A DNA stretch of 28,279 nucleotides from Chlamydiota bacterium (GTDB lineage: Bacteria; Acidobacteriota; Terriglobia; Terriglobales; Acidobacteriaceae): the NCBI GenBank assembly GCA_050257615.1, contig JBLMXE010000103.1:1-28279 (forward strand). The letters run 5' to 3'. A program made the position numbers and the translations under genes. Each line of letters begins with the position of its first letter. Within the stretch, counting starts at the first letter, position 1. The notes beneath the pieces were generated by a model. The model made no database searches. It saw nothing but the letters and a program-made list of their open reading frames with translations, and was not told the DNA's origin. Below, piece by piece: positions 1 to 28,279 of the stretch.

Positions 1-6
1 GCAGTA

Positions 7-80
7 AAGGATTGCGAACTTCGCGATCCTTGGAGTCCGGGCCGACCAATCGGTGACAGCACGAGTCCTTCGTTGCTGTC
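7..80. other. three consecutive stem-loops
   Basis: AAGGATTGCG/CGCGATCCTT (7-31, one G-U pair), CCGA/TCGG (42-53), and GACAGCA-CGA/TCG-T-TGCTGTC (55-80). Function unknown. Confidence 0.5.
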
Positions 81-132
81 TTAGCAAGAATTGTTGTACA
101 GGGTCTGCAAGGTTCTGTAGAGGGCTCCAGCC

Positions 133-3100
133 ATGAAGTCTCGTCGTATACCCGCGTTTCTCCTCGCGGTCTGCGCGTGCTTCGGTTCTCGCTGCGCACA
201 GGCAGCCGCCTCCCAGCAAACAAAAGCGCCACCATCTGAAGCGGTGACGACCACCATCCCGGGTCCGCTGTACTCCTTCCTTCGTATGGCGGCGATCAGC
301 CGGCAGGTTCCGCCGGAAGACGTGCTGCCTCTTCTGGCACGCAATGTGGTCACCCATGGCTATGAGGGATGGCAGGATAGGCCCGGCTCGCCAACCGAAT
401 TTCTGGTGCTGTTGAGCCGCTATGTGCAACAGGCACGGGAGTTGACGAAACTGGCGGGCGCCGAGGGCGTCATTCGCGTTGCCAATTGCGAGCAAGCGAC
501 ACCCCTGCTGCGCATCCTCGGTTATCGTTTCCGCCAAGGTTGTGGCAGCGCACTGGCAGCCGCCAATCCCGACAGGGCATTCCTCACCATTGATGCAGGT
601 TTCCCGCTGGTGGATTTGGAAACCGATCTCCATGACCGCAAACCTTTCATATACCCATTTCACGGTTTTTCCGTACCGGTGCTGTTTCGCGAGAGCGACT
701 GGACGTCACTGCGACAAATCAGGGGGAACACCGTCCTTGACGCCCTGCTGGAGGATCCAGCATTGGCGCGCCTTTACGTGGCGCTTTCTCACCTCGATCC
801 CGAAACTCGACTTGCTTTGAAGCAATCTCCCGGATTAAGCAAGCTGGTTGGGGTTTCGCCCGCGCTCGACTTCTATGGAACTCAAATTGCGATCCGTTCT
901 GGCCAGGTTGTGGTGCCGGGAGGAACCGCGGCGGACTCGGCCTGGAAGGATCTGGTGGGCGCAAGTCCGGCCTCCCCAAGCCAATTCATACTGCACCTAT
1001 TGAGCAAGGACCAGGGCTGGCTGGCGGCCTACTTCGATTCGTTGTCGCGTACCAGTCGTGAACGGCAAGCATACTTCGCCGAGCCGCACCGGTTGGCGCG
1101 CTTCTATCACGCGCTGCGCGGGCGCGATCCATTTCCTGACGCCTACAAACGGGCATTCCGTCCCAACCCGGGTTTGTTGCTCCTGGTGACTCGCCTTCGC
1201 CTGGGGCCGGACGGAGAGCCCCAGGTCCCTGGCAACCTGGAAGTATGGAAAGAGATTTTTCGCCAGAAAAGCGATTCCAAGATCATCCGCAAACTGGGGA
1301 AACAGGCTCATACTTGGAAAACTCCGGACCAACTGGTGGAAGCGCTGTTCGGAGCTACCCGGGCGGGAACGGAGACTGGGCCCCTGCAAATCTACCTCTC
1401 AATAAGCGAACTGGATGCTGAGCGTTCCCCGGCAGGCCGCCTGGCGCCGCAAACCGTGCGCCTGCTGGCCGATAAGTTCGCAAAGTTCAGAGATCAATAT
1501 CTGATTTTTTCCGAGTTTCCGGATCTGAATAATGCTTCGATCGTTCGCTTTCTGACTATTGCGGACGGCCTCGATCGGATTTCCGATCCCACCCTGCGCG
1601 GCAACGCCATGGGAATTTTTCAAAGCAATGTTGGACTTTGGCAGATTCTGGCTCGCCAGGGGCAGATTCCCAGGACGTTGCTGAACCAGTCGTGGCGGCA
1701 GGTTACCGCCCCATTTGCCAGGATTACCTCTGCTGCCCAGCTCTTCGATGCCGGGCGCGGCTCATTGCGAGAATTGATGAAGGCCGCGACGGGGAAATCC
1801 AGCTGTTCGCAGGATGAAATCGTCGAGTTACTGGCTGGCCCTCAGCAGCCCAGTCCCGAGGCCCGCCAGGTACACGAGGAGCTGGCCAAGAAACTTCGCT
1901 CGGACCTGAACGGTCAGCGGCTGGTTTCCCTGGACACGATCCTGGCGTTGGGGGAGCAACTAGATGCCGCGGCAAAGACCAGGAGCACGGCTCCAGTGGA
2001 AATTCCTCTGGCCGGAGAGCTGCAGGAGTTCGAGATGCCGAGACCTATTTTCAGTCGCGGCGAGAGAACGGAATGGGCCACAGGAGTCTATAACAACCGT
2101 CACACCGATTTAGAGATGCGTACGGACTTGGCCAAATTGATGAAATCCCATCCCTCGTCCAGACGATTGATCAAGGCTCGTGGCGAGCTTACACCATTCC
2201 TGCGCGACGCTCTGGTGGGGTTTAATTATGCCTATTATGAACCACCAGGCTCTCAGATTCTCCGCACCAATCCTCTTTTCGTCCGCTCCCATGACTTCGC
2301 CGGGGAAACGCTGGCGGGAATGACTTCCATGTGGCAAGCCCCGCAGTTGCTTGGAGTTGGCTACCCCGCCGGCGGAGGCGCTCATTTGGTGGGTTCGCTT
2401 GCCTACCTTCCCTATGTGCTGGCAGAGGCCGAGGAGGACTTCATCGCGCCCAAAAATGTTCAGGCGCTTATCTGGAAGGAGATGGCGGCCGTCCTCTTAA
2501 CTGACGCGACCCTGTCGCGGTGGTGGAACGTGGGCCGGAACGAGCTCCACGCCGTGGCGCTTTACCAGCAAGCCGGCGAGGAGCTTCTGGCTGCTTCAGA
2601 AAAAGACGGGCGGTTGAGAGATAAAGTGATCGCCATCCTCGGAGATCGCATGACGCCGGCGAGGCTGGGGCGAGTGGAAGCGGCTCTGCAAACGGGAGGC
2701 CTCGCCAAGGCAGAGGCGGAGATCATGCCGGCAGATACCTTCTTTCTGGAGGCTGAGTTTCGCCAAGGGTTTCCTGAGGAGAGCAATTCTTCCGGACCTG
2801 CAGGGAAGGAATTGCAGGTGCTTGCCAGCCGGCACCCTGCAGAGGTCAATTGGAAACGACTGTCCCGAGACTTCGGTGTGCCACACCCCATGCTGGCGCA
2901 AACTTATGCGCGCGAGTTGCTGAATGTGCAGCCGTTCCCCGCCTGCGAGGGATACGGCAGCGCTTTGCTGGCGGAGTCCTGGGAATCGAACTATCTTTAC
3001 TGGGCCCGAGTGGCAGACGCGGCGGGCTATTCACCCGTGATGCTCAACGAATTGGTTCCGGAACTTACCCGACGCATGGTGGAAGAAATCTTTGCTACCG

Positions 3101-3243
3101 ATACGGAAGATTGGCCGGCATTGCTTCGGGCACTGCGCCAAACAGGAGAAGAATTGCGCGCCGGAAAACTTGCGGTGCTGCCTCCGAAGCATTCGATTCT
3201 GCGGGCGGCGGATTCGCCAGGCACGAAAAAGAATCCGGATTAG
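133..3243 (+). CDS. large secreted hypothetical protein (1036 aa)
   Basis: Long ORF with an N-terminal signal-peptide-like segment (MKSRRIPAFLLAVCACFGSRCAQA). No catalytic motif recognised. Followed after 34 nt by the VWA gene. Confidence 0.85.
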   Translation: MKSRRIPAFLLAVCACFGSRCAQAAASQQTKAPPSEAVTTTIPGPLYSFLRMAAISRQVPPEDVLPLLARNVVTHGYEGWQDRPGSPTEFLVLLSRYVQQARELTKLAGAEGVIRVANCEQATPLLRILGYRFRQGCGSALAAANPDRAFLTIDAGFPLVDLETDLHDRKPFIYPFHGFSVPVLFRESDWTSLRQIRGNTVLDALLEDPALARLYVALSHLDPETRLALKQSPGLSKLVGVSPALDFYGTQIAIRSGQVVVPGGTAADSAWKDLVGASPASPSQFILHLLSKDQGWLAAYFDSLSRTSRERQAYFAEPHRLARFYHALRGRDPFPDAYKRAFRPNPGLLLLVTRLRLGPDGEPQVPGNLEVWKEIFRQKSDSKIIRKLGKQAHTWKTPDQLVEALFGATRAGTETGPLQIYLSISELDAERSPAGRLAPQTVRLLADKFAKFRDQYLIFSEFPDLNNASIVRFLTIADGLDRISDPTLRGNAMGIFQSNVGLWQILARQGQIPRTLLNQSWRQVTAPFARITSAAQLFDAGRGSLRELMKAATGKSSCSQDEIVELLAGPQQPSPEARQVHEELAKKLRSDLNGQRLVSLDTILALGEQLDAAAKTRSTAPVEIPLAGELQEFEMPRPIFSRGERTEWATGVYNNRHTDLEMRTDLAKLMKSHPSSRRLIKARGELTPFLRDALVGFNYAYYEPPGSQILRTNPLFVRSHDFAGETLAGMTSMWQAPQLLGVGYPAGGGAHLVGSLAYLPYVLAEAEEDFIAPKNVQALIWKEMAAVLLTDATLSRWWNVGRNELHAVALYQQAGEELLAASEKDGRLRDKVIAILGDRMTPARLGRVEAALQTGGLAKAEAEIMPADTFFLEAEFRQGFPEESNSSGPAGKELQVLASRHPAEVNWKRLSRDFGVPHPMLAQTYARELLNVQPFPACEGYGSALLAESWESNYLYWARVADAAGYSPVMLNELVPELTRRMVEEIFATDTEDWPALLRALRQTGEELRAGKLAVLPPKHSILRAADSPGTKKNPD

Positions 3244-3277
3244 CGTCCGTGTGGGGTTTGGAATTGCAGAGGTTTCC

Positions 3278-4351
3278 ATGATGAAACGCTGTCTTCTCCC
3301 CTTGGCATTGCTCGCAGCATTTATGGTGTGTCCCGGGGCCGGAACTGTGGCCCAGGAAGGCGAGTCGCGAATTTTCGTCGTCGTGGACATGGTGCAATTG
3401 AATGTGGCGGTGACGGACAACAAGGGCAATTACGTAACCGGGCTGCAACCGAAGGATTTTGCGGTTTCGGAAGATGGCATTTCGGAACGAATTGCCACTT
3501 TCGGAGAGGGCAACGAGCCTACTCGCCCGCTGTTGCAGGTGGCCGGTGATAACGCCCCCCCGCAAGGTGATGCATTGCGGGGTTCGCACCGGGGTGGAGA
3601 TTCGGAGAATCCACCAGAAACCTTCGCTTCAGCCATAGCCGGGGCCAACGTTTTCATCCTGTTCGACACCAGCAATTATATGTACCGGCATTTTGTGTTC
3701 GCGCAGGACGCCATTGCCGATTTTATCCGCACTTTGGAATCCGCCAACAAAATAGCTTTCTATTCCTACAGCCGTGATCTGCTGCGAGCCACTCCTCTCA
3801 CACCCGATCGTTCGCAGGTCTTGCGTGGCGTGCGCTCGACCGTGGCGGGGGATGACGCCGCGCTTTACAACGCTTTATTGCTGACGGTGAAGGATGCGGC
3901 CCAGCAAACCGGACGCAAGGTGGTGGTTGTGTTTTCCAACGGGCCGGATAATGCCAGCACGGTGCCGCCGGAGGATGTGGCGGAGCTTGGCCAATCGAGC
4001 GGGGTTTCCATCTACATGATAAGTACTCAGCAAGCCCAGCTGGATCCCATTTCCACCGCGGTGTTTTCGCGGATGACCGCGGCAACCGGCGGGAAAGCGT
4101 ACTTTACCAGGAACTGGAACGATCAGGAAAAAGCGTTCGCTTCGATTCGCGATGATCTGGCCCACTTGTATTCGATCAGCTACTACCCTCAACCGAATCC
4201 CAATCGGGGCTGGCGTACTATTTCGGTGAAATTGGTCGGTAAGCAACTCAAGAAGTATCACGTGCGCACGCGAAATGGATACCGGCCCCAGCCGGTGCGA
4301 TCCTCCGCGGGCAATGTCTCGGTTTCTCGCCCCCAGTCTGTCCCTCAGTAG
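3278..4351 (+). CDS. VWA-domain protein (acidobacterial VWFA-related type), secreted
   Basis: Start reassigned to ATG 3278 (GAGG upstream; signal peptide MMKRCLLPLALLAAFMVCPGAG). Has VVDMVQLNVAVTDNKGNYVTGLQPKDFAVSEDG, ILFDTSNY, RKVVVVFSNGPDN and a C-terminal YSISYYP..WRTISVKL..VRTRNGY typical of this family. Confidence 0.85.
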   Translation: MMKRCLLPLALLAAFMVCPGAGTVAQEGESRIFVVVDMVQLNVAVTDNKGNYVTGLQPKDFAVSEDGISERIATFGEGNEPTRPLLQVAGDNAPPQGDALRGSHRGGDSENPPETFASAIAGANVFILFDTSNYMYRHFVFAQDAIADFIRTLESANKIAFYSYSRDLLRATPLTPDRSQVLRGVRSTVAGDDAALYNALLLTVKDAAQQTGRKVVVVFSNGPDNASTVPPEDVAELGQSSGVSIYMISTQQAQLDPISTAVFSRMTAATGGKAYFTRNWNDQEKAFASIRDDLAHLYSISYYPQPNPNRGWRTISVKLVGKQLKKYHVRTRNGYRPQPVRSSAGNVSVSRPQSVPQ

Positions 4352-4376
4352 GGGCGAGGGTGCAACTTAGATCCTC

Positions 4377-7300
4377 TCAGTTCCCGTGCCCCGCAGGCTT
4401 TTCTTCGGCAGTAAGCCTGCCCGCTTCCGCCGCCGCGCTTTGCAGCTTCTGGCCGGCCACGTTGGCCTGCTGATCGAGCGCCTGGAACACGGCATATTGC
4501 GCCGGAGTTGGCCTGGCATAGGCGAGGTCAACATCCGCGGCCAGGTATGCCAGGTGGTCTCGCAATTTGGTTTCGTAGAGCAGGCTGCCTTCTGACGACT
4601 TCATGGCCATCTGGGCGACGTCGCCGATCTCGCGGTTGAGAGCTGCCAGCACACTGGCGGCCTGTGCGGTGGGCAAATAGTGAGCGGCAACGGCTTTCTG
4701 CAGATTATCGCGCGCCGCCAGCGCCCGATTGATGGCCTGGTCCAGTCTATCGAGATCGGTGTGAATCTGCTGATCCAGGGCCAGCCGCGCCGCTAGTTCC
4801 TGTGGCGTCGCGTGGAGTCTGGGATCGAGGCTGACAGAGAAACTCGCTTTCGTCGTCTGTCCGCCATACGTGAGCGCAACGGTGTAGTTGCCCGGCACGA
4901 CTTCAGGGCCCTCCACGGAGTCTTTTAGGCCGCCTGCAGGAATGGGCGCGTGGTATCCGGTCACCTCCGCCGCATAGGGATAGCGCAAGTCCCACTGGAA
5001 GCGATTCATCCCCGGCTCCACGGCCGTGAGCCTTTGTTCCTTTTCCCGAATCTGCTGATCCGTCGGCTCGGCGCTGTGGTCCACTTCGGCGGCCACATTC
5101 TCCTGGCCTTTTACGGTTTGCTCCTGGCCCGCCTGAGCCTCCTTTTCTTTTGCCTTCTCCTTCTTCTCTTTTTCTGTTTCCAGGTGCAGAACGAAGCTGC
5201 GAATTACTTTGCCTTGCGAATTTGCTATTTCCAGGCTGGCCGGCGTTTTGCCGTCATAGTTCTGGGGAAGGTGGAAGAAGATGGTAGCGCCGAACGGCGG
5301 GTTATCGCCCGCGTCGGGCACGCGCCGGGCTTCGGGGCTGGGCTTGCCATAGGCATGCGTGAGCCATGCCTGCTGGGGAGCAAACAAGAAAGCCGAATTG
5401 GCTGCCGCCAGCGGTTTCTTGGTCAGCTGCTCAAGAACCGTTAGGTTGTCCAGAATCCAAAACGCCCGTCCGTGAGTGGCGGCCACTACCTCCCCCTGGC
5501 GTGAATTAATGGCCAGATCGCGCACTTCGGTGACGGGCAGATTAAGAGTCAGAGGCTGCCAATGCGCCCCGGCATCCAGGCTGACATACACGGTGCTACG
5601 CGTGCCCAGGAAAAGCAGCGCGGGATCACTGGGATCCTGGCGAAGATCGAAAACAAATTCATCCGCCGGCAGTCCGGCTGTGATTGCGGTCCAGTGCCGG
5701 CCCAAGTCGGTGGTCTCGTAAACATAGGGACGGAAGTCGTCCCACATGTAGCGCCGAGCCGTGAGATAGGCGGTATTCTTGTCGGCGTGCGAAGGCTCAA
5801 TACAACTGATCCACGAGTCGGGCAGTCCCGGTGGAGTTACCAACTGCCAGCTTTTTCCTCCATCCGTGGTCACGTGGGCCAGGCCGTCATCCGAGCCGGC
5901 CCAGATCACGTTGCCGTCGAGCGGCGAAACCGCCAGCGCCGAGATGCCGGGATAAATCTCGGCTCCCGACTGGTCCAGGTCAACCGGCCCGCCGCTTGGT
6001 ATTTCCGTGCTTGCCCGGTTGCGCGTGAGGTCGGGCGAAATTCGCTTCCAGCTCTGGCCGTAATCGTCGCTCTTGAATACGTATTGAGCGGCGGTCAGCA
6101 GTTCCTTCGGATTAGCCGGCGAAAACAGAATGGGATGTGTCCAGCCAAACCGGTTCTTGAGTTCGTTTGATGCCGACCCTTCCTCATAGTTCGGCCATGG
6201 ACTCACGCTGTGATACTCTTCGCTGTCGCGGTCGTACCTCACAAAAATGCTGTAATACCCGCTGCCATAAGTGATCTTGGGATTGTCCGGTTGCGGCACG
6301 GAATAGGTGCTCTCGCCGTAGGCCACGCGGTGCCAGGCCGAAAGCGGAATTGTGCCTCCGCTGCTGGCGCTCGGCCCTTCGAATGACCCTTCGTCCTGCT
6401 GCGCGCCGAAAACGTGAAAAGGAAACTGATTGTCGAGATTGACGTGGTAGAACTGGCCGGTAGGCTGATTGTGCTCTGTGCTCCAGGTGTTGCCGCCGTC
6501 GGTTGAGACGGTGGCGCCGCCGTCGTTGCCTTCCAGCAGAATCCGCGTGTCATTCGGATTGATCCACACCACGTGATTGTCTCCATGGGGCGGCCGCAGC
6601 TTCTTGAATGTCTTGGCCCCGTCGTGCGAAACCCACAGCGCATCCACTTCCGGCGCGTACACGGTGTTGGGGTCCTTGGGGTCGGCGTAAATGGTCATGT
6701 AATAGAAGGCGCGCTGCCGCAGCTTCCACTCGCTGTTCACGCGCTTCCAGGTGGCGCCTGCGTCCTCCGAGCGGAACACGCCGCCTCCTTTTGCCTGCAT
6801 AATCGCGTACACAATATTCGAGTTGCTGGCAGCAACGGAAAGGCCGACACGCCCTAGAACGGTCTGCGGCAAGCCCTGGTTGTGGGAAAGATTCGTCCAA
6901 TGCTCGCCCCCGTCCGTGGTCTTATAGATACCGCTGCCCGGGCCCCCGCTGATAAGGCCCCACGGCATGCGCACGGCTTGCCACATCGCGGCATAGAGCA
7001 CGGCCGGGTTGTTCGGGTCCATCACCAGGCAGATGGCGCCGGTTTTGTCATCCACATACAGGATCTTTTTCCAGGATTTGCCGCCATCGCTGGACTTGAA
7101 AACGCCCCGTTCGGGATTGGAAGCGAACACGTGTCCCATGGAGGCGGCATAGACAACATTGGCATCCTTGGGATCCACGACGATCGCGCTGGTGGAGTGG
7201 GTTTCGCGCAGGCCGGCATAATGCCAGCTCTTACCCGCGTCCGTGGATTTGTAGATGCCGTCGCCGGGAATCACGTCGCTGCGTATGTCAGTTTCGCCCG

Positions 7301-7658
7301 TGCCCGCGTAAAGGATTTTGGGATTCGAGGGCGTCACTGCAATAGCTCCAATACTGGAGCTGGGCTCGGGCAGCTTGCCGTCAGATATGTTTCGCCAGGT
7401 AATGCCCTCATCCGTGCTCTTCCAGACTCCGCCGCCCACCGCTCCCGCATAAAACAGATTGGCGTCTCCCGCAACCCCGGTCACGGTAACCACTCGCCCT
7501 CCGATGTAGGGGCCAATGGATCGCCATTTGAGTTTGCTCATCAGTTCTGGTACGGAAACGGAGCCTGAGCTTTGCGGACCGGCGAGCCCCGCAAGTGGCA
7601 CAGCAACGATCAGAGCGGGCAGGAAGCAAAATGCCACGAGTCGGATAAGCTGTTTCAT
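4377..7658 (-). CDS. Asp-box/BNR-repeat beta-propeller protein (VPS10/sortilin-like, GH74-like putative glycosyl hydrolase)
   Basis: Signal peptide, LKWRSIGPYIGGRV start of the mature domain, and about 11 S/TxDxGxxW Asp-boxes (STDEGITW, STDAGKSW, SSDGGKSW, TTDGGEHW, SEDAGATW, STDGGNTW, SDDYGQSW, TTDGGKSW, TTDLGRHW, SLDAGAHW and others). Helical C-terminus. Confidence 0.85.
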   Translation of the reverse strand: MKQLIRLVAFCFLPALIVAVPLAGLAGPQSSGSVSVPELMSKLKWRSIGPYIGGRVVTVTGVAGDANLFYAGAVGGGVWKSTDEGITWRNISDGKLPEPSSSIGAIAVTPSNPKILYAGTGETDIRSDVIPGDGIYKSTDAGKSWHYAGLRETHSTSAIVVDPKDANVVYAASMGHVFASNPERGVFKSSDGGKSWKKILYVDDKTGAICLVMDPNNPAVLYAAMWQAVRMPWGLISGGPGSGIYKTTDGGEHWTNLSHNQGLPQTVLGRVGLSVAASNSNIVYAIMQAKGGGVFRSEDAGATWKRVNSEWKLRQRAFYYMTIYADPKDPNTVYAPEVDALWVSHDGAKTFKKLRPPHGDNHVVWINPNDTRILLEGNDGGATVSTDGGNTWSTEHNQPTGQFYHVNLDNQFPFHVFGAQQDEGSFEGPSASSGGTIPLSAWHRVAYGESTYSVPQPDNPKITYGSGYYSIFVRYDRDSEEYHSVSPWPNYEEGSASNELKNRFGWTHPILFSPANPKELLTAAQYVFKSDDYGQSWKRISPDLTRNRASTEIPSGGPVDLDQSGAEIYPGISALAVSPLDGNVIWAGSDDGLAHVTTDGGKSWQLVTPPGLPDSWISCIEPSHADKNTAYLTARRYMWDDFRPYVYETTDLGRHWTAITAGLPADEFVFDLRQDPSDPALLFLGTRSTVYVSLDAGAHWQPLTLNLPVTEVRDLAINSRQGEVVAATHGRAFWILDNLTVLEQLTKKPLAAANSAFLFAPQQAWLTHAYGKPSPEARRVPDAGDNPPFGATIFFHLPQNYDGKTPASLEIANSQGKVIRSFVLHLETEKEKKEKAKEKEAQAGQEQTVKGQENVAAEVDHSAEPTDQQIREKEQRLTAVEPGMNRFQWDLRYPYAAEVTGYHAPIPAGGLKDSVEGPEVVPGNYTVALTYGGQTTKASFSVSLDPRLHATPQELAARLALDQQIHTDLDRLDQAINRALAARDNLQKAVAAHYLPTAQAASVLAALNREIGDVAQMAMKSSEGSLLYETKLRDHLAYLAADVDLAYARPTPAQYAVFQALDQQANVAGQKLQSAAAEAGRLTAEEKPAGHGN

Positions 7659-7810
7659 GGTTGATTTCCTAGACTGGAATTTCCCAGCATCTTTTGGCCT
7701 TGGGAATATACAACATACAAGGGAAGGGAACCAGTGCAGCTACACGGGTGTACTCGGTGGACGCAGCCTTAGGCAGTCCTTTTCCGTGTGGAATATCGCT
7801 TAGCCGAGCA

Positions 7811-10558
7811 TTAGGGACTCACCACCCGGCCTAGCTCTCTTTTCACAGTGGCTCGCAGCGCCTCGACATTGAAGGGTTTCTCCAGCAGAACGGCGCCGGA
7901 GCCCACATCCGCTTCCGCTTTCACCAGAACGTCACTGTAGCCCGACATGTAAATAACCTTGATCTCTGGCCGCAGGACTCGCAGATGGGCCGCCAGTTCA
8001 ACGCCGCTGATGCCCGCCGATAAAACCACGTCGGTCAACAAAAGATCAATCGGCCCCGCGTGGGAGCGCGCGACATTCACCGCTTCTTCTCCGTTGCTGG
8101 CCAGCAGCACCGTGTACCCACTGTCTCGCAGCGCGGCCTGGGTCATCTCAGCCAGCGGCTTTTCGTCCTCCACCACCAGAATCGTTCCCGATGCTGGTTC
8201 GGACACCGGTGCGGCGCGCGCCGGCAGCGCCGCCTTTTCCGCTGGCGCGAACACGCGCGGCAAATAGATCTTGAACGCAGTGCCTTGGCCAGGTTCGCTA
8301 TACACCCAGATATGCCCTCCGCTCTGCCGCACGATGCCATAAATGATGGACAATCCCAGCCCCGTGCCCTTGCCTATCGCCTTGGTGGTAAAGAAGGGCT
8401 CAAAAATACGAGACCGGGTGCTTTCGTCCATACCTACGCCGGTGTCCGATACGGAGATCATCACGTAGGGGCCGGGAAGCACTTCCGGGTGCAACCGCTG
8501 GTAGTTGCTGTCTAGATCCACGTTGGCTGATGCAATTCTCAGCCTGCCTCCCCCGGGCATGGCGTCTCTGGCATTGACCGCTAGGTTGATCAACACTTGC
8601 TCAAACTGCACCGGATCAGCTTTTACCCGGCCCAAGTCGGGGGCCAAATGAAGGACTACTTCAATGTTCTCTCCGATCAGCCGGGGCAACATCTTGCTTA
8701 GCTCAGTAATTCGCTCATTCAGGTCCAGCAGCCGTACGTCCATCACTTGTTTGCGGCTGAAGGCCAGCAATTGCCGGGTAAGTGCCGCCGCGCGCTCGGC
8801 TGCTTTGAGAATGCTATCCAGGTGCTTCACGCTGGGGTCGTCGGCCTTCAGTTTCCCCTGGATGAGCGCGGAATAGCCCAGAATGATGCCGATGATGTTG
8901 TTGAAGTCGTGCGCCACCCCGCCCGCGAGGCGGCCTATTGCCTCCAGTTTCTGCGCCTGCAGCAGCTGTTCTTCGAGAATCTTGCGTTCACTGATGTCGC
9001 GGGCCGCGGCGAAGACGCCTTCCACTTCTCCGACTTCGTTGCGGAACACGGAAGCGTTGTACAGAACGTGCGTGACCTGCCCGGAGGGGTGGCGGATGGC
9101 CAGTGGATAATCGTGCACCGATTCCTTCTCGAAGACCTTTTGGTAGCCCTCGCGCGCTTTGTCCGGCTCGGTGAAATACTCGCAGAAATCGCTGCCGATC
9201 AGGCGGCCACGCGGCACTCCTGTGACCAGTTCCGTGGCCCGGTTGACGTCGGTTATCTTGCCCTCACGGTTGATCGTGACCAGTGGATCGAGGCTGGCCT
9301 CGATCAGGCTGCGCGCATACAAGGACGCCCGGCGCAATTGCTCTTCCGCCTCCTTGCGCTCCGTGATGTCCTGGATCATGGAAAGCACGCCCATAACCGT
9401 CCCGTCCGACTCTTTCAAGGGAGTGTTGGTCCAATGGCAGGTAATCACGCGGCCATCTTTGGTGAGGTTCTCGTTGGTGCTGTGGGCAGTCGCATCCCCC
9501 TGCAGCAACCGCGAAAAGATAGCATCCACACGCCCTTTATTATCCGCGGGAACGATGAGATCGTAGGGATGCTGTCCCATGGCTTCTTCCGCGCTAAAGC
9601 CAAAAATCTGCTCCGCGGCGGGATTCCACGACATGACGCGAAACTCCCGGCTCCACACGATGCAGCCAATGGGCATGCGATCAATCTGCAGTTGCAGCCG
9701 GGCTTTGCTTTGCCGGACTTCCTCTTCGGCTTGCTTGCGCTCCGTAATGTCGGTTACGGCACACGTGATCCCGGCCACGTTTCCCGCACGGTCGCGCAGG
9801 GGCTCGCCGGCGAAATCGTAGTAAATGGTCCGGCCCTGGAAGTGTATGGGAATTTCTTCCCGCACACCTTGCCCGGTTTCCAGAATGCGGCGCTTGACGG
9901 CGGCCAGGCGAGCCGCATCCTCCGCATTCTCCAGGATCTCGGCATCCGTTTTCCACAGCCAGCCCCGCTCCCTCCAGGAGGCCACCGGGCTATTTATCCA
10001 TGTGTACCTCAGGTCCCGGTCCTGGTTGAAAACGACGATGGGAGAATTCTGCAGAGCCACCCGGAAACGTTCCTCGCTGGCCCGGACTGCCTCCTCGGTC
10101 CGCCTTTTTTCTGTGATGTCGGTGAAGGTTGTAACCACCGAATCCACGGTAACGCCACTGCCATTAAAAATAGGTTGCGAGTTAACCAGGATCCAACTCA
10201 CGCTCCCGTCCGCTTTCTGCACGCCCATGCAGACATCATGCTGCGGTTGGCCTGTGTGCAGCGTCACCATCGCCGGATGCTCCGTCCCCGGAAATGGCGA
10301 CCCGTCTTCGTGGATAGTGCGCCAATGCGGGTCCAAGGAAGTTCGGCCTTGCATCTGTGCGGCCGTGAGCCCCAGGATTTGTTCTGCGCGGGGATTGCAC
10401 GTTACGATGACCCCGCCGGCATTCTGCACCACCACTCCTTCCGCCATGGCGGTTACCACCGAGCGATAGCGTTCCTCGCTTACGCGCAGGGCCTTCTCCG
10501 CCAGCATCTTTTCCTTCTTGCGGAGTTGGCTTTCTCGGCGGCGCTGCTGGCCGAACAT
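7811..10558 (-). CDS. hybrid sensor histidine kinase/response regulator with four PAS domains
   Basis: Four PAS repeats (SEERYRSVV.., SEERFRVAL.., SKARLQLQI.., [16 protein letters not shown]..). H-box GVAHDFNN, N-box [31 protein letters not shown], and a C-terminal receiver ([12 protein letters not shown]). Start ATG 10558 chosen for the upstream AGGAAG. Confidence 0.93.
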
Positions 10559-10657
10559 GGTATTACTTCCTGGGACTCGCCGCATTCGCAAGCGCAGTCA
10601 CGTCAGTCTCGATTTCAATCGCTGCTCGACGGGCTACGCAATCCACACATATACCCT

Positions 10658-10687
10658 TGCGCGGGGAGACATTTTCTTCCCCGCGCA
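10658..10687. other. strong GC-rich inverted repeat (possible terminator of the GH39 remnant or regulatory hairpin)
   Basis: TGCGCGGGGA...TCCCCGCGCA perfect 10-bp arms. No clear U-tract on either strand. Confidence 0.45.
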
Positions 10688-10785
10688 CACATCATCCGCT
10701 ACCTTGATCCTCAGCTGACAACTGTAGAATGGCAGTGAGCCGCGTCACATCTATTAGCCCGTTGCCGCGCGGGAATATGAGGTTC

Positions 10786-11019
10786 TCACCACTGGATCTG
10801 CAGGAGCGAAACCGCCTGGCGCGGGAGGGTCAGAGAAAGCTCAGTTTTTCCGCCCGCGAAATTGACCCAGTACGGCGAGTCGAAGAGTTGTAACTGTCCG
10901 GCCGCCACCAGGGCGGAGTACTGTTTCGCAGTGGGTGTTTGCGGCGATCCCATTTGCTGCCAAAGGGTGCACGCGTCGCTGTGAGTCTGGTCAATTCCAG
11001 AGTGCGTCAGCAGCGCCCG
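10786..11019 (-). pseudogene. 3' remnant of a GH39 beta-xylosidase-like gene
   Basis: Not in the ORF track. My minus-strand translation is RALLTHSGIDQTHSDACTLWQQMGSPQTPTAKQYSALVAAGQLQLFDSPYWVNFAGGKTELSLTLPRQAVSLLQIQW*, matching the GH39 C-terminal pattern (HYRID..HSN..T.W..MGSPQ.P...QY..L..AGQL...LPRQAVSLL...W). In-frame TAA at 11022-11020 and no start codon. Confidence 0.8.
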
Positions 11020-11169
11020 TTAGATCGTCGCCGGCGCGCCAACAGCACCACCACACTCCGCCAACGCGAGTCGTGAAAGGACAGCTGGGGTCGGCACCAA
11101 CCTCCATCTCTTCTCCAAGTGTGTGCCCGGGTTGTAGCGCTCTCGCAACCGGGTGCCCCGGCAAGGTTG

Positions 11170-11200
11170 AGTAAACGATTACTGCAACCCGGAGTATAAT
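11170..11200 (+). promoter_or_regulatory. -10 box and LacI-type operator upstream of GH127
   Basis: Perfect TATAAT at 11195-11200. AGTAAACGATTACT (11170-11183) is a 14-bp palindrome with a central CG and one mismatch, at the position of the -35 element. Confidence 0.6.
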
Positions 11201-11253
11201 CCTGCCACCCGCTCCACAGGCCACAGTTGCGCGCGGCGGGACAGGAGGCAGAC

Positions 11254-13338
11254 ATGGGCAAGAAACTCACTATTTCGCGCCGGCAGTTTGTGTCTTCGGC
11301 CCTTTCCGCGGCCGCGGTTTCTTCCTTAGCCGTCCCAAAAGTCTTCAGCGAAACCGCTGCCCGCGCTTTTCCCTCCGCCTCTGCCGGCGGCGCGACGCCT
11401 CCAGTTTCACTCTTCCAGACTCCGGACTGGAAAAATCAGGCCATCGAAAGCCTCACCCGCTCTCCTTACGCCAAACTGCACCAGGTACCGGTGCGCGCCG
11501 TCACCATCAAAAGCGGTTTCTGGGCCCAGCGGCGCGAGACCAACGTCAGCAAAAGCATTCCCACCATGCACGACCTGCTCGAAGCCCACGGCCGCATGAA
11601 CAACTTCCGCCGCCTGGCAGGGAAGAGCAGCGCGCCTCAGATCGGGCCGGTGTTTTCCGATTCAGACGTGTACAAGTGGACGGAGGCGGTGGGATTCGCG
11701 CTCCAGTCCGGCGATTCGCCCGCCCTGCGCGCTCTCTCTGAGAAGGTGATCAGTGAAATCGTCGCCGTGCAGGAGCCCAGCGGCTATTTGAATACTTATT
11801 TTGTCGGCGACCGGGCTCCGCTGCGCATGTTGCCGGAGACCCAGGCCACTGGCCATGAGCTCTACTGCCTTGGCCACATGCTCCAGAGCGCTATCGCCTA
11901 TTACCGCGCCACCGGCGAGCGCACCCTGCTCGATGCCGGCATCCGCTTCGTGGACGGCTTTCTCCTGCCCAACTACGGACCCGCCCCCAAGAAGCCCATC
12001 GTCTCCGGTCATCCCGAAATTGAGATGTCCTTGATCGAGCTCTATCGCCTTACCGGCGACAAGCGCCAGCTCGACTTGGCGGGATACATCCTGCGCGGCG
12101 ACGACCGCCTGAAGTTCCCGGAGCGCCGCACCATTTACATGTTCAGCGGCACGCCCTTTACCGCCCGCACCCACCTGGAAGGACATGCGGTGCGCGCCAT
12201 GTATGCCTGCTGCGGCGCTACCGACTACTACATGGAGACTGGCGACCCCACTTACTGGAAGACTCTGAACATGCTCTGGAACGATCTGGTCACCGCCAAG
12301 ATGTACATCAGCGGCGGCGTGGGGGCGCGCTCCGACGGGGAAGCCTTCGGTGACGCCTATGAATTGCCCAACGCCCGCGCCTACGGCGAGAGTTGCGCCG
12401 CCATCGGCAACATGATGTGGAACTGGCGCATGCTTTCGTCCACGGGCGACGCCAAGTTCACCGACGTGATGGAACGCGCGCTCTACAACGGCATCAATTC
12501 CGGCATGTCGCTGAATGGAACCATGTATTGCTACAGGAACCCCCTGGCCTTCGATCCTTCCACCGGCGACAAGATCCGCAATCCCTGGTACGACGTAACC
12601 TGTTGCCCGCCCAATCTGGAGCGTACCTTCGCCTCGCTGCCCGGATATTTCTACAGCACCAGCAGCGACGGCATTTACCTCCATTTCTTCGATAATTCCG
12701 AACTCGACTGGCATTTGGAAAACGGAACGCCGCTCAAGATCGCTCAGAAAACTAATTATCCCTGGGAGGGCGAGATTGAGATTTCAGTTTCGCCGGCCAC
12801 ACCCGCGGACTTCACCTTCTACCTGCGCATTCCGGGCTGGGCAGATGATGCCAAGGCTGCGGTAAACGGCAAGCCGCTCGCGGGAGTGACGCCGGGCCAG
12901 TATCTGCCCATTCGCCGCCGCTGGATGGCGGGGGATGTAATTCGCCTGCAATTGGCCATGCCCACGCACGTGCTCCAGGCCAACCCGCGCATTGCCGAGG
13001 ACACCGGGCGTGTTGCCGTGCAGCGCGGGCCACTTCTTTACTGCATGGAGGAGTTGGACCAGCCCAGCGACGTGAGCCTGGCTGATGTGGCTCTCAATTT
13101 GGGAGCGGAGCCGGGTGCGGATTTCCACGGCCAATATGAGAGCCAGCTTCTCGATGGCGTGCTTGTGCTCCGGCACGGCGGCATGGCCTACGAGGAGAGC
13201 GTCTCGCGGCTCTATTCGCGTTACACCGGGCAGGCGACCAGCACCCGCCGTATTCCTCTGTCATTTATTCCTTACTACGCGTGGGCCAACCGGGAGCCCA
13301 CGGCGATGCAGGTCTGGACACGCCTGTACAAGGCTTGA
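11254..13338 (+). CDS. GH127 beta-L-arabinofuranosidase-family protein, Tat-exported
   Basis: AGGAGG RBS before ATG 11254. Twin-arginine SRRQFV. Family motifs DSDVYKW, GHELY, GHPEIE, GHAVR, GEAFG, ESCAAIG and TCCPPN (Zn/Cys catalytic set), and FIPYYAWANR. Confidence 0.93.
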   Translation: MGKKLTISRRQFVSSALSAAAVSSLAVPKVFSETAARAFPSASAGGATPPVSLFQTPDWKNQAIESLTRSPYAKLHQVPVRAVTIKSGFWAQRRETNVSKSIPTMHDLLEAHGRMNNFRRLAGKSSAPQIGPVFSDSDVYKWTEAVGFALQSGDSPALRALSEKVISEIVAVQEPSGYLNTYFVGDRAPLRMLPETQATGHELYCLGHMLQSAIAYYRATGERTLLDAGIRFVDGFLLPNYGPAPKKPIVSGHPEIEMSLIELYRLTGDKRQLDLAGYILRGDDRLKFPERRTIYMFSGTPFTARTHLEGHAVRAMYACCGATDYYMETGDPTYWKTLNMLWNDLVTAKMYISGGVGARSDGEAFGDAYELPNARAYGESCAAIGNMMWNWRMLSSTGDAKFTDVMERALYNGINSGMSLNGTMYCYRNPLAFDPSTGDKIRNPWYDVTCCPPNLERTFASLPGYFYSTSSDGIYLHFFDNSELDWHLENGTPLKIAQKTNYPWEGEIEISVSPATPADFTFYLRIPGWADDAKAAVNGKPLAGVTPGQYLPIRRRWMAGDVIRLQLAMPTHVLQANPRIAEDTGRVAVQRGPLLYCMEELDQPSDVSLADVALNLGAEPGADFHGQYESQLLDGVLVLRHGGMAYEESVSRLYSRYTGQATSTRRIPLSFIPYYAWANREPTAMQVWTRLYKA

Positions 13339-13370
13339 TGCGGGCAGCGCGATCAAAAACATTGGCCTCG

Positions 13371-13584
13371 CACAACTACTACATCGTAATGGCCAGTTTA
13401 AACTCGCCCATGGCCGAGCATTTCCCCTTCGTGGACGTGGAACTGGGCAACGAACTGTTCTGGTACATCTTTGAGGGCGAGCCCAAGGTAAAGGACGGAC
13501 ACGTCGAACTCGACGAGAGCACCCCCGCCCTGGGGCTGACCATACAATGAGCTGGAGCTCGAAAATTTCACCGTGATCGAATAG
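13371..13584 (+). pseudogene. 3' remnant of an enolase-superfamily sugar-acid dehydratase (mandelate racemase / L-rhamnonate dehydratase-like)
   Basis: HNYYIVMASLNSPMAEHFPFVDVELGNELFWYIFEGEPKVKDGHVELDESTPALGLTI resembles the C-terminus of this family. Removing one base near 13544 restores INELELENFTVIE* ending at TAG 13584, 8 nt before the next gene. The N-terminal majority is absent. Confidence 0.75.
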
Positions 13585-13592
13585 TTAGAAAA

Positions 13593-14597
13593 ATGGCCAC
13601 ACGACTGATTCAGCTGAAGAAAGGTCTGGTTCGCCGCGTAGCGCTGGTGGAGGAGCCGCACCTTCGCTTGCTGGGCGGCTGTTTTTCCATTTACGAATTG
13701 GCCGGCGGCGCCATTTCCGCCGGTCTGGCGCTGAGCCAGGCAGCGCGGCAGCGGGCCACCTCTGACGCCCTGGAATACGGTCCTGTATACGAAGCGCGCT
13801 CGGAGTGGCGCATCTTGCCGGCCATTGATCACCCCGACGAGCCCAGCCGGTGTTTGCTTTCCGGCACCGGCCTGACTCACCTGGGGAGCGCCCGCAATCG
13901 CCAGTCCATGCACGAGGTCCGCCCCGAAGACCTGACCGACAGCATGAAGATTTTCCACTGGGGCGTGGAACGCGGCCGCCCGGCTCCGGGCTGCATTGGC
14001 GTGCCTCCGGAATGGTTCTATAAGGGGACGGGCACCGCCCTGCGCGCCCACGGTGACCCCCTGGACATTCCTTCCTTTGCGGAGGACGGCGGGGAAGAGG
14101 CCGAAATCGCCGGCGTGTACCTGGTCGGCCCGGATGGCCGCCCCTATCGGCTGGGAATGGCAGCGGGCAATGAGTTCGCCGATCACCAGTTCGAGAAGAA
14201 GAACTACCTTAATCTCGCGAGCTCCAAGCTTCGCACCTGCTCGCTGGGCCCCGAACTGGTAGTGGATGGGGAATTCCAATCACTCAAGGTAGACGTGAAG
14301 ATCGAGCGCGATGGCCGCGTGCTTTGGTCCAAGGCCTTCCGCAGCGGCGAGGTTGAAATGTGCCATAGCCTGCAGAACATCGAGCATCACCATTTCAAGT
14401 TCGCTGCCCATCGCCGCCCCGGAGATGTGCATGTTCACTTCTTTGGCACCGATTGCCTCAGCTTCAGTGACGGTGTGCGCCTGCAGCAGGGCGATGTGAT
14501 GGAAATCGCAGCCGAAGGTTTTGGCCGCCCTCTGCGCAACCTGGTCCACGTTTGTTCCTCGGCGGAAACGTTGATCAGCGTAATTCCTTTAAAGTGA
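13593..14597 (+). CDS. AraD1/GguC-type fumarylacetoacetate-hydrolase-superfamily protein
   Basis: SGTGLTHLGSA, PEWFYKG, EDGGEEAEIAG, GNEFADH..EKKNY, SKLR.CS.GPEL, MCHSLQNIEHHHFK and GDVHVHFFGT..LSF match this family. Confidence 0.85.
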   Translation: MATRLIQLKKGLVRRVALVEEPHLRLLGGCFSIYELAGGAISAGLALSQAARQRATSDALEYGPVYEARSEWRILPAIDHPDEPSRCLLSGTGLTHLGSARNRQSMHEVRPEDLTDSMKIFHWGVERGRPAPGCIGVPPEWFYKGTGTALRAHGDPLDIPSFAEDGGEEAEIAGVYLVGPDGRPYRLGMAAGNEFADHQFEKKNYLNLASSKLRTCSLGPELVVDGEFQSLKVDVKIERDGRVLWSKAFRSGEVEMCHSLQNIEHHHFKFAAHRRPGDVHVHFFGTDCLSFSDGVRLQQGDVMEIAAEGFGRPLRNLVHVCSSAETLISVIPLK

Positions 14598-14605
14598 GCG
14601 AAGTC

Positions 14606-15478
14606 ATGTCAAAGCCACACACAGCGATCCTGGGACTCGGCATCATGGGCAGTGGAATGGCCAGCCGGCTCCTTTCTCTCAGTTTTCCCGTCACCGTTTA
14701 CAACCGCAGCCAGGCGAAGGCTGCCCCGCTGGTGAGCGCGGGCGCGCGGCTGGCGAACTCGCCGCGGGAGGCGGCTTCGAACGCCGCCATCGTGATCAGC
14801 ATGGTGGCGGATGACCGTGCTTCGCGCGACGTATGGCTGGGCCCGGACGGGGCGCTGGCCGGAGCCCGCGCCGGCTCTGTACTGATCGAATCCAGCACGG
14901 TTAGTGTAGGGTGGGTGAAGGAGTTGGCGGCTGCGGCCGCCGAGGCGGGCTGCAAATTTCTAGACGCTCCTGTAACTGGCACCAAGCCCCACGCGGCCGC
15001 GGGCGAGCTGGTTTTTCTGGTCGGCGGGACTGCCGAGGCTCTCGACGCCGCGCGTCCGGTGCTTTCCGTCCTCGGCCGCAGTGTGATTCATCTCGGGCCG
15101 CAAGGCAGCGGCGCCCTGATGAAACTGATCAACAACTTTGTATGCGGGGTGCAGGCAGCATCCTTTGCCGAGGCCGCGCGCATGATTGATGAGGCCGGTT
15201 TCGATCGCCAGAAGGCATTTTCTATCCTCACCGAGGGCGCTCCCGGCAGCGGCATCGTCAAGCGCATGGCAAGCCGCGTCCTGGCCAATGATTTTGAACC
15301 CAACTTTGTGCTGCGTCTTATGGCCAAGGACCTGAGTTATGCGCTGCAGGCGGCAGAGGCCAGAGGCAGCCACCTTCAGACGGCTGGCCCGGCGCTGGAG
15401 ATATTTCAGCAAGCCATTGCCGCGGGCTACGGCGAGGAAGATTTTTCCGCCGTCACCAAGGGCGGGAAACGCAGGTAA
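14606..15478 (+). CDS. NAD(P)-dependent beta-hydroxyacid dehydrogenase (3-hydroxyisobutyrate / tartronate semialdehyde reductase family)
   Basis: GLGIMGSGMA Rossmann motif, DAPVTG, GSGALMKLINN (catalytic Lys) and LMAKDL. Start reassigned to ATG 14606. Confidence 0.9.
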   Translation: MSKPHTAILGLGIMGSGMASRLLSLSFPVTVYNRSQAKAAPLVSAGARLANSPREAASNAAIVISMVADDRASRDVWLGPDGALAGARAGSVLIESSTVSVGWVKELAAAAAEAGCKFLDAPVTGTKPHAAAGELVFLVGGTAEALDAARPVLSVLGRSVIHLGPQGSGALMKLINNFVCGVQAASFAEAARMIDEAGFDRQKAFSILTEGAPGSGIVKRMASRVLANDFEPNFVLRLMAKDLSYALQAAEARGSHLQTAGPALEIFQQAIAAGYGEEDFSAVTKGGKRR

Positions 15479-15510
15479 AAATATCAGCCTGTTCTGGACG
15501 TAAAACGGTC

Positions 15511-15548
15511 GCCGGATAGCTGTGACCGTAGTGGCCGAGCTATCCGGC
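15511..15548. terminator. hairpin between convergent genes (probable bidirectional terminator or REP-like palindrome)
   Basis: Perfect 11-bp arms GCCGGATAGCT/AGCTATCCGGC with a 16-nt loop. Confidence 0.55.
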
Positions 15549-15590
15549 AGCCTTCTTCTGCGACACAATCCGCGGAAGCGGAGAGCCGGC

Positions 15591-16973
15591 TTACGGCATG
15601 CCGATCTTGCCCGCGACCAGCTTGTAGCTGCCCGCATCCAGGAACAGCAGGCCGCGTACCCGCACCGTGCGGCCGTTGTTCACCATGACGCCGTCGCTCA
15701 GTTCCGTTCCCGCCTGCTGAAACACGGTCACCGTGTTGCTTCCCGTCAGCAGAGCGAAAGCGGAGTTTGCCGGCAGTGTGAGCACGAACTGCGCCTGCTG
15801 GCCGCTTTGCGCGTAGGCGGAGACTGTGCCCACCAGCGCCTGAGAGCGCAGTTTGACCTGGCTGGCCGTCACCGTTCCGTTGCTGGCGGTGGTGTCATCC
15901 GCCTCAACGCCCTGGCCCTTGCTCAGGGTAGTGGCGTCGAAAACCGGCGTGAACGGCAGATTGCTCAGGTCCACGTTGTCGGAATTCATGCCGAAGGTCG
16001 TGGTCGAGGTAATGCTGACGGTCAGCGGGCTGCCCAGCGGCGGAGCCATGGGGCTGGAGGCGGCTTCATCCTGCACCACCATGCTGAACAGCGTGGCCGG
16101 CGAGCCGCTTACTTGCGTCACCAGGCCTTCGGCTTCCAGGCCGTCGGTGCTGTCCACTTCCACCTCCACGCTTTTCGCCAGCAGGGAATTGTCCGGCTGG
16201 GTGACCGCGTTCACCTGGACGATCATGCCCTTGGTGAGCGCGCTCAGGCTGCCCATACCGTCGAACTGGGTGCTGCTGTTCACGGCGAAGGTCAGCTGCT
16301 GCGAGTTCTGCAGGGTGGAAATGCTGAACGAGTTGGCAGAAACGCTGACCACGGCGCCCGCCATGTCCTCAATCTCGCCGTCATCTTCATGCTGCGCGTC
16401 CTCCGCCGCGACGGTCGCGGTAGCCACGGTGAACGAGGGCGTGACGGAAACATTGTTGCTGGCGTCAATGGAAACCGAGTTCGCCAGGTTGAAGTCAAAG
16501 TTGATGGAGGTGACCCCATTGCCCAGGGTCAGCGCCGGGTTAAAGGTGATGGTGGCCGTGTTGCTGGCGAGCGTCGCATTCTTCTCCATCAGCTGGCCGG
16601 TAGCCGGGTTGATGAATGTTGCCTCCGGGGAAGCCACCGTGATCACCGCCGAGCTGTAAGTTCCCTGTGGAATGTTGCTCAGCGCCAGCGGCTCCATGGT
16701 CCCCGCCAAGTGCGCCAGCTCGATTTCCGCCGGTGAAGGCAGAACCGAGACGGAGTTGCCGTTGCTGTCGGTGAGCACAACGGAGTTCACCGTGATTTCA
16801 AAGGCCACCACATTGTCGGCGGGAGCGTCGTGCAGCTTGATCTGAACCGCGGACAGAGGCTGCACCGTCTGTGACGAGCCTCCGCCGCACCCTGCCGCGG
16901 CCAGCAGCAGCCCGGCCGCAAAAATCGGCGCCAGGATGCGAACCCAAAACTTTACTTTCCTGTCATGAAACAT
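15591..16973 (-). CDS. DUF4382/DUF5666-type lipoprotein
   Basis: AAGGGAGG RBS before ATG 16973. Lipobox LAAAGC-GGGSS, N-terminal IKLHDAPADNVVAFEITVNSV (DUF4382-like), and repeated small beta domains (EIEDMAGAVVSV..; EAEGLVTQV..; QALVGTVSA..RVRG) resembling DUF5666. Confidence 0.8.
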   Translation of the reverse strand: MFHDRKVKFWVRILAPIFAAGLLLAAAGCGGGSSQTVQPLSAVQIKLHDAPADNVVAFEITVNSVVLTDSNGNSVSVLPSPAEIELAHLAGTMEPLALSNIPQGTYSSAVITVASPEATFINPATGQLMEKNATLASNTATITFNPALTLGNGVTSINFDFNLANSVSIDASNNVSVTPSFTVATATVAAEDAQHEDDGEIEDMAGAVVSVSANSFSISTLQNSQQLTFAVNSSTQFDGMGSLSALTKGMIVQVNAVTQPDNSLLAKSVEVEVDSTDGLEAEGLVTQVSGSPATLFSMVVQDEAASSPMAPPLGSPLTVSITSTTTFGMNSDNVDLSNLPFTPVFDATTLSKGQGVEADDTTASNGTVTASQVKLRSQALVGTVSAYAQSGQQAQFVLTLPANSAFALLTGSNTVTVFQQAGTELSDGVMVNNGRTVRVRGLLFLDAGSYKLVAGKIGMP

Positions 16974-16986
16974 TCGTCTTCCTCCC

Positions 16987-17298
16987 TTAGTTGCTACCAC
17001 CAGCACCTGAAGCAAGAATGCAGTGAACCAATTTTCGGCCACGAATGATGGCGGCTGCCAGCGGCCGGTCCTCCCAATCTTTCTGCGGCCGAACCTCCTG
17101 CCTGGGCGCCGAGAGACAGGCCGCTAATGCACCCATCCGCAGCCGGCAAGCCTGCGACATGCCGCCGCCCCGCGGATTGCTGAGCAGAATCATGCACCGG
17201 CGGCAACGCTGCGCGTGCTCGTTGACCAGAGCGCGGAAAAGCGCGTAACGGTCCTGCCGCAGGTTCAATAGTCCCGAGATGGGCTCGCAAGCCGTCAT
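16987..17298 (-). CDS. small protein with a ZAS/zf-HC2-like C-x23-H-x3-C-x2-C motif
   Basis: MTACEPISGLLNLRQDRYALFRALVNEHAQRCRRC. Its ATG overlaps the upstream ORF's TGA (ATGA), and its TAA runs into the lipoprotein RBS. Confidence 0.45.
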   Translation of the reverse strand: MTACEPISGLLNLRQDRYALFRALVNEHAQRCRRCMILLSNPRGGGMSQACRLRMGALAACLSAPRQEVRPQKDWEDRPLAAAIIRGRKLVHCILASGAGGSN

Positions 17299-17501
17299 CC
17301 TCTTGTTTCCCGCGGCAGTTGCCGAGTCCCTTCGGCTGGATCCCGAAGCGCCCGCGTTCCTTCAATGTCTGTGCTTGCCCTCTCTGCTACGCCCGCAACA
17401 TGGCAGCGGCATACGCAGTGATAGGTGGCCAACTCCACCAGGCATTCCTTGTGTCTGCCTCGGCCACAAGGCTCGAACAATCTCAGTGTCAGAAAGCTCA
17501 T
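17295..17501 (-). CDS. 68-aa Cys/His-rich protein (C-x4-H-x2-C-x8-C-x-C-x-C-H)
   Basis: MSFLTLRLFEPCGRGRHKECLVELATYHCVCRCH... with a GGGGGA RBS 7 nt before ATG 17501 and an ATGA overlap with the next ORF. Confidence 0.45.
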   Translation of the reverse strand: MSFLTLRLFEPCGRGRHKECLVELATYHCVCRCHVAGVAERASTDIEGTRALRDPAEGTRQLPRETRG

Positions 17502-17828
17502 GTTCGTATCCCCCGATGCAGTGGTCATCGTCTGCCTGCCTCTTAAGACCAGGCTCACAGTCCTGCGATTACGTCACGCGCTCTCGGGGGATACTTTCCC
17601 TTAGGCATTCGCACTGCCAACTGTGCAGATTGAAAATGCAGGTTTTAGGATCGGCGCCAGTTTCGGAGCTGGGTCATTCGGACCCACCGCTGAGTCGCGA
17701 TGGACCGGCGAGCCTCGCTCCACCACGCCGGCTCACCTCGGCGCGCCCGGCGCGCCCCGCGGGTACAGGTACTTTCGACCAAATGAGGTTAGCAGCGGGA
17801 ATGCTACATTTCTGCAACGACCACCAAC

Positions 17829-19247
17829 ATGCAAAACTGGGTTGTTACCAAAGTTGGGCTGGGAATCATGTGTCTGGCTGTTGCCAGCGCAGCGTTTGGC
17901 GAAGCGGACCCGCCTGCGCAGGCTTTGGCCCAAGCCCGCGCTGCCCTGGCCCAGCGGCACAGCGCCGAAGCGGTTCATATCTTGCAGGAGGCACTACGCC
18001 GTGAACCTCAAAACCCAGATCTCGAAACCGAGCTGGGCAAGGCCTACGTCCTCGAAGGCAGGGACAGACGCGCCCTGCGGCTATTTCGCGACGTGTTGCG
18101 CCGCGATCCCTCCAACCGCGAGGCCAAGCTGGAATTAGCCCGCGGACTGGGGCGGCAACATGATTTCAAGACTTCCGACCAGCTCTATGAGGAATTGCTC
18201 GACCCCAACGCCGGCGACGAGGCCGCATCCCTGGGATACATCCATAATCTGCTGGCACAGAACCAGACGCTGGAAGCCCGCCACGAGCTGAATCGGGCCC
18301 TTGCCCTCCACCCCAACAGCCTGGAACTGCAGCGATATAAGGACGAGCTTGATGCGGGAGAAGTGAAGCTCAACGAACAACCGTGGCATCTGGTCCGGAA
18401 TCGAGTACAGGCTGGCGCGGAGTATTTCAGTGATTCCGCCGGCAACCGCTCCTTTGCATCTTCGCAATCGCTCCAGTATCAGGTTCTTCCCCAGCTCTCC
18501 AATAGCCTGCGCATGGAGGAGCGTTCGCTGTGGCAAAGCGGCGTAGTGCCCGCCCACATGCTCACCGCCAGCAGCGGGCTGGGCTGGCAGTTCACCCCCT
18601 TGTTGGCCGTTTATGCGGAGGGCGGCGCCGTGCGCTTTGCCGATCAGCGCAGCCGCGCCCTGTACAACGGAGAATTGCGCCTGCATCCCCTGCCCAGCCT
18701 GCTGATGGCGGCAGGATTTTCACGATATACGGTTGTTCCCACGGTGCAGGCTGCGGAACTGGATCTGCTGGCCGAAGGCTGGCATGCCGGCCTGGATTGG
18801 CGGCCCGGCTCGTGGCAGATGCGGGCCAGTTGGGCGCTGCCTCACTATTCCGATGGCAACCGCGGCGAGCGCGAACAGGCCGAGGTAATTCGCTGGATCG
18901 GCAATTCCTATTTCGCTATCGGCCCCGGCTACCGCTTCTGCCACCTGCACTTCGTAGAGGACCCGAACCACGGCTACTTCAGCCCCGCCAGTTACCAGAG
19001 CCATCTCGCGCTGGCGGGACTGCGGTATCGCGCGACCAAACGTTTTCGGGCGGAATACGTGCTCGGCGCGGGCGCGGAAACGAGCGTGGCCGGGCTGTAT
19101 CAGGTCGCCTGGGAGGCGACATTTAAAAACGAGTTGTTGCTGCGGCGCTGGGAGCTGGGAGCGGACTACTCCTATTTCCATCTGGCTCAGCTGACGGGAG
19201 CATTTCGCGCCAACGTTGCGTATCTCACGCTGGCATATCGCTTCTGA
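17829..19247 (+). CDS. TPR-repeat plus outer-membrane beta-barrel protein
   Basis: Signal peptide, TPR helices (ALRREPQNPDLETELGKAY, LRRDPSNREAKLELARGL, ALALHPNSLEL), then amphipathic beta strands with GYFSP and a C-terminal YLTLAYRF barrel signature. Confidence 0.8.
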   Translation: MQNWVVTKVGLGIMCLAVASAAFGEADPPAQALAQARAALAQRHSAEAVHILQEALRREPQNPDLETELGKAYVLEGRDRRALRLFRDVLRRDPSNREAKLELARGLGRQHDFKTSDQLYEELLDPNAGDEAASLGYIHNLLAQNQTLEARHELNRALALHPNSLELQRYKDELDAGEVKLNEQPWHLVRNRVQAGAEYFSDSAGNRSFASSQSLQYQVLPQLSNSLRMEERSLWQSGVVPAHMLTASSGLGWQFTPLLAVYAEGGAVRFADQRSRALYNGELRLHPLPSLLMAAGFSRYTVVPTVQAAELDLLAEGWHAGLDWRPGSWQMRASWALPHYSDGNRGEREQAEVIRWIGNSYFAIGPGYRFCHLHFVEDPNHGYFSPASYQSHLALAGLRYRATKRFRAEYVLGAGAETSVAGLYQVAWEATFKNELLLRRWELGADYSYFHLAQLTGAFRANVAYLTLAYRF

Positions 19248-19310
19248 AATGAACGGAGAGCGGGTCGTGACAAGGGAATGCGTTGCGAAATCGTGGTGGA
19301 GGAACCAGTG

Positions 19311-20048
19311 ATGAATGTCGTTCCCCGCAGACCTGCAGTGCTGGTCGCCTGCTTGCTGATAGGGTTGCGCATGGCCGCCTTTGCCGGCCAGGCGCCCGCC
19401 TCTGCTCCGCTTGCCGGGGCCGCCATCACCGCCTGGAAGGGAAATGTTCAACTGCAGTTGCCCGGCCAGGCTGCCTCCGCCCCCCTTCGCCACCAGACTC
19501 TTCCCGCCGGAACCCTGCTCGACACCGGCAAAGGGCGGCTGGTGCTGCAACTGGAGGATGGCAGCCAGGTCCTGGTCGCGCCCCACACGCGCCTCATCCT
19601 GGAACAGCCCGCGATCGGCAATTGGCAGTATCTGCAACTTCTGCTGGGCAGGATTGTAGCCAAGGTCACAAAGAGGACCGTAGGAGCGCCTTCCTTCCAG
19701 CTAGGCACGCCCACCGCCGTAATTTCCGTTCGCGGCACCCAGTTTGAAGTCGAAGTCAATCGCCACAATGTGACGGAGGTGGATGTTTTCGAAGGTTTGG
19801 TGGAAGTGGCGGGCGCGGGCAACCGCGGTCCCTCCATGCTTCTGCAGCCGGGTTTTTCCACCCGCGTCGGCCCCGACTTCATGCCCGAATCACCGCGCCC
19901 GACCGACGACATCCGACCGGAAGTGGAAAGGCCGCGGCAGGAAAGCGAATGGGAGTGGCGAGATCACGAATTCGAGAGGGAGCGTACCGAAAGGGAACCC
20001 ACCGAGCCGGCGGAAAGCAGCCAGCCCGAAGTTGAAAAGCCCGACTGA
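19311..20048 (+). CDS. FecR-domain protein, secreted
   Basis: GGAGGA RBS before ATG 19311. Signal peptide, FecR signature (DTGKG..LQLEDGSQV.V.P.T; LGTPTAVISVRGTQFEV; VDVFEGLVEV), and an acidic/charged low-complexity tail. Confidence 0.85.
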   Translation: MNVVPRRPAVLVACLLIGLRMAAFAGQAPASAPLAGAAITAWKGNVQLQLPGQAASAPLRHQTLPAGTLLDTGKGRLVLQLEDGSQVLVAPHTRLILEQPAIGNWQYLQLLLGRIVAKVTKRTVGAPSFQLGTPTAVISVRGTQFEVEVNRHNVTEVDVFEGLVEVAGAGNRGPSMLLQPGFSTRVGPDFMPESPRPTDDIRPEVERPRQESEWEWRDHEFERERTEREPTEPAESSQPEVEKPD

Positions 20049-20135
20049 GGCGCGCCTCAAGCCGATCTCCCAGGACCTCTGCAACACAAACGAGCGCCGG
20101 GTCAATCGCGCACTTGGCCGGCGCTATAGCAGTCA

Positions 20136-20172
20136 TTGAATGATACACATAAAAATGAGATACTTACACATA
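20136..20172 (+). promoter_or_regulatory. sigma70-type promoter of vapBC with a repeated octamer
   Basis: TTGAAT (20136-41), 17 nt, TGn-GATACT (20156-64). TACACATA occurs at 20144-51 and 20165-72. Confidence 0.55.
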
Positions 20173-20188
20173 GAGGTTCTTTGCATAG

Positions 20189-20392
20189 ATGCGCACCAAC
20201 ATTGACATTGATGACCGCTTGATGCGGCAAGCCATGAGGTGCAGCCAGGCGCCGACAAAGCGGGCGGCGGTGGAAGCCGGGCTGCGACTGCTGATTCAGA
20301 CTCGCGCTCAGGCCGGTATTCGCCGCTGGCGTGGCAAAATCCGATGGCAGGGTGATTTGAACATCTCGCGCACAAGCCGCGTTTCGGAGTAG
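20189..20392 (+). CDS. vapB: type II toxin-antitoxin antitoxin, VapB family
   Basis: MRTNIDIDDRLMRQAM...TKRAAVEAGLRLL...RGKIRWQGDL..SR signature, directly upstream of a PIN gene. Confidence 0.9.
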   Translation: MRTNIDIDDRLMRQAMRCSQAPTKRAAVEAGLRLLIQTRAQAGIRRWRGKIRWQGDLNISRTSRVSE

Positions 20393-20400
20393 CACACTGC

Positions 20401-20838
20401 GTGGTGATCGTGGACACAACCGTTTGGGTTGACTATCTGCGGGGTGTGGAGAATTCTGAAACTGACTGGCTGAACCTTGAACTCGGCCGCCAGCGTCTGG
20501 GATTGACAGACTTGATCCTCTGTGAAGTCCTCCAGGGCATTCGCGACCCGGCTGCCTTTTCCCGCGTACTGCGCGAACTGCGCAAATTTGAGGTGTTTGA
20601 GACGGGCGGGGTGGAGCTGGCTGTCGCCGCCGCTGAGAATTTCCGCAAGCTCCGCGAACGGGGCCGCACAGTTCGCAAGACCATCGACTGCTTAATTGCC
20701 ACCTTCTGCCTTCGCGGCCGGCATTCTCTGCTGCACCGGGATCGCGACTTCGATCCATTCGAACAGATGCTCGGTCTTCCTGTGATTCACCCGCATCGGC
20801 CCGGGCAGGGAGCAGAGCCCTCCTTAGTCAAGCAATAA
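20401..20838 (+). CDS. vapC: PIN-domain ribonuclease toxin, VapC family
   Basis: IVDTTVWVDY, CEVLQG, RKTIDCLIA and LLHRDRDFD supply the four PIN acidic positions. GTG start. Confidence 0.92.
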   Translation: MVIVDTTVWVDYLRGVENSETDWLNLELGRQRLGLTDLILCEVLQGIRDPAAFSRVLRELRKFEVFETGGVELAVAAAENFRKLRERGRTVRKTIDCLIATFCLRGRHSLLHRDRDFDPFEQMLGLPVIHPHRPGQGAEPSLVKQ

Positions 20839-20882
20839 CTGTCAATAAACCAATAGGTTACAGAAAAAACTGACGCAGGGCA

Positions 20883-20941
20883 TTGACAGCCCGACCTGCA
20901 CATAATACAGTGCAACACCGTTGCACAGATTACGGTGCAAC
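20883..20941 (+). promoter_or_regulatory. sigma70 promoter overlapped by two tandem dyad repeats
   Basis: TTGACA (20883-88), 17 nt, TACAGT (20906-11). The 20-mers TGCACATAATACAGTGCAAC (20897-916) and TGCACAGATTACGGTGCAAC (20922-41) are 17/20 identical, each TGCAC-N8-GTGCA. Confidence 0.7.
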
Positions 20942-20971
20942 CGCCGGGATCTCTTTTGCCAGTGAGCGGTT

Positions 20972-21298
20972 ATGAAGGATGTGTACGAGGTTCTACGCCA
21001 GAAGGAGCGCGAAGCCGAGCGCGTCCGCCAGGAAATCCTGGCGCTTCGCTTGGCCACCCCCCTGCTGGCCGACACGCCCGCTCCTGCAACAGGGCCATCC
21101 GCCGCACCGGCGCCACCAAGCGGCGAGCAAGTCGGGCAATGGAAAGAGGCGCTTCGTGTTGCTGCTCCGCTGCTCGCGGACCCAGAGGATGATCTGATCT
21201 CCACCTTGCGGGCCCGGACAGGAACTGAAGCGGCAAAGGGAAAGTGGAAACCTTCTCTCGCCCTGAAGCTGATCGGATTTTCTCCCTTCCGGCCCTGA
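20972..21298 (+). CDS. small hypothetical protein with an N-terminal coiled coil and an internal repeat
   Basis: MKDVYEVLRQKEREAERVRQEILALRLATPLLAD...EALRVAAPLLAD. Lies behind a clear promoter. Confidence 0.7.
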   Translation: MKDVYEVLRQKEREAERVRQEILALRLATPLLADTPAPATGPSAAPAPPSGEQVGQWKEALRVAAPLLADPEDDLISTLRARTGTEAAKGKWKPSLALKLIGFSPFRP

Positions 21299-21320
21299 GT
21301 ACGATCCAGGCCGGTGTTCC

Positions 21321-21352
21321 GAAAAAGAAAAAGCCGCGCGCAAGTCAACGGC
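21321..21352 (-). terminator. possible intrinsic terminator of the sulfur operon
   Basis: Minus strand GCCGT...GCGGC short stem followed by TTTTTCTTTTTC. The stem is weak. Confidence 0.4.
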
Positions 21353-21367
21353 AGCTGTAGTCCGTGG

Positions 21368-22030
21368 CTACGAACAGCCGCCGCCCAGGCGCAGCTTCTT
21401 CTCCGGCTTTTTTCCCTGCGGCGGTTGCTGGCTGGCGGGCAGAGGCGGAGGCGCAACCTGCGGCGCTGCGGTTCCCGCGGTCGCCGGCGCCACTCCGCTG
21501 AAGTAGGCGCGCAGCTGCCTGGCCTGCTGGTAGCCGGCCGGCGACTCGGTTGCAGAGCGCAGGCTGGTGGGCGTCATCACGTTCTCCCACCAGGCCGAGA
21601 TCCCTTCCCGCAGCGAGTAAGCCTTGTAACCTTTGAGGCTGAGCAGAAGCTGTGTCTGGGCGGCATGGCCGGCCCCCAGCCCGTATACCACCACCTTCTT
21701 TTCCCGCGAGAGCTTCTTGAGGTCGTCTGCCTGGAACAGCTGCGGCAGAGGCATGTTCACAGCCGTAGGAATATGATAGTCGTCGAATTGCCAGGGCTGG
21801 CGGATATCAATCAGCTGGTAATCCTGGCGTTTCTCCATGATCCAGCGCGCCAGTTCCAGTGGAGTCACGTGATCTTTCTCTTCCGCCATGTTCTGCGCCA
21901 CGGCCGCAGCATCCATGGGGAGCGCAGCGGTGCCGTGGGCAATGGTGGTCAGCAGCGCGATCAGGAGCCCAAGAAAAACGGCCGCAATGGCGGCCAGACG
22001 CTTTCCCGTCAGAACAAACTCTCGTCTCAT
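21368..22030 (-). CDS. membrane-anchored rhodanese-fold protein with a C-terminal GGGCS tail
   Basis: N-terminal hydrophobic helix and rhodanese motifs (LIDIRQPWQFDDYHIPTAVN; KKVVVY; SLREGISAW). Pro/Ala-rich linker, ends KKLRLGGGCS. ATGA overlap with the upstream gene and AGGAG RBS. Confidence 0.88.
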   Translation of the reverse strand: MRREFVLTGKRLAAIAAVFLGLLIALLTTIAHGTAALPMDAAAVAQNMAEEKDHVTPLELARWIMEKRQDYQLIDIRQPWQFDDYHIPTAVNMPLPQLFQADDLKKLSREKKVVVYGLGAGHAAQTQLLLSLKGYKAYSLREGISAWWENVMTPTSLRSATESPAGYQQARQLRAYFSGVAPATAGTAAPQVAPPPLPASQQPPQGKKPEKKLRLGGGCS

Positions 22031-22647
22031 GGCATCTCCTTCCTGACGAGTTTGCCATAAGTCCGGCCATATGAATCCCAGGAAGTTTCGCAGCGCTCGC
22101 CTGCCCAGAAGGCTCCCAGGGCTATGACTACGATGGCCAGCACCACCAGTCCCACGTTTAAGTCGAGCCAGAGGGGCAGCGTCAAAGCGCCCATGGAACC
22201 GGAGACATTAAACCGGCTGAAATTCGGCAGCTCCGCCCCAAACACAAAGATTCCCAGAAAGATCCCGACAATAAAGAAGAGCGCGTCCAGCTTGCCGATG
22301 GCGGCCGCCACCATCGAAGTGCCGGGACAATATCCGCCCACGATGAACCCGCTGCCCAGCAGCAGCCCGCCCACAATCTGCGGCCACAGAAAGGTCGGCG
22401 GCACATAGACCTGGCTCATGTCCAGCCAGCCCGCCACACCCAAATACGCAAGGCCCAGCATGGCTACCACGATGGCGGTGAACATCACCTTCAATACGGC
22501 GAAGTCTTTCAGATAGAACTGAGCCGTCAATTTACGCGCGCTGGAGAAGCCGGCCCGCTCCAGGAAAAAGCCGAAGAAGAATCCCAGCCCCACCGACACC
22601 ACCAGGTAGGTTGCCGTCGAAAAGGAAGCAGCGTAGGGAGCATTCAT
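22027..22647 (-). CDS. YeeE/YedE-family (TsuA-like) sulfur-compound transporter half
   Basis: LGFFFGFFLERAGF, LKVMFTAI, GGLLLGSGFIVGGYCPGTS signature. ATG 22647 has a GGAGG RBS and overlaps the upstream TGA (ATGA). Confidence 0.9.
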   Translation of the reverse strand: MNAPYAASFSTATYLVVSVGLGFFFGFFLERAGFSSARKLTAQFYLKDFAVLKVMFTAIVVAMLGLAYLGVAGWLDMSQVYVPPTFLWPQIVGGLLLGSGFIVGGYCPGTSMVAAAIGKLDALFFIVGIFLGIFVFGAELPNFSRFNVSGSMGALTLPLWLDLNVGLVVLAIVVIALGAFWAGERCETSWDSYGRTYGKLVRKEMP

Positions 22648-24035
22648 AGCCAAAACCTCCGCAGGAAGTAAGCGCCCGCAAAGCCGGCGGCAAACACACT
22701 GAGCATGAAAGCGAAGGCGCCCACGGAGAGCACCGCGCCTCCGGAGAGCGCCAGCCCGCTGGTGCAGCCGCGGGCCAGGCGCGCGCCCAGTCCGGTCAGG
22801 ATGCCCCCGCCCAGCGCCAGCGCATAACGGGTGGTGGCGCTGATGCGCGGTCCCTTGTCCACCGCCAAACGCGTGCGGTGCGCCAGCCAGCCGGAAACGA
22901 AGCCGCCCAGGGCCGCGCCGATTAACTCGAATACCAGAAAGTCAATCAGGGGCGACTGGCCGGGCTGAAGGTAATTGCTCCAGTAGGCGTTCGAGTTCGC
23001 ATAGCCTGGCGCGATCCAGGAGAGGAAGGCAACCAGGTAGCGGGTGAACCCGCCCGAGGCGCCCAGGCCCTGTCCCATAATCACAAAGGTGAGCAGCAGC
23101 GTGACGCCCAGCCCAAATCCGGCGGCATAGGGCGGCCAGTATCCCGGCTGGCGAAACACGCGCGTCAGCAAGCCCGGAGCTGCCGGCGCTGCTCCCCTCG
23201 TTTCCTCAGGAACTGCAGTTTCCGGCATCGCGGCCCTGGCCACGACCGTGCCGTTGGCCTGCGCCAGTTCCTCTTCAATCCCTTGTTCCCACTCCGCTTC
23301 GCGCATCTTCATCTCCCTCCACCATTTGAAGTGATGGCGGTAGGCGTACAGTTCATTGACCGTTCCGGTAATCATGGAGAAGAAGGCCGGTTTCTCCTCA
23401 GGGAAAACCGCGCCCATGTACACGTGAATCATCAAGCCCGAGACCACCATGCCCACCGCCACGAAGTGGAGCACTACGGCAAAACCGACTACCGTGGTGC
23501 TGATCAGGTGGAAGCTCATGACCAGACCCGTGGCCATAATCAGCGGAATCATGGCATAGACCATAAGGGCGAACATCTTCTGGCCGGCGTTGTAGACGCC
23601 CTGAGGTGGCAGATGTTCTTGTGTACGCCGCAGCAGCCGCAGGGTGCGGATTTTGAGCCACCGAAAATCGTCGCGGTCCAGGCCAATTTCCCGTTGCAGA
23701 ACTTGTTTCGCCAGGTAGGTGCGGAAGCCAAAGGTCCCGTACACCAGGAAAACCGCGATCCATACCAGGCCGACGGTGATGTGGAAGCGCAGCATGTCGG
23801 CGCGCGTGCCGAAGAAGCCCTGGATCAGGTTGATATACCAGTAAGGCACAATGCGGAAGTGCGGCGAGGAGATGAGGGCTGTCCCCGTCGCCAGCTCCGC
23901 CAGCCACACGGTGGCATTGAACCAGTGCAGCAGCATGATGGCCACATGGTGCTTCTTGATTTGCCGCTGCGCCATGGCTTCCGCTTGCTGCCCGCTGAGG
24001 GCAACCGGCTTCATCGGCAAATTGCTGGTGACCAT
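22644..24035 (-). CDS. fusion of an FdnI/PhsC-type di-haem cytochrome b and a YeeE/YedE transporter half
   Basis: N-terminal part: LLHWFNA, FHITVG, PPQGVYNAGQK, VLHF-x-MIHVYM with His residues 14 apart, SMITGTV..AYRHH..W. Then a charged and Pro/Ala linker. From residue ~299: YWPPYAAGFGLG, GLGASG, GGFVSG, GARLARGCTSGLALSGG. Single uninterrupted frame with a GAGGAGG RBS. Confidence 0.9.
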   Translation of the reverse strand: MVTSNLPMKPVALSGQQAEAMAQRQIKKHHVAIMLLHWFNATVWLAELATGTALISSPHFRIVPYWYINLIQGFFGTRADMLRFHITVGLVWIAVFLVYGTFGFRTYLAKQVLQREIGLDRDDFRWLKIRTLRLLRRTQEHLPPQGVYNAGQKMFALMVYAMIPLIMATGLVMSFHLISTTVVGFAVVLHFVAVGMVVSGLMIHVYMGAVFPEEKPAFFSMITGTVNELYAYRHHFKWWREMKMREAEWEQGIEEELAQANGTVVARAAMPETAVPEETRGAAPAAPGLLTRVFRQPGYWPPYAAGFGLGVTLLLTFVIMGQGLGASGGFTRYLVAFLSWIAPGYANSNAYWSNYLQPGQSPLIDFLVFELIGAALGGFVSGWLAHRTRLAVDKGPRISATTRYALALGGGILTGLGARLARGCTSGLALSGGAVLSVGAFAFMLSVFAAGFAGAYFLRRFWL

Positions 24036-24044
24036 GGCTCCTCC

Positions 24045-24779
24045 TCAGTCCTCAAAATCCTTTTCCCCGGTTTTCAGCTGACGGAAAAATGCGATCGCCT
24101 GGCCCAGGAAGGTGGCTCCCACCGCAGCCAGCACCAGTGGCTTCAAAAACCGGTCCCACATAGCGCCAGCTGCCAGCAGCGTGGGTTTGTGCGGCGGAAA
24201 CGTGGCCAGCACCAGGTCCACATGTTCCTGCTTGCCCAGGTAGTACACATTCGGGCCGATGGCGACGTCCGAGGTTTCCAGGCGGCGCGCGCCCTCCTCA
24301 TACACCATCCGGAACACATCGCTGCTGGAGTCTTCCAGGTTGCCGAAAAACTTGGCATGCGCGGTACAAGTTGTGACGCAGATGGGAAGCTGTCCGCGTT
24401 CCAGGCGCGCCGAACAGAAATCACACTTATCCACCTTGTTGATGGCTGGGTTGAGATAGCGGGCGCCGTATGGACAGGCGTCCACGCAGTAGCCGCAGCC
24501 AATGCACAGGGTGTGGTCCACCTTCACAATTCCGCTCGCTTCATCCTGGTAAGTGGCCCCGGTCGGGCAGGGCGCGATGCACGCTGGCCGGTCGCAGTGG
24601 TTGCACTGCGCCACGTAGAAAGTGGAGAGCAAACGGGGAAAAGTTCCGGCAATGCCGGTGAAGCGGATGTGGGTGCGCGCGTAGCCTGCCGGTACCTCCC
24701 ACTCCGAGTTGCAGGCCACGGTGCAGGCCTGGCAGCCCACGCACTTCCTCAAATCCACGACCATGGCGTAACGTGGCAT
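24045..24779 (-). CDS. psrB: 4x[4Fe-4S] electron-transfer subunit (PsrB/PhsB/NrfC family) with a C-terminal membrane helix
   Basis: CVGCQACTVAC, CNHCDRPACIAPCP, CIGCGYCVDACP, KCDFC..CVTTC. Hydrophobic tail PLVLAAVGATFLGQAIAFF. Confidence 0.9.
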   Translation of the reverse strand: MPRYAMVVDLRKCVGCQACTVACNSEWEVPAGYARTHIRFTGIAGTFPRLLSTFYVAQCNHCDRPACIAPCPTGATYQDEASGIVKVDHTLCIGCGYCVDACPYGARYLNPAINKVDKCDFCSARLERGQLPICVTTCTAHAKFFGNLEDSSSDVFRMVYEEGARRLETSDVAIGPNVYYLGKQEHVDLVLATFPPHKPTLLAAGAMWDRFLKPLVLAAVGATFLGQAIAFFRQLKTGEKDFED

Positions 24780-24797
24780 TGTCCAACCTCAACCCGG

Positions 24798-27005
24798 CTA
24801 AGTGCTCTCCTTCAGCACGCGCACAAAGTTCACCCGCATGCCGGTGCCGCCCATCAGGGGATCAATGTTCACCCGCGTCATCAGTTCGGTATCAGAAGCG
24901 CCGCGGTGGTAGGCACGGCGCAGCTTGCGCGATTCGTGGCCGAAGCCGTGAACCATATAGACGCAGTCGCGCCGAATCCCGGGCGTGACCCGCACTTCCA
25001 CCGGCAAGCTGGTGGCGCCGTCCTGATTCTGCAATGTCACACGGTCGTCGTCTTCCAGGCGCAGGTCGCGGGCCGCGTCGGCGTTGATCCACACCGCGTT
25101 CTCCGCCATCAGCGCGTCCAGCACCTTATTGTTCTGGCTGCGCGCAAAAGAGTGCACTGGCGCCCGCCCATAGATCAGCCGGAAATATCCCAGGGGAGGA
25201 TCGGTCACCGGGGTGTAGCGCGGCATGGGATCGGCCCCCAGTTGCTTCAAAGTGGAGGAATAGAGCTCGATCTTGCCGCTGGGCGTGGCAAACAGCGGCC
25301 CATCGGCGGGCGTGCGGTCTTCTATGTAGGGATGGCCGGGAAAAGCTAAGGCCCCGCGCACCGCCAGCGTCCTCATATTCACGTCCAGGGGGCCTACCAG
25401 GGTTTGCAGATGCTCTTCCGGAGTCTTCCAGGGGAACCAGGCCTGCAACCCAAGTCGTTGCGCCATCTGCTGCGCGATCCACCAGCCCGGCTTGGATTCG
25501 TAAAGCGGGTCCACCACCGGCTGCCGTACCGACACAAACGGCTGCTTGGCGCTCTCCGCCATCATGGGCGCGTCATAGCGCTCCAGGTAGGTGGCTTCGG
25601 GCAGCACCAGGTCGGCGTAGTTGGCCTGTTCCATGGGCATCACGTCCACCACCGCCATGAATTCAAGCTTCTCGATCGCTTGCAGCGTTCGCTGCCGCTG
25701 CGGAATACTCTCCAGAACGTTCTGTCCGTAAACCACCCAGGCTTTGATGGGATAAGGTTTGCCGGTGAGCGTGGCCTCCACCAGGCCGTTGGTGACTCCC
25801 TGTTCTTCGGAGGCGAGAGGATAGGTGGTGCCGGCGCCATCAGCCCGGCCTAGTTGTGATTCTGGAAACGGCGGCAGGGCGAACTTACCCTTCTTCAGCG
25901 GCGTAGGAAGGAAGATGCCGCCCTTGCGCCCCCAGCTTCCGGTCAGCGCGGTCAGAATGGCCATGGCGCGCTCGCGTTGCGTGTCGTCGCCATACCAGGT
26001 GGCATGCCGCCCCGGGTGCAGCGCCACTGCCGGCTTGGCCTGCGCCATGGCGCGCGCCGTTTCCCGAATCTGCGGCGCGGGAATTTCCGTAATCGGCTCC
26101 GCCCACTCGGGGGTGAATTCGCGCACGTAGGAGGCAAGCTCGCTGAATCCAGTTGCGTATTTCGTGATGTATTCGCGGTCGTAACCTCCTTCCGCGATCA
26201 AAACGTTCATCCACGCCAGCAGCAGCGCGATGTCGGTTCCCGGGCGGACGGGCAGCCACCAGTCCGCCTTGGCGGCCGCCGTGGAAAACCGCGGATCAAC
26301 CACGATCAGTTTCGCGCCCCGCGCCAGACCTTCGGCAAACGCGGTCACCTGGGAAGTGAAAATGTTTTCCCCGATGTGCGAGCCGATCAGCACCATCAGC
26401 TTGGCTTCTTCCAGGTCCACCGGCTCGGGCGAACCCAGGCCATGCCCGAAGGTCAGCGCATAGCCGACCTCACGCGGCCCCCGGCATTGTGCGAACGCAG
26501 GCTCGGCGGCGTTGGGCGTGCCGTAGGCCTTCATCAGGGTGGCGAAAAATCCCGAAGCGACGCCGTGAGGGAAGAAAGCCACGCTCTCCGGGCCATATTT
26601 CTTTTTCAGATCAGAAAGGCGCTGGGCGAAGAAGTCGAGCGCCTGCTCCCAGGTGATCCGCCGGAAACTGCCTTCGCCGCGCGCACCCGCGCGCAGTTGC
26701 GGATATTTCAGGCGGTCGGGATCATAGAGCAGGGAGGCGCCGGCATTGCCGCGGGCGCACAGCCGTCCCCGGGTCAGCGGATGGTCGGGGTTGCCTTCCA
26801 GCTTGACCACCTTCCCGTCCGCCACTTCCGCGATCACGCCGCAGCGCCAGAAGCACATTTCGCAGTTGGTGGCGATCTGCTCGGTACGGCGCGTGCCGCT
26901 CCAGCCCGGTGGGTGGTTCTGGGCAGTGGCCGCTTCCGCCACCAGTCCGGCCCCGGCGAGCGAAGAAAGCTTGAAAAAATCCCTGCGGCTCAGCTTGTCG
27001 TTCAT
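24798..27005 (-). CDS. psrA: polysulfide/thiosulfate reductase-type molybdopterin (bis-MGD) catalytic subunit, Tat-exported
   Basis: SRRDFFK Tat motif, CEMCFWRC..LCARG FS0 cluster, PESVAFFPHG, and PNAAEPAFAQCRGPR (Cys Mo-ligand position as in PsrA). Also VDPRFSTAAAKADWWLPVRPGTD, DLVLPEATYLER, ATPSGKIELYS. Substrate (polysulfide, thiosulfate or other) cannot be fixed by eye. Confidence 0.88.
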   Translation of the reverse strand: MNDKLSRRDFFKLSSLAGAGLVAEAATAQNHPPGWSGTRRTEQIATNCEMCFWRCGVIAEVADGKVVKLEGNPDHPLTRGRLCARGNAGASLLYDPDRLKYPQLRAGARGEGSFRRITWEQALDFFAQRLSDLKKKYGPESVAFFPHGVASGFFATLMKAYGTPNAAEPAFAQCRGPREVGYALTFGHGLGSPEPVDLEEAKLMVLIGSHIGENIFTSQVTAFAEGLARGAKLIVVDPRFSTAAAKADWWLPVRPGTDIALLLAWMNVLIAEGGYDREYITKYATGFSELASYVREFTPEWAEPITEIPAPQIRETARAMAQAKPAVALHPGRHATWYGDDTQRERAMAILTALTGSWGRKGGIFLPTPLKKGKFALPPFPESQLGRADGAGTTYPLASEEQGVTNGLVEATLTGKPYPIKAWVVYGQNVLESIPQRQRTLQAIEKLEFMAVVDVMPMEQANYADLVLPEATYLERYDAPMMAESAKQPFVSVRQPVVDPLYESKPGWWIAQQMAQRLGLQAWFPWKTPEEHLQTLVGPLDVNMRTLAVRGALAFPGHPYIEDRTPADGPLFATPSGKIELYSSTLKQLGADPMPRYTPVTDPPLGYFRLIYGRAPVHSFARSQNNKVLDALMAENAVWINADAARDLRLEDDDRVTLQNQDGATSLPVEVRVTPGIRRDCVYMVHGFGHESRKLRRAYHRGASDTELMTRVNIDPLMGGTGMRVNFVRVLKEST

Positions 27006-27086
27006 AAGCCCGCTTCCGGTGAATCAAGCTGCGTGTCCGGTCGAGTCCACCACTCCCCACCCTCGCATCTAGCTATCACTTGTGGA

Positions 27087-27102
27087 TGTGACAGAGATCA
27101 CG
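27087..27102. promoter_or_regulatory. CRP/FNR-family-type binding site upstream of psrA
   Basis: TGTGA-CAGAGA-TCACG is a 9/10 match to TGTGA-N6-TCACA, about 80 nt upstream of the psrA start. Confidence 0.6.
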
Positions 27103-27200
27103 CATCTCTGTGAGGCCCCTTACGCCCCGGCGGATGCCGATTGTGGAGGGCAGAGTCGTCGCTAATCCCGGAAGATTTCCTCCTTGAAGCAGCGGGTGCT

Positions 27201-27238
27201 CACAGAACACCGGCCGCCGAGGCTCGGGCGGCGGCCGG
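27201..27238 (-). terminator. intrinsic terminator after the 128-aa gene
   Basis: CCGGCCGCCG/CGGCGGCCGG 10-bp stem (27210-27238) followed on the minus strand by TGTTCTGTG, 15 nt after the stop. Confidence 0.65.
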
Positions 27239-27253
27239 AATGGGTTTAGTGCA

Positions 27254-27640
27254 TTACTTCGCCTTTTGCAGTTCGATCACGTCCGTGCCGTGCACCACGT
27301 CGTGACCCCGCTCCTCAGCGCCTCCCCAGATCTGGTGCAGCACGTGGCGGCCATCTTCGCGCTGGAAAATGAGCACGGTCTTTTCGTCAGGGTTCAGTCT
27401 CTCTACGTGACGGGTGAACATGGACGCTTTCTTCTGCGTCTCCTTGTTGATCACCGTCAGCCGCATGGTCTGCGGATTGGACTTGATCATGTATTGGCCA
27501 GCCGGCATCTGGCTGTCGCCCACTATGAAGTCAAACGGAATGTCCGCGGTCCATTTGGTTTCCAGAACCTGCGATGCTGCCGGCGTGGCCGCCAGCAGCA
27601 GCGACACGACCGCAAGAAAAACCAGAAGATAGGTTTTCAT
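27254..27640 (-). CDS. secreted hypothetical protein (128 aa)
   Basis: GAAGGAGG RBS, signal peptide MKTYLLVFLAVVSLLLAATPAAS, and IPFDFIVGDSQMPAGQY..LIFQR..LHQIW pattern recalled from acidobacterial hypothetical proteins. Confidence 0.82.
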   Translation of the reverse strand: MKTYLLVFLAVVSLLLAATPAASQVLETKWTADIPFDFIVGDSQMPAGQYMIKSNPQTMRLTVINKETQKKASMFTRHVERLNPDEKTVLIFQREDGRHVLHQIWGGAEERGHDVVHGTDVIELQKAK

Positions 27641-27957
27641 GGAGACCCTCCTTCTACATCGGGGGACATTGTCTGTGAAGGAAACACTGGGCTGGGCGCA
27701 GTTACACTTGCGTCGCGCCCATTTCCTCTGCGCTCCAGGCCAAGCGCGCCTATTCCTCGCAGGCGCTCCGTCCCGGCGAGGCTGATCATCATTAATCCAT
27801 TTTCTAAGGTTATTGTATGTCGGTGATGTGGCGCACACTGCCACGTGGGATGAAATCGTCACATCTCTGTGGCCGAAATCTTCCCAAAATGGAACTCAAC
27901 CCCTGCACGCGCGGACCCCACTTCCGCGCTCTTGAGCTACCCTTGGCGCCCGCCGCC

Positions 27958-28230
27958 CTACTGCACCATGGTGAGCCCCCGATAAATCCAGAGGCCGGCA
28001 ATCACCAGGATGAGCACCGCCGAGCTGGCCCCGAAACCGCGTACCAGCGGATTGATGCGGTTCACCTTCTTCATGACTTCCATTTGTTCCAGCTGCATGT
28101 GCGATTCAGAGTCATCCAGGAACAATTGGTCGTCTTCCCGCATGGTCAGGGTACTGCGGTAAATGAGCAACACGATCAGGATAGTGGTCAGGACGCCCCA
28201 GACGATCAGCAGCCATCCCAGGGAGGACAT
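27958..28230 (-). CDS. small two-TM membrane protein
   Basis: GAGGTG RBS. Two hydrophobic helices flank IYRSTLTMREDDQLFLDDSESH, a pattern recalled from acidobacterial hypothetical proteins. Confidence 0.8.
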   Translation of the reverse strand: MSSLGWLLIVWGVLTTILIVLLIYRSTLTMREDDQLFLDDSESHMQLEQMEVMKKVNRINPLVRGFGASSAVLILVIAGLWIYRGLTMVQ

Positions 28231-28279
28231 AGCCGCACCTCGCTTCTGATTGGAGCTCGTTCGCCCAGTCTCGGACCGG

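Follow-up and report, generated by a model that had tools for sequence, protein, structure and literature searches.

A five-gene cassette joining a Psr/Phs-type molybdoenzyme, a split YeeE channel and a cysteine-tipped arm protein: a possible persulfide relay into the cytoplasm

How periplasmic sulfane sulfur reaches the cytoplasm is an open question, as is whether proteins of the YeeE family transport sulfur by hydrogen-bonded passage of ions or by covalent hand-over between cysteines. For TsuA, hydrogen-bonded passage of thiosulfate is preferred by the authors over a covalent one (PMC7449682), and for SoxT, which imports SoxY-bound sulfur, a relay from cysteine to cysteine within the channel has been described as conceivable (PMC11582611). 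Both questions are raised by a cassette of five genes, all on the (-) strand from 27005 to 21368, within a window of 28,279 nucleotides (the whole stretch of DNA that was analysed). In order, the genes are psrA, psrB, a cytb::yeeE fusion, yeeE and a gene for a rhodanese-like arm protein, with the following features:

27087..27102, (-): CRP/FNR-family-type dyad CGTGA-N6-TCACA, read directly, 97 nt before the ATG of psrA
24798..27005, (-): psrA, Tat-exported Mo-bisMGD catalytic subunit, 735 aa (Pfam, NCBIfam, PDB alignment)
24045..24779, (-): psrB, four-cluster FeS subunit, 244 aa, 16 Cys (Pfam Fer4_11; PDB alignment)
23286..24035, (-): cytochrome b domain of the FdnI/PhsC type, residues 1-250 of the fusion (PF01292, NCBIfam, FdnI alignment)
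23151..23285, (-): poorly conserved linker of ~45 residues between cytochrome b and channel half (alignment A1)
22644..23150, (-): YeeE C-terminal-type half, PmpA-like, corresponding to H8-H13 of S. thermophila YeeE (profile A3 against PDB)
22027..22647, (-): YeeE N-terminal-type half with an H7-like helix, PmpB-like, 206 aa from the ATG (Pfam Sulf_transp; profile A4)
21368..22030, (-): arm protein, 220 aa (Pfam Rhodanese; Foldseek; alignment A5)
21321..21352, (-): short GC stem and T-rich run (TTTTTCTTTTT), read directly, after the last stop codon

The junctions are tight. A direct read gives TAG, 18 nt and ATG between psrA and psrB, and psrB is separated from the fusion gene by TGA, 9 nt (ggaggagcc) and ATG, while ATGA overlaps join the fusion gene to gene 4 (22647-22644) and gene 4 to gene 5 (22030-22027). 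This is exactly the one-strand order, with its two gaps and two overlaps, given by an earlier sequence-only reading of the locus. That reading had also placed a CRP-type site before psrA, where the dyad is indeed seen; the regulator is unidentified. GTGA-N6-TCAC-like dyads were found by pattern search at -62 to -115 in five other Terriglobia loci, against a background of 7% of 300-nt windows. Its claim of a terminator just upstream stood only in part: a GC-rich hairpin (27238-27210) does lie after the upstream gene's stop codon, though with a poor T-tail and without a call from the consensus scan. At the other end, the GC stem and T-rich run probably marks the end of the operon, and the same scan made no call there.

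PsrA combines the Pfam domains Molybdop_Fe4S4, Molybdopterin and Molydop_binding with a Tat signal (RRDFF at residue 7), an FS0 motif (C-x2-C-x3-C-x27-C from residue 48) and Cys174, which aligns with the Cys that ligates Mo in the Thermus enzyme. The alignment with T. thermophilus PsrA (2VPW_A) is full-length at 746 bits (E = 4e-223), the next PDB family reaching 221 bits, and the best NCBIfam model is PhsA, at 530 bits versus 269 for the runner-up. A test set beforehand, namely whether PsrA falls in a sulfur clade, was thereby passed on similarity scores, the nearest characterised relatives being Thermus Psr and the PhsA model. By sequence comparison, PsrA has what is expected of a Mo-bisMGD enzyme in the PsrA/PhsA/SrrA lineage. 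Assignment as the PhsA thiosulfate reductase equivalog (NF012032) was rejected, since the score lies below the curated cut-off of 694. Within this lineage, sequence does not tell what the substrate is, and SrrA is inseparable from PsrA/PhsA by phylogeny (PMC10100899). Residues 1-182 of PsrB align with Thermus PsrB (195 aa; 166 bits). PsrA and PsrB have their closest solved relatives in the PsrABC type (T. thermophilus 2VPW; Wolinella succinogenes), and PsrA keeps its Mo-ligand Cys. From residue 212, PsrB has an additional C-terminal hydrophobic helix of the kind seen in FdnH, and it is this extension that aligns with FdnH (1KQF_B residues 99-274).

The product of gene 3 (22644-24035) carries Ni_hydr_CYTB (residues 30-224) and Sulf_transp (residues 229-451) in one frame. 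In its cytochrome b part, His37, His85, His190 and His204 are invariant (alignment A1), the latter two, 14 residues apart, aligning with FdnI His155 and His169, and a quinone-site motif, YNAGQK at residue 148, is conserved. With these His residues and this motif the anchor meets the description of a PhsC/FdnI-type cytochrome b556, a four-helix protein with two His pairs, spaced by 14 residues on helix IV, and a quinone site close to the cytoplasmic haem; its haem binding is inferred. PsrABC proper was rejected, as it requires a haem-free, eight-helix NrfD-type PsrC, whereas the anchor here is a PF01292 protein with four conserved His. The layout is like that of Salmonella PhsABC and E. coli Fdn-N, with a periplasmic Tat Mo subunit, a four-cluster FeS subunit bearing a membrane helix of the FdnH kind and a di-haem cytochrome b whose quinone site is on the cytoplasmic side; unlike in those systems, which have neither arm nor channel, the cytochrome b runs on into a YeeE half. 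The linker is inferred to be cytoplasmic, since the segment directly preceding it falls, in the alignment, on FdnI's C-terminal cytoplasmic helix.

Beyond the linker, the C-half matches residues 238-329 of 6LEO/8J4C (profile A3) and contains the invariant motif RGCTSG. Its Cys424 (codon 22766-22764), invariant in alignments A1 and A3, is the equivalent of YeeE Cys293 at the periplasmic mouth, and GCTSG is found in 120 of 122 fusion homologues. The N-half matches 6LEO residues 3-184 (profile A4), and its invariant GGYCPGT holds Cys107 (codon 22329-22327, TGT), the YeeE Cys91 equivalent by alignment A4; the position of YeeE Cys22 is Ser. In YeeE the N-terminus lies outside and the C-terminus inside, with H7 putting the two halves in opposite orientation (PMC7449682). 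This topology demands precisely the permuted order of the genes, with the H8-H13 half following the cytoplasmic FdnI-like end and the H1-H7 half made separately. By these profile and residue matches, the C-half of gene 3 and gene 4 meet the description of a putative split YeeE of the PmpAB/YedE1E2 type, with one conserved Cys per half. As in PmpAB/YedE1E2, two half-size Sulf_transp units with one Cys each are encoded by adjacent genes, C-half first; unlike there, a respiratory cytochrome b is joined to the C-half, and the N-half has an additional H7-like helix. The only characterised split YeeE, YedE1E2, imports zero-valent sulfur, with formation of GSSH (PMC10812762).

A thiosulfate transporter of the TsuA/YeeE kind was considered and rejected, given the split into two genes, the Cys22-to-Ser change and the lack of a detectable PF01206 partner. 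TsuA is a single chain of ~330 aa with nine TM helices, Cys 22/91/293 and a TsuB/YeeD partner, whereas the cassette lacks the third Cys, and the NCBIfam TsuA model gives 25 and 23 bits on the two halves against a cut-off of 400. The window contains no YeeD/TusA, as the sequence-only reading had said; no TusA (PF01206) was found in this genome (75% complete) or in any of five module genomes.

In 10 related loci the Cys107 codon reads TGA, the only stop in frame, and a conserved SECIS-like hairpin (GGUGGC-GGUC-GCCAUC) follows it; selA is present in four of five genomes with TGA loci. Across module genomes there is no selA enrichment (8/10, versus 296/401 sampled Acidobacteriota), and selA was not found in module genome G048. 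The listed Sec-YeeE family has a different motif, GUxSG (PMC13188914), from that of these relatives, whose Sec is at the Cys91 position.

The arm protein has an N-terminal membrane helix (9-30), a rhodanese fold at ~50-155 (Pfam E = 7e-16; Foldseek TM up to 0.84) and a Pro/Ala-rich tail (181-220) that is predicted to be disordered and ends GGGCS. It contains a single Cys, Cys219 (codon 21376-21374), and Gly117 occupies the rhodanese catalytic Cys position; an active sulfurtransferase like Sud, GlpE or PspE was accordingly rejected, the fold being present and the catalytic Cys absent. All 120 closest homologues end G-x-G-C-S/T, 118 of them with exactly one Cys, and 115 have Gly at the catalytic position, the other five being unmatched by the motif search. 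Across 27 gene-5 proteins from several phyla (alignment A5), the terminal Gly-Cys are the sole invariant residues, and the catalytic position is never Cys in any lineage. The earlier description of this protein as sulfur-carrier-like is strengthened, except that it is the terminal Gly-Cys, and not the rhodanese fold, that makes it carrier-like. Calditrichota and Melioribacteraceae versions are without any rhodanese domain, which is itself dispensable. Two loci have gene 4 fused to gene 5, still ending GGGGC-x, and in Aminicenantes the arm is replaced by a canonical rhodanese that has a signal peptide and the active site CKSGGR. PsrA itself has no C-terminal Cys tail in the present lineage; in four non-Terriglobia lineages it carries its own 45-60 aa tail with the end EGC or GGC, the same end motif as in the arm protein of that lineage.

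Cys-bound sulfur carriers have precedents: Sud serves Psr in this way in W. succinogenes, and the arms of SoxY and DsrC hold their sulfur substrates covalently and deliver them into enzyme active sites. Unlike in the PsrABC/Sud system, there is no NrfD-type anchor here, and the carrier is membrane-tethered with its Cys on a terminal tail instead of an active-site loop. With SoxY (GGCGG-COOH) and DsrC (penultimate Cys) it shares a Gly-flanked Cys at the end of a flexible C-terminal peptide, but neither sequence nor fold (a rhodanese fold or no domain), and it is membrane-anchored and in some phyla sits on the catalytic subunit. A SoxY-type carrier was rejected, as only the Gly-flanked terminal Cys is alike (GGGCS, GxGCS, EGC) and Pfam finds no SoxY/SoxZ domain. 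The arrangement also recalls SoxT, to which SoxY is proposed to hand over sulfur through its C-terminal Cys arm (PMC11582611).

At least 120 protein clusters, with 64-90% identity, contain the in-frame cytochrome b::YeeE fusion, and the cassette recurs, with different flanks, in ~45 of the best 80 species-level loci. Its carriers, all uncultured MAGs, belong to Acidobacteriota, Calditrichota, Ignavibacteriota, Myxococcota and Actinomycetota. The same gene order thus returns in several phyla between unrelated flanks, as the sequence-only reading needed it to, and together with the conserved fusion this puts the arrangement far beyond chance. Of the interaction it supposed between reductase and YeeE parts, the covalent fusion of a channel half to cytochrome b holds in every member, but the rest has not been demonstrated. 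On the whole, that reading's inference of a membrane assembly coupling quinone-linked sulfur redox chemistry to sulfur transfer is supported, neither of the two tests above having gone against it. YeeE halves also adjoin Psr operons with other anchors, either NrfD-type (only in the second cluster of relative L034) or an unfused cytochrome b (L044). In ~35 channel-less psrA-psrB-cytb operons, with PsrA 61-73% identical, the arm gene is absent with one exception (L066); since such closely related three-gene operons exist without both, channel and arm are accessory parts. A literature search found no description of the five-gene architecture among the papers covered, and the earlier reading likewise knew of no characterised example.

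From the gene content, the fusion, the conserved ligands and cysteines, the topology fit, the co-occurrence and the Sec/Cys exchange, all established here, we tentatively propose, at a probability of about 0.45, that the five genes encode a quinone-linked Psr/Phs membrane complex that relays persulfide sulfur to the cytoplasm; docking, chemistry, direction and substrate are inferred, and there are no experiments on any member. PsrA and PsrB would be periplasmic and rest on a di-haem cytochrome b with a cytoplasm-facing quinone site, whose cytoplasmic C-terminus would continue into one channel half, with gene 4 supplying the other; the fusion would hold the channel beside the enzyme in fixed stoichiometry. 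The gene 5 product would act as a membrane-tethered periplasmic swinging arm, its working part being the one terminal Cys on a ~40-residue disordered tail. Sulfane sulfur, as a covalent persulfide, would be exchanged between the Mo site of PsrA and the arm Cys, pass to Cys424 on the periplasmic side, continue to Cys107 (Sec in certain relatives) on the cytoplasmic side and end on a cytoplasmic acceptor other than TusA, and two electrons would move between PsrA and the quinone pool via FeS clusters and haems. No additional neighbour gene is constant across the cassette loci, and the acceptor is unidentified.

As to the net direction, we lean towards zero-valent sulfur being taken into the cytoplasm; the arm may then be loaded through sulfide oxidation, energy-conserving with an Fdn-type redox loop, or from polysulfide or thiosulfate. 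As every characterised PsrA/PhsA/SrrA enzyme is a reductase, this lean rests only on energetics and on the behaviour of other YeeE-family members. It is conceivable, though doubtful, that the whole forms a transmembrane covalent 'sulfur wire', an energy-conserving sulfide:quinone oxidoreductase delivering S(0) to the cytoplasm, in which the atom would never be off protein thiols or selenols on its path from the Mo site over Cys-tipped arms (the tethered protein or PsrA itself) to the Cys/Sec channel fused to cytochrome b.

That record of reductases, which extends to aSreA (PMC10100899), also supports a rather unlikely alternative, a purely reductive Phs-type respiration of polysulfide, elemental sulfur, thiosulfate or tetrathionate, with quinol oxidation at the cytoplasmic face aided by the membrane potential and the arms as built-in Sud equivalents that capture external sulfane sulfur and pass it to PsrA. 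The channel's role would then be secondary, for example importing some sulfur for assimilation or exporting cytoplasmic sulfane sulfur for reduction. The PhsC/FdnI-type anchor, comparable to that of thiosulfate reductase, the CRP/FNR-type dyad upstream of psrA, the Sud-like canonical periplasmic rhodanese of Aminicenantes and the many carriers in usually anaerobic sediment lineages (Calditrichota, Ignavibacteriota, Aminicenantes) all fit such a respiration. It leaves unexplained, however, why the arm gene tracks the channel and not the enzyme, and its product, sulfide, requires no channel; moreover, the sole characterised split YeeE is an importer of zero-valent sulfur.

Other roles for the channel appear improbable. 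The split YeeE might move reducing equivalents, its Cys and Cys/Sec cycling between dithiol and disulfide (or selenosulfide) like CcdA, DsbD and SoxV and so keeping the arm Cys reduced, for which the Sox system offers a precedent, as reactivation of the SoxY arm depends there on SoxV/SoxS. Each half does have one invariant Cys on a re-entrant loop, replaced by Sec in one half of some relatives; the equivalent residues of YeeE lie ~7 Å apart, where a disulfide is possible (PMC7449682); and the arm rhodanese domain resembles TsoB, a rhodanese/DsbD-fusion-like selenoprotein (NCBIfam search, E = 3e-6). Yet no YeeE-family electron carrier is known, all tested members moving thiosulfate, sulfane sulfur or selenium, and no conserved thioredoxin-like partner lies nearby. 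Very improbable, in our view, is a selenium system, in which an Srr-like respiratory selenite reductase would place Se(0) on the Cys arm for uptake via a YedE-type selenium channel, even though SrrA cannot be told from PsrA/PhsA by phylogeny (PMC10100899), the presence of rhodanese genes next to srrA is considered to mark selenite reducers (PMC8528874) and some relatives are themselves selenoproteins. The rhodanese neighbour is present here but catalytically dead, selA is neither enriched nor found in G048, and the YedE selenium-transporter models, weakly the best NCBIfam matches of both channel halves, score far under their cut-offs (31 versus 350 and 35 versus 200 bits).

Whichever way sulfur flows, a distinct sulfur-handling module has been concealed under the annotations 'rhodanese' and 'formate dehydrogenase gamma subunit', and its presence in Acidobacteriota of soil, peat and sediment, as well as in several other phyla, makes it relevant to cryptic sulfur cycling in metagenomes. 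The cassette is a natural test system for the transport question, with a redox enzyme, a one-Cys arm and a two-Cys channel in a stoichiometry fixed by fusion, and with natural Cys-to-Sec variants. If the sulfur wire were true, it would be the first direct case of a covalent persulfide relay via a YeeE-family channel.

The five open reading frames (ORFs) of the proposed operon were confirmed in place, all on the minus strand, and their products were identified with Pfam and NCBIfam models as follows:

27005-21368, minus strand: the operon, psrA to gene 5
psrA (gene 1), minus strand: molybdopterin oxidoreductase (top model PhsA, 530 bits, under the 694-bit equivalog cut-off)
psrB (gene 2), minus strand: 4Fe-4S dicluster protein
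third gene (cytb::yeeE fusion), minus strand: Ni_hydr_CYTB at residues 30-224, then Sulf_transp at 229-451
gene 4 (yeeE half), minus strand: second Sulf_transp protein
gene 5 (arm protein), minus strand: rhodanese-domain protein

Direct reading of the junctions gave the spacing that the sequence-only reading had claimed: the TAG stop of psrA is followed after 18 nt by the psrB ATG, the TGA stop of psrB is followed after 9 nt, with GGAGG inside, by the next ATG, and the two ATGA overlaps lie at 22647-22644 and 22030-22027. A CGTGA-N6-TCACA dyad 97 nt 5' of psrA bears out the suggested CRP-type site. The terminator suggested upstream stood only in part, as its GC hairpin is present but its T-tail is weak and was not called by the consensus scan; this promoter and terminator scan gave nothing convincing within the operon or at either end. 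In soil metagenome run X4, 16 other letters replace 50 nt at window 21294-21345, just 3' of the operon's last stop, which is strain-level variation in a putative terminator region.

On score comparisons and the literature, the assignment of the enzyme to the Psr/Phs type was upheld, whole PsrA matching the Thermus PsrA 2VPW_A with E = 4e-223 and the next PDB family reaching only 221 bits. Sequence motifs of PsrA include RRDFF (twin-arginine) and the FS0 cysteine cluster; its Cys174 falls on the cysteine that ligates Mo in the Thermus thermophilus enzyme. PsrB has 16 cysteines and matches Thermus PsrB over residues 1-182, beyond which lie 60 more residues with a hydrophobic helix aligned with the FdnH membrane anchor. 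An NrfD-type PsrC was rejected as the identity of the third protein in favor of an FdnI/PhsC-type cytochrome b: four histidines of the fusion (His37, His85, His190 and His204) are invariant across 11 diverse homologues, the latter two match haem ligands His155 and His169 of FdnI, and the conserved YNAGQK corresponds to the segment that lines the cytoplasm-side quinone site in FdnI. Such a cytochrome b indicates an electron path of the Phs/Fdn-N kind; the A and B subunits are Psr-like. Because PsrA, PhsA, SrrA and archaeal SreA are indistinguishable by phylogeny (PMC10100899), we name no substrate for the enzyme.

The profile of the fusion's C-terminal half (A3) matched residues 238-329 of Spirochaeta thermophila YeeE, its invariant RGCTSG (Cys424) falling on the Cys293 motif, and the gene 4 profile (A4) matched residues 3-184, with GGYCPG (Cys107) on Cys91 and a serine at the Cys22 position. 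The YeeE structure has an outside N-terminus and an inside C-terminus, with the two halves in opposite topology because of H7; Cys293 sits at the periplasmic indentation, with Cys22 and Cys91 towards the cytoplasm (PMC7449682). The FdnI-like domain ends in alignment with the cytoplasmic C-terminal helix of FdnI, and thus a domain fused after it must begin in the cytoplasm. By the profile matches, the fused half is of the H8-H13 type, itself starting in the cytoplasm, and gene 4 matches H1-H7, with its N-terminus outside and C-terminus inside; with this assignment, the permuted gene order fits the membrane topology. Counterparts of the channel pair are PmpA/PmpB (Li et al., PMC11582611) and YedE1E2; the latter brings zero-valent sulfur in from outside the cell, with a rise in intracellular GSSH (PMC10812762). 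Prediction of a complex of the channel halves with the arm (family A5) as partner scored 0.17, under the mark of 0.32, and counts neither for nor against the assembly.

When 5.8 billion proteins were searched, 879 relatives came back. The best 120 of these (64-90% identity) all contain both Pfam domains; where they have an annotation, it reads 'formate dehydrogenase gamma subunit', 'cytochrome b/b6 domain' or 'YeeE/YedE family'. At 50% clustering, full-length fusions fall into about seven clusters. Scanning one genome per species with two motifs, both within the cytochrome b part, yielded at least 519 relatives, and the best 80 of these loci were examined by tblastn with the five window proteins. 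Recurrence of the gene order, on which the proposed architecture depended, was borne out: psrA-psrB-cytb::yeeE-yeeE occurs in about 45 of the best 80 loci, from Terriglobia/Bryobacterales, Calditrichota, Ignavibacteriota/Melioribacteraceae, Aminicenantes, Myxococcota and Acidimicrobiaceae. In about 35 of the 80, all of them Acidobacteriota, only psrA-psrB-cytb is present, and PsrA there shares 61-73% identity with that of the window. Flanking genes vary, and Pfam annotation of 135 flanking ORFs from 29 loci revealed no constant sixth gene (ArsR-type HTH regulators, 5; MerR, 4; MobA, 3). Searching 12 genomes from the same genus as the window gave no cassette homologue, which marks the cassette as accessory, and of 400 evenly sampled Acidobacteriota only 2, the window's genome aside, have the fusion. 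Near-identical DNA is present in soil metagenomes from about 10 studies; sediment metatranscriptome X18 contained only short contigs, 93-99% identical, covering parts of psrA, cytochrome b and gene 5, which is not enough evidence that the operon is transcribed. Downstream of the cassette in one Bryobacteraceae MAG (L008:10697-17386), the encoded proteins are TauE (sulfite exporter family), DUF1634, a MerR regulator, ATP sulfurylase and a CCG-domain FeS protein, a setting of sulfur oxidation or sulfite handling that no other locus showed.

In a maximum-likelihood tree of PsrA (59 rows), all lineages outside the Acidobacteriota clade are channel-linked; that clade has 100/100 support, and the channel-less operons inside it fall into two groups, both well supported and each with 11 rows. 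With a midpoint root only, the simplest history is that channel and arm were lost at least twice. A second cluster on the Calditrichaceae contig L034 (L034:4874-9500) encodes PsrA, PsrB and a classical NrfD-type PsrC (317 aa), then unfused YeeE halves, and at L044 the YeeE halves lie just 5' of an unfused operon; the Psr-YeeE association is hence independent of the fusion. A second unfused YeeE pair, with a Cys-less rhodanese ending in KEGC, is found at L091:1-1529.

The rhodanese fold claimed for gene 5 was supported by a model with pLDDT above 90 and Foldseek TM scores up to 0.84. The protein begins with a hydrophobic helix preceded by basic residues and ends in a 40-residue tail without secondary structure; Gly117 occupies the catalytic cysteine position, and the sole cysteine is Cys219 in the terminal GGGCS. 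The terminal Gly and Cys are the only invariant columns among 27 proteins from all lineages. Among the 120 closest database homologues, the C-terminus is G-x-G-C-S/T in all, 118 have exactly one cysteine, and 115 have Gly at the catalytic position, the motif search having missed the other 5. The rest of the protein varies: in Calditrichota, Melioribacteraceae and L012, the arm has only 83-107 residues and no rhodanese domain, its membrane helix being joined by a linker to an end in ...EEEGC; in Ignavibacteriales, it is a Cys-less rhodanese ending in ...REGC; and in two loci (L085, L088), it is fused to the gene 4 C-terminus via an extra helix, still ending in GGGGC-x. Aminicenantes have, in place of the arm protein, a signal-peptide rhodanese with a normal CKSGGR active site. 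This substitution suggests that the tail cysteine performs the role of the rhodanese cysteine.

A comparable tail was found on the catalytic subunit itself. In Calditrichota, Ignavibacteriales, Aminicenantes and one Myxococcota lineage, PsrA has a C-terminal extension of 45-60 residues ending in EEEGC, I-[RKQ]-EGC, EEGGC or SEGC, an end that resembles that of the arm protein in the same lineage:

3' ends of psrA in L012, L034-L039, L089, L079, L081, L087, L091-L095: PsrA with Cys-tipped extension

The extension is absent from the window's PsrA, from Terriglobia and from all channel-less PsrAs. That the catalytic subunit can itself bear a Cys-tipped tail is an argument for contact between the arm cysteine and the molybdenum site. 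The arm gene was not found 3' of channel-less operons, except at L066. There (L066:1777-3395; Terriglobales, Acidobacteriota), an unfused cytochrome b is directly followed by an arm protein (KLGKGCS end), with no YeeE between; the contig stops about 100 nt after the arm gene, and channel genes may be beyond its end or missing.

The codon for channel Cys107 (GGY-C-PGT) is TGA in 10 loci, where it is the only in-frame stop and the frame continues unchanged:

Acidobacteriota (8): L011, L017, L018, L019, L021, L022, L033, L040
Calditrichaceae (2): L034, L035
L017:7776-7778: example TGA codon

Gene callers break this form of gene 4 into two separate ORFs, about 106 and 96 aa long. All 10 loci share a GGUGGC-GGUC-GCCAUC hairpin 16 nt 3' of the TGA, recovered by single-sequence folding with z-scores that are not significant. 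Rfam at gathering thresholds reported no SECIS family in these loci, and the SECIS reading rests on the conserved hairpin; selA was above cut-off in 4 of 5 genomes of TGA-type loci. Judged by codon and hairpin, the split-YeeE half of these loci looks to be a selenoprotein. The window's gene 4 has a TGT codon with a related, even stronger hairpin (CGAUGGUGGC-GGC-CGCCAUCG; window 22270-22340, minus strand; z = -2.4 vs shuffles), which may have been left over from a Sec ancestor or may merely reflect coding constraint. The inferred exchange of Cys and Sec at this residue suggests that its chemistry is nucleophilic or redox. Selenoproteome surveys already list a YeeE/YedE family with Sec, but its motif, GUxSG, is the other loop (PMC13188914). 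The sole Rfam family reported in the 10 loci was a fluoride riboswitch (RF01734, 41 bits) at L019:10141-10201, about 1.5 kb 3' of the cassette in a Terriglobia MAG.

Genome-wide, TusA/YeeD (PF01206) was not found in any of five module genomes, i.e., genomes carrying the cassette (G000, G046-G049, Acidobacteriota), and was present in 10 of 14 control genomes; these Acidobacteriota may lack an otherwise common sulfur carrier. A selenium link via selA enrichment was rejected (8 of 10 module genomes vs 296 of 401 sampled Acidobacteriota), as was a strict tie to dissimilatory sulfite reduction, dsrA being above cut-off in only one of five module genomes. Contig C10 of G047 has two equal-scoring dsrA matches (33973-36170 and 46412-48609), 12.4 kb apart and each beside a dsrB-like gene, either a true duplication or an assembly repeat.

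All components have known relatives. The suggestion that the architecture is uncharacterised agreed with the literature searched, in which we found no conserved respiratory cytochrome b::YeeE-half fusion, no account of a Gly-Cys arm, whether as a dedicated gene product or a PsrA extension, and none of a Sec variant at the Cys91 position; these three are, to that extent, new features.

One or two flexible Cys-tipped arms are present, and only where there is a channel (L066 excepted). The simplest mechanism to use the quinone-linked Psr/Phs enzyme, the anchor-fused channel, the arms tied to it and the Cys/possible Sec pair together would be a relay that links the Mo site to the cytoplasm through covalent persulfide; it has precedents in Sud-Psr, SoxY with SoxT, DsrC and YedE1E2. 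A selenium system seems very improbable to us, and a channel in a DsbD-like redox role only slightly less so. A reductive, Sud-like enzyme, although unlikely on balance, has more in its favor, as all relatives characterised to date are reductases and many of the hosts probably live anaerobically. Points for import are that YedE1E2 and SoxT both import, that zero-valent sulfur is the species needing carriers, and that an Fdn-type loop conserves energy if the periplasmic substrate is oxidised; electron transfer from sulfide to menaquinone is thermodynamically downhill, which also counts for import. With its direction not settled, a relay with net import of zero-valent sulfur is the reading we prefer, at a probability of roughly 45%.

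Follow-up and report, generated by a model that had tools for sequence, protein, structure and literature searches.

The window, as we call the whole 28,279-nt stretch of DNA analysed here, carries five tightly packed genes on the minus strand at positions 21368–27005. On the basis of domain matches, four of them encode a PsrA/PhsA-type molybdopterin catalytic subunit with the twin-arginine signal RRDFFK (24798–27005), a PsrB-type four-cluster ferredoxin subunit (24045–24779), a cytochrome b of the FdnI/PhsC type (PF01292) fused to a first YeeE half (22644–24035) and a second, PmpA/B-like YeeE/YedE half of 208 aa (PF04143; 22027–22653). The fifth gene, rhd-GC (21368–22030), identified from its ORF, a Pfam Rhodanese match and its homologues, encodes a 220-aa membrane-anchored protein that combines a Cys-less rhodanese domain with a C-terminal Cys arm, and its ATG overlaps the stop codon of the upstream YeeE-half gene as ATGA (22027–22030). 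The PsrA subunit matches Thermus PsrA (2vpw) over its full length with an E-value of 4e-223, and its best NCBIfam match, PhsA, falls under the cut-off of that model. The acidobacterial PsrB has 244 aa, including an extra hydrophobic C-terminal stretch that may be an FdnH-like anchor; PsrB proteins of NrfD-type clusters have about 185 aa and align only to its residues 1–181. The genes flanking the operon are unrelated to it. Just downstream lie two small plus-strand ORFs (20189–20392 and 20401–20838) that, judged by eye from their translations, look like a VapB/VapC (PIN-domain) toxin–antitoxin pair.

The rhd-GC product begins with a basic stretch, MRREFVLTGKR, followed by a single transmembrane anchor at residues 12–30 (21941–21997; hydropathy 2.66), which appears as a helix spanning residues 9–31 in the AF2 model. 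Its sole Pfam match is the Rhodanese domain (PF00581, E 7e-16), which covers residues 59–149 (21584–21856); the fold is supported by pLDDT values of 80–90 in the AF2 core and by a Foldseek search that returned single-domain rhodaneses with a probability of 1.00. Catalytic rhodaneses carry Cys as the first residue of a C-x-x-G-x-R/T loop. The corresponding loop here reads VVVY-G-LGAGHA, and the catalytic position is occupied by Gly117, encoded by GGG at 21680–21682. An extra helix (residues 164–178) separates the rhodanese domain from a disordered Pro/Ala/Gln-rich linker (residues 180–211, 21398–21493), which belongs to a Pro/Ala/Gln stretch of 40 residues that, together with KKPEKKLRLGGG, lies ahead of Cys219. 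The protein thus ends, after a linker with pLDDT below 50, in KKPEKKLRLGGGCS, of which KLRLGGGCS (21371–21397) is the conserved tail. Cys219 (TGT, 21374–21376) is the only Cys of the protein and its penultimate residue, followed by Ser and a TAG stop. Pfam detected neither a TusA fold (PF01206) nor a SoxY or SoxZ domain in the product, and no SoxZ-like gene was identified among the annotated ORFs of the window.

Both peculiarities, the lost loop Cys and the Cys at the very end, recur across the family. In a 72-sequence alignment, the column of residue 117 holds Ser in 51 members, Gly in 11, Ala in 6, Tyr in 2 and Cys in 2; it can be equated with the catalytic position because one of the Cys-bearing relatives has the canonical loop C-R-T-G-V-R. 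Most members share the loop Y-[SGA]-x-G-x-x-H-A-A-Q-A-W instead. At the other end of the protein, all 120 close homologues (57–99% identity) terminate in [LIT]-G-x-G-C-[ST]; in 118, this Cys is the only one. Within this motif, G216, G218 and C219 are invariant and L213, L215 and S220 are at least 90% conserved; the consensus tail is G-[KR]-G-C-[ST], of which the GGGCS of the window is a rare form. A profile search extended the family to 6415 relatives, from which 71 representatives of 175–285 aa were kept. Nearly all of these have no loop Cys, and their tails include ...KKKKEGC, ...KKSGGC, ...RRRGC and ...GLIVDEGC; it is likewise missing from relatives at about 35% identity, which terminate in ...KKKKEGC, ...LIVDEGC or ...RRRGC. 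The basic patch that precedes Cys219 is therefore not universal, since the lipoprotein-type relatives carry ...GLIVDEGC. Across 127 loci, a G-C, G-C-S/T or G-C-G end is kept in 124, the three exceptions being one contig end and two aberrant, frameshift-like C-termini. The linker, by comparison, is hypervariable, with a median of 40 residues, a range of 14–120 among the representatives and a Pro plus Ala content of 43%. Judged from these alignments, conservation of the terminal Cys is far beyond chance. We also considered whether the TGA that comes directly after ...EGC in many relatives might encode selenocysteine, as in the GCU end of thioredoxin reductase, and rejected this reading because the downstream sequence is unconserved and other members have TAA or TAG at this point.

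The rhodanese domain is predicted to be extracytoplasmic, with an N-in/C-out orientation of the anchor, because several relatives start with a lipoprotein lipobox and because the charges flanking the transmembrane helix (+3 on the N-terminal side, −3 on the C-terminal side) obey the positive-inside rule. These results bear on the original prediction, which had been made from the DNA sequence of the window. It had described a rhodanese fold whose catalytic Cys was replaced by Gly, and the Pfam match, the AF2 model with Foldseek and the alignment column agree with this. Direct reading of the codon at 21682–21680 confirmed that GGG is two changes away from a Cys codon (TGY), and the ORF translation bore out a single penultimate Cys behind a long Pro/Ala/Gln linker and a basic patch. 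The periplasmic location that had been proposed from the basic N-terminus ahead of the transmembrane helix is upheld by the flank charges and the lipobox relatives. Last, the expected conservation of the terminal GC together with loss of the loop Cys was found in homologues from 99% down to about 30% identity.

Each of the two YeeE halves keeps one Cys. In the cytochrome b fusion this is Cys424 within RGCTSG (codon 22764–22766), which is conserved in 95 of 95 aligned loci, and in the second half it is the conserved Cys109 within GGY-C-PGTS (codon 22327–22329). PDB sequence searches with both halves returned no matches, and the pore positions were therefore judged by conservation only. Among the 42 acidobacterial loci whose second YeeE half could be aligned, 10 (L003, L006, L011, L016, L019, L021, L022, L023, L032 and L043) have an in-frame TGA as the Cys109 codon, past which the alignment continues unbroken; no other systematic in-frame stop was found across the five operon proteins. 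A stretch of 20 nt that starts 13 nt after the TGA is identical in ten of the ten loci, wobble positions included, and its local fold is a hairpin of 7 bp with the loop GGUC, which we take to resemble the SECIS element of E. coli fdhF. The SECIS-like assignment is based on this local folding and on the 20 invariant nucleotides; RNAalifold, applied to the region after the TGA, gave a different consensus fold and no covariation. Among five genomes with a TGA locus, selB was full-length and over the family cut-off in three, split into two adjacent pieces in one and partial in one, a 2-Mb metagenome-assembled genome (MAG), and the genome of the window itself has a selB fragment over the cut-off. 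Thus, the TGA at position 109 probably encodes selenocysteine in this YeeE half, and the exchange of Cys and Sec at one position argues for a nucleophilic pore residue. Gene callers would split or truncate YeeE halves of the TGA type.

To place the arm gene in its genomic context, we compared 44 species-representative genomes, all Acidobacteriota MAGs (Terriglobales, Bryobacterales and Acidoferrales), with loci from other lineages. The acidobacterial order is psrA–psrB–cytb::yeeE–yeeE–rhd: the second YeeE half adjoins rhd in 41 of 43 loci, PsrA and PsrB are present in 40 of 40, and at least 38 of 40 encode the cytochrome b and the first YeeE half as one fused protein, as compared with 0 of 21 loci elsewhere. 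This fusion implies that the quinol-oxidizing subunit and the channel belong to one putative physical complex. In the non-acidobacterial lineages, PsrC is a protein of its own, of the NrfD type, and the YeeE half is not fused. In a group of about 35% identity from wetland and sediment metagenomes, with the tail KKKKEGC, the order is psrA–psrB–psrC(NrfD)–yeeE–yeeE–rhd, and the second YeeE half is adjacent in 52 of 52 loci, the first in 38 of 38 and PsrAB present in 21 of 21. The tie to PsrAB and YeeE thus holds though the quinol subunit differs (cytochrome b in one case, NrfD in the other).

Plasmids carry the gene set as well, with the YeeE halves directly upstream of rhd at two of two loci and PsrA plus PsrB at one of two; the lipoprotein-type subgroup (...LIVDEGC) had no match in the plasmid search. 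A plasmid of Chondrinema litorale (Bacteroidota) has the same cluster as the wetland and sediment group, and its arm protein ends in ...KKKKKVQGGCS. Directly after its rhd-GC gene lies a shorter, membrane-anchored rhodanese-like gene with no Cys codon (L128, 7552–7968). The Gemmatirosa kalamazoonensis megaplasmid (NZ_CP007129; L127, about 4854–9862) encodes a two-rhodanese ORF, two YeeE halves, an rhd protein with the tail ...RRRGC and a class-V, cysteine-desulfurase-like aminotransferase, and no PsrAB was found within 6.5 kb upstream. Conversely, the acidobacterial locus L041 (1062–3395) reads psrA–psrB–cytb–rhd, with an unfused cytochrome b of 286 aa, an rhd product of 253 aa with a longer linker and the tail ...LKLGKGCS, and no adjacent YeeE; this contig ends 107 nt after rhd. 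Because L041 has no YeeE and the Gemmatirosa locus no Psr, neither PsrAB nor YeeE is obligatory in cis. As far as gene neighbourhoods tell, the split YeeE is the most constant neighbour of the arm, usually with a Psr-type enzyme as third partner.

The closest link between arm and channel comes from natural fusions. A search for longer proteins with the second YeeE half as the query yielded 106 fusions among the 120 matches listed; the same search with the rhodanese protein as the query found none. The fused proteins consist of a YeeE half, an extra transmembrane helix, a Cys-less rhodanese domain, a linker and a terminal Cys tail, the last of the [KR]EGC type in 83 and of the SoxY-like GGCG/GCGG type in 24 of the matches listed. 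Tails that read ...KVSGGCGG or ...GGCG occur in P0291 and P0302 (Isosphaeraceae) and in 22 others among the matches listed. Hosts of the fusions are Acidobacteriota (Terracidiphilus), Verrucomicrobiota (Actomonas aquatica, Opitutaceae) and Planctomycetota (Isosphaeraceae). The transmembrane helix of the window protein is retained in the fusions as a connector, so that the two overlapping genes of the window can be regarded as the split form of one unit. An AF2 model of a natural fusion returned the half-channel, the connector helix and the rhodanese domain with pLDDT of 70–90. In this model, as in that of the rhd-GC product, the tail was disordered, and AF2 placed it nowhere. Several other proteins, with no G-C end, combine rhodanese domains in different ways: P0121–P0126, P0150 and P0230 are very large (up to 2327 aa) with 6–16 tandem rhodanese-like matches, and in two proteins (1114 and 1175 aa) a complete YeeE domain is linked with four rhodanese domains.

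The arm family occurs in soil and peat Acidobacteria, Bacteroidota, Gemmatimonadota, Verrucomicrobiota and Planctomycetota. The YeeE–arm module was present in 9 of 151 sampled Acidobacteriota genomes, that of the window included, and in 0 of 10 other genomes of the same family; its spread is patchy and cassette-like. A FadL/TodX-family outer-membrane channel recurs near the operon at about ten loci from both sequence groups. It is encoded inside the operon at L021 (6657–7922; PF03349, E 7e-21), just beside it at L008, L023, L042, L043 and L058 (just downstream of rhd at L008, L023 and L043) and at a greater distance at L093, L109, L111 and L116; no such gene was found in the window. The recurrence of these channels hints at a hydrophobic substrate, such as S8 or polysulfanes. 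TusA-family proteins (PF01206) were found neither in the window's own genome, which is 75% complete, nor in five other operon-carrying genomes (G006–G010), and the same search detected them in 10 of 14 reference genomes used as a control. No dsrA was found in the window's own genome at the same 75% completeness.

The arm protein shares single traits with several characterized sulfur carriers. DsrC, a cytoplasmic partner of DsrAB, has a flexible C-terminal arm ending in ...TGCV with a second Cys ten residues upstream, and this arm inserts into the active-site channel of its partner. The arm described here resembles it in its penultimate, flexibly tethered Cys and differs in that DsrC has a fold of its own, is cytoplasmic and uses two Cys residues. 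Sud of Wolinella succinogenes is a periplasmic rhodanese-fold polysulfide-sulfur transferase that assists polysulfide reductase and is thought to hold sulfur on its loop Cys. Like Sud, the arm is a periplasmic rhodanese-fold protein linked to psr, but its loop residue is Gly, Ser or Ala, its Cys sits on a C-terminal tether, and it is membrane-anchored and YeeE-linked. A passage of PMC12997753 that cites Sauve et al. (2007) describes SoxY, which acts within SoxYZ in periplasmic thiosulfate oxidation and has a swinging arm ending in GGCGG. SoxY and the present protein share a periplasmic location and a single Gly-flanked Cys that tips a flexible C-terminal peptide, and the likeness to GGCGG drawn in the original prediction is strengthened by fused relatives that end in ...KVSGGCGG or GGCG. 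It does not extend to the fold or the partners: the SoxY fold and SoxZ are absent, the arm is a membrane-anchored rhodanese, and its partners are YeeE and a Psr-type reductase in place of SoxAX, SoxB and SoxCD.

The genetic link of the arm to PsrA and YeeE, also part of the original prediction, is borne out by synteny and by the fusions to a YeeE half, but the proposal that the arm acts in place of YeeD/TusA did not hold. The relevant passages of PMC11582611 and PMC13047784 describe YeeD/TsuB as a TusA-like partner of YeeE/TsuA at the cytoplasmic face of the channel. YeeD/TsuB and the arm are both small single-Cys proteins located beside, and sometimes fused to, a YeeE-family channel; YeeD/TsuB has the TusA fold and works at the cytoplasmic face, whereas the arm has a rhodanese fold and is predicted to lie at the periplasmic face. 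Because it faces the periplasm, the arm would be an extra, outer-side partner of YeeE and no substitute for YeeD or TusA. A cluster of phsABC, pmpA/B and a sulfurtransferase gene has been noted in Ca. Electryonea clarkiae, Ca. Lernaella stagnicola and Caldithrix abyssi, together with one Lernaella transporter to which a sulfurtransferase domain is fused (Williams et al. 2022, PMC9324843). It has the same order of molybdenum reductase, FeS subunit, membrane subunit, two half-YeeE proteins and sulfurtransferase; the acidobacterial version differs in that cytochrome b fused to the first YeeE half replaces NrfD. In that study the functions of the cluster are called unclear, and there is no mention of the lost loop Cys or of the arm with its Cys at the end. 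A full-text literature search found no description of a Cys-tipped arm of this kind, and the Cys-tipped rhodanese arm appears to be undescribed. In the source annotation, its homologues are named 'rhodanese-related sulfurtransferase', a label that hides their inability to work as a rhodanese.

Taken together, the sequence evidence supports well the view that the family represents a candidate swinging-arm carrier of sulfur that uses a catalytically dead rhodanese fold as its scaffold and is closely tied to a YeeE channel. A carrier function is suggested because the G-C end hardly varies across groups of about 30–35% identity in which the linker is hypervariable, and because the family combines SoxY-like tails, fusions to YeeE and general absence of the loop Cys. 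With moderate confidence, we propose that the rhd-GC product is the periplasmic carrier subunit of a complex between a Psr/Phs-type molybdoenzyme and a two-piece YeeE channel. The Cys-less rhodanese domain would serve as a docking or anion-cradle module, which might also cradle the loaded tail, and the chemistry would have moved to the single Cys at the end of a Pro/Ala tether of about 40 residues. The thiol of Cys219 would hold sulfane sulfur covalently, as a persulfide or polysulfide or possibly a thiosulfonate. The arm would then swing between the substrate funnel of PsrA and the YeeE pore, at whose periplasmic mouth sulfur would be handed to Cys/Sec109 and Cys424 and moved across the membrane. 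A positive charge is expected at the funnel of PsrA as well as at the mouth of YeeE, and the polybasic tail therefore has no obvious fit in either. PmpA and PmpB each correspond to one half of YeeE (PMC11582611), and a split YedE1E2 imports zero-valent sulfur and needs conserved Cys residues to do so (PMC10812762). Import is the favoured direction because the characterized YeeE/YedE1E2 proteins import.

The carrier proposal has to be weighed against a Sud-like helper that would serve the reductase only, its Cys binding and solubilizing polysulfide or S8 for PsrA; the YeeE halves would then only transport a free product or substrate and make no contact with the arm. Rhodanese-domain helpers do accompany Psr-clade enzymes, as in the Srr operon and the psr operon of Desulfurivibrio, and at L041 rhd directly follows psrAB–cytb with no YeeE. 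We nevertheless regard this reading as unlikely, because more than 100 clusters contain a fusion of the entire arm protein to a YeeE half, because in Gemmatirosa the module includes YeeE but no Psr was found within 6.5 kb, and because the start codon of rhd shares an ATGA with the stop codon of yeeE. Another reading is a gate or redox lid, in which the tail Cys and the pore Cys/Sec would form a reversible disulfide or selenenylsulfide that opens or closes the channel in response to the periplasmic redox or sulfur state and carries no sulfur. One tethered Cys beside a pore with an essential Cys/Sec, and a tail that is conserved whichever redox enzyme is nearby, would suit such a device; a tether of 40–120 residues is not needed for it, and the SoxY-type GGCGG tails of the fused forms point to a carrier, so that we consider a gate quite improbable.

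A different cargo, selenium, is suggested by the annotation of YedE/FdhT relatives as selenium transporters and by the Psr-like nature of Srr, the only known respiratory selenite reductase, which has rhodanese-domain partners. A Psr-like enzyme would reduce selenite or another selenium species, the arm would capture an S–Se adduct and the YedE-like channel would import it; selB is present in carrier genomes, and in some the channel is itself a probable selenoprotein. This reading seems to us very improbable, given that the PsrA subunit matches the Thermus polysulfide reductase over its full length (E 4e-223), that a five-gene operon of the respiratory type seems excessive for a trace element and that most loci have Cys and not Sec at position 109. 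Hardly credible, finally, is the idea that the terminal Cys has no chemistry of this sort at all and forms a structural disulfide for dimerization or marks a processing or sorting signal. Each protein has a single Cys and no partner Cys, neither a C-terminal transmembrane segment nor a known sorting motif was found in the rhd-GC product with Pfam and NCBIfam, and the motif is kept as a free C-terminus in transmembrane-anchored, lipoprotein and fused forms alike.

A more far-reaching form of the carrier proposal, possible in our view though doubtful, is a membrane-crossing sulfur relay coupled to quinol oxidation, in which an arm-bound persulfide is trimmed or generated by PsrA and handed off through the pore residues of the split YeeE. 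The sulfur would derive from S8 or polysulfide, PsrA would act on a protein-bound substrate, and transfer into the cytoplasm would proceed from thiol to thiol or from thiol to selenol. If such a relay operates, transport by the YeeE family would be a chain of trans-persulfidation steps and not the passage of a free ion. The arm bears on two questions, how poorly soluble sulfur is delivered to periplasmic polysulfide and thiosulfate reductases and whether sulfur passes through YeeE/YedE proteins as a free ion or is transferred covalently, and its family provides a widespread candidate for an outer-side partner of Psr-type reductases and YeeE/YedE channels.

Follow-up and report, generated by a model that had tools for sequence, protein, structure and literature searches.

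The window, by which we mean the whole 28,279-nucleotide stretch of DNA that was analysed, carries a five-gene operon in the order psrA, psrB, cytb::yeeE-C-half, yeeE-N-half and a gene for a rhodanese-like Cys-arm protein. The same five-gene order is conserved in three other loci (L005, L013 and L014). The genes and their features are as follows.

24798..27005, minus strand: psrA/phsA-like molybdopterin catalytic subunit, 735 aa, with the Tat signal SRRDFFK; predicted periplasmic
24045..24779, minus strand: psrB-like four-cluster Fe-S subunit, 244 aa, matching Fer4_11 and related Pfam families
22644-24035, minus strand: fusion ORF cytb::yeeE-C-half, 463 aa, open frame
23286..24035, minus strand: FdnI-type di-haem cytochrome b, fusion residues 1-250, four TM helices (PF01292, TIGR01583)
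23925-23927 (H37), 23781-23783 (H85), 23466-23468 (H190) and 23424-23426 (H204), minus strand: codons of the predicted haem ligands, invariant His
23142..23285, minus strand: linker, fusion residues ~251-298, charged and then Pro/Ala-rich, predicted cytoplasmic; unconserved, low pLDDT
22644..23141, minus strand: C-terminal-type (PmpA/YedE1-like) YeeE half, fusion residues 299-463 plus stop, PF04143 positions 101-308
22764-22766, minus strand: codon of Cys424 in the fused half, in an invariant G-C-T-S
22027..22647, minus strand: N-terminal-type (PmpB/YedE2-like) YeeE half, PF04143 positions 2-151
22327-22329, minus strand: conserved Cys in GGYCPGTS of the N-type half, residue 109 counted from the TTG at 22653
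21368..22030, minus strand: rhodanese-like protein, 220 aa, membrane-anchored and predicted periplasmic (PF00581)

The third gene has a GGAGGAG ribosome-binding site 5 nt before its ATG, and its product matched two Pfam families. PF01292 (Ni_hydr_CYTB) covered residues 30-224 (E 1e-16, 61.5 bits; cut-off 30.1), and PF04143 (Sulf_transp) covered residues 229-451, corresponding to profile positions 101-308 (E 1e-13, 51.8 bits; cut-off 27). The sole Cys of the protein, Cys424, lies inside an invariant G-C-T-S, read as ARGCTSG in the window. A preliminary description of this DNA had proposed that one ORF joins a cytochrome b to a YeeE half ending in ARGCTSG, and both profiles on one polypeptide, together with the invariant motif, bear this out. 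The analysis therefore confirmed that 22644-24035 encodes a genuine covalent fusion of a quinone-site di-haem cytochrome b with a YeeE half. The accompanying statement that cytochrome b and YeeE halves are usually separate proteins was upheld.

In the cytochrome b domain, H37, H85 and the H-x13-H pair H190 and H204, situated in TM1, TM2 and TM4, were invariant in 48 fused homologues, as expected of the four-His FdnI-like protein that had been described. Residues N149, G151, Q152 and K153 of the YNAGQK motif were invariant in the same 48. A PDB phmmer search with the fusion protein recovered E. coli FdnI (1KQF_C, E 1e-12), in an alignment that covers the last two His only and places the TM4 pair H190/H204 on FdnI H155/H169. 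Going by the published ligands of E. coli FdnI, the four His correspond to its H18, H57, H155 and H169. AlphaFold2 modelled the domain with a pLDDT of ~90, and Foldseek matched it to 1KQF chain C (E 6.7e-8, TM-score 0.78, normalised to the target). The TIGR01583 score of 71 bits was under the equivalog cut-off of 115.85 (NCBIfam), so the domain belongs to the superfamily but is no formate dehydrogenase gamma equivalog. Judged by the haem ligands and the YNAGQK motif, residues 1-250 are the predicted di-haem, menaquinone-binding anchor of a periplasmic PsrA-type molybdoenzyme. The domain thus shares with FdnI (1KQF_C) the four-helix di-haem fold, the four His, YNAGQK and a cytoplasmic C-terminal helix, but it partners a PsrA-type catalytic subunit rather than a formate dehydrogenase one and runs on into a transporter domain.

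The catalytic subunit matched Molybdop_Fe4S4 (PF04879), Molybdopterin and Molydop_binding in Pfam. It aligned over its full length with Thermus thermophilus PsrA (2VPW, 746 bits) and keeps the residue aligned to the Mo-ligand Cys173 (AQCRGP). The PhsA equivalog NF012032 was its best NCBIfam match, though the score of 529.9 bits did not reach the cut-off of 694. The Tat signal, the Fe4S4 domain, the Mo-ligand Cys and the full-length similarity mark the protein as a member of the Psr/Phs clade of Mo-bisPGD oxidoreductases. TtrB, NrfC and DsrO were the best NCBIfam relatives of the PsrB-like subunit, whose C-terminal hydrophobic helix (residues 211-229) resembles the C-terminal membrane helix of FdnH.

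Two known reductases resemble this part of the operon. Salmonella enterica PhsABC, likened to it through the PhsA match of the catalytic subunit, reportedly combines a periplasmic, Tat-exported Mo-bisPGD subunit with a four-cluster Fe-S subunit, a haem b anchor that exchanges electrons with menaquinone. PMC9324843 cites Stoffels et al. 2012 for this enzyme. In the window, by contrast, the anchor continues into one YeeE half, and the operon adds the other half and a Cys-arm protein. Thermus PsrABC (PDB 2VPW-2VPZ) is alike in its catalytic subunit, by the bit score and Mo-ligand Cys given above, and has in PsrC a haem-free NrfD-type anchor; the window, in contrast, has an FdnI-type di-haem anchor and a PsrB with a C-terminal TM helix.

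The last gene encodes a protein with a rhodanese domain (PF00581, 59 bits), an N-terminal TM helix (residues 12-30) that follows MRRE..GKR, and a Pro-rich spacer. The catalytic Cys is missing from the active-site loop of this protein (VVVYGLGAGH) and of its L013 and L014 orthologues, and the deep-branching L005 orthologue retains it (VFCKTGGRG). The protein ends in ...LRLGGGCS, a tail conserved among orthologues as L-x-L-G-x-G-C-[ST]. Pfam gave the rhodanese domain alone, and no SoxY fold was found in the protein.

The channel is split between the fusion and the fourth gene. That gene, which had been expected to supply the complementary half, carries GGYCPGTS and matched the other part of the PF04143 profile (54.9 bits against a cut-off of 27). 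Its start is likely the ATG at 22647, which overlaps the fusion stop as ATGA and has a GGAGG 8 nt upstream. Foldseek with the whole fusion model recovered FdnI and missed YeeE, and the channel half folded alone was modelled poorly (pLDDT 50-77), so we used profile-to-PDB sequence searches. The fused half aligned to StYeeE residues 239-328 with Cys424 on Cys293 (E 1.5e-8), and the N-type half aligned to residues 5-119 with Cys109 on Cys91 (E 8.8e-7). Both cysteines were invariant in the homologue alignments, and the profile alignment to StYeeE left the N-type half without an equivalent of Cys22. Cys91 and Cys293 are essential in YeeE, which has an N-out, C-in topology (PMC7449682).

Hydropathy gave the N-type half five hydrophobic segments, and so a fifth, additional TM helix. 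In all fused proteins examined, the half joined to the cytochrome is of the C-terminal type, every fused representative mapping to the same part of PF04143. Because FdnI ends in the cytoplasm and the C-type half alone begins there, only this half could be appended without an extra helix; topology, taken from FdnI and the solved YeeE, may thus explain which half was fused. Complex prediction for the fused half with the N-type half scored 0.58, against 0.00 for the best control. Among 80 solved complexes, 58 clear the pass mark used, as do 2 of 110 mismatched pairs, and scores of 0.60 or less include just 7 of the 80 solved complexes plus both passing mismatches, so we count the heterodimer as a weak pass. 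Its runs shared at least 98% of contacts, with a partner pLDDT of at least 71; the cytochrome domain touched the channel in no model.

Adjacent homologous halves, of four TM helices each, likewise make up PmpAB of Serratia and YedE1E2 of Cupriavidus pinatubonensis (PMC11582611, PMC10812762), and these systems and YeeE/TsuA (6LEO) have one essential Cys per half, equivalent to Cys91 and Cys293 (PMC7449682). Compared with PmpAB/YedE1E2, whose halves measure ~130 aa, those of the window are longer (~165 and 206 aa); the first is joined to cytochrome b, and the second has an extra TM helix. A further difference is that relatives of the N-type half appear to use Sec as the Cys91 equivalent: in L014, L015 and L018 a TGA replaces this Cys, with a conserved hairpin downstream, and in L019 that codon is a stop. 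Folds 3' of the TGA were no more stable than shuffles (minimum free energy, z -0.6 to -0.9), so the argument for Sec is where the TGA lies, together with nucleotide conservation across phyla. Exchange of Sec and Cys is typical of chemically active residues.

The two fused domains are joined by a linker of about 48-56 residues in the window protein, which is unconserved and, in fused homologues, can be almost absent or reach about 60 aa. AlphaFold2 gave its core (residues 270-288) a pLDDT below 55; being disordered and variable in length, the linker implies no fixed geometry. The contig derives from a fragmented, 75%-complete metagenome-assembled genome, and a Myxococcota relative (L032) has both domains in different frames, two circumstances that would favour an artefact of assembly or annotation, in which a lost stop or an indel in the linker makes a false fusion. 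Sequence support over the linker, a check advised in the preliminary description, came from Logan contigs of three other soil studies, which span 22600-23363, 23059-23360 and 23169-23408 with zero differences and zero indels, and hence with neither stop nor indel. Because these independent contigs match the linker and the relatives described below, in more than 120 independent clusters, share the two-domain build, an assembly error or lost stop is ruled out, and we assign an artefact a negligible probability. As a separate observation, RNA run X17 held just short contigs over the cytochrome part, 90-99% alike, from which we drew no evidence of expression.

A profile scan for both domains across genomes, likewise advised, found the two Pfam domains in all of the best 120 database relatives (64-90% identity; NCBI, ENA, JGI and Logan), and six representatives of 50%-identity clusters, at 36-46% identity, also carry both. 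Single-ORF fusions occur in Acidobacteriota, Calditrichaceae (Calditrichota), Myxococcota, Acidimicrobiaceae and another Actinomycetota genome, and the fusion is common in sequence databases. Close relatives that all encode the domains separately, with a stop in the linker, would have spoken against the fusion; the close relatives are fused. The fusion occupies the place where unfused relatives have two adjacent genes. In L036 (Ignavibacteriales), which we read base by base, the cytochrome and YeeE-half genes are separate with an ATGA overlap, and three other Ignavibacteriota loci have them side by side, each in its own frame. Many Acidobacteriota, equally close relatives included, have psrAB-cytb without the YeeE or arm genes, so neither the fusion nor the channel is required by the reductase.

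On the tree of cytochrome b domains, the fused state seems to appear or disappear several times. A single-clade origin of the fused forms was rejected (AU p 0.019, on a quick tree with long branches and for a group named after the tree had been seen), which fits several gains or one gain with losses. Genome G024, a weak cytochrome b match, is counted in a tally of 56 of 401 and nowhere else, and none of the claims depends on it.

Other combinations of the same components are fused elsewhere. The N-type half continues through a TM segment into a rhodanese-like domain ending in GGGC in L007 (N-half::TM::rhodanese-like::GGGC) and through a TM segment to a ...KSCS end in L008. PsrA itself has a ...GGC terminus in L005. 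In L036 its terminus reads ...TIREGC, and the rhodanese-like protein of that locus finishes with the identical TIREGC. Pfam showed Fe-S::cytochrome b fusions in P0143 and P0150, and L077 may share this build, to judge by the length of its cytochrome b frame. Of 10 loci sampled in other phyla, seven have an NrfD-type PsrC gene immediately before the closest free C-type half, and one has the gene of the Fe-S subunit there. The order of membrane anchor, C-type half and N-type half is thus kept even with NrfD-type anchors.

Since other lineages fuse other pairs of these parts, we argue for one supercomplex, and the data suggest that the enzyme operates together with the channel as a single machine in the membrane. 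Fixed stoichiometry, put forward in the preliminary description, or physical coupling gains support from the fusion in several phyla, the kept gene order and the fusions of other pairs; substrate or product channelling through the tether is still conjecture. For this recurrent fusion in its five-gene operon we lean, by a modest measure, towards a reading in which the tether would fix one channel per reductase and sulfur would be relayed via the arm.

The substrate and direction of the reaction, like any redox gating, we infer. The sulfane sulfur of polysulfide, or the outer sulfur of thiosulfate, would ride as a persulfide on the periplasmic C-terminal Cys arm. The arm would present it to the molybdenum site of PsrA, which would exchange two electrons with the menaquinone pool via the Fe-S clusters and the two haems. 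The arm would hand sulfur to the fused half as well, at Cys424 on its periplasmic side; the next station would be the Cys of the partner half that faces the cytoplasm (a Sec in relatives), and the last the cell interior. Run reductively, from quinol to sulfide, the system would consume proton-motive force, as Salmonella PhsABC reportedly does. Run oxidatively, it would turn sulfide into arm-bound persulfide and generate proton-motive force by an Fdn-N-like redox loop. In the window's own genome we found no TusA to act as cytoplasmic acceptor, no DsrA above cut-off, no dissimilatory Dsr and no further PF04143 genes; as it is only 75% complete, its content says little on direction.

A periplasmic Cys carries sulfur to a molybdoenzyme in two known cases, the GGCGG swinging arm of SoxY with SoxCD and the polysulfide-sulfur transferase Sud of Wolinella, which feeds Psr. 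These match the proposed arm mechanism by function alone: the ...GGGCS tail resembles the SoxY arm by analogy, and the arm protein has no sequence relationship to SoxY. In a bolder version, which we find doubtful, the fusion would be one exposed joint of a widespread respiratory supercomplex whose substrate is never free, covalent persulfides or selenosulfides passing from the arm to the PsrA Mo site and also through the Cys/Sec relay of the split YeeE channel. It would then be a quinone-linked molybdoenzyme that acts on protein-bound sulfur and is mechanically coupled to transmembrane sulfur transfer.

The fusion might instead be neutral, a stop having been lost between two coupled genes, and the channel an ordinary thiosulfate importer or sulfite remover that has no relay, arm or supercomplex. 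The ATGA overlap that alone keeps the L036 genes apart, the adjacent genes in three more Ignavibacteriota loci, the repeated changes of the fused state on the cytochrome b tree and the variable, disordered linker all agree with such an origin. In L013, moreover, a TauE-family gene (sulfite exporters) and an ATP sulfurylase gene lie just downstream. In the published model of YeeE, free thiosulfate is moved without covalent chemistry (PMC7449682); the split YedE1E2, however, imports zero-valent sulfur and requires both conserved Cys, whereas full-length YeeE did not import it (PMC10812762). A neutral event also sits poorly with a fusion kept over 36-90% identity and several phyla, with fusions of other pairs of the same components, with TGA (Sec) at the relay Cys in relatives, and with a rhodanese domain that lacks its catalytic Cys yet has gained a conserved terminal Cys. 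On balance we consider it unlikely.

The operon could also be a selenium module, in which the PsrA-like enzyme would reduce selenite or selenium and the YedE-like Cys/Sec channel would import reduced selenium for selenoproteins. Bacillus selenitireducens SrrA is such a PsrA-like reductase of selenite or selenium, and rhodanese-domain proteins reportedly accompany the selenite reductase Srr. Sec at the relay position in relatives and the presence in the genome of SelA and of a SelD that itself contains TGA would fit, but the window's own N-type half uses Cys, not Sec. The halves do match the YedE selenium-transporter families TIGR04112 and NF033796, though weakly, with scores far under the cut-offs. 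As the catalytic subunit is closest to polysulfide reductase (746 bits) and the split YedE1E2 experiments concern sulfur (PMC10812762), we think this improbable.

Redox gating of the YeeE cysteines, a further option in the preliminary description, would have the cytochrome haems oxidise or reduce the channel cysteines, so that the state of the quinone pool opens or closes the transporter. All that speaks for it is that the two domains are covalently joined, besides a Cys22-Cys91 disulfide that is possible in StYeeE crystals (PMC7449682); the window channel lacks the Cys22 equivalent. The single Cys of the fused half is periplasmic, whereas the quinone site and the low-potential haem are cytoplasmic by homology with FdnI. 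The linker is disordered, 0 to 60 residues long and without a redox-active residue, and the channel cassette also follows haem-free NrfD-type anchors. We consider gating unsupported and rate it as very unlikely.

In the literature searched, most subscription journals lying outside it, we found no description of the fusion. An unfused phsABC-pmpAB-sulfurtransferase cluster has been described for Ca. Electryonea clarkiae and Caldithrix abyssi (PMC9324843, PMC5317091). Its gene content and order match the window operon, but its genes are separate, and the fusion, the loss of the rhodanese Cys and the Cys arm go unmentioned (PMC9324843, PMC5317091). An unidentified sulfur product of Phs that is taken up by Pmp was an earlier proposal of the authors who described the cluster (PMC9324843, PMC5317091), and Caldithrix abyssi, with its homologous cluster, respired neither sulfur nor thiosulfate (PMC5317091).

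Psr/Phs reductases and split YeeE/YedE proteins are both familiar, and others have pointed out that they occur side by side. Apart from biochemistry, no evidence from genomes for joint action is stronger than an in-frame fusion that is conserved. The predicted complex would comprise PsrA, PsrB, cytochrome b, two channel halves and the Cys-arm protein. The prediction singles out Cys424, Cys109 and the terminal Cys of the arm, and it offers an explanation for a puzzling 'dead' rhodanese. For structural work, the fusion is a natural single-chain construct. The hosts are Acidobacteriota abundant in soil and peat, which gives the system a possible role in cryptic sulfur cycling.

Analysis of the open reading frames in the window revealed five closely packed genes spanning 21368-27005, all on the minus strand:

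24798-27005 (-): molybdopterin subunit (PsrA), 735 aa, with a Tat signal
24045-24779 (-): Fe-S subunit (PsrB), 244 aa, four-cluster, with a C-terminal membrane helix
22644-24035 (-): fusion ORF, 463 aa
22027-22647 (-): YeeE-family half (N-type), ~206 aa, the gene after the fusion
21368-22030 (-): rhodanese-like protein, 220 aa, the last of the five genes

GGAGGAG lies 5 nt ahead of the fusion start, and the fusion stop and the start of the N-type half form an ATGA overlap, with GGAGG 8 nt upstream of that start. Judged from coordinates, the N-type half and rhodanese-like genes overlap by 4 nt. The five-gene order was found again in three loci from relatives (L005, L013 and L014). Because the catalytic subunit matched Thermus thermophilus PsrA over its full length (746 bits) and kept the Mo-ligand Cys, with PhsA as its top NCBIfam model scoring under that model's cut-off, the window enzyme, judging from sequence, combines a PsrA-type catalytic subunit with electron-transfer subunits of the Fdn-N type. 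Salmonella PhsABC has the same build.

The preliminary description had claimed a covalent fusion of a cytochrome b subunit to a YeeE half, and the Pfam matches agree. On one open 463-aa ORF, PF01292 covers residues 30-224 (E 1e-16) and PF04143 residues 229-451 (E 1e-13), both exceeding their gathering cut-offs. The N-terminal part matched E. coli FdnI in a sequence search (1KQF_C, E 1e-12), and its AlphaFold2 model (domain pLDDT ~90) gave a TM-score of 0.78 against FdnI, normalised to FdnI. H37, H85, H190 and H204 were invariant in alignments of 12 and 48 fused homologues, as were N149, G151, Q152 and K153. We take the four histidines to be the haem ligands known from FdnI, and N149 to K153 to belong to the YNAGQK stretch that lines its menaquinone site; the alignment to 1KQF_C displays the TM4 His pair and the YNAGQK stretch only. 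The sole cysteine of the fusion, Cys424, sits within an invariant G-C-T-S motif (ARGCTSG in the window). FdnI homology reaches approximately residue 250, and the model of the fusion shows a long helix up to residue 269, followed by a segment with pLDDT < 55. Among homologues, the linker ranges from near zero (locus L005, protein P0127) to ~60 residues, with no position conserved; it is a tether, not a domain.

An assembly artefact, which the same description had wanted checked at the linker, was ruled out by three unchanged independent assemblies and by the same build in relatives. Three further soil metagenome studies have Logan contigs that span 22600-23363, 23059-23360 and 23169-23408 and are identical to the window, with 0 differences and 0 indels. 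The proposed scan for both domains on one polypeptide was also positive: a search of 5.8 billion proteins yielded 879 matches, and 120 of the 120 listed (the best 120 of 879; 64-90% identity; four sources) carry both Pfam domains, at lengths of 426-490 aa. Six further fused clusters, divergent (36-46% identity) and confirmed by Pfam, came from an exhaustive search of representatives clustered at 50% identity. Among the matches listed, database names of the fused proteins include 'formate dehydrogenase gamma subunit' and 'YeeE/YedE family protein'. At a Myxococcota locus (L032:3902-5367), the reading frames of the cytochrome b and the YeeE half overlap but are out of register with each other, which may reflect a frameshifted fusion or a sequencing error.

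Among species-representative genomes, single-ORF fusions were present in Acidobacteriota (Terriglobia, Acidobacteriaceae, Bryobacteraceae and one deep low-GC family) and, outside this phylum, in Calditrichaceae, Myxococcota, Acidimicrobiaceae and another Actinomycetota genome. In Ignavibacteriota the two genes are adjacent yet separate, with an ATGA overlap in L036, and in Chloroflexota the YeeE halves lie upstream of psrA in the same cluster. Many Acidobacteriota, the window's own family included, carry psrA-psrB-cytb (58-66% identity) without nearby YeeE or arm (rhodanese-like) genes. When 56 cytochrome b domains were placed on a maximum-likelihood tree, the fused state had to change four times or more, and an AU test rejected a single fused clade (p 0.019); both results are to be read in light of a quick tree search, long branches and a group defined after the tree was viewed.

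In every fused protein examined, the YeeE part was the second half of the PF04143 profile. Against the solved YeeE of Spirochaeta thermophila, a profile of this fused half covers residues 239-328 and pairs Cys424 with Cys293; a profile of the separate half covers residues 5-119 and pairs its Cys with Cys91, with no counterpart of Cys22 in that alignment. FdnI, as in 1KQF, consists of four helices, with its N and C termini both on the cytoplasmic side, and basic residues preceding TM1 of the fusion agree with a cytoplasmic N terminus. Because FdnI ends in the cytoplasm, a half can be attached to it directly, with no additional helix, only if that half begins inside. In YeeE, the N terminus is outside and the C terminus inside, helix 7 flips the topology between the halves, and the two cysteines are found on opposite sides, Cys293 nearer the periplasm and Cys91 nearer the cytoplasm (Tanaka et al., PMC7449682). 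The exclusive use of the C-type half in fusions fits this topology, and a fused C-type with a separate N-type half fits the proposed heterodimer of PmpB (N-terminal half) and PmpA (C-terminal half) (Li et al., PMC11582611). Complex prediction weakly supported pairing of the two halves as one complex, with a score of 0.58 (up to 0.60 being a weak pass) against 0.00 for the best control. Of 80 solved complexes, 58 cleared the pass mark, as did 2 of 110 mismatched pairs. The runs agreed in at least 98% of contacts, with partner pLDDT of at least 71.

For the rhodanese-like protein, a single TM helix with the N terminus inside is predicted, and the protein's domain would therefore lie in the periplasm. 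The window protein, like its L013 and L014 orthologues, has lost the catalytic Cys. At its C-terminal end, a Pro-rich spacer is followed by L-x-L-G-x-G-C-[ST], a tail conserved in orthologues; the deep-branching L005 protein retains the normal rhodanese Cys. Gly-rich tails with a terminal Cys, which look like a SoxY-style swinging arm, were located as follows:

window 21368-22030 (-): Gly-rich, Cys-ended tail
L013:9000-9644: same
L014:9081-9743: same
L007:1995-3239: same
L036:7914-8513: same
L036:2845-5190: same
L005:2947-3693: same

Each operon component, through the window fusion or others, is fused to some neighbour in some lineage. The N-type half is joined via an extra helix to a rhodanese-like domain ending GGGC in L007 and to a tail ending KSCS in L008. 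PsrA has C-terminal extensions ending ...EEEEGGC in L005 and ...TIREGC in L036, where the rhodanese-like protein has the identical end. P0143, P0150 and P0138 unite the four-cluster Fe-S subunit and the FdnI-type cytochrome b in a single frame (~470-500 aa; Pfam). Long frames with cytochrome b in the second half (490 aa in L077) point to this build in L077:5254-6723, L046 and L056 (Myxococcota/'Deltaproteobacteria') as well. Of 10 loci sampled from other phyla, 7 have an NrfD-type PsrC as the immediate upstream neighbour of the nearest free C-type half, and one more has the Fe-S subunit there; the order anchor, C-half, N-half is thus independent of anchor type. Since other pairs are fused elsewhere and this order is kept, we take the fusion network and gene order to speak for a single complex and a portable 'channel plus arm' cassette.

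Three fused-operon relatives, belonging to two phyla, carry an in-frame TGA in the N-type half, precisely where the window codes for its Cys91 equivalent (GGY-TGA-PGTS):

L014:8776-8829: TGA and downstream sequence
L015:7707-7760: TGA and downstream sequence
L018:3821-3874: TGA and downstream sequence
window 22327-22329 (-): counterpart codon

The nucleotides 3' of the TGA are almost identical across the three loci, gene callers break the TGA-bearing genes in two, and in L019 a stop falls on this codon, judged from ORF coordinates. The TGA probably encodes selenocysteine. The relay codon of the window is TGT; behind it lies a stable hairpin (z -2.1), perhaps the relic of a SECIS. The window genome encodes SelA (on contig C91) and has a selD (G000:C522:9951-10460) with an in-frame TGA, SelD probably being a selenoprotein itself. 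Selenocysteine is already known in the YeeE family, since a selenoprotein with a GUxSG motif has been listed (PMC13188914); GUxSG is the motif of the other (C-type) half, and the TGA site here appears to differ from the listed one. The Sec/Cys exchange suggests that the relay residue does chemistry, beyond hydrogen bonding alone.

The unfused cluster has been described (PMC9324843, PMC5317091), as have the split YeeE halves and their Cys residues (PMC11582611, PMC10812762); our literature search for the fusion, its topological logic and the fusion network found no description. Taking the observed parts, order, conserved residues, topology by homology and recurring fusions together, we propose that the fusion would fix one channel per reductase. 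The terminal Cys of the periplasmic arm would carry sulfane sulfur, on which PsrA would act, exchanging electrons with menaquinone at a cytoplasmic-side site via the two haems and the B subunit's four Fe-S clusters. The arm would also pass sulfur to Cys424, then to Cys109 (Sec in relatives) and then to the cell interior. A reductive mode would consume proton-motive force, as PhsABC reportedly does in that direction (work of Stoffels, 2012), and an oxidative mode would form an Fdn-N-like redox loop from sulfide to arm-bound persulfide. Experimentally, split YedE1E2 takes up zero-valent sulfur and needs both Cys residues (PMC10812762). Caution is advised by Caldithrix abyssi, which has a homologous cluster yet did not respire sulfur or thiosulfate (PMC5317091), and by the proposal of Williams et al., limited to Pmp uptake of an unknown Phs product (PMC9324843). 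The fusion could be a useful handle on the proposed supercomplex.

Two neighbouring regions were also noted. Just downstream of the operon, on the opposite strand (20189-20838 (+)), two small ORFs (67 aa and 145 aa), with 8 nt between them, look from sequence alone like a putative VapB/VapC-type antitoxin and PIN-domain toxin pair. In one Bryobacteraceae genome (L013:9697-15386), six genes follow the fused operon, encoding a 176-aa protein of no known kind, a TauE-family protein (sulfite exporter family), a DUF1634 protein, a MerR-type regulator, ATP sulfurylase and a CCG-domain Fe-S protein, hinting at a tie to sulfite/sulfate metabolism that the window is without.
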